DNA of 56,301 nucleotides, filler included, from Sluysia triapertura (lineage: Eukaryota), in NCBI GenBank assembly GCA_046118255.1. It is 4 parts of 4 records of this genome, joined end to end, with 100 filler letters (N's around TTAATTAATTAA, not from the genome) between each part and the next. Parts side by side here need not be neighbours in the genome. Positions count along the whole stretch, not along the records: positions 1 to 13,178 come from JBJNIA010054772.1; 3 more parts are not named here. One strand, 5' to 3'. Position numbers and translations under genes: made by a program. The stretch's first letter is position 1; each line of letters begins with the position of its first letter. The notes beneath the pieces are model-generated. The model saw only the letters and a list, made by a program, of their open reading frames with translations. It was not told where the DNA came from and made no database searches. Positions 1 to 56,301 of the stretch are shown here, in pieces.

Positions 1-29
1 TTTAATTGTTAGGATCATTATAAATGTTT

Positions 30-480
30 TCTTTATCATGATTCTTATTTCAACAATGTTTATAATGTTCAATCCATTACTTGTACCAGTTTTTCCCTCA
101 TTTTATGATTTTATATCTGTTCATTCATCTCCAGATCCTCAGTTGGGCAATCCCAACAGATACAGTGATATATTTAGTGTTTGGAATTTCAATGTTAAGT
201 CTCAATCTTTATGCATAAGAAATTTTGTAAATTCTAAACAATTTGCCAAGAAAATATTAACTCGTGAAGAAAAATTACCCAAGATTGCCATAGCAACAAA
301 TTGTATATTAAATATTTCTTGTTTAGTGGCTTTAATTGTTTATTTACCTATGTTAGAAAGACTTTTGCTGTCAAATGAACAAATTATCAATGATTCGTTA
401 TGAAATAGTAACAATAGTTTATTTTCAATACTTCGAATGCCTTTATTTGTTGGTTTTTCATTAACTTTTATAACGTGCAT
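30..480 (-). mobile_element. Degenerate Ty3/gypsy-like gag fragment
   Basis: Minus-strand reading gives ...NIFLANCLEFTKFLMHKD*DLTLKFQTLNISLYLLGLPN, resembling the gag LIxLIxxGLP motif. It shares TTGGGCAATCCCA with ~15846, and the 35-100 stretch resembles 4850-4910 and 24320-24390. Confidence 0.4.
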
Positions 481-1482
481 ATTTGATGCTGCCGGTTATT
501 TGGAAATATATAAAAATTCAAATTTAACACGTATAACTTCATTTATAAGGTAGTTTTGACATTATAAATTATTAATGTAACATTTCTCATTGCAATTTAT
601 TTCTATTTTGTTATGTTTGCATGTAATGATGCAATAGTCCTTTATTTGATAAATAAGATAGTTAGTTGACACATTGTGAAAATTCCTATAATTTCTGTTC
701 TATAATTGGAGTAGCGTAACAGACAATACATTAGCAGAGGTTGTAAGTTCAGTTAGTAATAAAACTAAGGTAATTTTTTTATACCTATTGGATATTTTAT
801 GGAGTTCAATAATCATAGAGAATTATGAAGAACATTTAAAAATATCTGCCCAATGGGTGCGGTTAACAATAAAATATATGTGATCCACAATGTGTTAAGT
901 GTTACATATTTAAAGTAGAATAAAAACAGTATCATTAAAACTAAACAATTCAGAATGCTTTGTTTAGTATTTTTTATCTTTTCTAATCATTACATTCATA
1001 ATATTACTAATATATAAGTGGCATCATTTTCTAGAATATAATATTGTTAAACTTCTTTAGTCACACCAAGAATAATTGGTAAAATAATAACATTTACCAT
1101 ATTTTGTTTACTATTATTTAAAAGTAGATTAAAAATAAAAAATAATTATCCAGTAGTCAGTAGTTAAGATAAATTTCTGAGAAACTTACATACAAATTTG
1201 TCCATTATATTTGTTCATGTTACCACTGAAAAATTGTTTTGTTTCGTTATACAACTCACTCCAGAAATAACATGAAAGTAGCAATAACTCGTTTAAGCTA
1301 TTTTGTATAATCAAAGCAAAAGTAAAAGTTTCTTTATTGATAAATTGTGTTTTAAAGTTATTCGAGTGGATAATAATAATAATAATGACTGTAATTTTAA
1401 TGTTAATATTAATAATTATTATTAAGAATTGCTATTGTACAAATATCAGTTGTAATTTTGTTTATATATCACTATACTGTTA

Positions 1483-2350
1483 TGGTGACATGCACAAGAA
1501 AGTATAACCATGACAACAAATTCACAGATAGTAATAATAATGTTGCTTTTAGTATAAGAAATAATCAAATCCAATGCGACGTAATGAAGAAAACAATTTA
1601 TTTACCGAGTGATTCTTTATTGTTTAAGTATTGGGAATCATGGCTTGGAGTTAGAATTTCAATGATGATTTTAGTTTACATTGGTGCATCATTTATTGCA
1701 TATTTCATTATGGATATTCTTAAAATAATACTGAAAGTATTAGAAGTACAACTTTTTCGACCAAAATTTTTCCAACGTACTTTATGTTTTGGCTAGGATA
1801 CTACTACTATCCAGTACTTTCGGTATTTTTTGATACTTATAATTTTGATGAATTTTTATAATATTGGCATTACTGACTATCGAATCAGTAATTTACAGAG
1901 GGCAAACATAAGTAAAACGAGTTTTTATATTCTTCTACCCATGTCTTTTTTTTATTGGAAATGCAACTTCGATTTATCACAGTATTGCATTTGAATCATC
2001 AAATAATTGTTGGCCATTTATGCATCTAAACCATAATTTTGATTTCACTGCAGTAGATAATTATAGTATTTTGCAATTTATAAAAAATTATCGATATAGC
2101 AACTGGACATAATAATCTTTGGTATTTTATTATTCTAAACCTTTTGGCCGATTTTCATTTCGTGCTTATGGTTTATTTAAGATTCAAAAAGTTGTACTTC
2201 ATAAACTTAATATAGAAATAATATAATATAAGCAAATCAAAGATGTTTTGTATGGATATAAATTCAAATTAAACAAATTTGCAAATTCATTTTCATTTAA
2301 TCGTTCAAAAAATGATGTTATTGAAGAAATATTTGAACAGTTTCATTGAA
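1483..2350 (+). pseudogene. Disrupted membrane-protein gene, possibly cyclic-nucleotide-gated/KCNH-like channel
   Basis: IYLPSDSLLFKYWE followed by hydrophobic segments; later YKFKLNKFANSF..VIEEIFEQF resembles a C-linker. Many stops and frameshifts. Confidence 0.25.
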
Positions 2351-2554
2351 TAACTGCACAAATGTTATATGATTTTATTGAAATTGTTAAATTAAACTTT
2401 ATATTGTATTTTGATTATTTTTATCAAAACGAATCATCATCACTTTACATAATCAACGTGAAACTTACCGTAGTAAAAGAATTCGAAAAATTTCCTTTAA
2501 ATTAAACTGATAGTTTATTTACTGGACATAAATAAACAGAAATAGACTGGTAAG

Positions 2555-2642
2555 ATTTGTTGTTCCAAAACATGCAAATGCACTTCCCCTACAACATGAT
2601 TTATTTTCTTTTACCATTTTTATGTTTTTATGTTTGAATTAA
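2555..2642 (+). pseudogene. C-terminal remnant of a Ly6/CD59-like GPI-anchored protein
   Basis: ICCSKTC then, after a frameshift, NALPLQHDLFSFTIFMFLCLN*, i.e. a CCxxxxCN-like end plus hydrophobic tail. Confidence 0.3.
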
Positions 2643-2744
2643 TTTTATTAAGCCTTTCCATTTTTACAATGAATGCATAATAATTAAGTCACATAGAATG
2701 CAGATAATAAATAATTTAAAAAATCAATTTTGTATTTTGGTAAC

Positions 2745-3038
2745 ATGGTAAAAACAACAAATGCTGCTTATCTAACATTTATTGCTTTATGTATACAGTG
2801 TAACATGCCTCCCAAATGCTTCTTATGTAAAAATTGCAATGAACCATCTAAACCAGGCAATGTCACTACCGTCTCTAATTGTACCAACTGTTGGAAGTTG
2901 GCCATTGAATCTCGCATTGATATAATTTGTTCTAATGTAAAATGTTCTCATCTCATCACTTGGAGAGTATTTTACTGTCAAATGTTCAAAAAATTTAGGA
3001 AATATGAAGCTTTTGAATGCAGATATGTTTTTAACTGA
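2745..3038 (+). CDS. Small secreted Cys-rich Ly6/uPAR (CD59-like three-finger) protein, probably decaying at the C-terminus
   Basis: Signal-like MVKTTNAAYLTFIALCIQC then KCFLCKNCNEP..VTTVSNCTNCWK, a cysteine spacing like flatworm CD59-like proteins. TEDY lies just past the stop in another frame (possible remnant of CCxxDxCN). Confidence 0.5.
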   Translation: MVKTTNAAYLTFIALCIQCNMPPKCFLCKNCNEPSKPGNVTTVSNCTNCWKLAIESRIDIICSNVKCSHLITWRVFYCQMFKKFRKYEAFECRYVFN

Positions 3039-3799
3039 AGATTACATTCTTAATTATAACTATAGTGATGTAAATGTTTTGTGTTTTTTGTTGTATTTTA
3101 TTATATTAATAAGAAATTAAGTTTCGTCGTTTTTATTAAATTGTTATTTTTTAAAGACTTTAAGCCTAATTTATTAGTTAAAAAAGTATTACAGTTTTGA
3201 AATTAATTGTTAGTTTAAAAATTGGATAAATTGGATAAAAATAATTTTTATTTATTAATTGCAAAGCTTTCCAAGCGCCCCACAAGACATTTAAAACAAG
3301 CAATTCTGATCTATTTTCAGAATTAAAAGTAATTAACAATACTAGTCAAAAATTCGAAGACAACCAAAACAACTATTGATTATCAATAATTCAAAATAAA
3401 AAGAATTAAGGAAATAATTAACACAAATAGAATAATAACCAAGCAACACAAAAATTAAATTACTTTGCAAAAAATAATGTGAAAATTTTATAAATAAATA
3501 AAAGGGTGACTTCCCCGAAAACAACTATAAAATTTTATTGCGACTTCAAGAATTATTATTGAAAATCTCAACATTTAATTAGACTTCAACCTCAATATAT
3601 TTTTCACTATAAATAAAACAAAATACAATTTACTAATTAAACTCTTCTAAATAAAAGACATTAACTACAAATCAATTTTACTCGTCAATTAATCAAGAAA
3701 CAAAATGTTTAGAACAACTGTAAATTAAAGAGGAAGTTTCCCCAAAACCTATTTACTTAAAATCAAAATAATTCAATAATAAAATAAAATAAATTCAGT

Positions 3800-4400
3800 C
3801 TTGCAACTTGTTCTTCAGTAAAGCTTTTAGGTATTCTTTTTATACTTTCCCATCATCCAATCATTACTGAGTTTTTTAATCAAACATGTTCCCACACAAA
3901 TCATCGCATTATTCTTTGAGAATTATAACTTTGACAGTTACATGGTATGGTTTCAAAATTTATTAGATTCAAAATACACAAGTTGATTTATGATCATCTA
4001 TTATTTTCTTCTACTGTATTCCACCTATTTTTACATAAATTACTTCTCATATTAAAATAACATTCATTAGTATTGTCAACATGTAAAAATAATTTAACTT
4101 TAGTTTTGACTTTCGGTTTTTAATGAAAAATATTTACGATTCTTATTATCAAACAAACTACGATACAGACACTTCTGGATTATCCTCTTTCATAGCAATC
4201 ATCTTATATTCAATTCATTATATTTTCGTCATTCTAAGAATTAAAAATTAATAAAAATTTGACTTTGCTTAATATTAAGGATTTACTTGCATGAACTTGG
4301 TCAATCCATGCCTTCATCGAAAGGTCATTATAAACCAAATTCATACACAGTTTCAACTTTAGCATGGCATTCCATTTTCAAACGTTATTCACAAAAACGT
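3800..4400 (-). mobile_element. Degenerate gag-like relic
   Basis: 3830-3905 is clearly homologous to 15709-15783 (tattcttttt..actttc..tccaat..ctgagtttt..aatcaaacat..cacacaaatcat). The minus strand has FENxCHAK and MKAWIDQV fragments. Confidence 0.4.
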
Positions 4401-5602
4401 ACTTTTTCTTAATTAAGTTAATTAAGATTTTAATTAATTAATCTATTTTTATATTTAAATTTACTTTATGTTTAAAGGTTTTATTAAGGTTGTAAATATT
4501 ATTTAGTATTTCATAAGACACTCAGGGGGCTCTAGATGTTTTCACCTTCATCACTCAGATTCTTTTTTTCCTTCTTTACTTTAATTATTATATCAAATTT
4601 ATCTTTAATATTAGTAACAAGGATTTTACTTCTCCAATGTTTTAAAGATTACTCAAAGATCTTAATCGCTACTCAGGTCAATAAGGTCCTAAACGATCTC
4701 AAGGTTCAGAAGTTCAAGGGTACCTTAATGCTTCTGAAGGTTTTTCAAACCAATCTCAAGATTCCACAATGTCTCAACACCTTATGAAGGTCTTTGGAAC
4801 TCCAAGGTATTCTTAAACTGTTAATATTATCAAAAATGCTTTCATCCTCTTCATTCTTACTCCAACAATGTTTATAATGTTCTATCCATCACTTTTTATC
4901 AATTATTTCTTTAATATGTCTGTTAATGTATGCAATCAAATTGTAACTATAATTAAAACACCCTATTAATTTGTACGATTTATAAATAGATTCATTTATT
5001 GATTAATTTGTAATATTAGTTTAAAAATTTATGTTTAATCTAAATATTATTTAAATATTAGTTTAAAAAGTTTTAAAAGTTTTGGAAATTTAAAAGTTTT
5101 TAATATGGAATTTTAAATTCGAATTTCTAAAATAAGTAAATATTTAATTAGTTTCTAATAAATAAAATATTTTTAGGGAATACTTATTATTTTTATTTAA
5201 ATTATTATTGTTTAAAATTACTGGTAACCTTCAAGGTCACCTTTTTAATATTTAAACTACAAAATTCTCACAATATTTACACACGCTCAAAATTTCAATA
5301 TATTTTTTATTCGTAAAAATCTTCAAGATTCAAATCCTTTCCAAGCTATCTGATTCATTCTATCTCCTCAAAAAAGAAAGACACTCACATTAGATTCCAG
5401 AAACTTGTCGTTAGTTTAATTTCATTGAGGCCGTTTTTGCAATTTTTAATATTGCACATTTATAATTTTATTTACTTAATATGTTTTAAATCTTTAAAGC
5501 TACCATTTAACTAAGAAGCTTATTAAAATACTTTATTAAAATATATTACTATAAGATGATCTGAAAGTTATTATAAAATAATATTTCAATTAATTCATTT
5601 AA

Positions 5603-5793
5603 AGGTTCATTTTAGAACCTCATTAAAATCTACGTTGTTAAAATTCATTTTTGAGGTTCAGTTCAGAACCTGATTAAAATCTTATTAACAATTAAAATTA
5701 AGATTCAACCAAAATCCTTATTTAAATTTTGGTTCGTTTTTAAGAACCACATTAAAATATTTACTAAATTTTTTGGTTCACTTTTAAGAACCA
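5603..5793 (-). repeat. Array of four hairpins (A/T)GGTTC-loop-GAACC(T/A)
   Basis: Copies at 5603-5620, 5654-5671, 5730-5749 and 5774-5793, each followed by attaaaat. The closing pair switches between A-T and T-A. Confidence 0.85.
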
Positions 5794-5898
5794 TATTAAA
5801 ATCCACGTTGATTAAAATATCCATCATTTATTTAAGTCTATTTTTAGTTGAAATAAAAGAACCTCCACAAATATTAAGTTTTTCTAAATCTCAAAAAC

Positions 5899-5964
5899 TC
5901 CAACGGCTAGTCCTAACCGGTAAGACTAGTACGTTGATGAACTTACATTCATTTAACTTTATTC
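5899..5964 (-). other. Conserved structured retroelement-leader module, copy 1
   Basis: Minus strand: AATAAA..GTAAGTTCATCAACGTA CTAGTCTTA CCGGT TAGGACTAG CCGTTGGA. Homologous to 23284 and 47420. Confidence 0.8.
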
Positions 5965-7773
5965 GCAAAACTAGGATAAGAAAAAACTCTAGTATGTCTC
6001 TTACTTATCTCCTGATCCACAATTGCACAATCCTAATAAATTGAAAGTCGATGGAAATTATCGTCGAAATTGGTTGCCTATAAACAACTCGAAAAATAAG
6101 TGATTACAAAAGATAAGTTTTAATCTTATCTTATTATAAACGATAGAAGTTTTGTCAAATATTTAGAAGACATAAGTAACAAAAAGGTTAGAATAAAGAC
6201 TAGGAAAGCTACTTCAATATATTTGTGGTAAACATTGTGAGTGAAGCCTCATCTTTAATAACAGATCAAATTCTAAAGTGATATTTTGCTTTAGTTTGTT
6301 GGTTTGTTTTTTATTATATTTATTTTGTTAAATACGGTAATTAACATTTTATAAGTCACCTCTGGCTTTTTAGTATTAAATTTTGTTATTTGATTGCACA
6401 AAAGACATTAACTTATTACTGAAAATATTAAGAGTATATTGTGATTAAAGCATAATTAATAATTTGATTTTTCTTTTGTGATAATATATCGATATTTCAG
6501 ACCAATTTAATTACTGAATAATTTATAATTTTAAATACAGGCACAACAAATTAAATATTTATTTGAAATGTTACAAAGCCTATTAGAAAAATAATGAGGA
6601 AATCACTAGAAAAGCAATAATAATAATACTAGAGCAATGTTAAAGTATTACTTTGACATTTCAAGTGCGTGTCATCGGAGAACCTCGAAAGATTGGAAAT
6701 ATAAATACCAGTTACAACTGGACATTTCAAGCGCACATATTAGATGTAACTTAGAAAACCCCGAAATCCTTGAATATATAATCTGATTCGATTACTGTTA
6801 AAATCCTGTATGAAGGTTTCCAATGAAGATATACATCTTTTTCTTTGTAAAGTTTATTTACTACATAATAATCATTTTTATAAAAATTATATTACGAATA
6901 ACTTAAATAGCAACACATTGATTTTAAACATTTTTGTATAGTTTTATTTGTACAAATATTGAACTTTTGAATATTATGTATTTTGACTTAATTGTGTCTT
7001 TGTCTTAAATTTGTTGATTAATAAATAGTTACGTTTGTAAAATTTTATTTTGTCCTAAATTTGTTAATTGATAATCACATTATAATATTTCATTGTTACT
7101 CTTAACGAAATATGTAGTTATAATTTTTCTTTACGGTAACAAAGAAAATAATAAAATCAAATAGATCATTTTAGATCTTAAAAAATCTGACGATTAATAA
7201 TTTAACATGTTTGGAATTAAATGCTAAATATATATGTTATGTATAAATGTATTATATAAATTTTTTAATTAATTATTGTTTTTATACTAAAATAAACACA
7301 ATTTAAAATTAATATTAAAAAATTAAAATTTTAAATAAATGGAATTTAAATTAAATAATAATTAATAATAAAATTAAAAAATAATATTAAAATTTTTAAA
7401 AGAAAATAAGTAAAATTAAATTAAATAATTTTAGAAATTATCAATTTATATTATAATTTAATAAATTTCAAAATAATTAATTGTTTTATTTCAATCTTTA
7501 TTTGGAAACCATTTTATTAAAATTTATTCATTTGGAATCATTTTTAAAAAAGTGCTTATAAATAAGTAAGTTTGATACAAAATTTCTGACAAAATGTTAG
7601 GAGAATTTGATATTTAGATAATCAAAAGTTTTATCAAAAATTTTAGAAGAGAAGATTTTTATGTCAAATTCAAATTCAATGAAGCACAAGGAATTTATTA
7701 TTTCATAAGTTTTAAATAGTTTCACTTTAAGAAAGGAAACTTAAATTATACTTAAATTCATTTTTATTTTAGT

Positions 7774-8118
7774 GCGACACCTTAATACGGTTTTCGTAAC
7801 TAATTTTTAAAATCTCGAGGTTTTCATTAAACTAATTATTTATATTATAATTTAACCTTTGTATTTTACGTTTTGCTTATTAGACCTTAGGTTTTATTTA
7901 CTGACTTATTATTGTATAAGTGTTAAAATCTTCTAAAATAATATTTTCTGAAACAACACCTTAACACAGGTTGCGTAATTTCTAAAGTCTAATAACATTT
8001 TTAAAGCAACAGTTTAATGCGGGTTGCGTCATTTGAATTTATTTTGAAAAGCAACACCTTAATACTGGTTGCGTAAATATAAATTTATATTTTAATAAAC
8101 ACCTAGAAAAGGGTTGTA
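7774..8118 (+). repeat. Array of five bulged-A hairpins GCAAC-A-CC-TTAAyAC-(G)G-GTTGC
   Basis: Copies at about 7774, 7953, 8006, 8051 and 8095; the last four are spaced about 45-53 nt apart. Confidence 0.85.
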
Positions 8119-8473
8119 ATATAATTTAATATTTATAAGTGATTATTATTTTGTCAAACACATAGTAATGTGTAAGTTAATTTTTAAGTTAAGTATAATT
8201 TATAAAAATCCTAATAGCACATCTCCAACAGTGATACAAACCGTGTATATTAGGCGAACCGACTCATCAGATATTTTGTAAGTAGGTTAAGTTCTTCATA
8301 AAGACCATTGCAAACATATTACCTCTAATTTTTCCATATCTATTATTTTCGACGCTGACATCTACGCACTGGCCTTGAGTGCGTAAGCCCAGTGTCAGAG
8401 AAGAATCACTTAAAATATATTAACATAAAATATATTTTTAAACAAAAATCCTCACAAAAGTCAAATTTTAATT

Positions 8474-8620
8474 ATGGAATGTTCAATGTTTAATACTTCG
8501 AGTGATACAAATGTGATGAATTGAATATGAGATGATTTCTATGAAAGAGGAGAATCTATAAATGAGTTCGAAATGCTTGTAGAATGGTTCGTTTGAGAAT
8601 AAGAACCTTAAAACTTTTTT
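8474..8620 (+). mobile_element. Possible gag N-terminal relic downstream of the hairpin array
   Basis: MECSMFNTSSDTNVMN*I*DDFYERG..LVEWF loosely resembles gag F-x-G..W-I-xx-F..W-Y/F motifs; interrupted by stops. Confidence 0.3.
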
Positions 8621-8743
8621 CATTAGAAAATTTGGTGCGAAAAATCGAAAATCAATTAAATTCTAAAAAGTGAAATTAAATTCATTATTTTTATGCATGT
8701 TAACAATATTGTTGATTTTTACTTTAATGTGAGAAATAATTTA

Positions 8744-9085
8744 CCCTATTTTCCGGACTATAAGCCGCACCCAAAAACTTTAAAATGTTCATAATTTAGG
8801 GGTTGCGGCTTGTACGTTGATGTTTAAAATCCTCAAAATTTCCTGACTCTAATAAATATAAAACAGGTTACATTTATACTTATTTATTGATATGTTAAAG
8901 TGTTCTTTTTAATATATCATTACTGCTTAACTTAATTTAATTTGGGGAATATTATATTCCGCAGAGTCACAAGTAGAGAATTTCTAAGTAGATTTATTTA
9001 ATACAGGGACCAGCATCTTAGCTTTTGCATTTTAATGGTGCGGCTTATACGTCAGTTACATTTACTTATAGTCCGGAAAATACGG
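8744..9085. mobile_element. pogo/Tc2-type MITE (342 bp)
   Basis: TIRs CC(C/G)TATTTTCCGGACTATAAG ... CTTATAGTCCGGAAAATACGG, TA on both sides, internal GCGGCTT repeats. Confidence 0.9.
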
Positions 9086-9326
9086 TAAGTAAAAATAGAT
9101 TGAGTAGAGTAAAAGAAAATGATGGTTGATAATAAATCAAATTTTTGTGTTTCCTACATAATGAAGTTTGATAGACCGTACCATATTATTATTGTGGGTT
9201 TAATTCTCAAAGAAGTTTTGATGATTTGTGAGTGTTTGATTGTTAGACTTGGGATTGATTGAATAATGAAAGCGCATAAAATGAAAAATTTTAAAATTTT
9301 ACAACACAATCACACAAATTCACAGG

Positions 9327-9875
9327 TGTGGTGGCCAACCTGTAGATGTTACAAATTTTATTCTACCATCACACGAAACTACATTCATCTTCAGATTCTA
9401 CAACGTCATTTTAAAAAAATTCATAAAAAACATTTTACTTGTAACGACAATCACATTGGTTAACATTCAAACCATAAAAACATTCAAAACCATTAATACA
9501 CATTAGATGTTACTCAATACATTTCAAGTCACAATCTTTTAACATCCAAACATTACTTTTAGTCAAAAACATCAAAGTATATTTAAAAATTCTTTTAAAA
9601 CATATTATCTATCATCTTATAACATTAAAATTACATTCAAACTCAGACCATCAATGCATATTAAAACCCAGTTAAAACATTCCATGCATTATTTCACACC
9701 TTCAAAAATAATGTAAAACACCTCAAATTCATAGTCTAACCACATCCGAGTCAATGCACTTCCAGAAGTAACAACTTATAATTAAAAAGTTCATAAAAAC
9801 ATTTTATTCACAATTCATAACCTTAGAAACACAAAACACTTTGTGAAGGTAACCTAAAACTCTAAAAGTTCACAA
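9327..9875 (+). mobile_element. LTR-like interspersed repeat beginning TGTGGTGGCCAA (A/C-rich strand); right boundary approximate
   Basis: Same start at 31824 and 39372, degenerate at 51278(-). 9631-9700 aligns with 31981-32044. Confidence 0.6.
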
Positions 9876-9989
9876 TTCTTTAAAACTTATCTATTCCAAT
9901 AACTTCAAATATGTTTAGAAATAAATGTAAAATGACGTAAAGATCTTGTTTTACTAGAATTTTCAAGAGATCTATGTATTTTATAATAA

Positions 9990-10200
9990 TCACCATTTTT
10001 AATTTTACATTATTTAATTTGGTAGCTACCACTATCAATGGTGACATTATTAATTCATATGTACAGCTTATTGTCACTATTGATAGTGGTTGAGTTTACA
10101 GCCCATCACATGTAGTACATATCATTTATTGAACATTTTGTTGACTGCCCAATCAAAATTATTAACGTCATTTGTTCCTCATGTTTGATTTGAGAGCCAT
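9990..10200 (-). pseudogene. Immunoglobulin-like domain remnant
   Basis: WAVNSTTINSDNKLYI*INNVTIDSGSYQ resembles the I-set W..L.I.NV..DSGxYxC pattern; contains stops. Confidence 0.35.
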
Positions 10201-10465
10201 TTACAATAGACTTTGTATGAATTAAAAATCATTAATTGACTAACGTACTTATGGGCATAAAAAATCGATTGTTACAATAACAAAATTTACTGTACTGATC
10301 TAAAGTTAAAAAATTTAATATGAGTAAACATTTCTAAACGAATTAAATTGTCTGCAAATTATCCTGAATGAAATAAGCGATTTAGAATTTTCCTCATTAC
10401 AAGTTATTAATTATTCAAAAACTTTTTCTACAAAGCTTAAAGTAGAAAAAGAAAAGTTAACTCAA

Positions 10466-11670
10466 GTGTTTTTAGTACAATATGTTTCTTTTAGTGTATT
10501 AAAAATGTTACTGTTTACTATTACTGATGTTTATAGATTGCGTAGTTTGTATAAAGAAAAATGTAAAACTGATGGAAAAGAAGTTACCAATGAATTTCAG
10601 AATCCATTCAAATTAACTCATGAGTTACAACGATTTATTTTAGAATATCTCACAAAAGCTAATTCAACATATTTTGATATTCTTGAACAATTCTTACCAA
10701 ACTTGTGCGTAGTATCATCAATATCATTAATGCGGAGAAGATATTTATTAAGTTAATGATCTCACTTTCGATATGTTTGAAACATCACTCGGACCTTAGT
10801 CATTCTATAAATTTTAATAAAGTAGTAAACAATGTCAATACTGCAATGAACAATGTCTATTCGTATTTCATTAATGTAGATACTAAAGTTACCTGAAAAA
10901 CAAATAAAGATATGCACGACAGTTATAGTATGCTTGTTAGGAATAGAAAAAGTAATAAGGAATTATTTAGTATCTTCTGTAATTCAAAAAAGGATCCTTT
11001 TGTTTGTCAAGTCAACGTATATGATGATGCATCGAATTTCATGTTTCTAAAGCCATCACTGACAATTTCCAATTGCCATAATGACTACGAACAATCTGCT
11101 ACAATTAATCTGCTATAATTAAACAAAAACATTAATCAAACATGAGTTTCACTGGATATTACAAGATTACAATTAATTCAAGATTTGGTCACAGAACGAG
11201 GATTTCAAGTTGGCTTTAATGTTAGTCAAAACAGCATGCTTAGTGAATGAACACACAATAGTAACTTCCAAAATTGATTGTCAATATCCAAGAATGTCGT
11301 GCATAAACAAAGAATTTGAGAAATCTTCTTTATATCTGTAAAAATGACGACAGTTCCACTACATATTTTCGCTCCTATCTCGATTATATGTCCAGAGAAA
11401 TTAGTTATAGAAATATCTAGATGCCGGAATGATGATTCTAGTGAAGAAGAGAACTGTCAAGTTACGAACTCCTTGGTAAAATTTGTGGTAGTTACAGAGT
11501 ACATTCTCTACAAAAACTGTTCAAAATTTATTATTAATTTTAATTATACTTCTAATATTATTGTTAACACTGATACCCAATTATATTCTTTAGTTTTTTT
11601 TAGAATGTTCCAAAACTGAAGTCGAAACATACTTGGAAAAACATTGTTAAAAACGAATTTTAAACATAAA
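10466..11670 (+). pseudogene. Fragmented coding region of unknown product
   Basis: Consecutive same-strand protein-like ORF pieces (10466, 10705, 10912, 11344) broken by frameshifts and stops; family not recognised. Confidence 0.4.
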
Positions 11671-11907
11671 CGTTGATTCTTCTGTTAATTTTAATAAAAC
11701 TTTTCTTAATGTTATTGGTTTTTCTATTTATCATAATATAGGATCGAATTTAAATAAAATGATTAAAGGCAATTTTATCTTACAAAGTTTAAAATCTGAT
11801 AAAGTAAATAAAATTAAAAATTTTATGCATCGTCATAGTTCTAAATTTGAAATAAAACTTTTAACTAACATAAATCATACTACATCACCACCAAAACAGG
11901 CATCAAA

Positions 11908-12168
11908 CATGAGAAGATCCATGCATATGGTAATACTTACTATTATTTTATTATTTTATATAAAACAAATAAATAAATAAACAAATAAATATCTCAAGAT
12001 TAATCTTGTGGGACACCCAGCTCAATTTATTTTATTTTGAATTATTTTATTTTTATCAATTTTAAGTCAACTTTATGGGAGACCCACTGATATTTATTTT
12101 TAAAATATTGTGTTAATTATTTGATTTTTCCCTAATTGTAAGATAATTTGTGGGAGACACTCTGCCCA
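11908..12168 (+). repeat. Conserved CATGA(GA)AGATCCATGCAT-TGGTAA motif followed by three TGGGA-x-AC(C) repeats/hairpins
   Basis: Motif at 11908-11933 matches 15658-15681(-). Repeats at 12007, 12076 and 12149. Confidence 0.65.
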
Positions 12169-13106
12169 AATTTATTTTTAAAATATTTAAGCATTATTAC
12201 TACTTTAAACTTTCTGGATATTGATGTTTTAGTGTTTGTTGCGTCATTCCTGGTTTCTTCATGTAGACTGTCATATCCTTAATACTATTATAAACGTTAT
12301 TGTTAATCTTATTATTTTAGTCACTTTTAGTATTGTTTAGTGGAAATTTATAATAATAATTTGTATTTGATTTTTGTTTAATCAGTAAATTATTGTGTTG
12401 TTATTGATTTAACTTTTTTTAAAAAACTTAATTTGTGGTGAATAATTATTATTATCAAAGTAAAATAATTACTGAAAATTTATACTTAATATAGCGTGCA
12501 CTTATATATTATTGAGACTTGTTTTAAGCTAATTAAATTGATATTGACTTATCGTAGCTAATAATTTGGAATATTAATATAATAATAATATAATTGGAAT
12601 ATTAAACGATTAAATATATAGTAATCAACTTTTGTACCTCTATTTGTTTTATATCATTTACTTAATTTTGTGTATTTGTTAATGTAGCTTGTTTTAATAG
12701 TTTTTTTTGATAAACGATGTGTAGGGATTATTTAAATACTTAGAGACATTTAAGTCATATACTACAATTAATTTTAAATAAGGTAACTTAATTAAAGTGT
12801 GTTTTGTCTATAAATTATCAAAACAAGCATTAACAAACACACTCATTAAGTGGAAAATTAATCAAATGATAAAAGAGAAAAACCCAATCAGTTATTTGAG
12901 AATTAATAGTAATAGAAATTACTAGCTAAAAGTCAAGATATAAATAAAAAGTTCGGGTTGTTAGATATACTTATAAAGATAAATTTCAACATAGAAGTAA
13001 AATTTGCACAGAAAACTTTTATATCCTATAACAACATATTCCTCAGTTAGTTTTATGATAAAGCAGATTTTAGTTGTCTTCGTTATATATGATTTTGCTT
13101 ACTTAA

Positions 13107-13164
13107 CCCTTTGACTACCAATGGGACGATGGGTCCCACAGAAACTATGTTCTACATCAGTGGG
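13107..13164. mobile_element. Minimal piggyBac-like remnant
   Basis: TTAA|CCCTTTGA...TCAGTGGG|TTAA with an internal TGGGAC..GTCCCA inverted repeat. Confidence 0.5.
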
Positions 13165-13178
13165 TTAAAAGTAGCTTT

Positions 13179-13278
13179 NNNNNNNNNNNNNNNNNNNNNN
13201 NNNNNNNNNNNNNNNNNNNNNNTTAATTAATTAANNNNNNNNNNNNNNNNNNNNNNNNNNNNNNNNNNNNNNNNNNNN
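13179..13278. other. Artificial contig linker
   Basis: 44 N + TTAATTAATTAA (stops in all six frames) + 44 N. Confidence 0.98.
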
Positions 13279-13329
13279 ATTTTAGTAAAATTAAATTTGT
13301 GAATATTGATGAAGAAATTTTGAATAGTT

Positions 13330-15150
13330 TTAAATTATGGGTGTTGACCACTACATACGCGATTTTATATTAATAAAATTTATTGGGTCAAATCACTTTC
13401 GTATAATTCAACTATATCGTTAATTTTTATAAGTATCCAGAGTTCCTTGATATTTCCTTAACACATTCAATCAAATTGTATAGTCTCAATTACTTAAAAT
13501 CTACTATATTATGTTGACCACAATTTGAAAAATAATAATTACCGTTAAATTATTATTATTATCTCTCAAATCCTTTTTTAATAATAGGATCTTATATAAA
13601 ATCATCTAATTAATCTTGCTATAAATGCAGAACTAAAAACACTAATAGCATAGTAGCATCCATTATAGCATCAATTTCTAATTCACTTCCATTCTTCCAG
13701 TTTTATCTTTTGCTGACTCTTACGAACAGGTCTAGGATCGTAAGGGATCATAATTTTAAAATATATTCTTCGACAGTGATGATCAATCCTCTAATCTTTT
13801 CAGCATAATTAAATTAAAATTTAATATCATTATTATATAGCTCTTATATCAATAATGAAAGTTATTAACCCATGTTAAAGATAAAATTAATAAAATAGAA
13901 AATTTATTTTTTCATGAAAATCTTTTGCATAATACTTGGGACGTCAAGTTCAATAACATATTTAAATTGATATCTTCATGAGCATCAACTTAACATATAC
14001 TCTACTTATACTTGAACACCGAAATATATTAACTTTACTTTTATATTATAAAAACTAATTAAAATAACTAATCCTTACGTTAATATGTCGACGTGTTTCG
14101 CGACACTTTATCTTTAAAAATACTAATAAAACTCATCATTAAACACTAAACCTAATATTATTTTATCATGAGAAAACATTTTTATTAAGTTATTAAATTA
14201 AACAAATATTAATTAAATTAATTAAAAAATATTTTGTACCATTTATAACAGTGATCTAGTGCGATCTTGTAACATTATAGTGTAGTATAATAAAAATATT
14301 GTGTCTAAAATTTTGTATTATTCAAAGTATTACTTATTACGCTATTTTATATTAATAAAATTTATATATATAAAATATACTTTAATATTTTAAAAAATAA
14401 AACCTTATAAAGGGTTATTTCTTCGTATTTTTCATTCTTTTGTTTTCATTGAAATATCTTAATTCCTCAATGATGTATATTTAATCTTTTCTCTTGAGTC
14501 ATAACCCTTATCTTTCTCCTTACCCAACAGTCTATTATTTCTAACAAATGGTTTATTCTTATTTTATGTTACTTTAAAGCATTTTATGTTATTCTCATTA
14601 AAATTATTATTATACACCTTCTTTCTATCGTTTTTAAAATGTGTATTATCAGAAAACTTATTGTATTAAAAATTATTTGATTATTTGAAAATTTATTCAT
14701 TTGTCTATCTATTTTAATACGAATTATAGGTTTAATGGTCATCATATTAGAATATAATTCTACATTCTATGATTGACTCTTTCTCTACCAAGTCATCTAA
14801 TTAGTTAAATCTAACATCAAATGTTGTGTTCTTATTGGTACTTTGTATACATCAACAAATTTATCAATAATTAATTCAATTTTTAGTTCCTGTGTAAAAC
14901 TTGAACATATCTTGTATGCGAATTGTTTTACTGTATGCTAATGTTTTCTTTACTGTATTGTATCCTGTTTCGAATGTTTTTAAAATTAACAAATTTAGAA
15001 TTTTTAGGCAACAAGGGATTTCAAAAATCACTAATTAAATTTTGCTATGCATTCTTATTGTAATCGGGAATATTCAAATACGCCTCAGACACTTTTCCCT
15101 TCCTCATCGAAACCATATGTTGCGTCTTTAATATAATTAGTAACAAACAA
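13330..15150 (-). mobile_element. Highly degenerate Ty3/gypsy gag-protease-RT relic
   Basis: In the expected order on the minus strand: gag-like LKTFETGYNTVKKTL..FKFYTG (~14980-14890); RT N-terminal-like PYDP..ELEIDAIMDA..SVFSSA (~13750-13620); IVDFKxL..LIECVKEISRNSGYL (~13520-13430). Confidence 0.5.
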
Positions 15151-15450
15151 TTAATAACTCATTTTGGAGAATCTCAATAAATTTAATAATTACAATATCA
15201 AATGCAAATTATTTTAACATTGATATTTATTAAAATCAAAACGATACAACTCCAAATATATTCAATCTAATGAAAAATGCATCAGTAAGTTAATATTAAA
15301 ACTAACAAACAATTTAGTAAATATCCTATGAAAAATTATTAGCTCTCAATAAATCCGATAGTAATCAACAAAGAGTTACAATAATCAATGGTGATGAAAT
15401 ACGAAAAATTCAATTTCTATTTTCCAGATGGTTATTAAAATCTATAATTA

Positions 15451-15990
15451 AAAGGGAACTCCCAAAAAATAATTTTTATTAAACAAAGATAAGAATTCCC
15501 CTAAAGATAAATTTTAATAAATATTTTTGGTTTTCCAAAAAATAAACTTCAATGAACGGGAAATTTCCAAAAAAATGTTTATAAAATAATAATTAAATAT
15601 AATCAACAAAATAAAATAAAAATTAAATTAATAATAAATTTTAAAAAAATAAAAATGTTACCAAATGCATGGATCTTCATGAAATTGTCATCCATGCATC
15701 TTCTTAAGTATTCTTTTTTTACTTTCTCTTATTATCCAATAATTCCTGAGTTTTACAATCAAACATTCTCTCACACAAATCATTAAAAAATTCTTCCTGC
15801 ATCTTAATAATTCTACGTGTTTCTAACTCGCTTCTTATTCAATGATTGGGCAATCCCAGCGATATCAGTTTATCTTGGCCCAATTCTGTGTCAATTTTTG
15901 TTGTGGTTTTATTTATTCTTAACCTAAGGCAATGATAACTTTAGCATGATCAGGCTGCAGTATGCGACTTATGATGTGAGGTGGATTTAC
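15451..15990 (-). mobile_element. gag C-terminal relic, conserved motif and GGG/CCC hairpin array
   Basis: KLISLGLPNH*IRSELETRR..DLCERMFD, then the 15681-15658 motif, then hairpins at 15558, 15527, 15493 and 15451. Confidence 0.5.
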
Positions 15991-16487
15991 CTGTAACTAA
16001 AATGATAAATGTAACGTAAAATCTAACTTAATTCTTAAAGCTTCTCTGACTTACGCATTAACTAGATGTTTATAGAGGGTTTATCTAACATAATTATTAT
16101 TAATTATTAATAATAATTTAATTTAATTTATATTAATTTAATTCGACTATGTCACGAAAACAACTTTAAAAGAAGAATTTGATTTATAAATTATATTGAA
16201 CAATAAATTATATTACAAATAAAATAGATATCACCATAAGAAATAAGAATTAATTAACAGATAGAAATAAAAATAACTAATTTAAAATTAAAACCACTTG
16301 GGCATTTAATGATTTTAGAAATGAATTTTGCGCGTCATTAAATCGGGGTTGAGTAAAATTTATTAAAATAATGGTTTAAGTTGATTTTAAAATTTCAACT
16401 CCGAGAGTCAAAATTACCTTTACAAATTAAATAACTTGCTATTGAACAAAAATTACTTCTACAGTTGTGTTTTTTGAGGTTTAAATG

Positions 16488-16501
16488 GTTGTTATGGCAA
16501 C
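16488..16501. promoter_or_regulatory. RFX X-box-like motif
   Basis: GTTGTTATGGCAAC closely fits the X-box consensus GTNRCC/TATGGYAAC; no target gene identified. Confidence 0.35.
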
Positions 16502-17797
16502 CTAACAGAACGTAGAAAAACGATGAGCCATAATATTAAAGCCGATCGAAAATAACAATTACAACAACGAAATGGAACCAAAAACATTTAACTATTTAAT
16601 TTGTTTATGCACTGAATGTAAAGAATTTGTTAGTGTATGTTTAGTGAAGTAAATTGTTAGTATACGTGTAGTTGTTATTGTTATATTGTAAAAAGAATTT
16701 GTTAATATGAGAGAGTGTACGAAAGTAAGTTATTAAAATGTTGTTGTAGTTAATTTTTATTCGTGTATTTTGATTGTTGACATGTTTTATTGTTTTTTAA
16801 TTGTATGGTCGAATTTTTGTATTAGATTCTAAGGCTGACTTCAGCATACATAGCATTAAACCAGCGACTGTTTTTCATTGATATTGCTTGAGGATTAATT
16901 GGTTCAATTTTGTTATTAATGTTAAATATTGAACGACGCAACAAGAAACACTCATAATGTTCAAACCAGTATTTATGAATTTAAAAACATTAGTTAAACG
17001 ATGGATAAAAATTATTGATTTTTTGAAATTTCTTGTTATTAAAAGAAAATACTATATCATTACTACTTTAACTCCAAATATTGCCTTTTGTGTTTGTAAT
17101 ACAGTTAGTGTTTTCAAAGCTATTTGGTGTCATCAACAAGTCAAAAAATGAAATGTAATTCATACACACTGTTTATGTAGTTTTTCTATATTTACGATTC
17201 ATTTACATCATGATTTGTATTAAATTTGTAATGTGTAATTAAATTTTATACTTTAAAAGGATTTTCTTTCGCTTATTTTTGGTGGGATTTTTTCTACTAA
17301 TAATTTGATGTGTCTTAATCATGTTTGATTTTATTATTTAGTTCGTAATATATTGTTTTTCAGCAATTGAAAATCTAAATTTAAATGAAATGTGAATTTT
17401 AAATTATGAAACATAATTTCCTTTTACAATCAATCAAGTTTAAGACAGTGTTTTTCATTATCCAGCACTATCACTTTCAGAATTTTGTAATTATATTAAT
17501 AAAAATTCATGAGAATGAAAAATACTTTATAAAACCTCTGAAACATCTTAACACTTTAAAATTTACACAGTTTGTTTTGTGTTACTTAAATATTATTTCA
17601 TATTATTCTTGGAAAGATGCTGGTTATAAATGAGGTGAAACATCAATTTGTTCTGTTATTCCAAACATAATTTTCAAATTATGTGTATTAATTATTACTT
17701 ATTCTGATAAAAATTCTTAATGCCTATTTTATTTGGTTATTTTGATTTTTTGATAAATTAAAGTTTCATATTTGTTTAAATATTGTTTTATTTTTAT

Positions 17798-20451
17798 ATG
17801 GATAAAGTCACAAAAATTGTATCTAGTAATATTTCCATTATTAGTTTAAATAAATTGGGATTTGATATACCTCAATGTGTATGTGTTTCTGAACAAGGCG
17901 ACATATTTATAATATGTAAAAATCAGATTGTTTATGCAGTACATTTTTTTAATTTTAATATTTTTATAATTCAAGAATCCATTTTTCAAGTCTTCACTAC
18001 CATTACAATCATTAAAACGAACTGACAGTGATAAATGTGACATTCCAAAGCTTAAATTCAACTTTGCGAGAAGTTTTAGAAAGAATCAAGGTAACGTTAC
18101 AATGGCTTTGTATAGTATTTTTAGGTGATATTATGGATATATTGTTGGATCCCTATTATGAATCAGATTTCAATGATTTTGTATTTACAAAAGGTGAATT
18201 AAGTTCTTATAACCACATCTGGAAACGGTAAAAACTAAAATTGAAATTATTTAAGTGTTTTTCAGATCTTTGTTAGGTGTTTTAAAGAGTAACGGTAATG
18301 TTTTAATTTATTCATACAACAAAGGAAGTAAAACTTTTGAAGAAGTAAGTGTTATAGTTTGAATGTATAACTTTCGAAAAGTTACTAAACGTAATTCAAT
18401 CCGAGCGCATTTTATAATAAATTATGAAATATCTTTTTACGTTTTCTTTCAATTTCAGAAATCTGTCTTTGTAAAGCCGTAGTAGCTCTATTTTCATTAA
18501 ATTATTCGATATTTTTCTGCAATGTTTTTCATTGATTTATATTTTGTCAAAAAATGATCTAAAATTTTTTTTCGATCTCTTAAAGTTTCTTTTCTTATTC
18601 CAACTCTCAATTTTAGAACCTTTACCTTCTGATAAAGATATTTCCGCGTATTCAACAAAGAGTTTTATAATTCTTCGATTAAGTGTTCACACTTGTGATA
18701 ATCTCCTTTTTTAATAAATTAATTCAATGCCTTTTTGTTAGGTGTGCAGTACTGCGAAATGTCTCCAGAATTTCCTTCTGAATAATGTTTACAAATGTTC
18801 GTTTTTCGATACCAATAAGAAATATTCAATGAACGAATACGTAAGCATCAAACAAGATCTGAGAATCATTGATTTTAGCTGGCTCCAACAAATCGACGCC
18901 ACATTGAACTGCTTCTTTATGGCCTTTGTAACGGAATCGGGCCGGATCTTTTTCGGCAATGTCGACTATCAGAACAGAGAAGTAGCGATATTGCATTCGG
19001 ATTCTTTTACAGATTCGCGCATTGATCTGATAAAACTGTGTGACTTCTCGCTTAATCAATTCATGCTTGTATGCGCCTGCACTGACGGCCACGTGCTTGT
19101 TCAGTTCTTCAAATTGTGCCGAACAGAGCAGCTGCGACAGTCAGAAATAAGCGCAGTCAGACGTATTGGCAACACTGTCAAATTACCGCCGATGTCCAAT
19201 CAGAATTTGAAATGTCTCCCCAATTTTATTGGCTGGTGCCACATTCGCTGCTTGTTGATTGTGATGTACGAGACTGAGTTCAAGCTGTTCCAGTTCGCCG
19301 ACATGGACAATAACAAATTGAAGATTAAAAGTAATCTGATGAAAATAGCATCTGGAACCATCGTCAAGAAATTGCTGTTTTCTTTGATCAGTGGCGATTT
19401 CCTGTTGACTCAGGACAGTCTGGTGTACAAGCTGAACTTGAGTAATGGGGTTGACAAATGCGAATTAATTCAGATGGATCTCGAAATCGATAATAATTAC
19501 GAACTCTTTGACGGGTTCCTGTCGCAGAGCGGTGTTTATCTAGGCTTGATAGAGCGCAACACAGTGAAATTTACGAACGCGAAAAACACGAGATACAATG
19601 TCGACTTGATGATGGTGAACCTCTCTGACTTCGATTTCTGCGTTAAATTAATGTTTGACAATTGCAAAGCGTTGTCTCTCAAGCAAGACGTCGTCAGTGC
19701 ACTGAGTCAGTTTCTTAAAAACAGTTACGCATATAATAGGCCAATTTTTCAGTTCGTAGATCCGTTGTTGCGGAAACCGCTTCCTCGGTTGACTACTGGC
19801 GAACTGCAGTGTCTGCTGCGTTTCAGACAAATTTATCCTCAGATTATGAGAGACGACTGCTACGTGCAAGATCTACAAAATGGACTCATCATCAGATTCG
19901 TATTAAAACAAATATCGAGCTTTATAAACTTAGATCCGAATAAGTTGTGCAAGGATGATGCTCAGTTTGCGTTTGGATTGTGCTGCAAGCTTAAAACTTT
20001 GGGAGCGAATTATTTGAAGAGATTCGTAGGAGAAGTTTCCTTGTCGAATTTGTCTGATAATGCAGAAAAGATACTAAGGTCGAATTTCAAAGTTGGTATG
20101 TCAGAAATTCTGAATCTGCGTGCGAGGAATCGACTGTTGTGCTACATATGCAATGAAGTGTGCGATCTGACGGGCTGTGTCAGACTCGGTCATATCAATA
20201 AACGATGCTGCAAAACACTAGATCACGAATTCGCTTTCAGTTCCCGGTGGTACTGTGTCAACTGCGGCGCGTTTCAATTGAAATTGCCCAGTAAAAATGA
20301 AGTGTCGCAATGGCGTCTTGAATTTGACGAATCAAATTGTCCCATTTGTGATGCACCTTTTGAAAACTCGAGCCTGTCGGTTAATTATCTGAAAAAAGTT
20401 CGCCTTGCACAGCAGAGTAATCAGATATATTCTGAAGTGGGTTCAAACTGA
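17798..20451 (+). CDS. GTF3C4: General transcription factor IIIC subunit 4 (TFIIIC90), about 715 aa; exons 17798-17938, 17976-18090, 18125-18227, 18266-18344, 18742-20451
   Basis: GT-AG introns of 37, 34, 38 and 397 nt splice into one open frame. N-terminal LLDP..F..RSLLGVLKSNGNVLIY and C-terminal CxxC..C..GH..RC.T..CxxC..W..CPICDAPF match the TFIIIC-delta and zf-TFIIIC patterns. Confidence 0.85.
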
Positions 20452-21319
20452 GCAAGATTCATTCAATATATTTATAATCGATATTATGCGCTTTACTGAT
20501 TTGCCTGTGATAGAAATACATGTATTCCACAGTGTGCAGTACAAAGCATTTATTGACAGATAATCTTGCACTTGCCGTGCTTACATGGTGCGCAAGCAAA
20601 TGAAATGGAGGCGGAACCAGGAACACGTTTCTGAAGATAAAGAAGGCAGAAACGATGGTGGACAAGTATCGAAACCTAATATTGGCATTATCATTTTGAC
20701 TTACTGACAAATTATGATCGATTGTGTCGATGATTATTTATATAAAATGTCTTTCTTATTTTTATTGGTGGTGCTGTGTTAATAGATGGAGATATTCGCA
20801 CTAAACGGGAATCACGTGGTATGTTGCTTTATTCAAGCGCGCAATTTGAAAATCGTTAGCGAATATCATTAAATTTTAATTTGGCGTTTTGATTAAATTG
20901 TTCTAATTGGTTAAGTGCTTTATGTGGTTAGAGTAAATATACTGGATCAGGGCTCGATATTGCTCGCTTCCCTCATTTGTTCAGAAAGTGAACTGCTTTT
21001 TTTCTCAGAGGGCGAGAACTGCTCACTTGCGACTTCATTTTATTTGTAACCGTTTTTCGATTAACTTAGATTTTGTTGTGTTATTTCGAAGGATCATTTA
21101 AGTGCAAATTTGAAAAGTATTAATCTTGGATATTTAATAAAGAATTTAAATTATAAACTTGCTATTCTCTGCCTTTATTGTAAAGTTTTGTTTTGAATGT
21201 ATTAAATATATTTAATTGCAATTCAAATTTTTCGTCAAATATTTATTAGAATATCAAAACAGCAAGATATAAAAAGAAATAAAATTATTTATTCATTGTT
21301 TAAAGCATCATTAACAAAT

Positions 21320-21840
21320 AGCAAATTTTCTAAGTTCCTCCAGTCATAAATAAAAGCAAAAGTACCTCTTGCGAGAGCAGGATGAAATGATATCCTCATT
21401 AATAATAGTGAGTTTAATATTTAACAAGTTTTAAAGACGCAACATATAAACAGATACAAAAAACCATGTGCACATTTTTTACATCATTCCAGAAAATCTT
21501 AAATTATTTAAAATTTAATCAATGAATGCAAATTAAAAGATTATTCTTTAGTTATTTTTGTTAATATTAATAAAGAACCATGGAGTGTAAGAAACCAATG
21601 GATATATTTCGTATCCATGAAAAATGATTGCACAACCTTTTCCAAAATTAGCGGATCAATTAATTTATAAGTGCTACCATTAAACTTCGTAGCCAATGCA
21701 AACTTGAACCTCAAGTTTTTGCTTCTCTGCGTTATTTGAAATAGAGTTCTTCGTATTTCAATATTTTTGCCAGTAGTAGAGCTGTGTTTGGTATTAAAAG
21801 CTTGCAATTCGTTAGAAATAAAAATGATATGGTGACTCAT
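21320..21840 (-). mobile_element. gag-like relic downstream of a leader hairpin array
   Basis: ORF 21541-21840 contains ATKFNGS..VQSFF..IHWF (gag-like KFxG..WF/Y); it continues with stops. Confidence 0.45.
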
Positions 21841-22152
21841 TTATAACTGGATAATTTCAAGTAAAAAATTAGTATATAAATTTGCAAGTGTTTTTTCTTA
21901 AAAATTACAAAATAACTGAGGGTCGATTCACTTTATAACAATTCTGGAGACGTCCTATTAAGATTTAAACTCATCAAAGAAAACTTAGGCTTACACCAAA
22001 CTTAAAGTGAGTGTATTAATTCTTCACAAATTTAATTTTATATTACGTAGACTTAAATAACTTACAATGAGTATATCAACACTTACTATTTATTCTTTAG
22101 TCAATTATAAAGAGACTTAAGCTTGATAATTCACAAAAATTTAATTATGTGA

Positions 22153-22487
22153 CACTAACCTTCTTAAGGTCTAGTTCAATAAAAATTATAAATAACACAA
22201 GCCTTGTATGAAAAAAATTTAATGAATTTTAATAATTACTCTAGCCTTTTTAAAGTCTACATCGAAAGCTAATATAAAAATGTAGAAATTTCACTAGCCG
22301 TGTTAAGGTCTAGTGTTTTGTGAAAATATGATTTTATTTTAATAATGAAAACCAAATATCCACCTAAAGCATACGCAAACAATCAACAAATAAAAGCTTA
22401 TAATAATAGTAATTTACTATCTCACTCAACTTTGTTGGTGGCTTGAAGAGTTTAAAATTATTACACAAGCCTGTTTAAGGTCTTGTA
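22153..22487 (-). repeat. Array of bulged-A hairpins
   Basis: Minus strand: TACAAG-A-CCT-TAAAC-AGG-CTTGTG (22487-22464), CACTAG-A-CC-TTAACAC-GG-CTAGTG (22315-22292), TAG-A-CTTT-AAA-AAGG-CTA (~22259-22242), ACTAG-A-CCTT-AAG-AAGG-TTAGT (22175-22154). Confidence 0.85.
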
Positions 22488-23283
22488 AGAAAAACAAATG
22501 ATTTTAAGTGTTATTTTATTATTCTTATCTTAAAATGAATTTTATTAAATAAAAATTTCTTTTACATGGAATTTTCTTCTTGAACTAATTTGTTATCTTA
22601 ACAAAACTTTTCCGTTAAAAATTTCGTTAAAAAGTCCTTGTTAAAATTTTCTTTACTAGAAAATAACTTACTAAAATTAACTTACTTCCATCTTGAATTG
22701 CTTGATTATTTTTATTTGATGTGGTAAAACAAAATATGAAGAAAAATAAAAATAATTTTTTAAAATTAAAATTATTTGAGTTAATTTTAAAATATTTGTT
22801 ATTTTAAAATATATTACAATTTAGAATTTATTTAAAATATTTAAAATTTATTAAAAACTCTTGGATTAATATTTTATTTTCATATTAATATTTTACTAAA
22901 ATTTATAAAAAAATAATTATTTTTAAAAAAATATAGTTTTATATAAAATATACAAGATGTAATAAATTTCAACTACAAAATAAAAATTTTTACAAAAGCA
23001 TTTTCAACCTGACAAATTTAGGCATTTAGAAAATCATGTTATTACTTTTATCAAATTTATTCAAATCAATATTTTCAAATGGATCTTCTAGAGAGATCGC
23101 ACGTCATTTGAATTTTAACATTGTCACATAATCATTTTGTTCCTATTTCACAAGATCCACGAAAAATCACATTTAAACCTTTAAATAATTTGTAATTATT
23201 AAATTAATTTGCAGCAATTAACATATATCCAAGAAAATCCAATAATTTTTTGACTTGTCCTCCCTTACTTTTACTCTACCAAA

Positions 23284-23353
23284 TCCAACGGCTGGCCCTC
23301 GCTGGTAAGTCCATTATGTTGATGAACTCACGACTTTAATTTAACTTTTATTC
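23284..23353 (-). other. Conserved structured retroelement-leader module, copy 2
   Basis: AATAAA..GTGAGTTCATCAACATAA TGGACTTA CCAGC GAGGGCCA GCCGTTGGA. Confidence 0.75.
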
Positions 23354-23912
23354 TATTAACATTATTTCTCACAATATTATAGCGACATTATAGTTAAGTC
23401 TTTAATTTATGATTTATAACTAACTTCATAGTAAAATTAACTGAACTTAAAATCTTATTGAATTTAATTATTTTAATAATCTAGTACAAATTATCAGAAA
23501 GAACTTTATTAATAATACGTACATTACCAATCAATAAATTACTACCGAATCCATTCGAAGTCACTCCTTAAATTTTTAAAAATTTATAAAATCAAAACCT
23601 ACGAATTTAATTATATTCCATATAGCATAATTACAATAATAAGAATAAAATATTATGTTGTTACTCTTCTAATATTCAAAACTTCTGTCACCTAACACTA
23701 ATTCAAAATAAAATTAAACAAATTAATAGTTAATAAAATGAAATGAAAACCATGGGTGACGAAGCACAGAATTAAATCAAATACCTTCCAAAAATTGATT
23801 CTTGAATAATAAATAGATAAAGGGTCTTAATGTAATTTCAAAAATTTACTATTAATAAGTTTCGACCATTATTAATTTTTAATATAAAATAATTATAGAT
23901 CATTCACTAAAT

Positions 23913-24160
23913 CACGATTTCTTAACCATTTGGTCGCGTTAAATTTTTATGGGTCGTGGACTCGCGGGTTAGTATAAATAATATAATATAAATATAAACT
24001 ACATACAAAAAAAGTAATTTGTACAATCAAAACGCTAATTAGCACCAATAATATGTCTTATTTTATTTATTTGCATTCTTTTATGTAATAAAAAATTGGG
24101 TCGCAGAACAATCTGAAAAAATTTTATTGGGTGGTGGAGTAAAAAGGCCGAGAAACACTG
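23913..24160. mobile_element. hAT (Charlie-like) MITE, 248 bp
   Basis: Perfect 8-bp TSD CACTAAAT (23905-23912 and 24161-24168), imperfect TIRs CACGATTTCTTAACC / GGCCGAGAAACACTG, subterminal GGTCGC motifs. Confidence 0.85.
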
Positions 24161-25154
24161 CACTAAATGACCTTTTCTGATAAAATAGATTAGTTATTAC
24201 ATAGGTTTATTTTACAATAATAATACAAAAAATATTTTTAAGGTCTAACTACCCTATATAGATCTTTGGAACCCTAATGCATTATTCACTTGTCAATTTT
24301 GTTATAGATGTTTTCATCATCATGATTCTTATTCCAATAATATTTATACTGTTCTATTTTATAACAACGCATTAATTTTTCCTTTATTTTATACTTCCCA
24401 ACAATATCATAATTATAAAAGTCATCGTATCAGTGGTGTAGGAACACAAAATGTTTAAAAATATAACTAAGTAATCACAAAAGTTATAAAAATAAAATGT
24501 GCAAATAAATTATCGATAAAAAGGTTCGTCATCATCATCATCATCTACCATTTTGGAATAAGATTTCTATTGCATTATCACTGCAGGCTTTACACTTACC
24601 AATGGCTCAAATTTAATGAAAGTTAGTTCAGTGAAAACAATGTTATAATGATAGAATTGACTGCAATTGAGTCCAAGTTTATAGTTTAAGTAATTATTTC
24701 ATACTATCAATAAAATATCTCTAATGAACAACAAAATTTAGTAGTTGTTTATTGCATAAATGAATTTTATTTACCGATAAAAATTTAATTAATTTTTTTG
24801 AATATATAACTTTGTTTGAATTCATAAAATAAGTAAAGGCAGTTAGTTATGATATTTAAATATGTATACTTTATAACATTACTGTTTTTCTTAATTTATA
24901 TATTTAAAATTAAAAATATTATTAATATTAATTTTGTATTCTTTCATTTTTATTAAAATGAAATCTTTCTTAAATATTATAATATAAATATTATGCAATG
25001 TTAATGTTTTATGTAATGTTTTAAGTAATTATTAAGCATTACAATTTTAATTAATTTTACTGGTAAATTTCATATTGCTTAGATTTTTAAACGAAATATT
25101 TATAAAATTAATCTATATAAATAATTTTTCTATTAATAATTCATAATTTTATAA

Positions 25155-25719
25155 ATGTCAAATCGAAATAATTCTCAGTTTGATATTAAAACTAAGGCAT
25201 TTACTAAGACAAAAGATTTAAAAATCTGTGACGAAATAGAACAGAAATTATTAAAGAAGGTACATATTCTGCCAACAGATGTTTTAAAATTGAAAAACGC
25301 AACTAATAGTTTGCTTAATATATTAGGATATTTAATGAAATTTTTTAGATTATTTATGTTCAAATAAGTCTAATACATATGGAATTGAATTTACTAGATT
25401 TACTTTGAGAGATATTGATTCCAATGTTAAGTTATTTGAAGTGGCTAAGCCAGATACAGGTAATTGTGTTTGTTAATTTTCAATATAAAATTCAGCTAAT
25501 TATGATTTTATCCCAAATCCAGATGCTAGTCGATTTGTTAGATATCAATTCAATCCAGATTTTTTGAAATTGAAAACAGTCGGTGCAACAGTTGAATTTG
25601 TCGTTGGTAAGCACGAAATCAAAAGCTTCCGCATGATTGAACGACATTATTTTAAAATGCCGGATTCCGAAAATACTGTTGAACATATATACGAATTTCC
25701 AGCCTTGACGGAGTCCGAA
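25155..25719 (+). CDS. UNC119: UNC119 homologue, internally deleted and lacking its C-terminus; exons 25155-25308, 25349-25459, 25496-
   Basis: Introns of 40 and 36 nt. [59 protein letters not shown] and [10 protein letters not shown] are clear UNC119 motifs. Confidence 0.9.
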
Positions 25720-25733
25720 AATTCAATCATTAG

Positions 25734-26000
25734 AACAGCCGAAGATGATTCTATAGTTCTCTTTAGATATACATTTACAAAGGGTAGCGATGTTAAATGG
25801 ATGCAGAAAGGAACGCTAAATATCAAATCTATAAATTCAAATATTGTTAATTTAAGCGAAAACAGTTTGACCTATGATCGAAAGACAGAATCAAAAGGAT
25901 CGCCTTTTAACGATGGGACATATATTTTTCAGATTATAAATTCGTTGAAAATAGTAGAAGTTAGTATTCATACATATTTGTTAGTTGAATCTGATTACGA
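25734..26000 (+). CDS. EMC10-like segment in frame with UNC119; runs into the contig end
   Basis: [42 protein letters not shown] parallels EMC10 LEHSF..F.KRG.L..LSQ..L..NG.YR..C.LVES. Confidence 0.6.
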
Positions 26001-26100
26001 NNNNNNNNNNNNNNNNNNNNNNNNNNNNNNNNNNNNNNNNNNNNTTAATTAATTAANNNNNNNNNNNNNNNNNNNNNNNNNNNNNNNNNNNNNNNNNNNN
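26001..26100. other. Artificial contig linker
   Basis: N44-TTAATTAATTAA-N44. Confidence 0.98.
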
Positions 26101-26242
26101 GAAATTTAACCAACAGTAAGTATATTAAAATATCGATTAAATACGACAATTAAAATTAATCGAGACTCAAAAACAAAAATTATACAATAATTAAAATTAT
26201 TCTAGAGACTTAAAAACGAACGATTATTTTATGATCAAAATC

Positions 26243-26378
26243 CTGGTGTGATTTTTAATCGATTTCTTTTTATATTTTGAGTTGAAATTTTCCCATCAGT
26301 ATTTCGAAGTCCTGGGATCTTTAATCAATTTCTTTTTAGATTTTGAGTTGAAATTTTGTCTTCAATCTATCGGGATCC
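26243..26378. repeat. Tandem duplication, unit about 66 bp
   Basis: tttaatc(g/a)atttcttttta(t/g)attttgagttgaaatttt occurs twice. Confidence 0.8.
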
Positions 26379-27849
26379 TTACATTAAATGATAAAATTTA
26401 GATTTTAATTTTGATACTATTCTGGTTTAATAAATCAAAATTGCATTACAATAAAATAATTTAACTATTTTTTCATGGAAAAGACTGGAACGAGAACAGA
26501 TCCTTTAAAACTGTCAAAATAAACTGTTAACTAAACTGTCAAAGTAATTAATCAAAAATTCCAAATTGACTGAATAAAGCGCCTGACAAGATGGCTGTTA
26601 AAAACTGACTAATAATGCGAATTATGTTTTCAAAATTGCGATTAACAAATGACAACTGAATTAAACTGATGCTATTTTATATACTTGTCATCAGCCACCG
26701 AGAACCGAATTTTCTTTTTTGGAAAATAAACATTTTAAAAGTGTTTTTAGAGATTTATAAATAATTTTAAAGCATGTAAATGATATTAGAGGGTCGTAAT
26801 GACAGCCTAGCATAATAAATAATTATGAAAATTAATTTAATTATATAATTTATGAAGTATTTGAATTGTTTGAAAATTTATCTATACAGTAATAAATTTT
26901 TTAACATTCTGAAAAAAAGTGTAAAATCATAGTGGAATTTCCGTAACAGCAACTCAAACTCTTCTTAAATTTTTATTTAAGAAAAGGAAATAAAAGAAAA
27001 TACAAATAAAATAAAACGGAATGAATGAATATAATATTTTATATTTTATATTTAAGACATGAACTTGCACTCTTCCATAAGAAAGCTGAACGAATAAATC
27101 TTAAGGATTTAGACACAATTATTCGAAAAATAATGTTGAAGAATTAAGTGAAAATTTAAGAATGATAAATTGAGGAGTTATTGTTTGAAAATAAATATAA
27201 TAATGATATTAATTAAAGTTATTGTAAGAATAATAATAGCAAAAATTTTATTTCGATTAGAGCCAATATGGCCATATCGATATATTGATTAGTAGTTATG
27301 TCACTGTTAATTATTACATCACAATTAGCTAAATGAAGGTGACATGTAGAAAGAAATTCCAAGTTATGTAGCAAATAAGAATATAGTTACATAAATCATT
27401 TGAATCCAATCAAATGCCAAAGACTGACTGTGACTTGTGCAAAATTACAGAGCTATCGATCTCAGTTATGGATAGTAAATTCACAAGTCCTTAAGGTATC
27501 GAACATAACGTTAGAGATAAAAGTGTGAGGATGCAGAACTCAGAATAGAAAGTGACTCAGTGATGTTAATGTTGAAAATCCACTTGATTACAAACTGATA
27601 ACTATTGATCAAGATTCGGAAACCGATTTAGTAACATCCAAGTAATCGAAAACGAAGTTGTATAAGATGAACTTTAGAAAGGATCGTGTATATCATAATA
27701 ACGACTTTAAAAAACGCTATATAAAAGCACTATATAAATCATGATATTGTATATGTTAATGGAAATAAATTGAATGTAAATAATATTAAAGAAGAAGCCG
27801 AAAATGGAGTTAAATTAGATAGAATGCCAAACGAAGACAGAGAACAATT

Positions 27850-28690
27850 GCCACGCTACAAAGCGAACTGGCAAATATCGTATAAATATCGTACAATGCT
27901 GAAGTCAGACTCTATGTTAAGCATGTTTGTTTTTTTCTTTGTAGATCATGTTCATTTGTGTTGTATAAATTTTTCCAATCTTATTTGGTAGTTAGATTAT
28001 AAAGTATTATAAAAATTTTATAAATCTTATAACATCAAAAAGTTAGTAAAATAGTTTTGTTCTAAGAGTTAGAGTTGTAAATTTAATGAGATATTTTGAT
28101 ATAAGTGAAAGTTGTTCTTTCGAAAATGACATAAAACTGAATAACAAATTGATAATTAAAGCACTGTACATCATAAATGATAGTCTACTTAGCATAAGTA
28201 ACGTGTGCTTACTCAACGATATAAAATTCGTTATTGTCATAAAGTACACAATAATAAATTTGCACAACAGTTATAATAAAAAGATACATACATTTTTATC
28301 AATTTTCTCGCAGTTCCTTTTAACATTAAATTAAATCGCACTAAGTTCTCGAACATGATAAATGAAACCACAAATAGACATGGTTTTGATAGAAATTATC
28401 ATAAGCCTCCTCCTTATCAAACAAGTGCAATGTATATCATCAACTTCAGACATTATACCTTCATATCAGATTAATATTAATATCAGACTAATATTAATAG
28501 ATGGAAATAATAATGGATCTTTTAGAAAATAAGAGAAGTCGAAAGTAAATCTTGAAATTAGTCGAAAATTAATTGTGATCAGAAAGAAAGAAGCTTCACG
28601 TTTTGAAATATTAAGATTCATTTTTGAATAATATTGTTTGGTTACATGACTAAAGTGCCATAGAATAATGTAAGATAATTGACTATAATA
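27850..28690 (+). mobile_element. Degenerate Ty3/gypsy pol (RNase H to integrase) relic
   Basis: FVFFFVDHVHLCC..LDYKVL resembles RNase H AIVxAVEHFHLYL..TDHKPL; later HKPPPYQ and VIRKKEASRFE fragments; many stops. Confidence 0.35.
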
Positions 28691-28755
28691 AAACAAAATT
28701 GTTAGACGAGGATGATAGCTCAGTGGTCAGAGCATCGAATTACACAGCTGTGAAG
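28677..28755 (+). repeat. tRNA-like (Pol III A-box) repeat with shared upstream flank, copy 1
   Basis: TGATAGCTCAGTGGTCAGAGC (D-arm GCTC/GAGC). Matches 42481-42573 including about 30 nt upstream. Confidence 0.7.
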
Positions 28756-29564
28756 TAATTGATTTTAGGAAAAGTCCAAAGAAATTTTGCAATCCATCTT
28801 TCAGACACTTAAAATCAATTATAAGCAATGAAAATCAAACTTTTAGATCAGCGAGCACTATGGTAGTGTTCGAAAAGAATTAAGAAATGAATGACACATA
28901 AGAATAAGTTAAAATTAAAATAAAATAAAATAAAAGTAGATTACTTGTGGTAATTTTTTGTGGAATAATTCTTATAAATGTTTTATCAACTACAATGGCT
29001 TAATAATGGATTAATAATGGATTTTTGATAAAGTTATCATAAATTTAAAACAATTCAAATTATGCTGAATTTAAAGAATAAATTAATCAGAAAAATTAAT
29101 TTATAATCTCTAATTTATAATTTTCATTTGATTAATTAAATAAATCTTTTATATAAATTTCATAAATTATATAAATATTGTATAACTTTATATTATTATA
29201 TTAACTTTAGTAATAATTATGCCTTTTTACTTTTCCTTGTATAAATTGTATAAATTGAATTATAAAATGTAAAAATAAATAAATAAAATTAATCATAATT
29301 TATTATTATGATAATAATTATTTTATTAACTAAATATTATTTTTAATAGTAAAATCAATTTAAAATTATTTTAAGAGTATTTTAACTAAAAGAAATAATA
29401 AAAAATATTTTAATTCATTATTTTTTATTTATTAAATTTATATTAAAATTTATATTAAAACTTTGTTTGAATTTAATTATTATTTATAAATTATATTTAT
29501 AATTATATTTATAAATTATATTTATAATTATAATGAGTACTCTATTGAAAGAAATACAGTAAAA

Positions 29565-29565
<1 letters not shown>

Positions 29566-29606
<41 letters not shown>
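29566..29606. repeat. (ATT)n microsatellite
   Basis: Perfect trinucleotide run. Confidence 0.9.
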
Positions 29607-29607
<1 letters not shown>

Positions 29608-31060
29608 TCTAATATTATTTTATTATTTAGAAAATATTATCCATACTTAATAACAATCGATGAGTAAGCAATAACATATGCGCTCTTAAAAAATAAAACG
29701 TGCTTTAATTTTGTTTAAATATATTTATATATTTATATTTTTTTGATTAAAACATTTTTTTAACAGTTAAAAAATATTTCAATTTTATCCCCATGAAAAT
29801 TAAATAAATGATTTAATAAATAATTAATAATGATTTTAAAACTATATAGAATATATAAAAAGTGAAAAAAATTAATATTGCTTTTAAATAAAAAATATAT
29901 GCGCTTCAGACTTTTTGTAGGAAATGGATTTATCTAAATAAAAAATATATTTCAAAATATATTATTTTTCAAATTGAAAATGTAAAACCAATTTAAAATG
30001 AAAATATAAAATAAAAATACGTTAAACAATAATTCAATAATAAAATAATATTTTTAATAATTTAATAATAAAATATAATTAATTAAATTAATAAATTAAT
30101 AAGTTTTATAATTATTTAAATATTTAATCAGTAATTAAAAATTAATATTATAATAATTATTTTTTGGACGTTTTTATTCATTTAAAATTCAAAATTGAAA
30201 ACATTGAAAAAGCAATCGAAATAATCTCTTTTTTCAATAAAATAAAACTTATTTAACTTATTTTATATTTGAAATCTTTGGAAAATTTTATTTCGTTGTA
30301 AATTAAAATTTACTAATCTTAATTGATTTTTTGATTTTTTTTCAAAATTGTTGTAATTATTCTTTATTCAATAAAAACAAAACTATAAAATCAATAAATT
30401 TTGTAGCGATTACCAACCTCATTTATATTAAATTAATTACTTGTTGAAGCACATAATATACGTCCTTTTGGTTGGTTGAATGTTTTATTGGTTAAAGTAG
30501 TATTATGCCAAATTTTGATTTGGTATTAATTAATTGAAAAGGAATTTATAGTTATTGATTTATATGATGTTAATTGTATTTTCACAGTGTTTTATTGGTA
30601 GATTTTAATGATTGGTTAATCAGAAAATGAATCAAGTGTTACTACAACGTATTTTATGATCTGCTATCACTTAATCGAATAACCAAACTTATTTATATAA
30701 TTTGTACAATCTCATGATGGTTCTATAGGTACCATGTTTATACCTGCGAAGATTTTATGATTATACTCGAAGTTATACCTAATCATCCAGCGATGATATT
30801 ACACTGTTTAAGAATTGTATGACCGTCCGAAGAAATCACCATTTCAGAATAATAGCAATCACATCTTCTAATGATGTTGCTGCTAACCGTTATTAAAATA
30901 ATAGAAAATAAATAATAGAAAATTATCAAAATCACATTATCTCATTTTATGAATAATAGACAGTTGCCCTCACATCCTTAATTTATAATCATAAATCTTA
31001 AAATCCTGTAAAATGTATCGTATACAAATTTACTAATGCTAAAAACTTAAGCGACAAGCA

Positions 31061-31206
31061 AAAATAACAAATAAATACACTTATTAAAATTCATCAAAAT
31101 CATCATCATTCTCATTCTCATTCTCATTAATAAGAAAAAAATAACAAATAAATACACTTATTAAAATTCATCAAAATCATCATCATTCTCATTCTCACTA
31201 ATAAGG
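31061..31206. repeat. Near-perfect tandem duplication, unit about 77 bp
   Basis: aaaataacaaataaatacacttattaaaattcatcaaaatcatcatcattctcattctca occurs twice. Confidence 0.9.
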
Positions 31207-31439
31207 AAATAGTGTCCATAAATTACACTTTGTCATCATTGTTGAACGGTACAATTTTCCTTCATTTTATTCTATATACTTGATGGTTGATCTTCAATCT
31301 TTTTAATAGTAGTACTAAGATCTTCATTTATTTTTGTTTTTAAATATTTTTCAGCCAATAAATATGTGTCTAATTTTAATAGGCAATCAAATAAATTATC
31401 AAAATTTAATTCTTGCTACAATTTTAATAACTTATATCA

Positions 31440-31680
31440 TTATTCCAGTTTGATGGTGTTTTATACTAATAACTTGATTTTGCATTATTAAAATGACATT
31501 GTTCATAACTAGTTAAACCAATAACATAATAATAAACTAATAGAGTACGAAAACAATCAATATATACATTGTCCTCACTACCTTTAAATATTATTTACGG
31601 ATCTAACATTTTAATGTTGGTGATCTTTAAGTTATAAAATTTTTAAATGTTGATTGTGCTAATGGATTATATGAAATTAA
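31440..31680 (-). mobile_element. Possible DDE integrase core remnant
   Basis: ISYNPLAQSTFKNF followed about 60 codons later by FNNAKSSY*YKTP, like PYxPQxxG..ERFN ... YNNxxHSxxxxTP. Confidence 0.3.
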
Positions 31681-31823
31681 ACTATTAGCATATGTTTCAC
31701 AATTGTTGATTTATTTTTATAACTTATGTAATTACTTACTTTTGCGTTTTTAAAAAGTTACATTTCCTGCACATGTGATCCGATAACTTTTATGATTACT
31801 TGCACGGTTATTAAAATATTTAT

Positions 31824-32250
31824 TGTGTTGGCCAACCCAATATTTTGAAATTGTATTTTAATACCAAATTCTATAACACTTTACCTATTATACCTATTTT
31901 ACTTATTTCAGATCCATTAAAGTCATTTTTCATATCTCAAAACATTTTAAATTCACAATCTGTTCACGACTAGATCATAATTACATCTATAACCATCAAT
32001 CTACATTTTAAAACTCAGCTAAAACATTTCACGCATTATCTAATAATATCAAAATCACAATTACACCTTAAACCATCGAATACACATCTTAAAATCAATC
32101 CAAAACATTTCAAGTTTAAAATCTTTTTACATTCAGTCTCTAACATCACCAAACAACATTAACATAACACTTTTAAACTATTTTGGGGAATTGCATTTCT
32201 TCAACATTTTAGCTATTCATTATTTCCTTTAAACGTTCTCTTATCAGCTT
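31824..32250 (+). mobile_element. LTR-like TGTGKTGGCCAA repeat copy; right boundary approximate
   Basis: TGTGTTGGCCAACCCAATATTTT, nearly identical to the 39372 start; A/C-rich body. Confidence 0.6.
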
Positions 32251-32609
32251 TTTCCATAAATCATATCTCTGTAATCACTAAACAAATCTTACTTAAAAGA
32301 AATAAGTTAAAAGAATTTTATCAATTCAATTTCAAGAAATTTTATGTCAAGAAATATTTGAATTTGACCTGCAAACAAAAGATAACAAGAGAACAAGCTT
32401 ATGTAATGTAAAATTATAAGGTTCATGCGAAAATTTTATACAATTTTATTTAATGAGAAAGATTTATGTTAAACAGAAATATTAATTATTTATTATTAAT
32501 TTTATTTATCTGTAATTTCTTAGTATTCATTTAATTTATGTCCAGAAACAAGATATTAAGTAGAAAGATCGTGTTAAGATAATAAACAAGGAATTTGTGT
32601 TTTATTTTC

Positions 32610-32675
<66 letters not shown>
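32610..32675. repeat. (ATT)n microsatellite
   Basis: Perfect run; it creates the spurious poly-L and poly-N ORFs. Confidence 0.9.
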
Positions 32676-32677
<2 letters not shown>

Positions 32678-32774
32678 TGCATTATTAAAATTAATTTTAT
32701 TACTATTTTCGTTATTATTATCACCACTATCTTTATTATAAATATAGTTGAGCCAGCAACTAATTTTAATTCAT

Positions 32775-32940
32775 TGTCTGTCATCGGTAGTGAGATTAAT
32801 TTAAAACAAACTTAACATTGATGTCTATTTTCTACCGATGACAGATCCTAGCTGAAATTAATTGTATGTAACCTGAGTGGACGTCCAATCAACTCTAATT
32901 ATGCATTTCGTAACTCTCATAATAGTGGACGTCCAATCAG
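32775..32940 (+). promoter_or_regulatory. Terminal/promoter module: TGTCTGTCA start, 14-bp inverted repeat, two GGACGTCCAATCA boxes
   Basis: TCTGTCATCGGTAG (32777-32790) / CTACCGATGACAGA (32832-32845); boxes at 32878 and 32926; homologous to 46555-46792(-). Confidence 0.7.
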
Positions 32941-33026
32941 CTTGGAAATCAAATAACCAGACAATACTTACAAGTGCTATAAAATTTTTTTATTGTCAGT
33001 AATTATTGAACAATCATAACAATAAG

Positions 33027-33886
33027 ATGACAGAATATGTGAATAATTACATCTTTTCACATTGTTAACTTCATTATCTATATTTTAATTATTCGTAAAA
33101 TTAATTGTACAAATGACGTTACGACAATTTGTTAAATTTGAAATTCGAAAACTTAGTTTATCTGAAAAAATTTATCTGTTTGATAAAATACATGTTTACC
33201 ATTCATTTAGTAATAACTGTGTTATGAAAAAAATTTAGAACGATAAATTCAATGAAGTTGGGAACGAAATATTTATTAAAGGAAATTGTTATCCTGCTTT
33301 GTTAAAAGATATGAAGAATATCATACAAACGAAATTTGATATCAATGATGTGCAATTCAAAACTTGTCTATTCAAAATTATGATATATAATTTAGCGAGT
33401 GCTCATATGACTTATATTGATTATGATCTTGACCGTTATTTTATATAATCATTGAACACAAGCATCGTCAACGTTCTGAACACGAAGTAAAAATATTATC
33501 TATTGATAAATTGATATTTTGTCATGTTAATACTTGTGGATTAGCATATAAATTAGATATACAAAACATTAGTTTATTTTACAACTAAATTTAAACAATT
33601 TAGTTCACTCCATGTTCGTACCTTGAAGTGCAGAATGACTAAGGAAAGTAAAATTATCGATATTTCTATCAACATAATTGTAACATTTCGTAAATTATCT
33701 ATTGCAAATATAGCAAATATCAATTTATTAGTTTTGACTCACGAAGCGAAATCATTAGAGACGACATTTTCAAACGATGATCCAAAAGTTGACCGATTAA
33801 AATCGTTGAACGATAGTAAAAACCTTTTACAAGTTGCTCAAAAATATTTGAAACCGCAATATATTTTAAAAAACAAAATAAAATAA
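33027..33886 (+). pseudogene. Disrupted ORF of unknown family
   Basis: MTEYVNNYIFS..MTLRQFVKFEIRKL.. weakly resembles the N-terminus of ORF 46443(-); stops and frameshifts. Confidence 0.4.
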
Positions 33887-36800
33887 AAACAAATAAATTT
33901 ATTTATAATAAATTTTCTGACAATACTTCGATCTTCCGTAACAACGCCTTTTGTTTTTATGCATAAAAATAATTAAATTTGAAAATTAATAAAAGTTTAC
34001 ATTCATTAAGATTCTGTGGTTAGTCCGGAATCACTTATTGTAGTCTCTCTTGTTGGGCTCATTGCGGAGAGCTGCTTGGTATTGATTGTAACACTGTTGA
34101 GATCCATTTGATTCATGATAATGATTTATTAAAGTTAATGAAATGATTTTCAAAATGCACTAATTTATATACTAATATAGAAATTATCTAATTAATAATT
34201 AGTCACCAAGTCATTTTTAACTTTCTCTACCTCTTTAACGAATTGCAGATTCTTTATCACTATCAAAAAAACTGACACAAAAGGGTTGTACTTCAAAATT
34301 GCATTTTCAAACATGTATTGGTTACCAGTATTAGTTGATAGCTTTTATAAATTAATTGATTCGTCCATTTGGAATGTAACTGTATGCAATCCATTTGAAT
34401 CTGATTGGTTTCACACATACTATAATTCTATATGTACCATTTGCAAAAATAACAAATGAATAATCTTTTAATTTGCATAAACACAGATTTGGCTTCATTG
34501 ATTAAATTTTAAGACTAATATTATATAAAACGTGACCATTGTAAAAAATATATGCTAATATGATGTAAAAATGACGAAATGATTTCTTTGTACCTATTTA
34601 TATATACATCAATTTTTATATCCGGTCACATTAACAAAGAAATGACTAAGTTCTTCGTGTGCATACACTTGGAGTAAAAATTATTTTCTTTGTCCAAGCA
34701 TTTGTTTACAAAAATATAAGGCGCATTTTCTCTTGGATAATTTTAGTATACAGTGTCTCATGCCCATTTGTACCAAAATCATCATCCAATAGTAAACGAA
34801 AATTTTCATCCGATGCATATCCATTTGTTACAGAACTAGGTAATTTAATAAATTCATTTTTGAAAGATAAAACATCAATATATAAAAATCTAGAATGTAC
34901 TTTTTACAAAAGAAATAATTTACAAATTCAAATCACGTTTACAAATCCTGTCAACTCAATTTTGTGCTATTTCAATAGGAATAAGAAAAGAAGATATAAC
35001 ATATTTGCATAATAGTTACTGATAAAACTAATGTTTTTAAAGTAACATAAGAGCGTTGAGAATTATTGTTAATCAAAATTATTTTTATGTATTTAGAGTT
35101 GCAGACATTTTAAACAACAAAAAAGAAACTATTTATGTCAAGTTTTTACTTAACCACAAACTGTTAACAGAATCTATTTATAAATCAGTTTATTTTTAAT
35201 AATTCTAGAGTAGTATATTAATAACATTTTGGATATTAATAATTGAACAAAGTCAGTTTTTATAAATATTTATGCTTGTTTTAAGTCACAGTGTAATATC
35301 CAACTTCCAATTAATATTCTGTACTACATAGAAACTTTTTACTACTATTTTATTCGTCTAAAATTCCATTATATAATAACTTTCTATTATTAATTTTTCT
35401 TTTATAGTTAACTCCTGTTGTTTATCCAACTTATTATAATTTACATAGTTTGTTATTATACTTGCCAGCACTTTTATTCATATATTATTAAATATTCCAC
35501 ATACTCGCCACTATTCAAATACATGCATTACAAATATTGTCTATTAATTTTTGAATACATATATTATTAGTATTACATAAGCATTTTACAGCAGTTAAAA
35601 TGATTTTAAATTTAGATTTATTTATTTTAAATTTGAGTAATTATATATATCTTATTTATTAACACCAGAGGCAAAATATTACTTCGTCTAACCAATAAAA
35701 CACTTAACTAATCAGAACGATCTTCACCAATTCAAATTAAATGCGCGCGAGTGGACGTAATGTATGTATTGTTATATATTACGCATTGTAATAATTGTAA
35801 TACATAAACAATCAATATTTTATTTTATTGTCTAGTTTAAATAAATGCACTGCTATTTATTTATTATTTAATTATTAATCTTTTGTTATTTTTCTGCCGT
35901 CTAAAATGTCTAAAGTACTTGATTATTTGTAAAATTACCCATCCAAGTTTTCTTTTTGTTTCTTTGAGTTACAGTTAGAAATAATAGGTGCTTAATTTCA
36001 TTGATTAAGAAACCGTACGACATATTGGAGTACACATCTTTCTGTGGAACTTAGAAATACTAAGATTTTTTATTTTGCCTTCACTTGTATAAGCACATTA
36101 TTTTATTTTTCTTCACAGTTTTATTGACAAATCTGATATTCTAAAAATTCTGAGTGTTTTTCTTTTTCCATTTCATTATCCATTAATTCACTATTTCAAC
36201 TTTTTGATTCCATTCCTTTTATAATTCTTTCCATAAATAATATGGAGCTAATTCATTATGAATAAATCAATATAATAATTTATGTAAAACTTTATTTAAA
36301 ATAATATATAATAAGAAACTTAAAAATATAATTAAATGAACAAATATAAACAAAAAAATAGAAATATTTTTATGATTTTTTGCATTTTATTTCTTTATTT
36401 ATTTCTTTCTTTCTCTTTTGCATAACATAAAGTACAAAAGATATTATTTAAATCAAATATTGAGATTAATTTGTAACTGATCAGAATTAGATAATTTTAT
36501 TTTCTTTATTTTATCTTGAAAGAAAAGTGAATATGAATTTATATTAAAGAAAAAGGAAATAGTAAAATTAATAACGCGGTAATTTCAATTTTAAACAGTT
36601 GAGTAATTTAAAAGATTTATCACGCAAATCATTTAGCAATTACTATTAAGATGATAATAATAATTATTATTTTTATTATTATTTTATAATTATTATTATT
36701 ATTATCTTTTATACTTTTTTACTTGCGTTATCATTTTGCTATTAATATATTTTACTTTTTATAATATTTAAATCCTTTTATCTTATTATTTAACTTTATA

Positions 36801-38409
36801 CTTTTTCTTTTTTAATTTTTTCTTTATTAGAACTCTTATCCATTTCCTGTTTAACTTTATATTTATTTTACTTATTATTTACCAAGTTTCTATCATTCAT
36901 TCATTCCTTTCTTTATTTTTATTTTTAGTTTTTTCGTCTAACCTATTATCGGCACATCAACATTTATTATTGAAATAATGATTATATTTTATTTTTTATA
37001 TTTTCGTTTAAGTTTAACTCTGTAAAAAATAACGCAACAATAATACCAAAATGGTAATTAATAAGATTCGTTTAATTTAAAAACATCAATTTTATTATTT
37101 AATTCTATTGTATAATTCTATTGTTTTATAATGATTTTCTTGGAAATCATTTAATATAAACATCAATAAATTAGTCGTGTATAATGCACATTTATGTGTG
37201 ACACTCATCCTCTTTTAATATCATGAAAAAATTAACTTGCCATTGATTTTTATCGTCTGTATTATTTATAACAATTACTGAAGTTTAATAAATTATTATT
37301 AAATATATTGAACAAATATTTTGAATCGTATAGAGGGATCAATAAAGCCAGAGAATGACAAAAGAGAAAATGACACGCACTTTATTATCCAGAATTAGAA
37401 TTCGAGTTAAAGATATTCTTGTACAAGAATATCGAATATCAACTTATATAGCTTTATATTTTCGAAAACGGTTAAGTGCAAAGTGTCTTTAAGCTGGACG
37501 TATTGATTTATTTTGCCATGTGATCAAAATTTCAGAAATTTCCTTATCCATGGATTGAATACTATATTATAATCAAATTTTTACAAAAAAAATTTTACAT
37601 TCTCTTTAAATCAGTGACCTTCACACTTTTTCAAGACATCGAGGAACTTAAATAAAAATAACAAAGTAAACCAAAAAATTAAAATATATTTAATAATAAA
37701 TCATATTCGAACATACTACTCTTGTTGAGACTGTTTTTTGAATTAAGAAAAAATTTACTGTTTTGTCGTCTAATACGAATATCAATAAAATGAGAAAATA
37801 ATTGTATTAAAAATTATTTAAAATTATACTTCTCATATTTAAAGAATATTTTCTTTATGAATACTTTACTATAACTTTAAAATTACTTGCGACCCCAAAA
37901 AAATTTTTCGCGCCCCCTCCTTATGAAGAAACACTCTCAATTTTATCTCAGTAATAATTTTATTAAGTAATAGTATTGTAAAATAAATTATAACATTGTT
38001 AAAAATTTATATTAAAATTATATTGATGCGCAATTGAGTAAAATTGTGAAAAATACAAATGTTAACAAAATACATTATTAATTGTAAAAATACATCATTA
38101 TTATTATTATTATTACTATTATTATCATTATTATTATTATTTTCTTAGGATTCTTAATTGCTTTAAATGAATTCAGCATAAAATTATTTATCATACCGAA
38201 AATTATGTTTTTATTATCAATAAATTGTCTCGATTGATTTATTAAAATAATTATAACTATATTTACATAAATAATAATTTCCATAAAGTTATTTTGAAAG
38301 TACATATATTTATAAAAGTACTATTACAAAAATATTATAAATAAAGCAAAAAGTAATACTATAAAAACAATAATTTATAATAATAATAATTTATAATAAT
38401 CATTTTCCA

Positions 38410-38412
38410 TTA

Positions 38413-38460
<48 letters not shown>
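38410..38460. repeat. (ATT)n microsatellite
   Basis: Perfect run. Confidence 0.9.
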
Positions 38461-38463
<3 letters not shown>

Positions 38464-39371
38464 AATCCCTAATTAGAAAATATTTATTCATTAAACACAA
38501 TACACACGTAATCACAGACAAGATAAGGCTAGAAAACGAGATGAGAAAGATGTACATAAGTGTCGTCGCTTTGTAAATATTTATCAAATTGTTTATTTTT
38601 CACTTTCTATATACAAATTGTTGACACTTCTTTTTTCAAACTTCCTTCAAAGTATAAACATTGGTTGTCATGGTAATGTATGTTGATTTTGCTTTTTATT
38701 TAAAAAACAAAATAGAAAGTGTATAATTTATTTTAATTGGAAATATTTTCGATAATATTTTAATAATATTTTTTAATTGTTAAAACTTTTTGAAAATCTA
38801 TCTCAAACTATAAATAAATTGTTAACATGGCAAAACTTTATTTATTTATTCTGTATTTATTTATTAATTAATTATTAATCATTATTTATTAATACACGTT
38901 TTTAAAACAACATAATTCACGAGAACTATTCTACAATAATTAAGAAATCGTTTAGCCAATTCTTTTGCATAAACAGTTACTATATTTACATTGTCTTTGT
39001 TGATTTATCATTTCATTTGATGCATTAACAAAAAAAATAGTTAATTTATTGTAGAATATAGAAAATATTTAATAAAATTAGTTTTGTCATGGAAACGAAT
39101 GCTTTAACTATTTAATTGTAATTAATTCAAGCTAAAGAATAAAATTGTATTAAATAAATTTATTATTATTATTAAATAAAACTCAATAAAAATGTGAATA
39201 AATCTGAGTAAATTGCCAAATGCACTTTATCAAAAAACTCTGGCATAACATCATGAGGTAATCTGTTATATTCAAGGAAATAAAATGTATAGAAATCACA
39301 TAAGTCGTGTCATACCTGCGTGCACACGTTGCGATTGGTTACAAGTGTAACACATGAAATTACGACTTCGC

Positions 39372-39775
39372 TGTGGTGGCCAACCCAATATTTTAAAGTT
39401 TTATTTCAATAACACAACAAAATCACTAATCAAAATATTTCATAATTCATAATACTCCTAAACATAAAATTACAATACACCAAATTCACATTCAATACCG
39501 AAAATCATTAAATATTTACTTAAAAAATTAATTCATAACAGTACAAACCTAATCGCAACACGTTTCACATAAAACCACATTTTAACTATTCTTACATCTA
39601 AACCTTTCCATATTTTATTTTTTTCTTACTTCTACTAAAACCTTATCCCAAACTTCACAAAATATTCTATTTCATGCATCATAATATTAAAGTTACATTC
39701 ACTTTCAGAGTAATAACATACATTCAAAAAATTCATTAAAAACATATTCTTAGTTACATAACAGTACAATCATAA
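39372..39775 (+). mobile_element. LTR-like TGTGGTGGCCAA repeat copy; right boundary approximate
   Basis: Shared start and A/C skew. Confidence 0.6.
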
Positions 39776-39779
39776 GGAC

Positions 39780-40850
39780 ATTTCATTTCTTTGGTTAAAC
39801 AATGATAACAGCCGTAACTAAAATTAAAATGGTTAAAGTCGGCTCAAATTCAACAACATGCTATACCATTATTGCTGAAACATAAAAATGTTATTGGTTT
39901 ATCTAAAACCGGAAGTGTATAAACTGGTTCTCATTGTATTCCAGTTATTCAGCAATGCTTAGATAACGATCCACCATTAATGTATGTAAAGATTTTGATT
40001 CCCACAGTTGAATTAGTGATAGAAGAGTATGGTGAATTAATGAAGATGGGTGAAGGATTAACTCCGAAAATAATGGAAATATAGACATGACTGATCAATT
40101 AACGGAATTTCTGTTAATTTCTGTTGTTGACATTATAGTAGCAATTTTAATGATGCTTCATCACACCGGTCAAATTAAAGAAATTTTTTATTCTATTCAA
40201 TATTTGGTAATTGACAGTGCAGATAAAATGGTCAATTATCACTTAGGTGAAGACATTATATCACCAAAATCAAGAAATAAAAGAAAGAAGGAAATTAAAA
40301 AGATTTTCAGACAAACACAAATTTATTCAGCAACATGTTATGGTGAAGTTGAAAAGAAGTTCGGATTTTTGTTACATAATCTACAATTTGTTAATGTCGC
40401 ATCAGTAAGTAATTTTCCAACACAATTGAAACATTATGTTTGTGCTATGTCAAATAATGCTATAGAAAAAGATAGTTTTAGAATAATATGCGAAACATTA
40501 ACGCATTTTACTAATAAATCTATAGTTTTAACGCAATGTATTGTTAAATCATACCTACCTAAAGTTTAGTCTTTATTAAAGATCATCCTGATACATGGTA
40601 TTATGAATCCTTTATAGATAAAATGAATATTAATGTCATTTCAGCAGTGTGTTCGAATTCAAGAATGCTCCGCCAAAAACGAGAACAGCATATGATTCTT
40701 TTCAAATCGAGTGACACACATGTTATGTTTACTACTGAATTTACCAGTAGAAGATTAGAGGTCAAATATATTGTTTTGGTTGTCAATCTCAATGTTCGTT
40801 ATAGAGTTAGTCGAACTGCACGAGTTAGTGAACTTGAAGAGCTATGAATC
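39780..40850 (+). pseudogene. Intronless DEAD-box RNA helicase pseudogene (DDX47/Rrp3 or DDX49/Dbp8 subfamily)
   Basis: Motifs in order but decayed: Q (AQIQQHAIP), I (SKTGSV*T), Ia (IPTVEL), II (LVIDSAD), III (QTQIYSAT), V (TEFTSRRLEV), VI (YRVSRTAR). Confidence 0.85.
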
Positions 40851-42480
40851 AACTCAACACTTACCAGAATGCATCTTGACAGAATAAATGGTTTATTGAC
40901 AACTCTAAATATGTTTTCTCCAATATAAAACTCATCTACGAAAGAACTTAAAGCGCCCTCCAACAATTCCACAAATATGTAGTTGGATGAGCTTATACGG
41001 ATAACATAAAAGTAAATATTGAATGTAATTATAATGATGATAAATTAATTGTATGCTTTTATTTAATTAATGAAACTGGGTCTCAAAGAACATGGTATAT
41101 TCGGAAATTAACTCTAATAAACTTTTTTAGACTAATTATTATAAACAAATTTATGTTTTCATGTGTGTTTTTTTTAATTTGATAAATTTTGAAATATTTT
41201 GAAATAGTTCCTAATAAGATAAATTTAATTTTGCTAATAAATAATCATAATTTATTAATTTTAACTAATTGTTATAATGTCACTATGTTCCAACCAACAC
41301 AATCGCGAGCTTCGACCACTTGGCTTTGTCATCTAGAAAACTAATTAGTTTTCAATAAGATGTTTCGATTGATTTATTAACATAAAAACCATAATAAAGA
41401 AACTGGCCATATTAAATTTACATTATAGAAAACGAGAAAATTTTACAATGCGTGTAATGAAATATGTCAATAATAAAATTCTGACCGTGAGATTCGGAGA
41501 CTCATCATAATTCATCAATGAAATTTTATTAATTGAAGTATTTAAGAAACGCTTACTCATGTTTTATTAAAATATATTATTTGTTAAATTTAAATTTGTG
41601 TATTGAATTTAGAAAATGAAAATAATAAATGTATACATTCTTAGTTCCACCTGGTACTAACCTAAGAATAAGATCGAACAAACAAAATAATGATAATTAT
41701 TAGTGACATTATTATTACGTTATTATCATTATTAACAAGTTAAAAGTTATACTATTATTATTTGTTTATACTAATTTAAGCAAAAGTAGTTTAAACGATA
41801 TTAAAATAGTTATAATTATAATTATAATTATAGTTATAATTATAGTTATAGTTATAATTATAGTTATAGTTATGAAACAAAAACAATTTATTTTATCGAC
41901 ATATTTTACGATGTTAATAAATTCTGTCCAACTTGCTTGCATCTTACAATCACTGTATGAAAACTTGTCGCATAAATAATATGTTTTCATTGCGACATAA
42001 AGATTTACTTATTAAATAACAATTTTTTCTATTATAAAAGCGTTTTCCAAAATGTGTGTAAATAAATTATGTTTTAATTATATGATTTATAAATAAATAA
42101 AAAATAATTAATTTTATATTATGTTTCAATTTTATTCTCATTTAATTATTCAATATCGCAAAAATCCCAGATTTAATATCAGAGATTCGATTAGATATTT
42201 TGACCTACTATCATAAAACTTCCCTGAGGCATATCATAACGATATCATCTTTCGAAAGTCGAGTTTCGTCTTCGGTGACATCATCAAATCTCTTAAATAC
42301 ATCATTTTCTGCTTTCTGAAACTATGGACATTATTATCAGACTTCATAAGGACAATCAAACAATTGTTTAACATTTTAATTCCAATAACACTTTTATTTC
42401 TTTATTGCGTTTAATTTTTCCATATCATTGTTTATGAAACTAATTTTTAATTTTTGTCTTTTGTTAAGAAAGTATAGTAT

Positions 42481-42573
42481 AATTGACTATAATAAAATGA
42501 AATTGTTAGATGGGGCTGATAGGTCACAGCACCGAACTGTACAGCTGTGAAGCGAGAAGTACCAGGTTCGATT
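42481..42573 (+). repeat. tRNA-like repeat, copy 2 (B-box present)
   Basis: AGATGGGGC-TGATAGGTCA..AGCACCGAACTGTACAGCTGTGAAG..CCAGGTTCGATT. Confidence 0.7.
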
Positions 42574-43450
42574 TATTTATTCTCTACCTAAACTCTCATT
42601 ACACATAATGGCACTAAAGACTAATTTTTTCATCGATTTAAGAATTCCGCATTTAGATCGTAGGAGTCAATTAAATAGTATATTTATTTAAAATGTGCAA
42701 AAGTTCTTTCTAACAATGGTTCGAAATTCAACGACTTTGAGTAATTGACTTTATGAAATGTTTAAGCCTGAAGATATTTAAAATTGGAATGATTAATGAA
42801 CGAATGACAATATGAATTGATTAATTGATTAAGAATGTATGATTATGATTAAAGATTTTATTGATTGTTTATTGAATTGTAAAGTGATTTTAGGTATCTT
42901 ACATGTATCTGTTTATGAATTTAGTGAATGCATTAAATAATGTAACGTATGACTTTTATCTTGTAAAATGATATTATGTGATGATCATATCATAATAGGA
43001 ATTACGAATTGTGATAAATTTATGTTAGCATACAGTTTGTTTACATATTGTGTGTGTTGAATTTTCATTTAAGAAAAATAGAAAATCAAAAGTTTCCATG
43101 TAAAACCACAACGAAGCATCGAAAACAAAGTAAATTCAGTAATATAAATGGCTTAATGAGAATAACGTTATGAGTACAGGATGCACAAAGGACTATTTGA
43201 TGATATAGGAATGTGTGATTACGATTTTCTTTCATTTGATTTTCGATATTTTTATTAAACTAATTAGTGAATGTCTATTATAAAACTATTAACTTTATAT
43301 ATAGGCAGGTCAAACAGATGCAGTCGCACAGGACTCAAGCCTGAGGGTCGACGAATGAATATATATGCTGTCGCTAAAGTTTCTCCCATAAAGAACAGTG
43401 CATTTTATGACGTCAACTATCTAATCTAAACGACTAAATTTACCCGCTTA

Positions 43451-43570
43451 TTAACACGCTGAATGCCATGGGGTTCACCGGTGACCTGCGAAGCCAAGAT
43501 TATTAGAAACAAATACTGAGAAATTCATTTTGGTCAGATGGGCAAGCCATGTAAAATTAGTGTGGCATTC
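43451..43570. mobile_element. piggyBac-like MITE fragment
   Basis: TTAACACGCTGAATGCCA left end; partial complementary TGGCATTC near 43563. Confidence 0.4.
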
Positions 43571-43661
43571 TTATAATTGATACATTATATATGTCATTGT
43601 TTTTAATGCTATGTGGGGCCCGATTTCAATATATTGCATATATTTAATATATATATATATA

Positions 43662-43761
43662 NNNNNNNNNNNNNNNNNNNNNNNNNNNNNNNNNNNNNNN
43701 NNNNNTTAATTAATTAANNNNNNNNNNNNNNNNNNNNNNNNNNNNNNNNNNNNNNNNNNNN
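43662..43761. other. Artificial contig linker
   Basis: N44-TTAATTAATTAA-N44. Confidence 0.98.
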
Positions 43762-45081
43762 ACTAATAATAATAATAATATTATTATTATTATAAAGTAT
43801 GTCTTCTACCTGGAGTAATTTTAAAAATAATGTGTTTAATGTGGTTAATGAAGTTTCAGCGCATTCTATAACTTTAAGATGCAGTTTAAAAATATGTGTA
43901 GACCTAATATTGCGAATTCTGAAAATAATTTACTTGATTATTGTAATTGTAAAATTAGACTTAAATTGCATAGTAATTTATGTTAGCCTTAGTTCTGAAG
44001 TGTGTTCATAATTTATTAATCAACTTGTCAAATATCTTTTTCGTAAATTGATTCGAAATTGGTAGAAGTTCTTAAAATAATAATGCGATGTTTTATTTTA
44101 AGCAATATTGATGATTATCTTAAAAATGAAGTCGGTTTGATTGTATTTAAATTAAAAATATCAATGACACCACAAGAAAAGTAATACCACCTTTAGGAAA
44201 TATATTTAAATTAGAACAATTTTTCGTGTAGGTTTCTTTATTATCAAAAGCGGCAGAAATCTAAATAAAGAAATGTCTTTATAATGTAACGTGTAAACTT
44301 TCGTTTACTATTCTCATATTTATAAAGATCACTTTATACGCTTAAGATAGTATGATTTAAATATCAGTCTGTTCTTACTTTGGGTAGCAGCACTGATAAA
44401 ATTACAATCTTACGAAGTTTACAAATGTCATTTACTATTAGTAATTAACCAATTGTAAACCATAATGAAGTAACAGCAACAATTTCATTTTAGTGAAATT
44501 CCTTTTTGTTTTAGAAAAGATGTGTTGTATTTTCATAACTGAACCATCGTGATTTTGAATTCTACTATTGCTTTTATTGATAATTATTTCAATTTTTCTA
44601 TGAAATTTCTCTTATCAACCATTATAATGTTGCCTATTATTAGTTTATTATATTTTCTATAAAATATTTTTCGGAGTTAAAGGATTTGAAATTAATTTTT
44701 AAAGTTTTTATAATTAGTGAATGTTTGAAAAACATTAATGTAATTTACATTGTAGAACTTTATTAGCTTATTAAGAAAAGAATTTGTTAAATTTATATTT
44801 AAAATTTGTTCAAGTACTTAGTTTACCTAAATTTTACTAGATAAGCAAAAAAAATTTTACGTTATTGCATAAGTAAAAGCATGCAATTTTATCTTCCAAT
44901 ACGAAATTTAACTTTTAACATCAAAATTTCTAAGTTAATTTTTATAATGTCCATATTTTCATAAGTTGTGGATCGGTTTGGTTGTGGAGTTCTAAAAAAT
45001 AAACGATAGAGATAGAAACCATGATAATGACTAAAGAAAATTACAATTACTTTCAGCGATAGTTTACTAACTAGATAAGAG

Positions 45082-46443
45082 TTATTCTTTTCGTGCTGGA
45101 AACAGATTTGGGAACCACTGTACTTGAGTTTGTTGTAACGATGGCAATAGATTGTCTACTCTTTGTCTTTGTTCATCTACTTCTCGTTCATTGCAATTCA
45201 TTTGGTAGATGACATGATAATACAGGTAGGATGTACCGAATTTTATGCATAATTTAAATGCATTCAACTGCGACGGACATTGTCCCATACTTTTTCGATT
45301 GGATAAGATAATATTAGTACCAGATATGAAATGAAAAATGATCTTTAACATGTGCTTGAAAACATGTAGCACTATTCAACATGGATGAAATCAACTTGAC
45401 ATGTCGCTCCTATAATGTTGTAGACGATATAAAGTTATTCTTGCGAAGCGACGCAATATAATCTTAAAATATTCTATACTCTTAACATCTGATTTTGCCA
45501 TTTATTGATTTAAGTATTAATGTTTACAAGAAATTACATACATAACCGGCTTAGATAATACAAATGACACAGCACGATTAATAACAGCTTTATCATGGTC
45601 AATTTGAAATATTAGACCACGATTTAACATGTAGTATATCGTTAGTAATTCGAGAAAATTTTCTAAACGCACAATTTCACTGTACGACACACAACGGCAT
45701 AAACGCTCTCGTTCGGATACATTTTCGAAATCTTTCAATTCTATATGATAAACAGGAATAGTGTAAGGTCGATTTTTACAATTCAAGAATTTTCTAACTA
45801 AGGAATTAATACTTGTTTTAACAGGTTTAGGATGATAAAATTTTTCATCAGTAAGAGTTATGTCATTTAAGCTTTTGTTCATACTATATACAAGACTTGC
45901 TGATAGATGTAAGTCATTCAAAATTGTTTCATTAGTAATTCTATAAAATAGGTCTGATGTAACCATTGAACAATGATTTTGATTAAGTTAATACGTATTA
46001 CACTTTCAGTATTTGGATTTAGGAAGCATAACTTGTAATTCATTAGCAATAAAATTACGACTTTTATCGGTTGGAAGATATATTATTACATCTGACTTTG
46101 ATAACAAAAGATACTGTTGTTTATTATGGAATTCAATAACATATAAGACAGTAGGTAGCTTACATATTAGGTCAATATAAAACAACAACTGATTTTTAGT
46201 TTTTACTAAGTTAAATGTTACTATTGAATTTATAAAAAGTTTATTCGGTTTAGTTATCTTTATAAATTGTCCACTTTTATCACTTGAGTGAAGTAAAAAT
46301 TCATCATTGAAAACATTACGTTTACGTTCAGCTTCGTAATGATACCACTTTATATTTTTCAATAAATCAATCTGTTTTTTAATTTCAACATCAATAATAG
46401 GTCGAATATTTTCGTCTGAGAATAAATATGTATCATCCATCAT
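45082..46443 (-). pseudogene. Run of three closely packed ORFs (145, 149 and 96 aa) of unknown family
   Basis: Co-oriented and protein-like in composition, directly downstream of the paired-CCAAT module; either one broken gene or a small gene cassette. Confidence 0.5.
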
Positions 46444-46554
46444 AATTTACTTCTGAATCGTTTTAAAATTAACTATTAATTACTTGAATCGTTATAATAT
46501 AATTTTTTAAACTTTTTGTTGTGTTCAATTTTTATTTAGCTGCAATATCTATTA

Positions 46555-46792
46555 TGATAGGGTGTCCAATAAAAGTAACAAATAGTAAAATACAAAAATA
46601 GAGTTGATTGGACGTCCAATCAAACTAACTGGATTAATATTAATTAATGATTATGTTGTGCAGATATATACCTGTCACCATGCAACTATAAAGAGATGAC
46701 AATTAAGAAATGGTGACATGCACTTTCAATCTATGCAGCTGGCAACAACAAAATCAATTTTTGTACAAATGATCTGTCTAGATTGACAGACA
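46555..46792 (-). promoter_or_regulatory. Terminal/promoter module, copy 2, with a perfect 20-bp palindrome
   Basis: TTGATTGGACGTCCAATCAA at 46604-46623, second degenerate box near 46560, TGTCTGTCA start at 46792, short inverted repeats at 46673/46710 and 46773-46790. Confidence 0.7.
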
Positions 46793-47148
46793 TAAAATTA
46801 ATAAAAATATTAATGATAATAAGTATGTATAATAATAATCATAATAAAAATGGCTAAAATAATAATTATAATAAAATAAATAAATAGAATAATAATAATA
46901 ATAAAAATAAAATTATATAAAAATACAAAATACGCATAAACTTTATCTCTTTAAGTCTTAAAAATAATTGAAATTCTTTTAACTTAACTTATTTACAAAT
47001 AAATCTTGAACTTCTTTTCTTTAAAATAAAATTACATAAATAAAATTCTTTTTTATCTTTATTCTTTTAAAATTATTTACATAAAAAATCATGAATTTCT
47101 TTTAGCTTAAATACTTTTGAATAAAATTTTTTCTTTAAATGATTTATA

Positions 47149-47271
47149 TACAAATCCTATAAGGATTTTGTAAAATACCAATGTAATAACCTTTACTAAC
47201 ATCAATTTTGTTTATTTTTATTGAAACCCGAAAAAATTATTCTTAAGTCCTATTTTTAAAGGATTCTTGTA
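47149..47271 (-). repeat. Two bulged hairpins with TCCT/AGGA upper stems
   Basis: TACAAA-A-TCCT-TAT-AGGA-TTTGTA and AAG-AA-TCCT-TTAAAAAT-AGGA-CTT. Confidence 0.6.
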
Positions 47272-47419
47272 AAATCACAGTTATTAACCCAGATTAAAAG
47301 AGTTAATCATTTACTCCAGCAAACTTTAATGAAATATACTGATTTACTGCGAACTAAAGAATCAATTTGACTACAACCTATGCATGATTAATTAACTTCC
47401 TCTAGTTAATTTTAAGAAA

Positions 47420-47484
47420 TCCAACGGCTGCCCCTAACCGGTAAGACTAGATACGTTGGTGAACTCACATTCACATCTTTATTC
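47420..47484 (-). other. Conserved structured retroelement-leader module, copy 3
   Basis: AATAAA..GTGAGTTCACCAACGTAT CTAGTCTTA CCGGT TAGGGGCAG CCGTTGGA. Confidence 0.8.
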
Positions 47485-49012
47485 TGAGAAAAATAAATTC
47501 GAACGAATAAAAATAAAAAAAAATCTTCGCAAGAGGAAGAAATTGAAAATGTAGCAGAAAATTTAATAGGCTCTTAAATGAATGTGAGTTGGACTCCAGA
47601 AATTCAAAATTTCAAGGTTTTGAATAAAGTTTTATTTCTTATTTTTTACAATTACTTGAGCTAAGCCTCGTCATTGATTTTTTTCGTTGATTTTTATATT
47701 TTTTATTTGTGTAAGACGCTGCTTATTACAAGGTTTTATGGTATATCGTAAATCTTACTAATTTAAAATAAAACTTGGAAACTTTTACGTTATAAACATA
47801 TAGTTACTTCAAAATTAATTGTTTACATGTTAAAATCTCAGATTTTTTATTTAAACTTAAAATTATTTTATTTATTTAAAATTATTATTATGAATTATTT
47901 CTTTTGTCATCACAAACCTTCAAAATCATAAAAAACACATTAAATTTATTTAAAACTATTTAAAAATCAATTAAAATGCTTTAGAAATCTTTAAAATTAC
48001 TTAAAATAATTATTTTCCAAAAAAGAAAATAAAATTTCTAAAAAATAAAATTAGCCTCTAAAAAGAGAATGGAAGCTTCTAGAATGTTCTGGAATATTTC
48101 ATCTACTTTAATTGGCTGATAACTAGTATATAAACTAGCGTCAGTACGAAGAAAATCGCCTGTGGTTGTTGTAATTGGGTTGTTAGTTATAAAATAATAT
48201 TTTATGAACAAATTATGACTTAAATCAATAGTTTGAATTTCAGTTCTCATTGATGGCCTATTAATATTATAGTCATTATGAAATGTCAATGTCGAACTCA
48301 CCACAAAAATAGAATAACCAAGTAATAAACCTATTAGATTAGTATAAGTTTTTTGATCGAGTTTAATCCTATAATGATCACTCGTGAATAAATGCAAGAC
48401 TCAAATTAAGGTTACAAATGTTATGTCAAGGTTTAATACATGTTCGAATTTGTCACTTTTAGAAATTTTGTAAGGTCTTTCCATTTCATTATTGTAATTA
48501 GAAGTTTTGAATAATATAATGAGATTGAATTTATATTTATATCGTTTACTTATGAACACACACGATAAATTAACATTCAAGAGTTAAAACACATAATATA
48601 ATATTTTATTGAATAGTTAAAACATAGAATTTTGCTTTTTAATAATAACTGGAAGATTTTCTTTAATTTTGAAAATTTACACTGAATTTTATATGGTTGC
48701 CCTTGCTGCATTTCATCGATCCGGTTTTCTCGTACTTTAGCTAAATGATAGTTACATAAATATATACAATTAAAATCAGTTAAGTTATAGAAAAATTCAA
48801 AATTGTAAAGAAAATTCAAATTTAAATTTACTTGGTTTTTAATTGGTTTTATATCTCGATGATTGATTGACGAGGTAATGTCGAATGAAGGAGTAGCGGT
48901 ACAAAGCACTCTAAATTGAAAAACACCGCCCGTAGATGAAATCCGAATTTGTAGTTGCTAAGAAGTTTGACTTTTTCATTATTGAACATCGATTTTATTG
49001 AGTATTGAATGA

Positions 49013-49606
49013 TCATATTACATAATTCTTGTATGAAAATAAGATATTACTTGTGACGTACGCACATTCGATTTTGTCAATAATCGAAGCCAAATTTTCA
49101 TTCACCAAAATTTGAAATTTCAATAAAAATGTGATATTAGCATGCTCCATATTCAACGTTGATTTATTTAGGGAAATAATCAATTCCATTTTTGATCCTG
49201 GTGTCATTAATGAATCAACTAAACATTGCACCTTGTTTTGAACTTTATTGTGAGTTAGCGAACTATTGATCGAGTTACGGTTTAAAAATATATTTACTAA
49301 ATTATAGAGATTAAGTCGTGATACATTTTCCTCATGAAAATTATCTAAATTTGACATACCCATTTGTCTCAAAATCAGTAGTATGAAATCACCCGCAAAC
49401 TCCTTTACATCTGAATTACTTGATTCTTCCTGAATTACATGATCCAATATTGAAGTATAACCTTGTACTCTCCCCGCCGAATGGCAATTCAATCTTAATA
49501 TCACTGGATTGTGACAATTACGAATAGCATTATGCACCATGATATACTCCTCGTTTAAATTGTTTAAATCATCGAACTCATTCATAATATTCATGTTAAG
49601 GAACAC
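49013..49606 (-). CDS. Hypothetical protein, likely part of a longer broken coding run (about 50058 to 48040)
   Basis: 197-aa ORF, unlikely by chance at this AT content; co-oriented ORFs at 48577 and 48038; family not recognised. Confidence 0.45.
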   Translation of the reverse strand: MFLNMNIMNEFDDLNNLNEEYIMVHNAIRNCHNPVILRLNCHSAGRVQGYTSILDHVIQEESSNSDVKEFAGDFILLILRQMGMSNLDNFHEENVSRLNLYNLVNIFLNRNSINSSLTHNKVQNKVQCLVDSLMTPGSKMELIISLNKSTLNMEHANITFLLKFQILVNENLASIIDKIECAYVTSNILFSYKNYVI

Positions 49607-50165
49607 CTCACTAGGTCCTTAACCTACATTGGAACCTGCTTTATTGAATAAAATTTCGTAATAATTACATCCATTTTTCTTCTCTTGGTTTAATTTGATT
49701 TCTATCTCATCGTTTTTACTTTCTACTTTTTCAACTTTCGTACTTATTTCTTCTGGCGCTGATATTTCTGATTTTAATTCAGTCTTTAAATTACTTTTTT
49801 AATATTACTTTTTAATATTTTAATATTTTTAAAGATTTTAATATTAAAATCTTTAATATTACTTTTTTGATCCAAGAGATTGTTCAAATTTGATGCTTCC
49901 GAAACGTTTTCGAGTTGTTTATTTTTCTCTGTAAACTTTACATCAGATTATTGGTGATCTTTGAAATGTCTCGAACAAAATCGTTGAACAGTTTGGTGAC
50001 CAAAAAAACATCTGGATAAACACAGTTCAGGTATACCTTGATTGTTTTCACCTTCCATAGTTATAGTATATTGTAGATCAATTAACAAATAAAGTTATTA
50101 ATTTATTTTTATTTTTAGCCTGATAAAAATATTTGAAAAATTTTATCTATTCAAATTTTTGTACG

Positions 50166-50285
50166 CCCAATCAGAGGTTTTGAAAATATTAATGATTATG
50201 TACACTCTGATTGGGTGATGATGAATGTTCATTTACAATCAATGATAAAACAACCACCGTCATCAGTGGTGTCATTTTAATGACA
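50166..50285 (-). promoter_or_regulatory. Inverted CCAAT-box pair and short palindromes upstream of the minus-strand ORF run
   Basis: CCCAATCAGAG (50166-50176) / CTCTGATTGGG (50205-50215); TGTCATTTTAATGACA at about 50270-50285. Confidence 0.5.
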
Positions 50286-50550
50286 ATTTTAATCAACACA
50301 AATAGTACTGATGATGGCGGTAACTAGTTTGATGAAAATTATTTTTATTAATTGATTTAATAGTAAAAATAATAATAACAATGATGATAACAATAATAAT
50401 AACAATAACATTGTTATTATTATTGTTATTAATAAAAAACGCATAAATTCTTTAAAAAAAGACTTAAACATGATCTTCTTCTTTGTATTCTTGAACCTTC
50501 TCACATATAAAAATGGTAAAATAAAAAGGGAACAAAAATAATTAATAAAC

Positions 50551-51278
50551 TGTGAAGGAGCAACGGCAATAAGGTATATATGATGTATCATATGTAGTTG
50601 TTGCTTCACAGTGCGATAATGAATGCTTTAAAGTTATCTTAACTTCGTTTTTTGAAAGATGTAATGGTTTAGGTTGTAAGTGAAATGAAGAATGTTAGTA
50701 TAGTTTATTGAAACTTATTGAAGGTTTATAATTTGAAAACAAGATTTGTGCATTAGATATAATGGTTTGAAATGCTTATTGAAAGATTGAAATTATTTTA
50801 ATTTTGAATGGAGATTACAAAATAAATCTTAGTATATTATGATGTTATTGCGAGTAATTGTTGATGAAGTGGATTTAGGTTGGTGTTGTTGATTGAAGGT
50901 TTTGATGTAAATGATCTATGCTTCTGAGGTCTTTGTTAGCGTTGTTGAATAATGCTGTTATATTTATGGTTTGTATACTTTATGTTGTTATTATGATTTG
51001 TTTGTTGAAATATCTTATGAATGAATGTTGTGAATTATTCGAGATTAAATGTCGAAGTTTGTTATGCTATGGGTGGTTAAAAGTGTTGGTTGAATTGTTG
51101 ATATGTGTAGATTGATGGAATGTTATAAATATGGATTATTGTTTAAAGTGTTTGTGTTGATGTAGTTTGATAGTAAAATAATGTGATTGTTTTAAAATTT
51201 GAATTTTGGTGAAATTTGATTTGTAAATGTTAGATGCCATATTTTGATAGGTTTTGATTATGAGTCTTGGCCACTATA
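50551..51278 (-). mobile_element. LTR-like repeat, possibly full length (about 730 bp)
   Basis: Minus strand starts TATAGTGGCCAA, is A/C-rich and ends ..CTTCACA inside a terminal hairpin (TGTGAAG..CTTCACA); no TSD found. Confidence 0.5.
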
Positions 51279-52319
51279 TCGCCATTTTGTAATCGACGCC
51301 ATTTAAAAAATCATTGCTATCTTCGATTTTATACTATTTTTGCAACCAGCAGACAATATTCAATCTATTCAATGCTTAAATTATTTTGTTCTTTGTTAAG
51401 TAGATATTAATTTCATATAAGGAAGTTAATATCCTAAAATCTACTAAACTAGAAATCTTACTTATTAAAGTGCAATTCAAGTAATTCTATATTATTTAAT
51501 TTTTTTAAAAGTTGTAATAAAATTTTCCGAATTTTGCTTTCGTTACAAGGTATTTTATTAAAAAAGAGAAAATTAAATAAAATATTCTCTGAAAGTTATA
51601 GAATATTAAGTAAAAAAATTATAAATAAAAGGAAGAGTTATATTAGATATAATTATTGAAGAGTTGATTAAGTAATTAATAATTATTTGGACTTCTAGCA
51701 ATTAATTGTTGATTGGATTAATAAATTGTTCCATAAAATTACGTGATTGAGACCCTCATTGATGTAAGATTTAAGGAATCCTTTCGTAGTTTTTGACATC
51801 CTGTGAATACGTCTTTTACGTGATATAACTCGTATATCACAGGTGAACCCAAAAGGTTTAATAATTTCATAATTGTTGCAGACTGGGAAAAATCTGAACA
51901 CAATTTTAACTTTGTTTATTCAGCTGAAAGGACTTTTCAATCAATACAATTGCATACGTACACAATGCACAGTAAATTTCTTTACGAAACTAAATTGAAT
52001 ACTAATTTTATTATAAGTAATATAATAAAATAAGTAAATTAAAAAATTTTCCGTAAAAGGAAATTGTTCAATGTTTCAATTTAGATTGTAACAATAAAAC
52101 AATTAAATTATTGAACAAAAACTTATTTTTAAATTTTAGCTAAATCGTCGTCAAATGGCAAACTAAATTTTTGCATCAAATTCGTTCAACGCAGCTATTT
52201 ATATTTGATTTTTTAAAGTATTTTTAAAAGGTATAATTCATACATTTAAGTATCCATTGAAATCTCGCTAATTCAATTTTGTGTCATTTTATTATATATG
52301 AACATCACTATACGAAATA

Positions 52320-52950
52320 CTAAAGAAATTCAATGTACCAAATGTAATTACATGAAAAACAAATGTTATATGGAACAACAGGGTTGAGAAATATTAAATA
52401 CAACATTAACACGTTAATGTCGAAATAATATTGTGATGGCTGGATTATAATTGAATCAGTAATGGATTTAAAATATAAAGTTTCATAATTTAAATTCAAA
52501 ATGACAAATAACAAATCGTATAACTGAGAAGCTATGGTTAAAATAAATTATACAATTAATTGGAAAATCAGATCAATAAAAAGTAATCCTTTTACTTGCA
52601 ACGAGACCCGCACATGTTGAGTTTTGAAAATGAACAAAATCTTTCACATAGAAATGACAATTTACAATATTGTGAATTAGAAACGATGTGTAACTAGATG
52701 AGCGTTTTACCATAACATTCGATTCAGCATGCATAAAATTTGTGACATCTCGTGCGTAAAACTCATAATTTCCGTCGGTATGGCCAGGATCGCCATGCTT
52801 ATTTTCAAACTTCTTCATATTTACATCTTTAGATAGGCTGTCAGACAATGACTTCAATCTTAATCGCACAGACCGTTTAGTATTTAATTTTTTAGTTGTA
52901 TTTGCGATAATCACGCCATCATCCTGATCGTCGTATTCAAATTTATTCAT
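52320..52950 (-). pseudogene. Unknown coding region (125-aa ORF plus continuation after a stop)
   Basis: ATG-initiated protein-like ORF followed by a co-oriented hydrophobic ORF. Confidence 0.4.
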
Positions 52951-53039
52951 TTTTATACTTTCATTTTTTACAGTCTATTAATATTATTGTAATTATTAAC
53001 TTTACTTTTATGTGTATTATTTTTATTAGTATATCTATG

Positions 53040-53600
53040 TTTTATATCTGATGTATTTAGACATTCACTTGCACGCTTTCCACATTTCCTATAATTCAGA
53101 CAAACTTCGCAATCTATGGTATCATTTTGAATTTTATAAGTACAGGTTTTACATAACCAAAGTTCAGTAATGTTTTCAAATCTACATTCACATTACATTA
53201 TACCTAACTCATTACGAGTTTCATAAGACCTACATTTAGTTTTTGCACACTTTTTACATATTGTAGAAACCGTATTTTCTGTTTTACAGTTATAACACAC
53301 TCATAAAGACTCTTTGCTATTTAATTCATGATAAGTAATGTCTTTATCTTTTAAATCATTATTAAAATTATACGTATAATCACTGTCACAATTATTATTA
53401 TTACCATCATTAACACTAAAGCCACTATCACCTTTATCATCTTCAACATTATTATTATTATTATCATCATCATCATCATGAGTCTCCTCATAATCATTAT
53501 TATTAATAGATGAAGTAACAGATCTAAAAGAATTTCCGTTCGATTTTAAATTCAGTATTGTAGAAATAGTAATGACGATGAAAACGCATCAAATGATTTG
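53040..53600 (-). pseudogene. RanBP2-type (NZF) zinc-finger protein pseudogene with acidic Asn/Asp-rich N-terminal part
   Basis: ECYNCKTENTVSTICKKC and WLCKTCTYK/SNDTIDCEVC fit W-x-C-x2-C-x3-N-x5-6-C-x2-C; frameshifts and stops. Confidence 0.65.
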
Positions 53601-53810
53601 TTTTCGTAACAGTCACCATGTTCTCTTGCATTTATTACTTTTTTAAAACTTTTAAATAAAAGTAAATGATATATCATCTTTTCTAATGTTTTTGCTTCTT
53701 GAATCAGACTTACTCCACCAAAGTCAACGCCAAGTTAAAATCCAGAAAACAAACTGTAGTTGTGCCTTCCATCTAGAAACACCTGAAGAGACAACTTCAA
53801 ATTTAACCAT

Positions 53811-54118
53811 TCAGCATTCATCTTCAATTTCCATAGAGTGCAATTCAGTAGTTAGTTTTGGGTTCGACCTGTCATCGATTTCTTTCATCAAACGTTTGTC
53901 CATATTTTGCACCAAATCCACGAAATTAACTCGAAAATCTTTCCACAAACTTAAATCCATTGGATTTTCCTGCTTGAAAATAACTAGTTCAATAAAATCA
54001 TCGTCATCATCATCATTAGTCTCCTCATAATCGTTGTTATCGATAGAAGAATTTCCATTCGATTTTAAATTCAGCATTGTAGAAGTAGTGATAACGGATG
54101 AAAACGCATCAAATGGTT
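53811..54118 (-). pseudogene. Tandem partial paralogue of the 53600 region with a different C-terminal part
   Basis: 54000-54118 aligns with 53460-53600 (LNLKSNGNS..NNDYEET.DDDD). Confidence 0.55.
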
Positions 54119-54237
54119 TTTACAATAAACTTTTTAATTGCAAAATAATATATAAACAAAAAATATTAATTTCAAACACAATAAAAAAACACAATAATAA
54201 AATATAAATGAAGAAATATAAAATAAAAATGATCTTC

Positions 54238-55460
54238 TTAATAATATTTAGAGTTCACTATATTACATATCCCATTTGTTGAAGATAGTCTTTTCGTAAT
54301 CGTTTCAATTGGTATAATTATTGTTGCATTCATACGTACTGAACTAACACCTTGTTCCCACACTTCAGTGTGCATTTCACGGTTTTTTATCAATTCAATC
54401 TTAAGTCGTTTGCACGACACCAAGCTGATGATATTTTTTTACTTTATCTATGTATTTAATGACGTTTGCAATCTATTGAATTACTTTTCTTAATATCTCC
54501 AGATGGCTTTTGATCCAACATTTTATCAATTTCTTCTGTAACACATAACTGAATTATCTTTTTTATTTCAATATAAAGAACACAATTGACTTTACTATAA
54601 CTAGTTTTGTTACAGTAAAAATGACAAAACAAGTTTTATTTGCCCGAATACAACCGGTGTTTTTAATTTTTATATATTGCAGTTATCGCGTAAAATTGTA
54701 GATAACTATTCAATTTGAAATGAATATGGTTGATTTAAAATTTGAATGACATCATCTGCAAATAAACCTAATGACTTGATATATTCAGCTCTAGCTTTAA
54801 ATAACTGCTTCAAAGATGTCTTTAATAAATTTTTTTCTCATGTGACCGAACTTTCTCAATAATCCACTTATTAATAGATGCGTTATAATTTATTTGTAGA
54901 GCCTTGTTAATTCCATTTAAAATAGCAACTTCAATGTGAATACGATTTAATAAAAATGCAATTTTATTAGCAACATCAACATCATAATTTTCTCTATTTT
55001 AAATTCTATATTCTTTCCATTCATGGTTGGATTTTCCATCTTCATTACACCTTCAACAAATCTATCAACGGTTGTAAAGTTTTTGCTGTTATATTTACTT
55101 GTTTGTTTATTTTCTCACTACTCTTTTCCTATATGTTCGACATTACGATTATTAAGCAAATTTTGAATATTGTATGAATCAACTGATGCATTTTCATTGC
55201 CTATATTTAATAAGGTAATATCCAAAACTGTTATTATCAATTATTAGATTTATACTTGAAATTTTTTGACAAGAGTTTTTAATCAACGAAAATTCGTTTG
55301 CATTGGCAATTCGAAAATTTTTATATTTACTTTTGTTTAAGGTTTCATTTATACAGGCAGTTGTAACATTGGAAAGGCACAAATCCTTCCATGATGTTTC
55401 AGGATGATCATTCAATATGTTTGCAGCACGAAATTTCTTATCTTCAGAGATAAAATACAA
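54238..55460 (-). pseudogene. Long broken ORF of unknown family
   Basis: Protein-like reading can be followed across frameshifts between ORFs 55194-55460 and 54238-54423; CCAAT motifs upstream at about 55801 and 55856. Confidence 0.4.
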
Positions 55461-56065
55461 GCAACAATAAGAATTTGCAAGAAATAAACAAACATATATA
55501 CTAAAAGAAAGAGGACGAAAAAGGAAAGTAATTATGTTTCGGAGGTGATGTTGAGCAAATTAGAAAAGCGATATTATAATAGTGTGTGTTTTGCAATTTG
55601 TGATATGAGTTGAAATTGAGCAATGTCAAGAGTATTAGTGAATGCCTTTTATATAAGTATGTGACTGTACATGCAATAAAAGTACAGTATATGACTGAGA
55701 CACCACAAATATATTATAAGTATTAAAATGTTATAGTTGTACATAAACTAAATCCAAATTTAAGATGATTTTAAACCAAAACTTAACGTGCAATAATAAA
55801 CCAATCAGATCGTTTAAAATGCGGCAATGCTAGTTCGAGCTAAATTAGTGTTAAGCCAATAGTAAATATCTTTAAATATTTTAATAATTGAACATAAGAA
55901 TATGTAATACATTCTAATTTTCTGAATGAAATCGTCCTAAAAATTTATTTGTTTTCATTGGCTTGACTTATTAATTTCAGTAATGATTTTAAATTAAGTA
56001 GTTTTTGTATATTACTTCTTATTTTGTAAAATTTATCAACTTTAAAATATTTTACTTCTCATGCG

Positions 56066-56076
56066 TAATAATAATA

Positions 56077-56107
<31 letters not shown>

Positions 56108-56226
56108 CAATAACAATAATCATCTTCATCATCGTTATCATCATCTAATTTTTATTTTTTGGTTGTATTGTTGTCGTCATTATCATTATAAACATCATTT
56201 TCATTATCGTGTTTATCATACTCGTC

Positions 56227-56288
<62 letters not shown>

Positions 56289-56301
56289 CATTATTATTAT
56301 T
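56066..56301. repeat. Opposed (AAT)n and (ATT)n microsatellites
   Basis: AAT/GAT/CAA run at about 56066-56120 and ATT run at about 56228-56301. Confidence 0.85.

Follow-up and report, generated by a model that had tools for sequence, protein, structure and literature searches.

Two arrays of short hairpins in a stretch of Sluysia triapertura DNA (assembly GCA_046118255.1; the whole stretch analyzed, 56,301 nt long, is referred to here as the window) are real, covarying, and part of a decayed repeat family. Tentatively, we interpret them as predicted RNA hairpins belonging to the leader of a mobile element, now dead and probably a retroelement, where one protein would bind them in several copies. 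With two decayed homologous copies, two looser relatives and no partner protein, the arrays are a good lead and not a result.

The window has approximately 25% GC across its 56 kb and consists of four contigs separated by N-linker gaps (13179-13278, 26001-26100 and 43662-43761). It is eukaryotic, as it contains an UNC119 gene (Pfam E 3e-20; PDB E 9e-21), and its host genes are interrupted by GT..AG stretches of 34-38 nt. Comparison of the window with itself showed dispersed repeats to be numerous, short and decayed, with identities of 66-88%. Its general content includes:

25489-25998, plus strand: UNC119 homolog, in which about 14 residues of the human core are missing and which diverges past residue 78
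18742-20451, plus strand: 569-aa open frame of elevated GC, rich in cysteine at its C-terminus
8743-9087: MITE-like insertion with inverted ends starting TACC.TATTTTCCGGACTATAAG, located at a TA within a repeat family (F1, below)

The long open frame had no Pfam match and no match in a protein search (0 among 5640 candidates for a 539-aa ORF), and the MITE ends presumably resemble those of Tc2/pogo elements. Short repeated GC-rich words, GGGACACCC/GGGAGAC and GGACGTCCAATCA, were observed at 12008-12170, 32878-32945 and 46560-46622, and may represent further small arrays.

Geometry and covariation of the hairpin units

The units of the two arrays, A and B, are located as follows:

7719..7740, plus strand: unit A0, GTTTC-A-CT-TTAAGAA-AG-GAAAC, 7/7 pairs, model-pair probability 0.99
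7774..7795, plus strand: unit A1, decayed, 5/7 pairs, unbulged register preferred, mean model-pair probability 0.28
7879..7896, plus strand: candidate loop-shortened remnant unit (A-CC-TTA-GG), from the motif list of the strict scan
7953..7974, plus strand: unit A2, 5/7 pairs with two A-C mismatches, mean model-pair probability 0.07
8006..8027, plus strand: unit A3, 6/7 pairs, mean model-pair probability 0.70
8051..8072, plus strand: unit A4, 6/7 pairs, mean model-pair probability 0.53
8096..8117, plus strand: unit A5, 5/7 pairs, mean model-pair probability 0.19
22154..22541, minus strand: array B, with bulged A at 22536, 22481, 22309, 22256 and 22170, and 6, 7, 7, 6 and 7 of 7 pairs, respectively
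near 22189-22213, minus strand: deleted remnant unit of array B

Each unit spans 22 nt and is formed by a stem, one unpaired A, a 2-bp upper stem and a 7-nt loop. Over the 11 units of both arrays, 67 of the 77 model pairs form, and the bulged A, on the 5' side and two pairs below the loop, is kept in every one. Conservation extends to the loop, with U at position 1 and A at position 4 in 11/11 units, and U at position 2 and a purine at position 6 in 10/11. Units B1, B2 and B5 form all seven pairs, with model-pair probabilities of 0.99, 1.00 and 0.82, and units A1 to A5 are the most decayed of the set, the drawn structure being the full minimum-energy fold in none of them. Moreover, A0 differs in its letters at four of the seven pairs from the best-kept later units, yet pairs completely, and its counterpart in array B, B0, has 6/7 pairs with two compensatory changes. 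We also observed a GTAA-like unpaired flank after the stem, at +17 to +20 from the bulge, in which +20 is A in 11/11 units.

The initial annotation had reported five related units on the plus strand, at 7774, 7953, 8006, 8051 and 8096, and all of them are present, although A0 had been missed. The consensus given for these five is matched by none, as they form 5, 5, 6, 6 and 5 of 7 pairs. The sequences quoted for the minus strand at 22 kb and 47.15 kb do occur as written, and of the core that was said to be shared, the bulged A and the loop U1 and A4 hold in all 11 units of the two arrays; the hairpin at 47.15 kb has neither the CC/GG pairs nor the UUAA loop start.

Pairing was evaluated in several ways. 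The bulged register was better than the unbulged one in 10 of the 11 units, with a tie in the remaining one, and arms paired with their own partners beyond what was found with shuffled partners (p 2e-5 with all units taken together; 0.0056 within arrays). With unit 0 left out, the within-array test was not significant (54/63 pairs, p 0.17). In the nine units noted first, pairing holds for 79% of cells and covariation reached 0.41, compared with 0.18 +/- 0.05 in 500 shuffles, and slid-partner controls paired at only 24-47%; RNAalifold found no consensus structure on the same nine. A covariance model built from them, with A0 outside the training set, returned a single additional unit when 48.9 kb were scanned at E < 0.05, namely 7713-7748 (E 0.017), whereas the first 7.3 kb of the window yielded none. 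Since the bulged form is carried by two lineages only, independent changes are few.

The scan for enrichment and orientation relative to gag, proposed for the whole genome, was run within the 56-kb window only. A 7-nt loop starting with TTAA together with at least 6/7 pairs gave 8 matches, 7 of them in arrays A and B, against 1.0 +/- 1.1 in 30 local shuffles, a count that is partly circular because the descriptor was derived from these same units; the link to gag did not hold. A geometry-only descriptor gave 15 matches in the window, with 6.7 expected by chance, and the strict stem-A-CC-loop-GG-stem pattern gave 3, all at 22 kb. In Rfam, matches of the units and of the upstream motif described below were all far below the gathering score, and ARAGORN reported none.

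Two diverged copies of one dispersed element

Both arrays lie within longer stretches that are homologous to each other:

6868..8335, plus strand: copy A, collinear with copy B, without the stretch of copy B that bears an upstream two-hairpin motif
21861..23896, minus strand: copy B
8200..8335, plus strand: conserved block 3' of the array, common to copy B only (score 71 vs 27 +/- 3.5)

The two stretches align collinearly over approximately 930 nt at 57% identity, with a local score of 253 as to 100 +/- 11 for shuffled sequences, so that the arrays at 7.8 kb and 22 kb do not belong, as had been suggested, to elements with unrelated stems. The homology extends upstream, starting from 6868 in one copy and 23896 in the other (score 129 vs 90 +/- 8.5), and stops at CTAAT plus a T-run, at 8335/21861. 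Unit spacings are 55, 179, 53, 45 and 45 in copy A and 55, 172, 53 and 86 in copy B, where one unit has been deleted; the values 55 and 53 are identical between copies. At 35 matched pair positions, a count in which the correspondence of A4 to B5 is an assumption, 15 are identical, 11 changed on both sides, 1 changed on one side and 8 are broken; the lower stems had been described as completely different, which the 15 identical positions contradict. Given the collinear alignment, the spacings and the matched pair positions, we consider that these are two diverged versions of one element, and not a motif of unrelated elements. Decay is more pronounced in copy A than in copy B.

A check for LTR pairs with TG..CA ends found no second copy within any contig, the contigs being of 13-18 kb and the copies decayed. 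No target duplication was identified, and self-comparison and alignment of the window found no terminal inverted repeats (TIRs) at the ends of the homology, although the true ends of the element may lie elsewhere.

An alternative origin of the arrays is a functionless minisatellite, created by tandem duplication of a chance hairpin unit of approximately 45-55 nt, with the matching changes produced when the inverted repeats underwent repair by template switching. The regular period, the weak similarity among spacers, the dependence of the within-array signal on unit 0, and the abundance of decayed repeats in the window are all compatible with such an origin. However, repair of a palindrome is expected to erase a bulge, and the A has been kept in 11/11 units despite the copies being only 57% identical over the local alignment. 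In addition, TRF called no tandem array at these positions, from which we conclude that spacers diverged while units did not. We therefore regard the minisatellite as quite improbable.

Even less probable is a reading of the units as micro-exons, or as the decayed form of a peptide repeat, with the spacers as small introns. All 11 units are stop-free in one frame, with words resembling H/D-L/F-N/K-x-G/A, GT follows the stem in 7/11, and two of the copy B spacers run from GT to AG over 37-38 nt, similar in size to the 34-38 nt intron-like stretches of the host genes. Nevertheless, AG is found right before the bulge in only 4/11 units, all of copy B, the spacings of 55 and 53 in both copies are not multiples of three, and at the covarying pairs the changes are non-synonymous, with base pairing exactly preserved. 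The preservation of shape while stem letters change and spacers drift suggests that a folded single strand was under selection in the active ancestors.

Sequences flanking the arrays

Upstream of array B lies a 57-nt two-hairpin motif, present in exactly three copies in the window, all on the minus strand. These copies and the hairpin groups that accompany two of them are:

23281..23337, minus strand: two-hairpin motif of copy B
5896..5952, minus strand: second copy of the motif
47417..47473, minus strand: third copy of the motif
5603..5793, minus strand: array D, four perfect 6-bp hairpins with GGTTC/GAACC arms, 6-8 nt loops and no bulge
47150..47271, minus strand: two mutually related hairpins, C1 and C2, with TCCT/AGGA upper stems

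At the three loci, this shared motif precedes a group of hairpins on the same strand, located 3' of it at a distance of approximately 750 nt (array B), 150-270 nt (C1 and C2) and approximately 100 nt (array D). Copy A is devoid of the motif, apparently through loss of an internal segment. The motif shows a defined order, with AATAAA just 5', followed by a hairpin with a GNRA loop that can also be read as a GTRAGT splice donor, and by an adjoining long hairpin. In the motif alignment, 88% of cells pair and two compensatory changes are seen, which is not significant with three sequences (114/500 shuffles reach this covariation). A tRNA primer site would need TGG; one of the three copies has CA closely followed by TGG, and the other two have CG and TAG. 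Rfam returned no match at the gathering score for the upstream motif, the arrays or the block 3' of them; it gave no support to reading the motif or the 3' block as a hammerhead, an HDV-like or U1-like RNA or an SL RNA, and these identifications were discarded.

The outer pair of the array D hairpins is T-A in two units and A-T in the other two, and such a cluster of 4 compares with at most 2 in 15 shuffles. At the array D locus, the sequence 3' of the motif shows a weak alignment with its equivalent in copy B (120 vs 82 +/- 8), in AT-rich sequence. For C1 and C2, the hairpin at 47.15 kb forms 7/7 pairs, but the covariance model gives it an E of only 4.6, and the 47 kb region did not align with copy A or copy B; their link to arrays A and B is weak. 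Approximately 700 nt past C1 and C2, at 45517-46446 on the minus strand, two intact orphan ORFs of 146 and 156 aa were observed, neither of which had a Pfam or Atlas match; the 156-aa ORF (45520-45987) had no HMMER match either.

Strand preference and palindromy bear on whether the units act as DNA, that is, as quasi-palindromes or single-stranded DNA hairpins recognized by a dimeric transposase or a replication protein of a DNA element. The outer arms are indeed inverted repeats of each other, with a constant 12-nt middle between them, the arms of array D are perfectly palindromic, and DNA transposons exist in the window, as seen with the MITE at 8743-9087. Moreover, the arrays do not establish a strand preference: the strand signal across them is weak (G-U 4 vs A-C 2), and array A folds more strongly on the opposite strand (z -2.7 vs -1.6). 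On the other hand, the symmetry axes of the inner and outer parts are one base apart, no TIR was found at the homology ends of copies A and B, and the arm letters of unit 0 are unlike those of the rest of the same copy, which disfavors a single sequence-reading dimer. We consider sites at the DNA level unlikely and retain the leader RNA reading.

Downstream of the arrays, each copy enters a different repeat family:

8450..9284, plus strand: family F1, following copy A, holding the claimed gag-like start at 8475, with frame-breaking indels, stops and the MITE insertion
21503..21885, minus strand: family F2, following copy B, decayed and protein-like

It had been proposed that both arrays lie shortly upstream of a gag-like start, which our analysis does not bear out. 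The ATG at 8475 is found inside an 11-nt stretch that is missing from the homologous F1 copy at 4.0-4.3 kb (minus strand), the two F1 copies are distinguished by three indels, of 11, 11 and 34 nt, and have stops common to both in the frame read, and the region is interrupted by the MITE. In addition, F1 and F2 are different families with no mutual match, the frames downstream of both copies are all broken, and nothing matched gag. Pfam searches of 32 ORFs of the window returned only UNC119 and weak helicase matches, and those of 27 frames with X at stops, covering part of the window, returned no retroelement family; PDB searches gave chance matches only, with no gag or pol, and protein searches gave 0 matches for the F1 alignment (77 candidates) and for the F2 ORF (8 candidates), all of which are weak negatives for very decayed sequence, from which a very divergent gag might escape. 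Reverse transcriptase (RT), RNase H and integrase were not found with Pfam and PDB, with part of the window read through stops. By eye, F1 had looked like the start of a gag, F2 like an integrase core and a third family, F3, like an RT thumb; as no test supported them, these readings were dropped.

In copy B, the array is followed by a branch-point-like TACTAAT with an AG, and then by F2, of which a second copy at 34160-34518 (plus strand) shows protein-like similarity. This order would suit a regulatory module, located in the 5' UTR or an intron of a host gene family specific to the lineage and recognized by a host RNA-binding protein. However, the leader of copy A enters an unrelated family, the second F2 copy has no hairpin array, and every downstream frame is broken, so we see little chance that the arrays belong to host genes and keep to a mobile-element leader.

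Other features were noted in these regions. After copy A only, a GC-rich island at 8352-8400 (plus strand) folds into a two-part hairpin of -21.7 kcal/mol, with a possible alternative pseudoknot pairing. F3 is present at 4764-4895, 24239-24363 and 2-84, all on the minus strand; its copy at 4.8 kb contains one A-CC-N7-GG hairpin with 6/7 pairs and the bulge at 4791, followed by several ACCTT words, and no alignment of this copy with arrays A and B was found. A fourth family, F4, has four C/A-skewed copies (9325 plus, 31823 plus, 39369 plus and 51281 minus) with unrelated upstream flanks; they begin near TG(T)GGTGGCCAA, which is possibly an LTR-like or other element end.

Known systems and a possible role for the arrays

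The MS2 operator TR consists of a lower stem, a single bulged A and a short upper stem, its shape being more important than the letters of its stem, and its loop has 4 nt. The likeness of our units to it lies in the bulged A, kept in 11/11, and in the 2-bp upper stem only, so the MS2-operator-like geometry originally proposed stands for these two traits and fails for the operator's 19-nt size and 4-nt loop. Being 22 nt long with a 7-nt loop, the units may work in an operator-like manner and are not members of the MS2 family. Anticodon U-turns likewise have loops of 7 nt in which position 2 is U and position 6 a purine, traits that the units share (10/11 for each position), but the anticodon stem is bulge-less and theirs is bulged. 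The size of TR is given in the accessible text of PMC4751978, among whose references a title on the bulged A is listed, and for the Qbeta operator the accessible text of PMC11724954 states that a 3-nt loop over a 4-bp upper stem is required. Moreover, in contrast to both phages, the host is a eukaryote, and Pfam detected no levivirus gene near the arrays in the 32 ORFs and 27 read-through frames.

In retroviral leaders, packaging hairpins follow the splice-donor hairpin. Copy B resembles the leaders of retroviruses, Ty1 and Ty3 in the order of a poly(A)-like signal, a splice-donor-like hairpin, a structured region and a downstream frame, and differs from them in that no LTR pair, validated primer site, gag or pol was found here. 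Because its array is located 3' of AATAAA and of the splice-donor-like hairpin, a spliced transcript of copy B would omit the array, as is typical of a packaging signal. The splice-donor hairpin of HIV-1 is described within the untranslated leader (PMC4974535, accessible part), and for Ty1 and Ty3, the accessible parts of PMC4974528 and PMC11381356 do not describe a tandem bulged-A array; the latter states that the cis sequences for Ty3 packaging are not precisely defined. Packaging signals of LTR retrotransposons are poorly defined. A precedent comes from single-stranded RNA viruses, in which short repeated structured motifs act as packaging signals; those of coronaviruses occur in two to eight copies of a short, lineage-specific structured motif with proposed binding to the capsid protein (PMC8206606, accessible part). 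They carry other loop and bulge motifs, and belong to RNA viruses, whereas the arrays described here are a chromosomal repeat.

A protein-binding RNA array in a leader is favored because the shape of the units is kept, multivalency is suggested by five or six copies in approximately 400 nt, the order of elements in copy B is retroviral-leader-like, and single-stranded RNA viruses offer a precedent. The multivalent protein-binding array put forward in the initial annotation is supported to the extent that compensatory changes preserve the pairing and the bulged A, which is in line with a repeated structure recognized by a protein; its link to gag is not supported, and Gag may be the partner. 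In the mechanism we envisage, copies A and B would derive from diverged subfamilies, within each of which the stem letters would have been homogenized while selection maintained the shape. The structure would form in RNA, on the strand originally indicated, and the partner would be an element-encoded protein of the capsid or nucleocapsid type, which may use the array to pick out or to repress its own RNA.

Our search of the literature, which covered mostly open-access papers, found no description of the hairpin motif; the arrays are apparently undescribed. Among the matches listed for public metagenome and viral contigs, no relative of the arrays or of the upstream motif was found. The upstream motif itself had 0 matches in metagenome contigs; a looser pattern of it occurred at at least 120 viral loci and, among the matches listed, 10 had GTTG within 30 nt downstream and none had the rest. 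A two-unit pattern, which would miss the decayed arrays of the window itself, occurred at 6 metagenome loci and 1 viral locus, and all 7 were rejected as relatives, as they had no lower stem at the matched units or were located inside coding frames. At one locus (L125:3870-4100), a 43-bp tandem repeat with an ACCTTAA...GG core was observed approximately 1.9 kb before an ORF that by eye resembles a copia-type gag; its units have no lower stem, and it is therefore treated as unrelated.

A more speculative proposal, to which we attach a rather low probability, is that self-selection of RNA takes place in an unclassified family of eukaryotic mobile elements, by means of subfamily-specific, operator-like arrays, each co-evolving with the RNA-binding protein of the element, in the way that phage operators differ from one another. 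If true, it would represent a discrete, repeated code for packaging or autoregulation, of which we found no description for retrotransposons. A covarying repeated hairpin with subfamily variants would provide a testable model for the recognition by an element of its own RNA, and a possible source of new orthogonal RNA-protein tag pairs. The variants considered in such self-selection are the bulged A with 2 bp above it in arrays A and B, 4 bp above the bulge in C1 and C2, and the bulge-less hairpins of array D, with loops mostly starting with UUAA.
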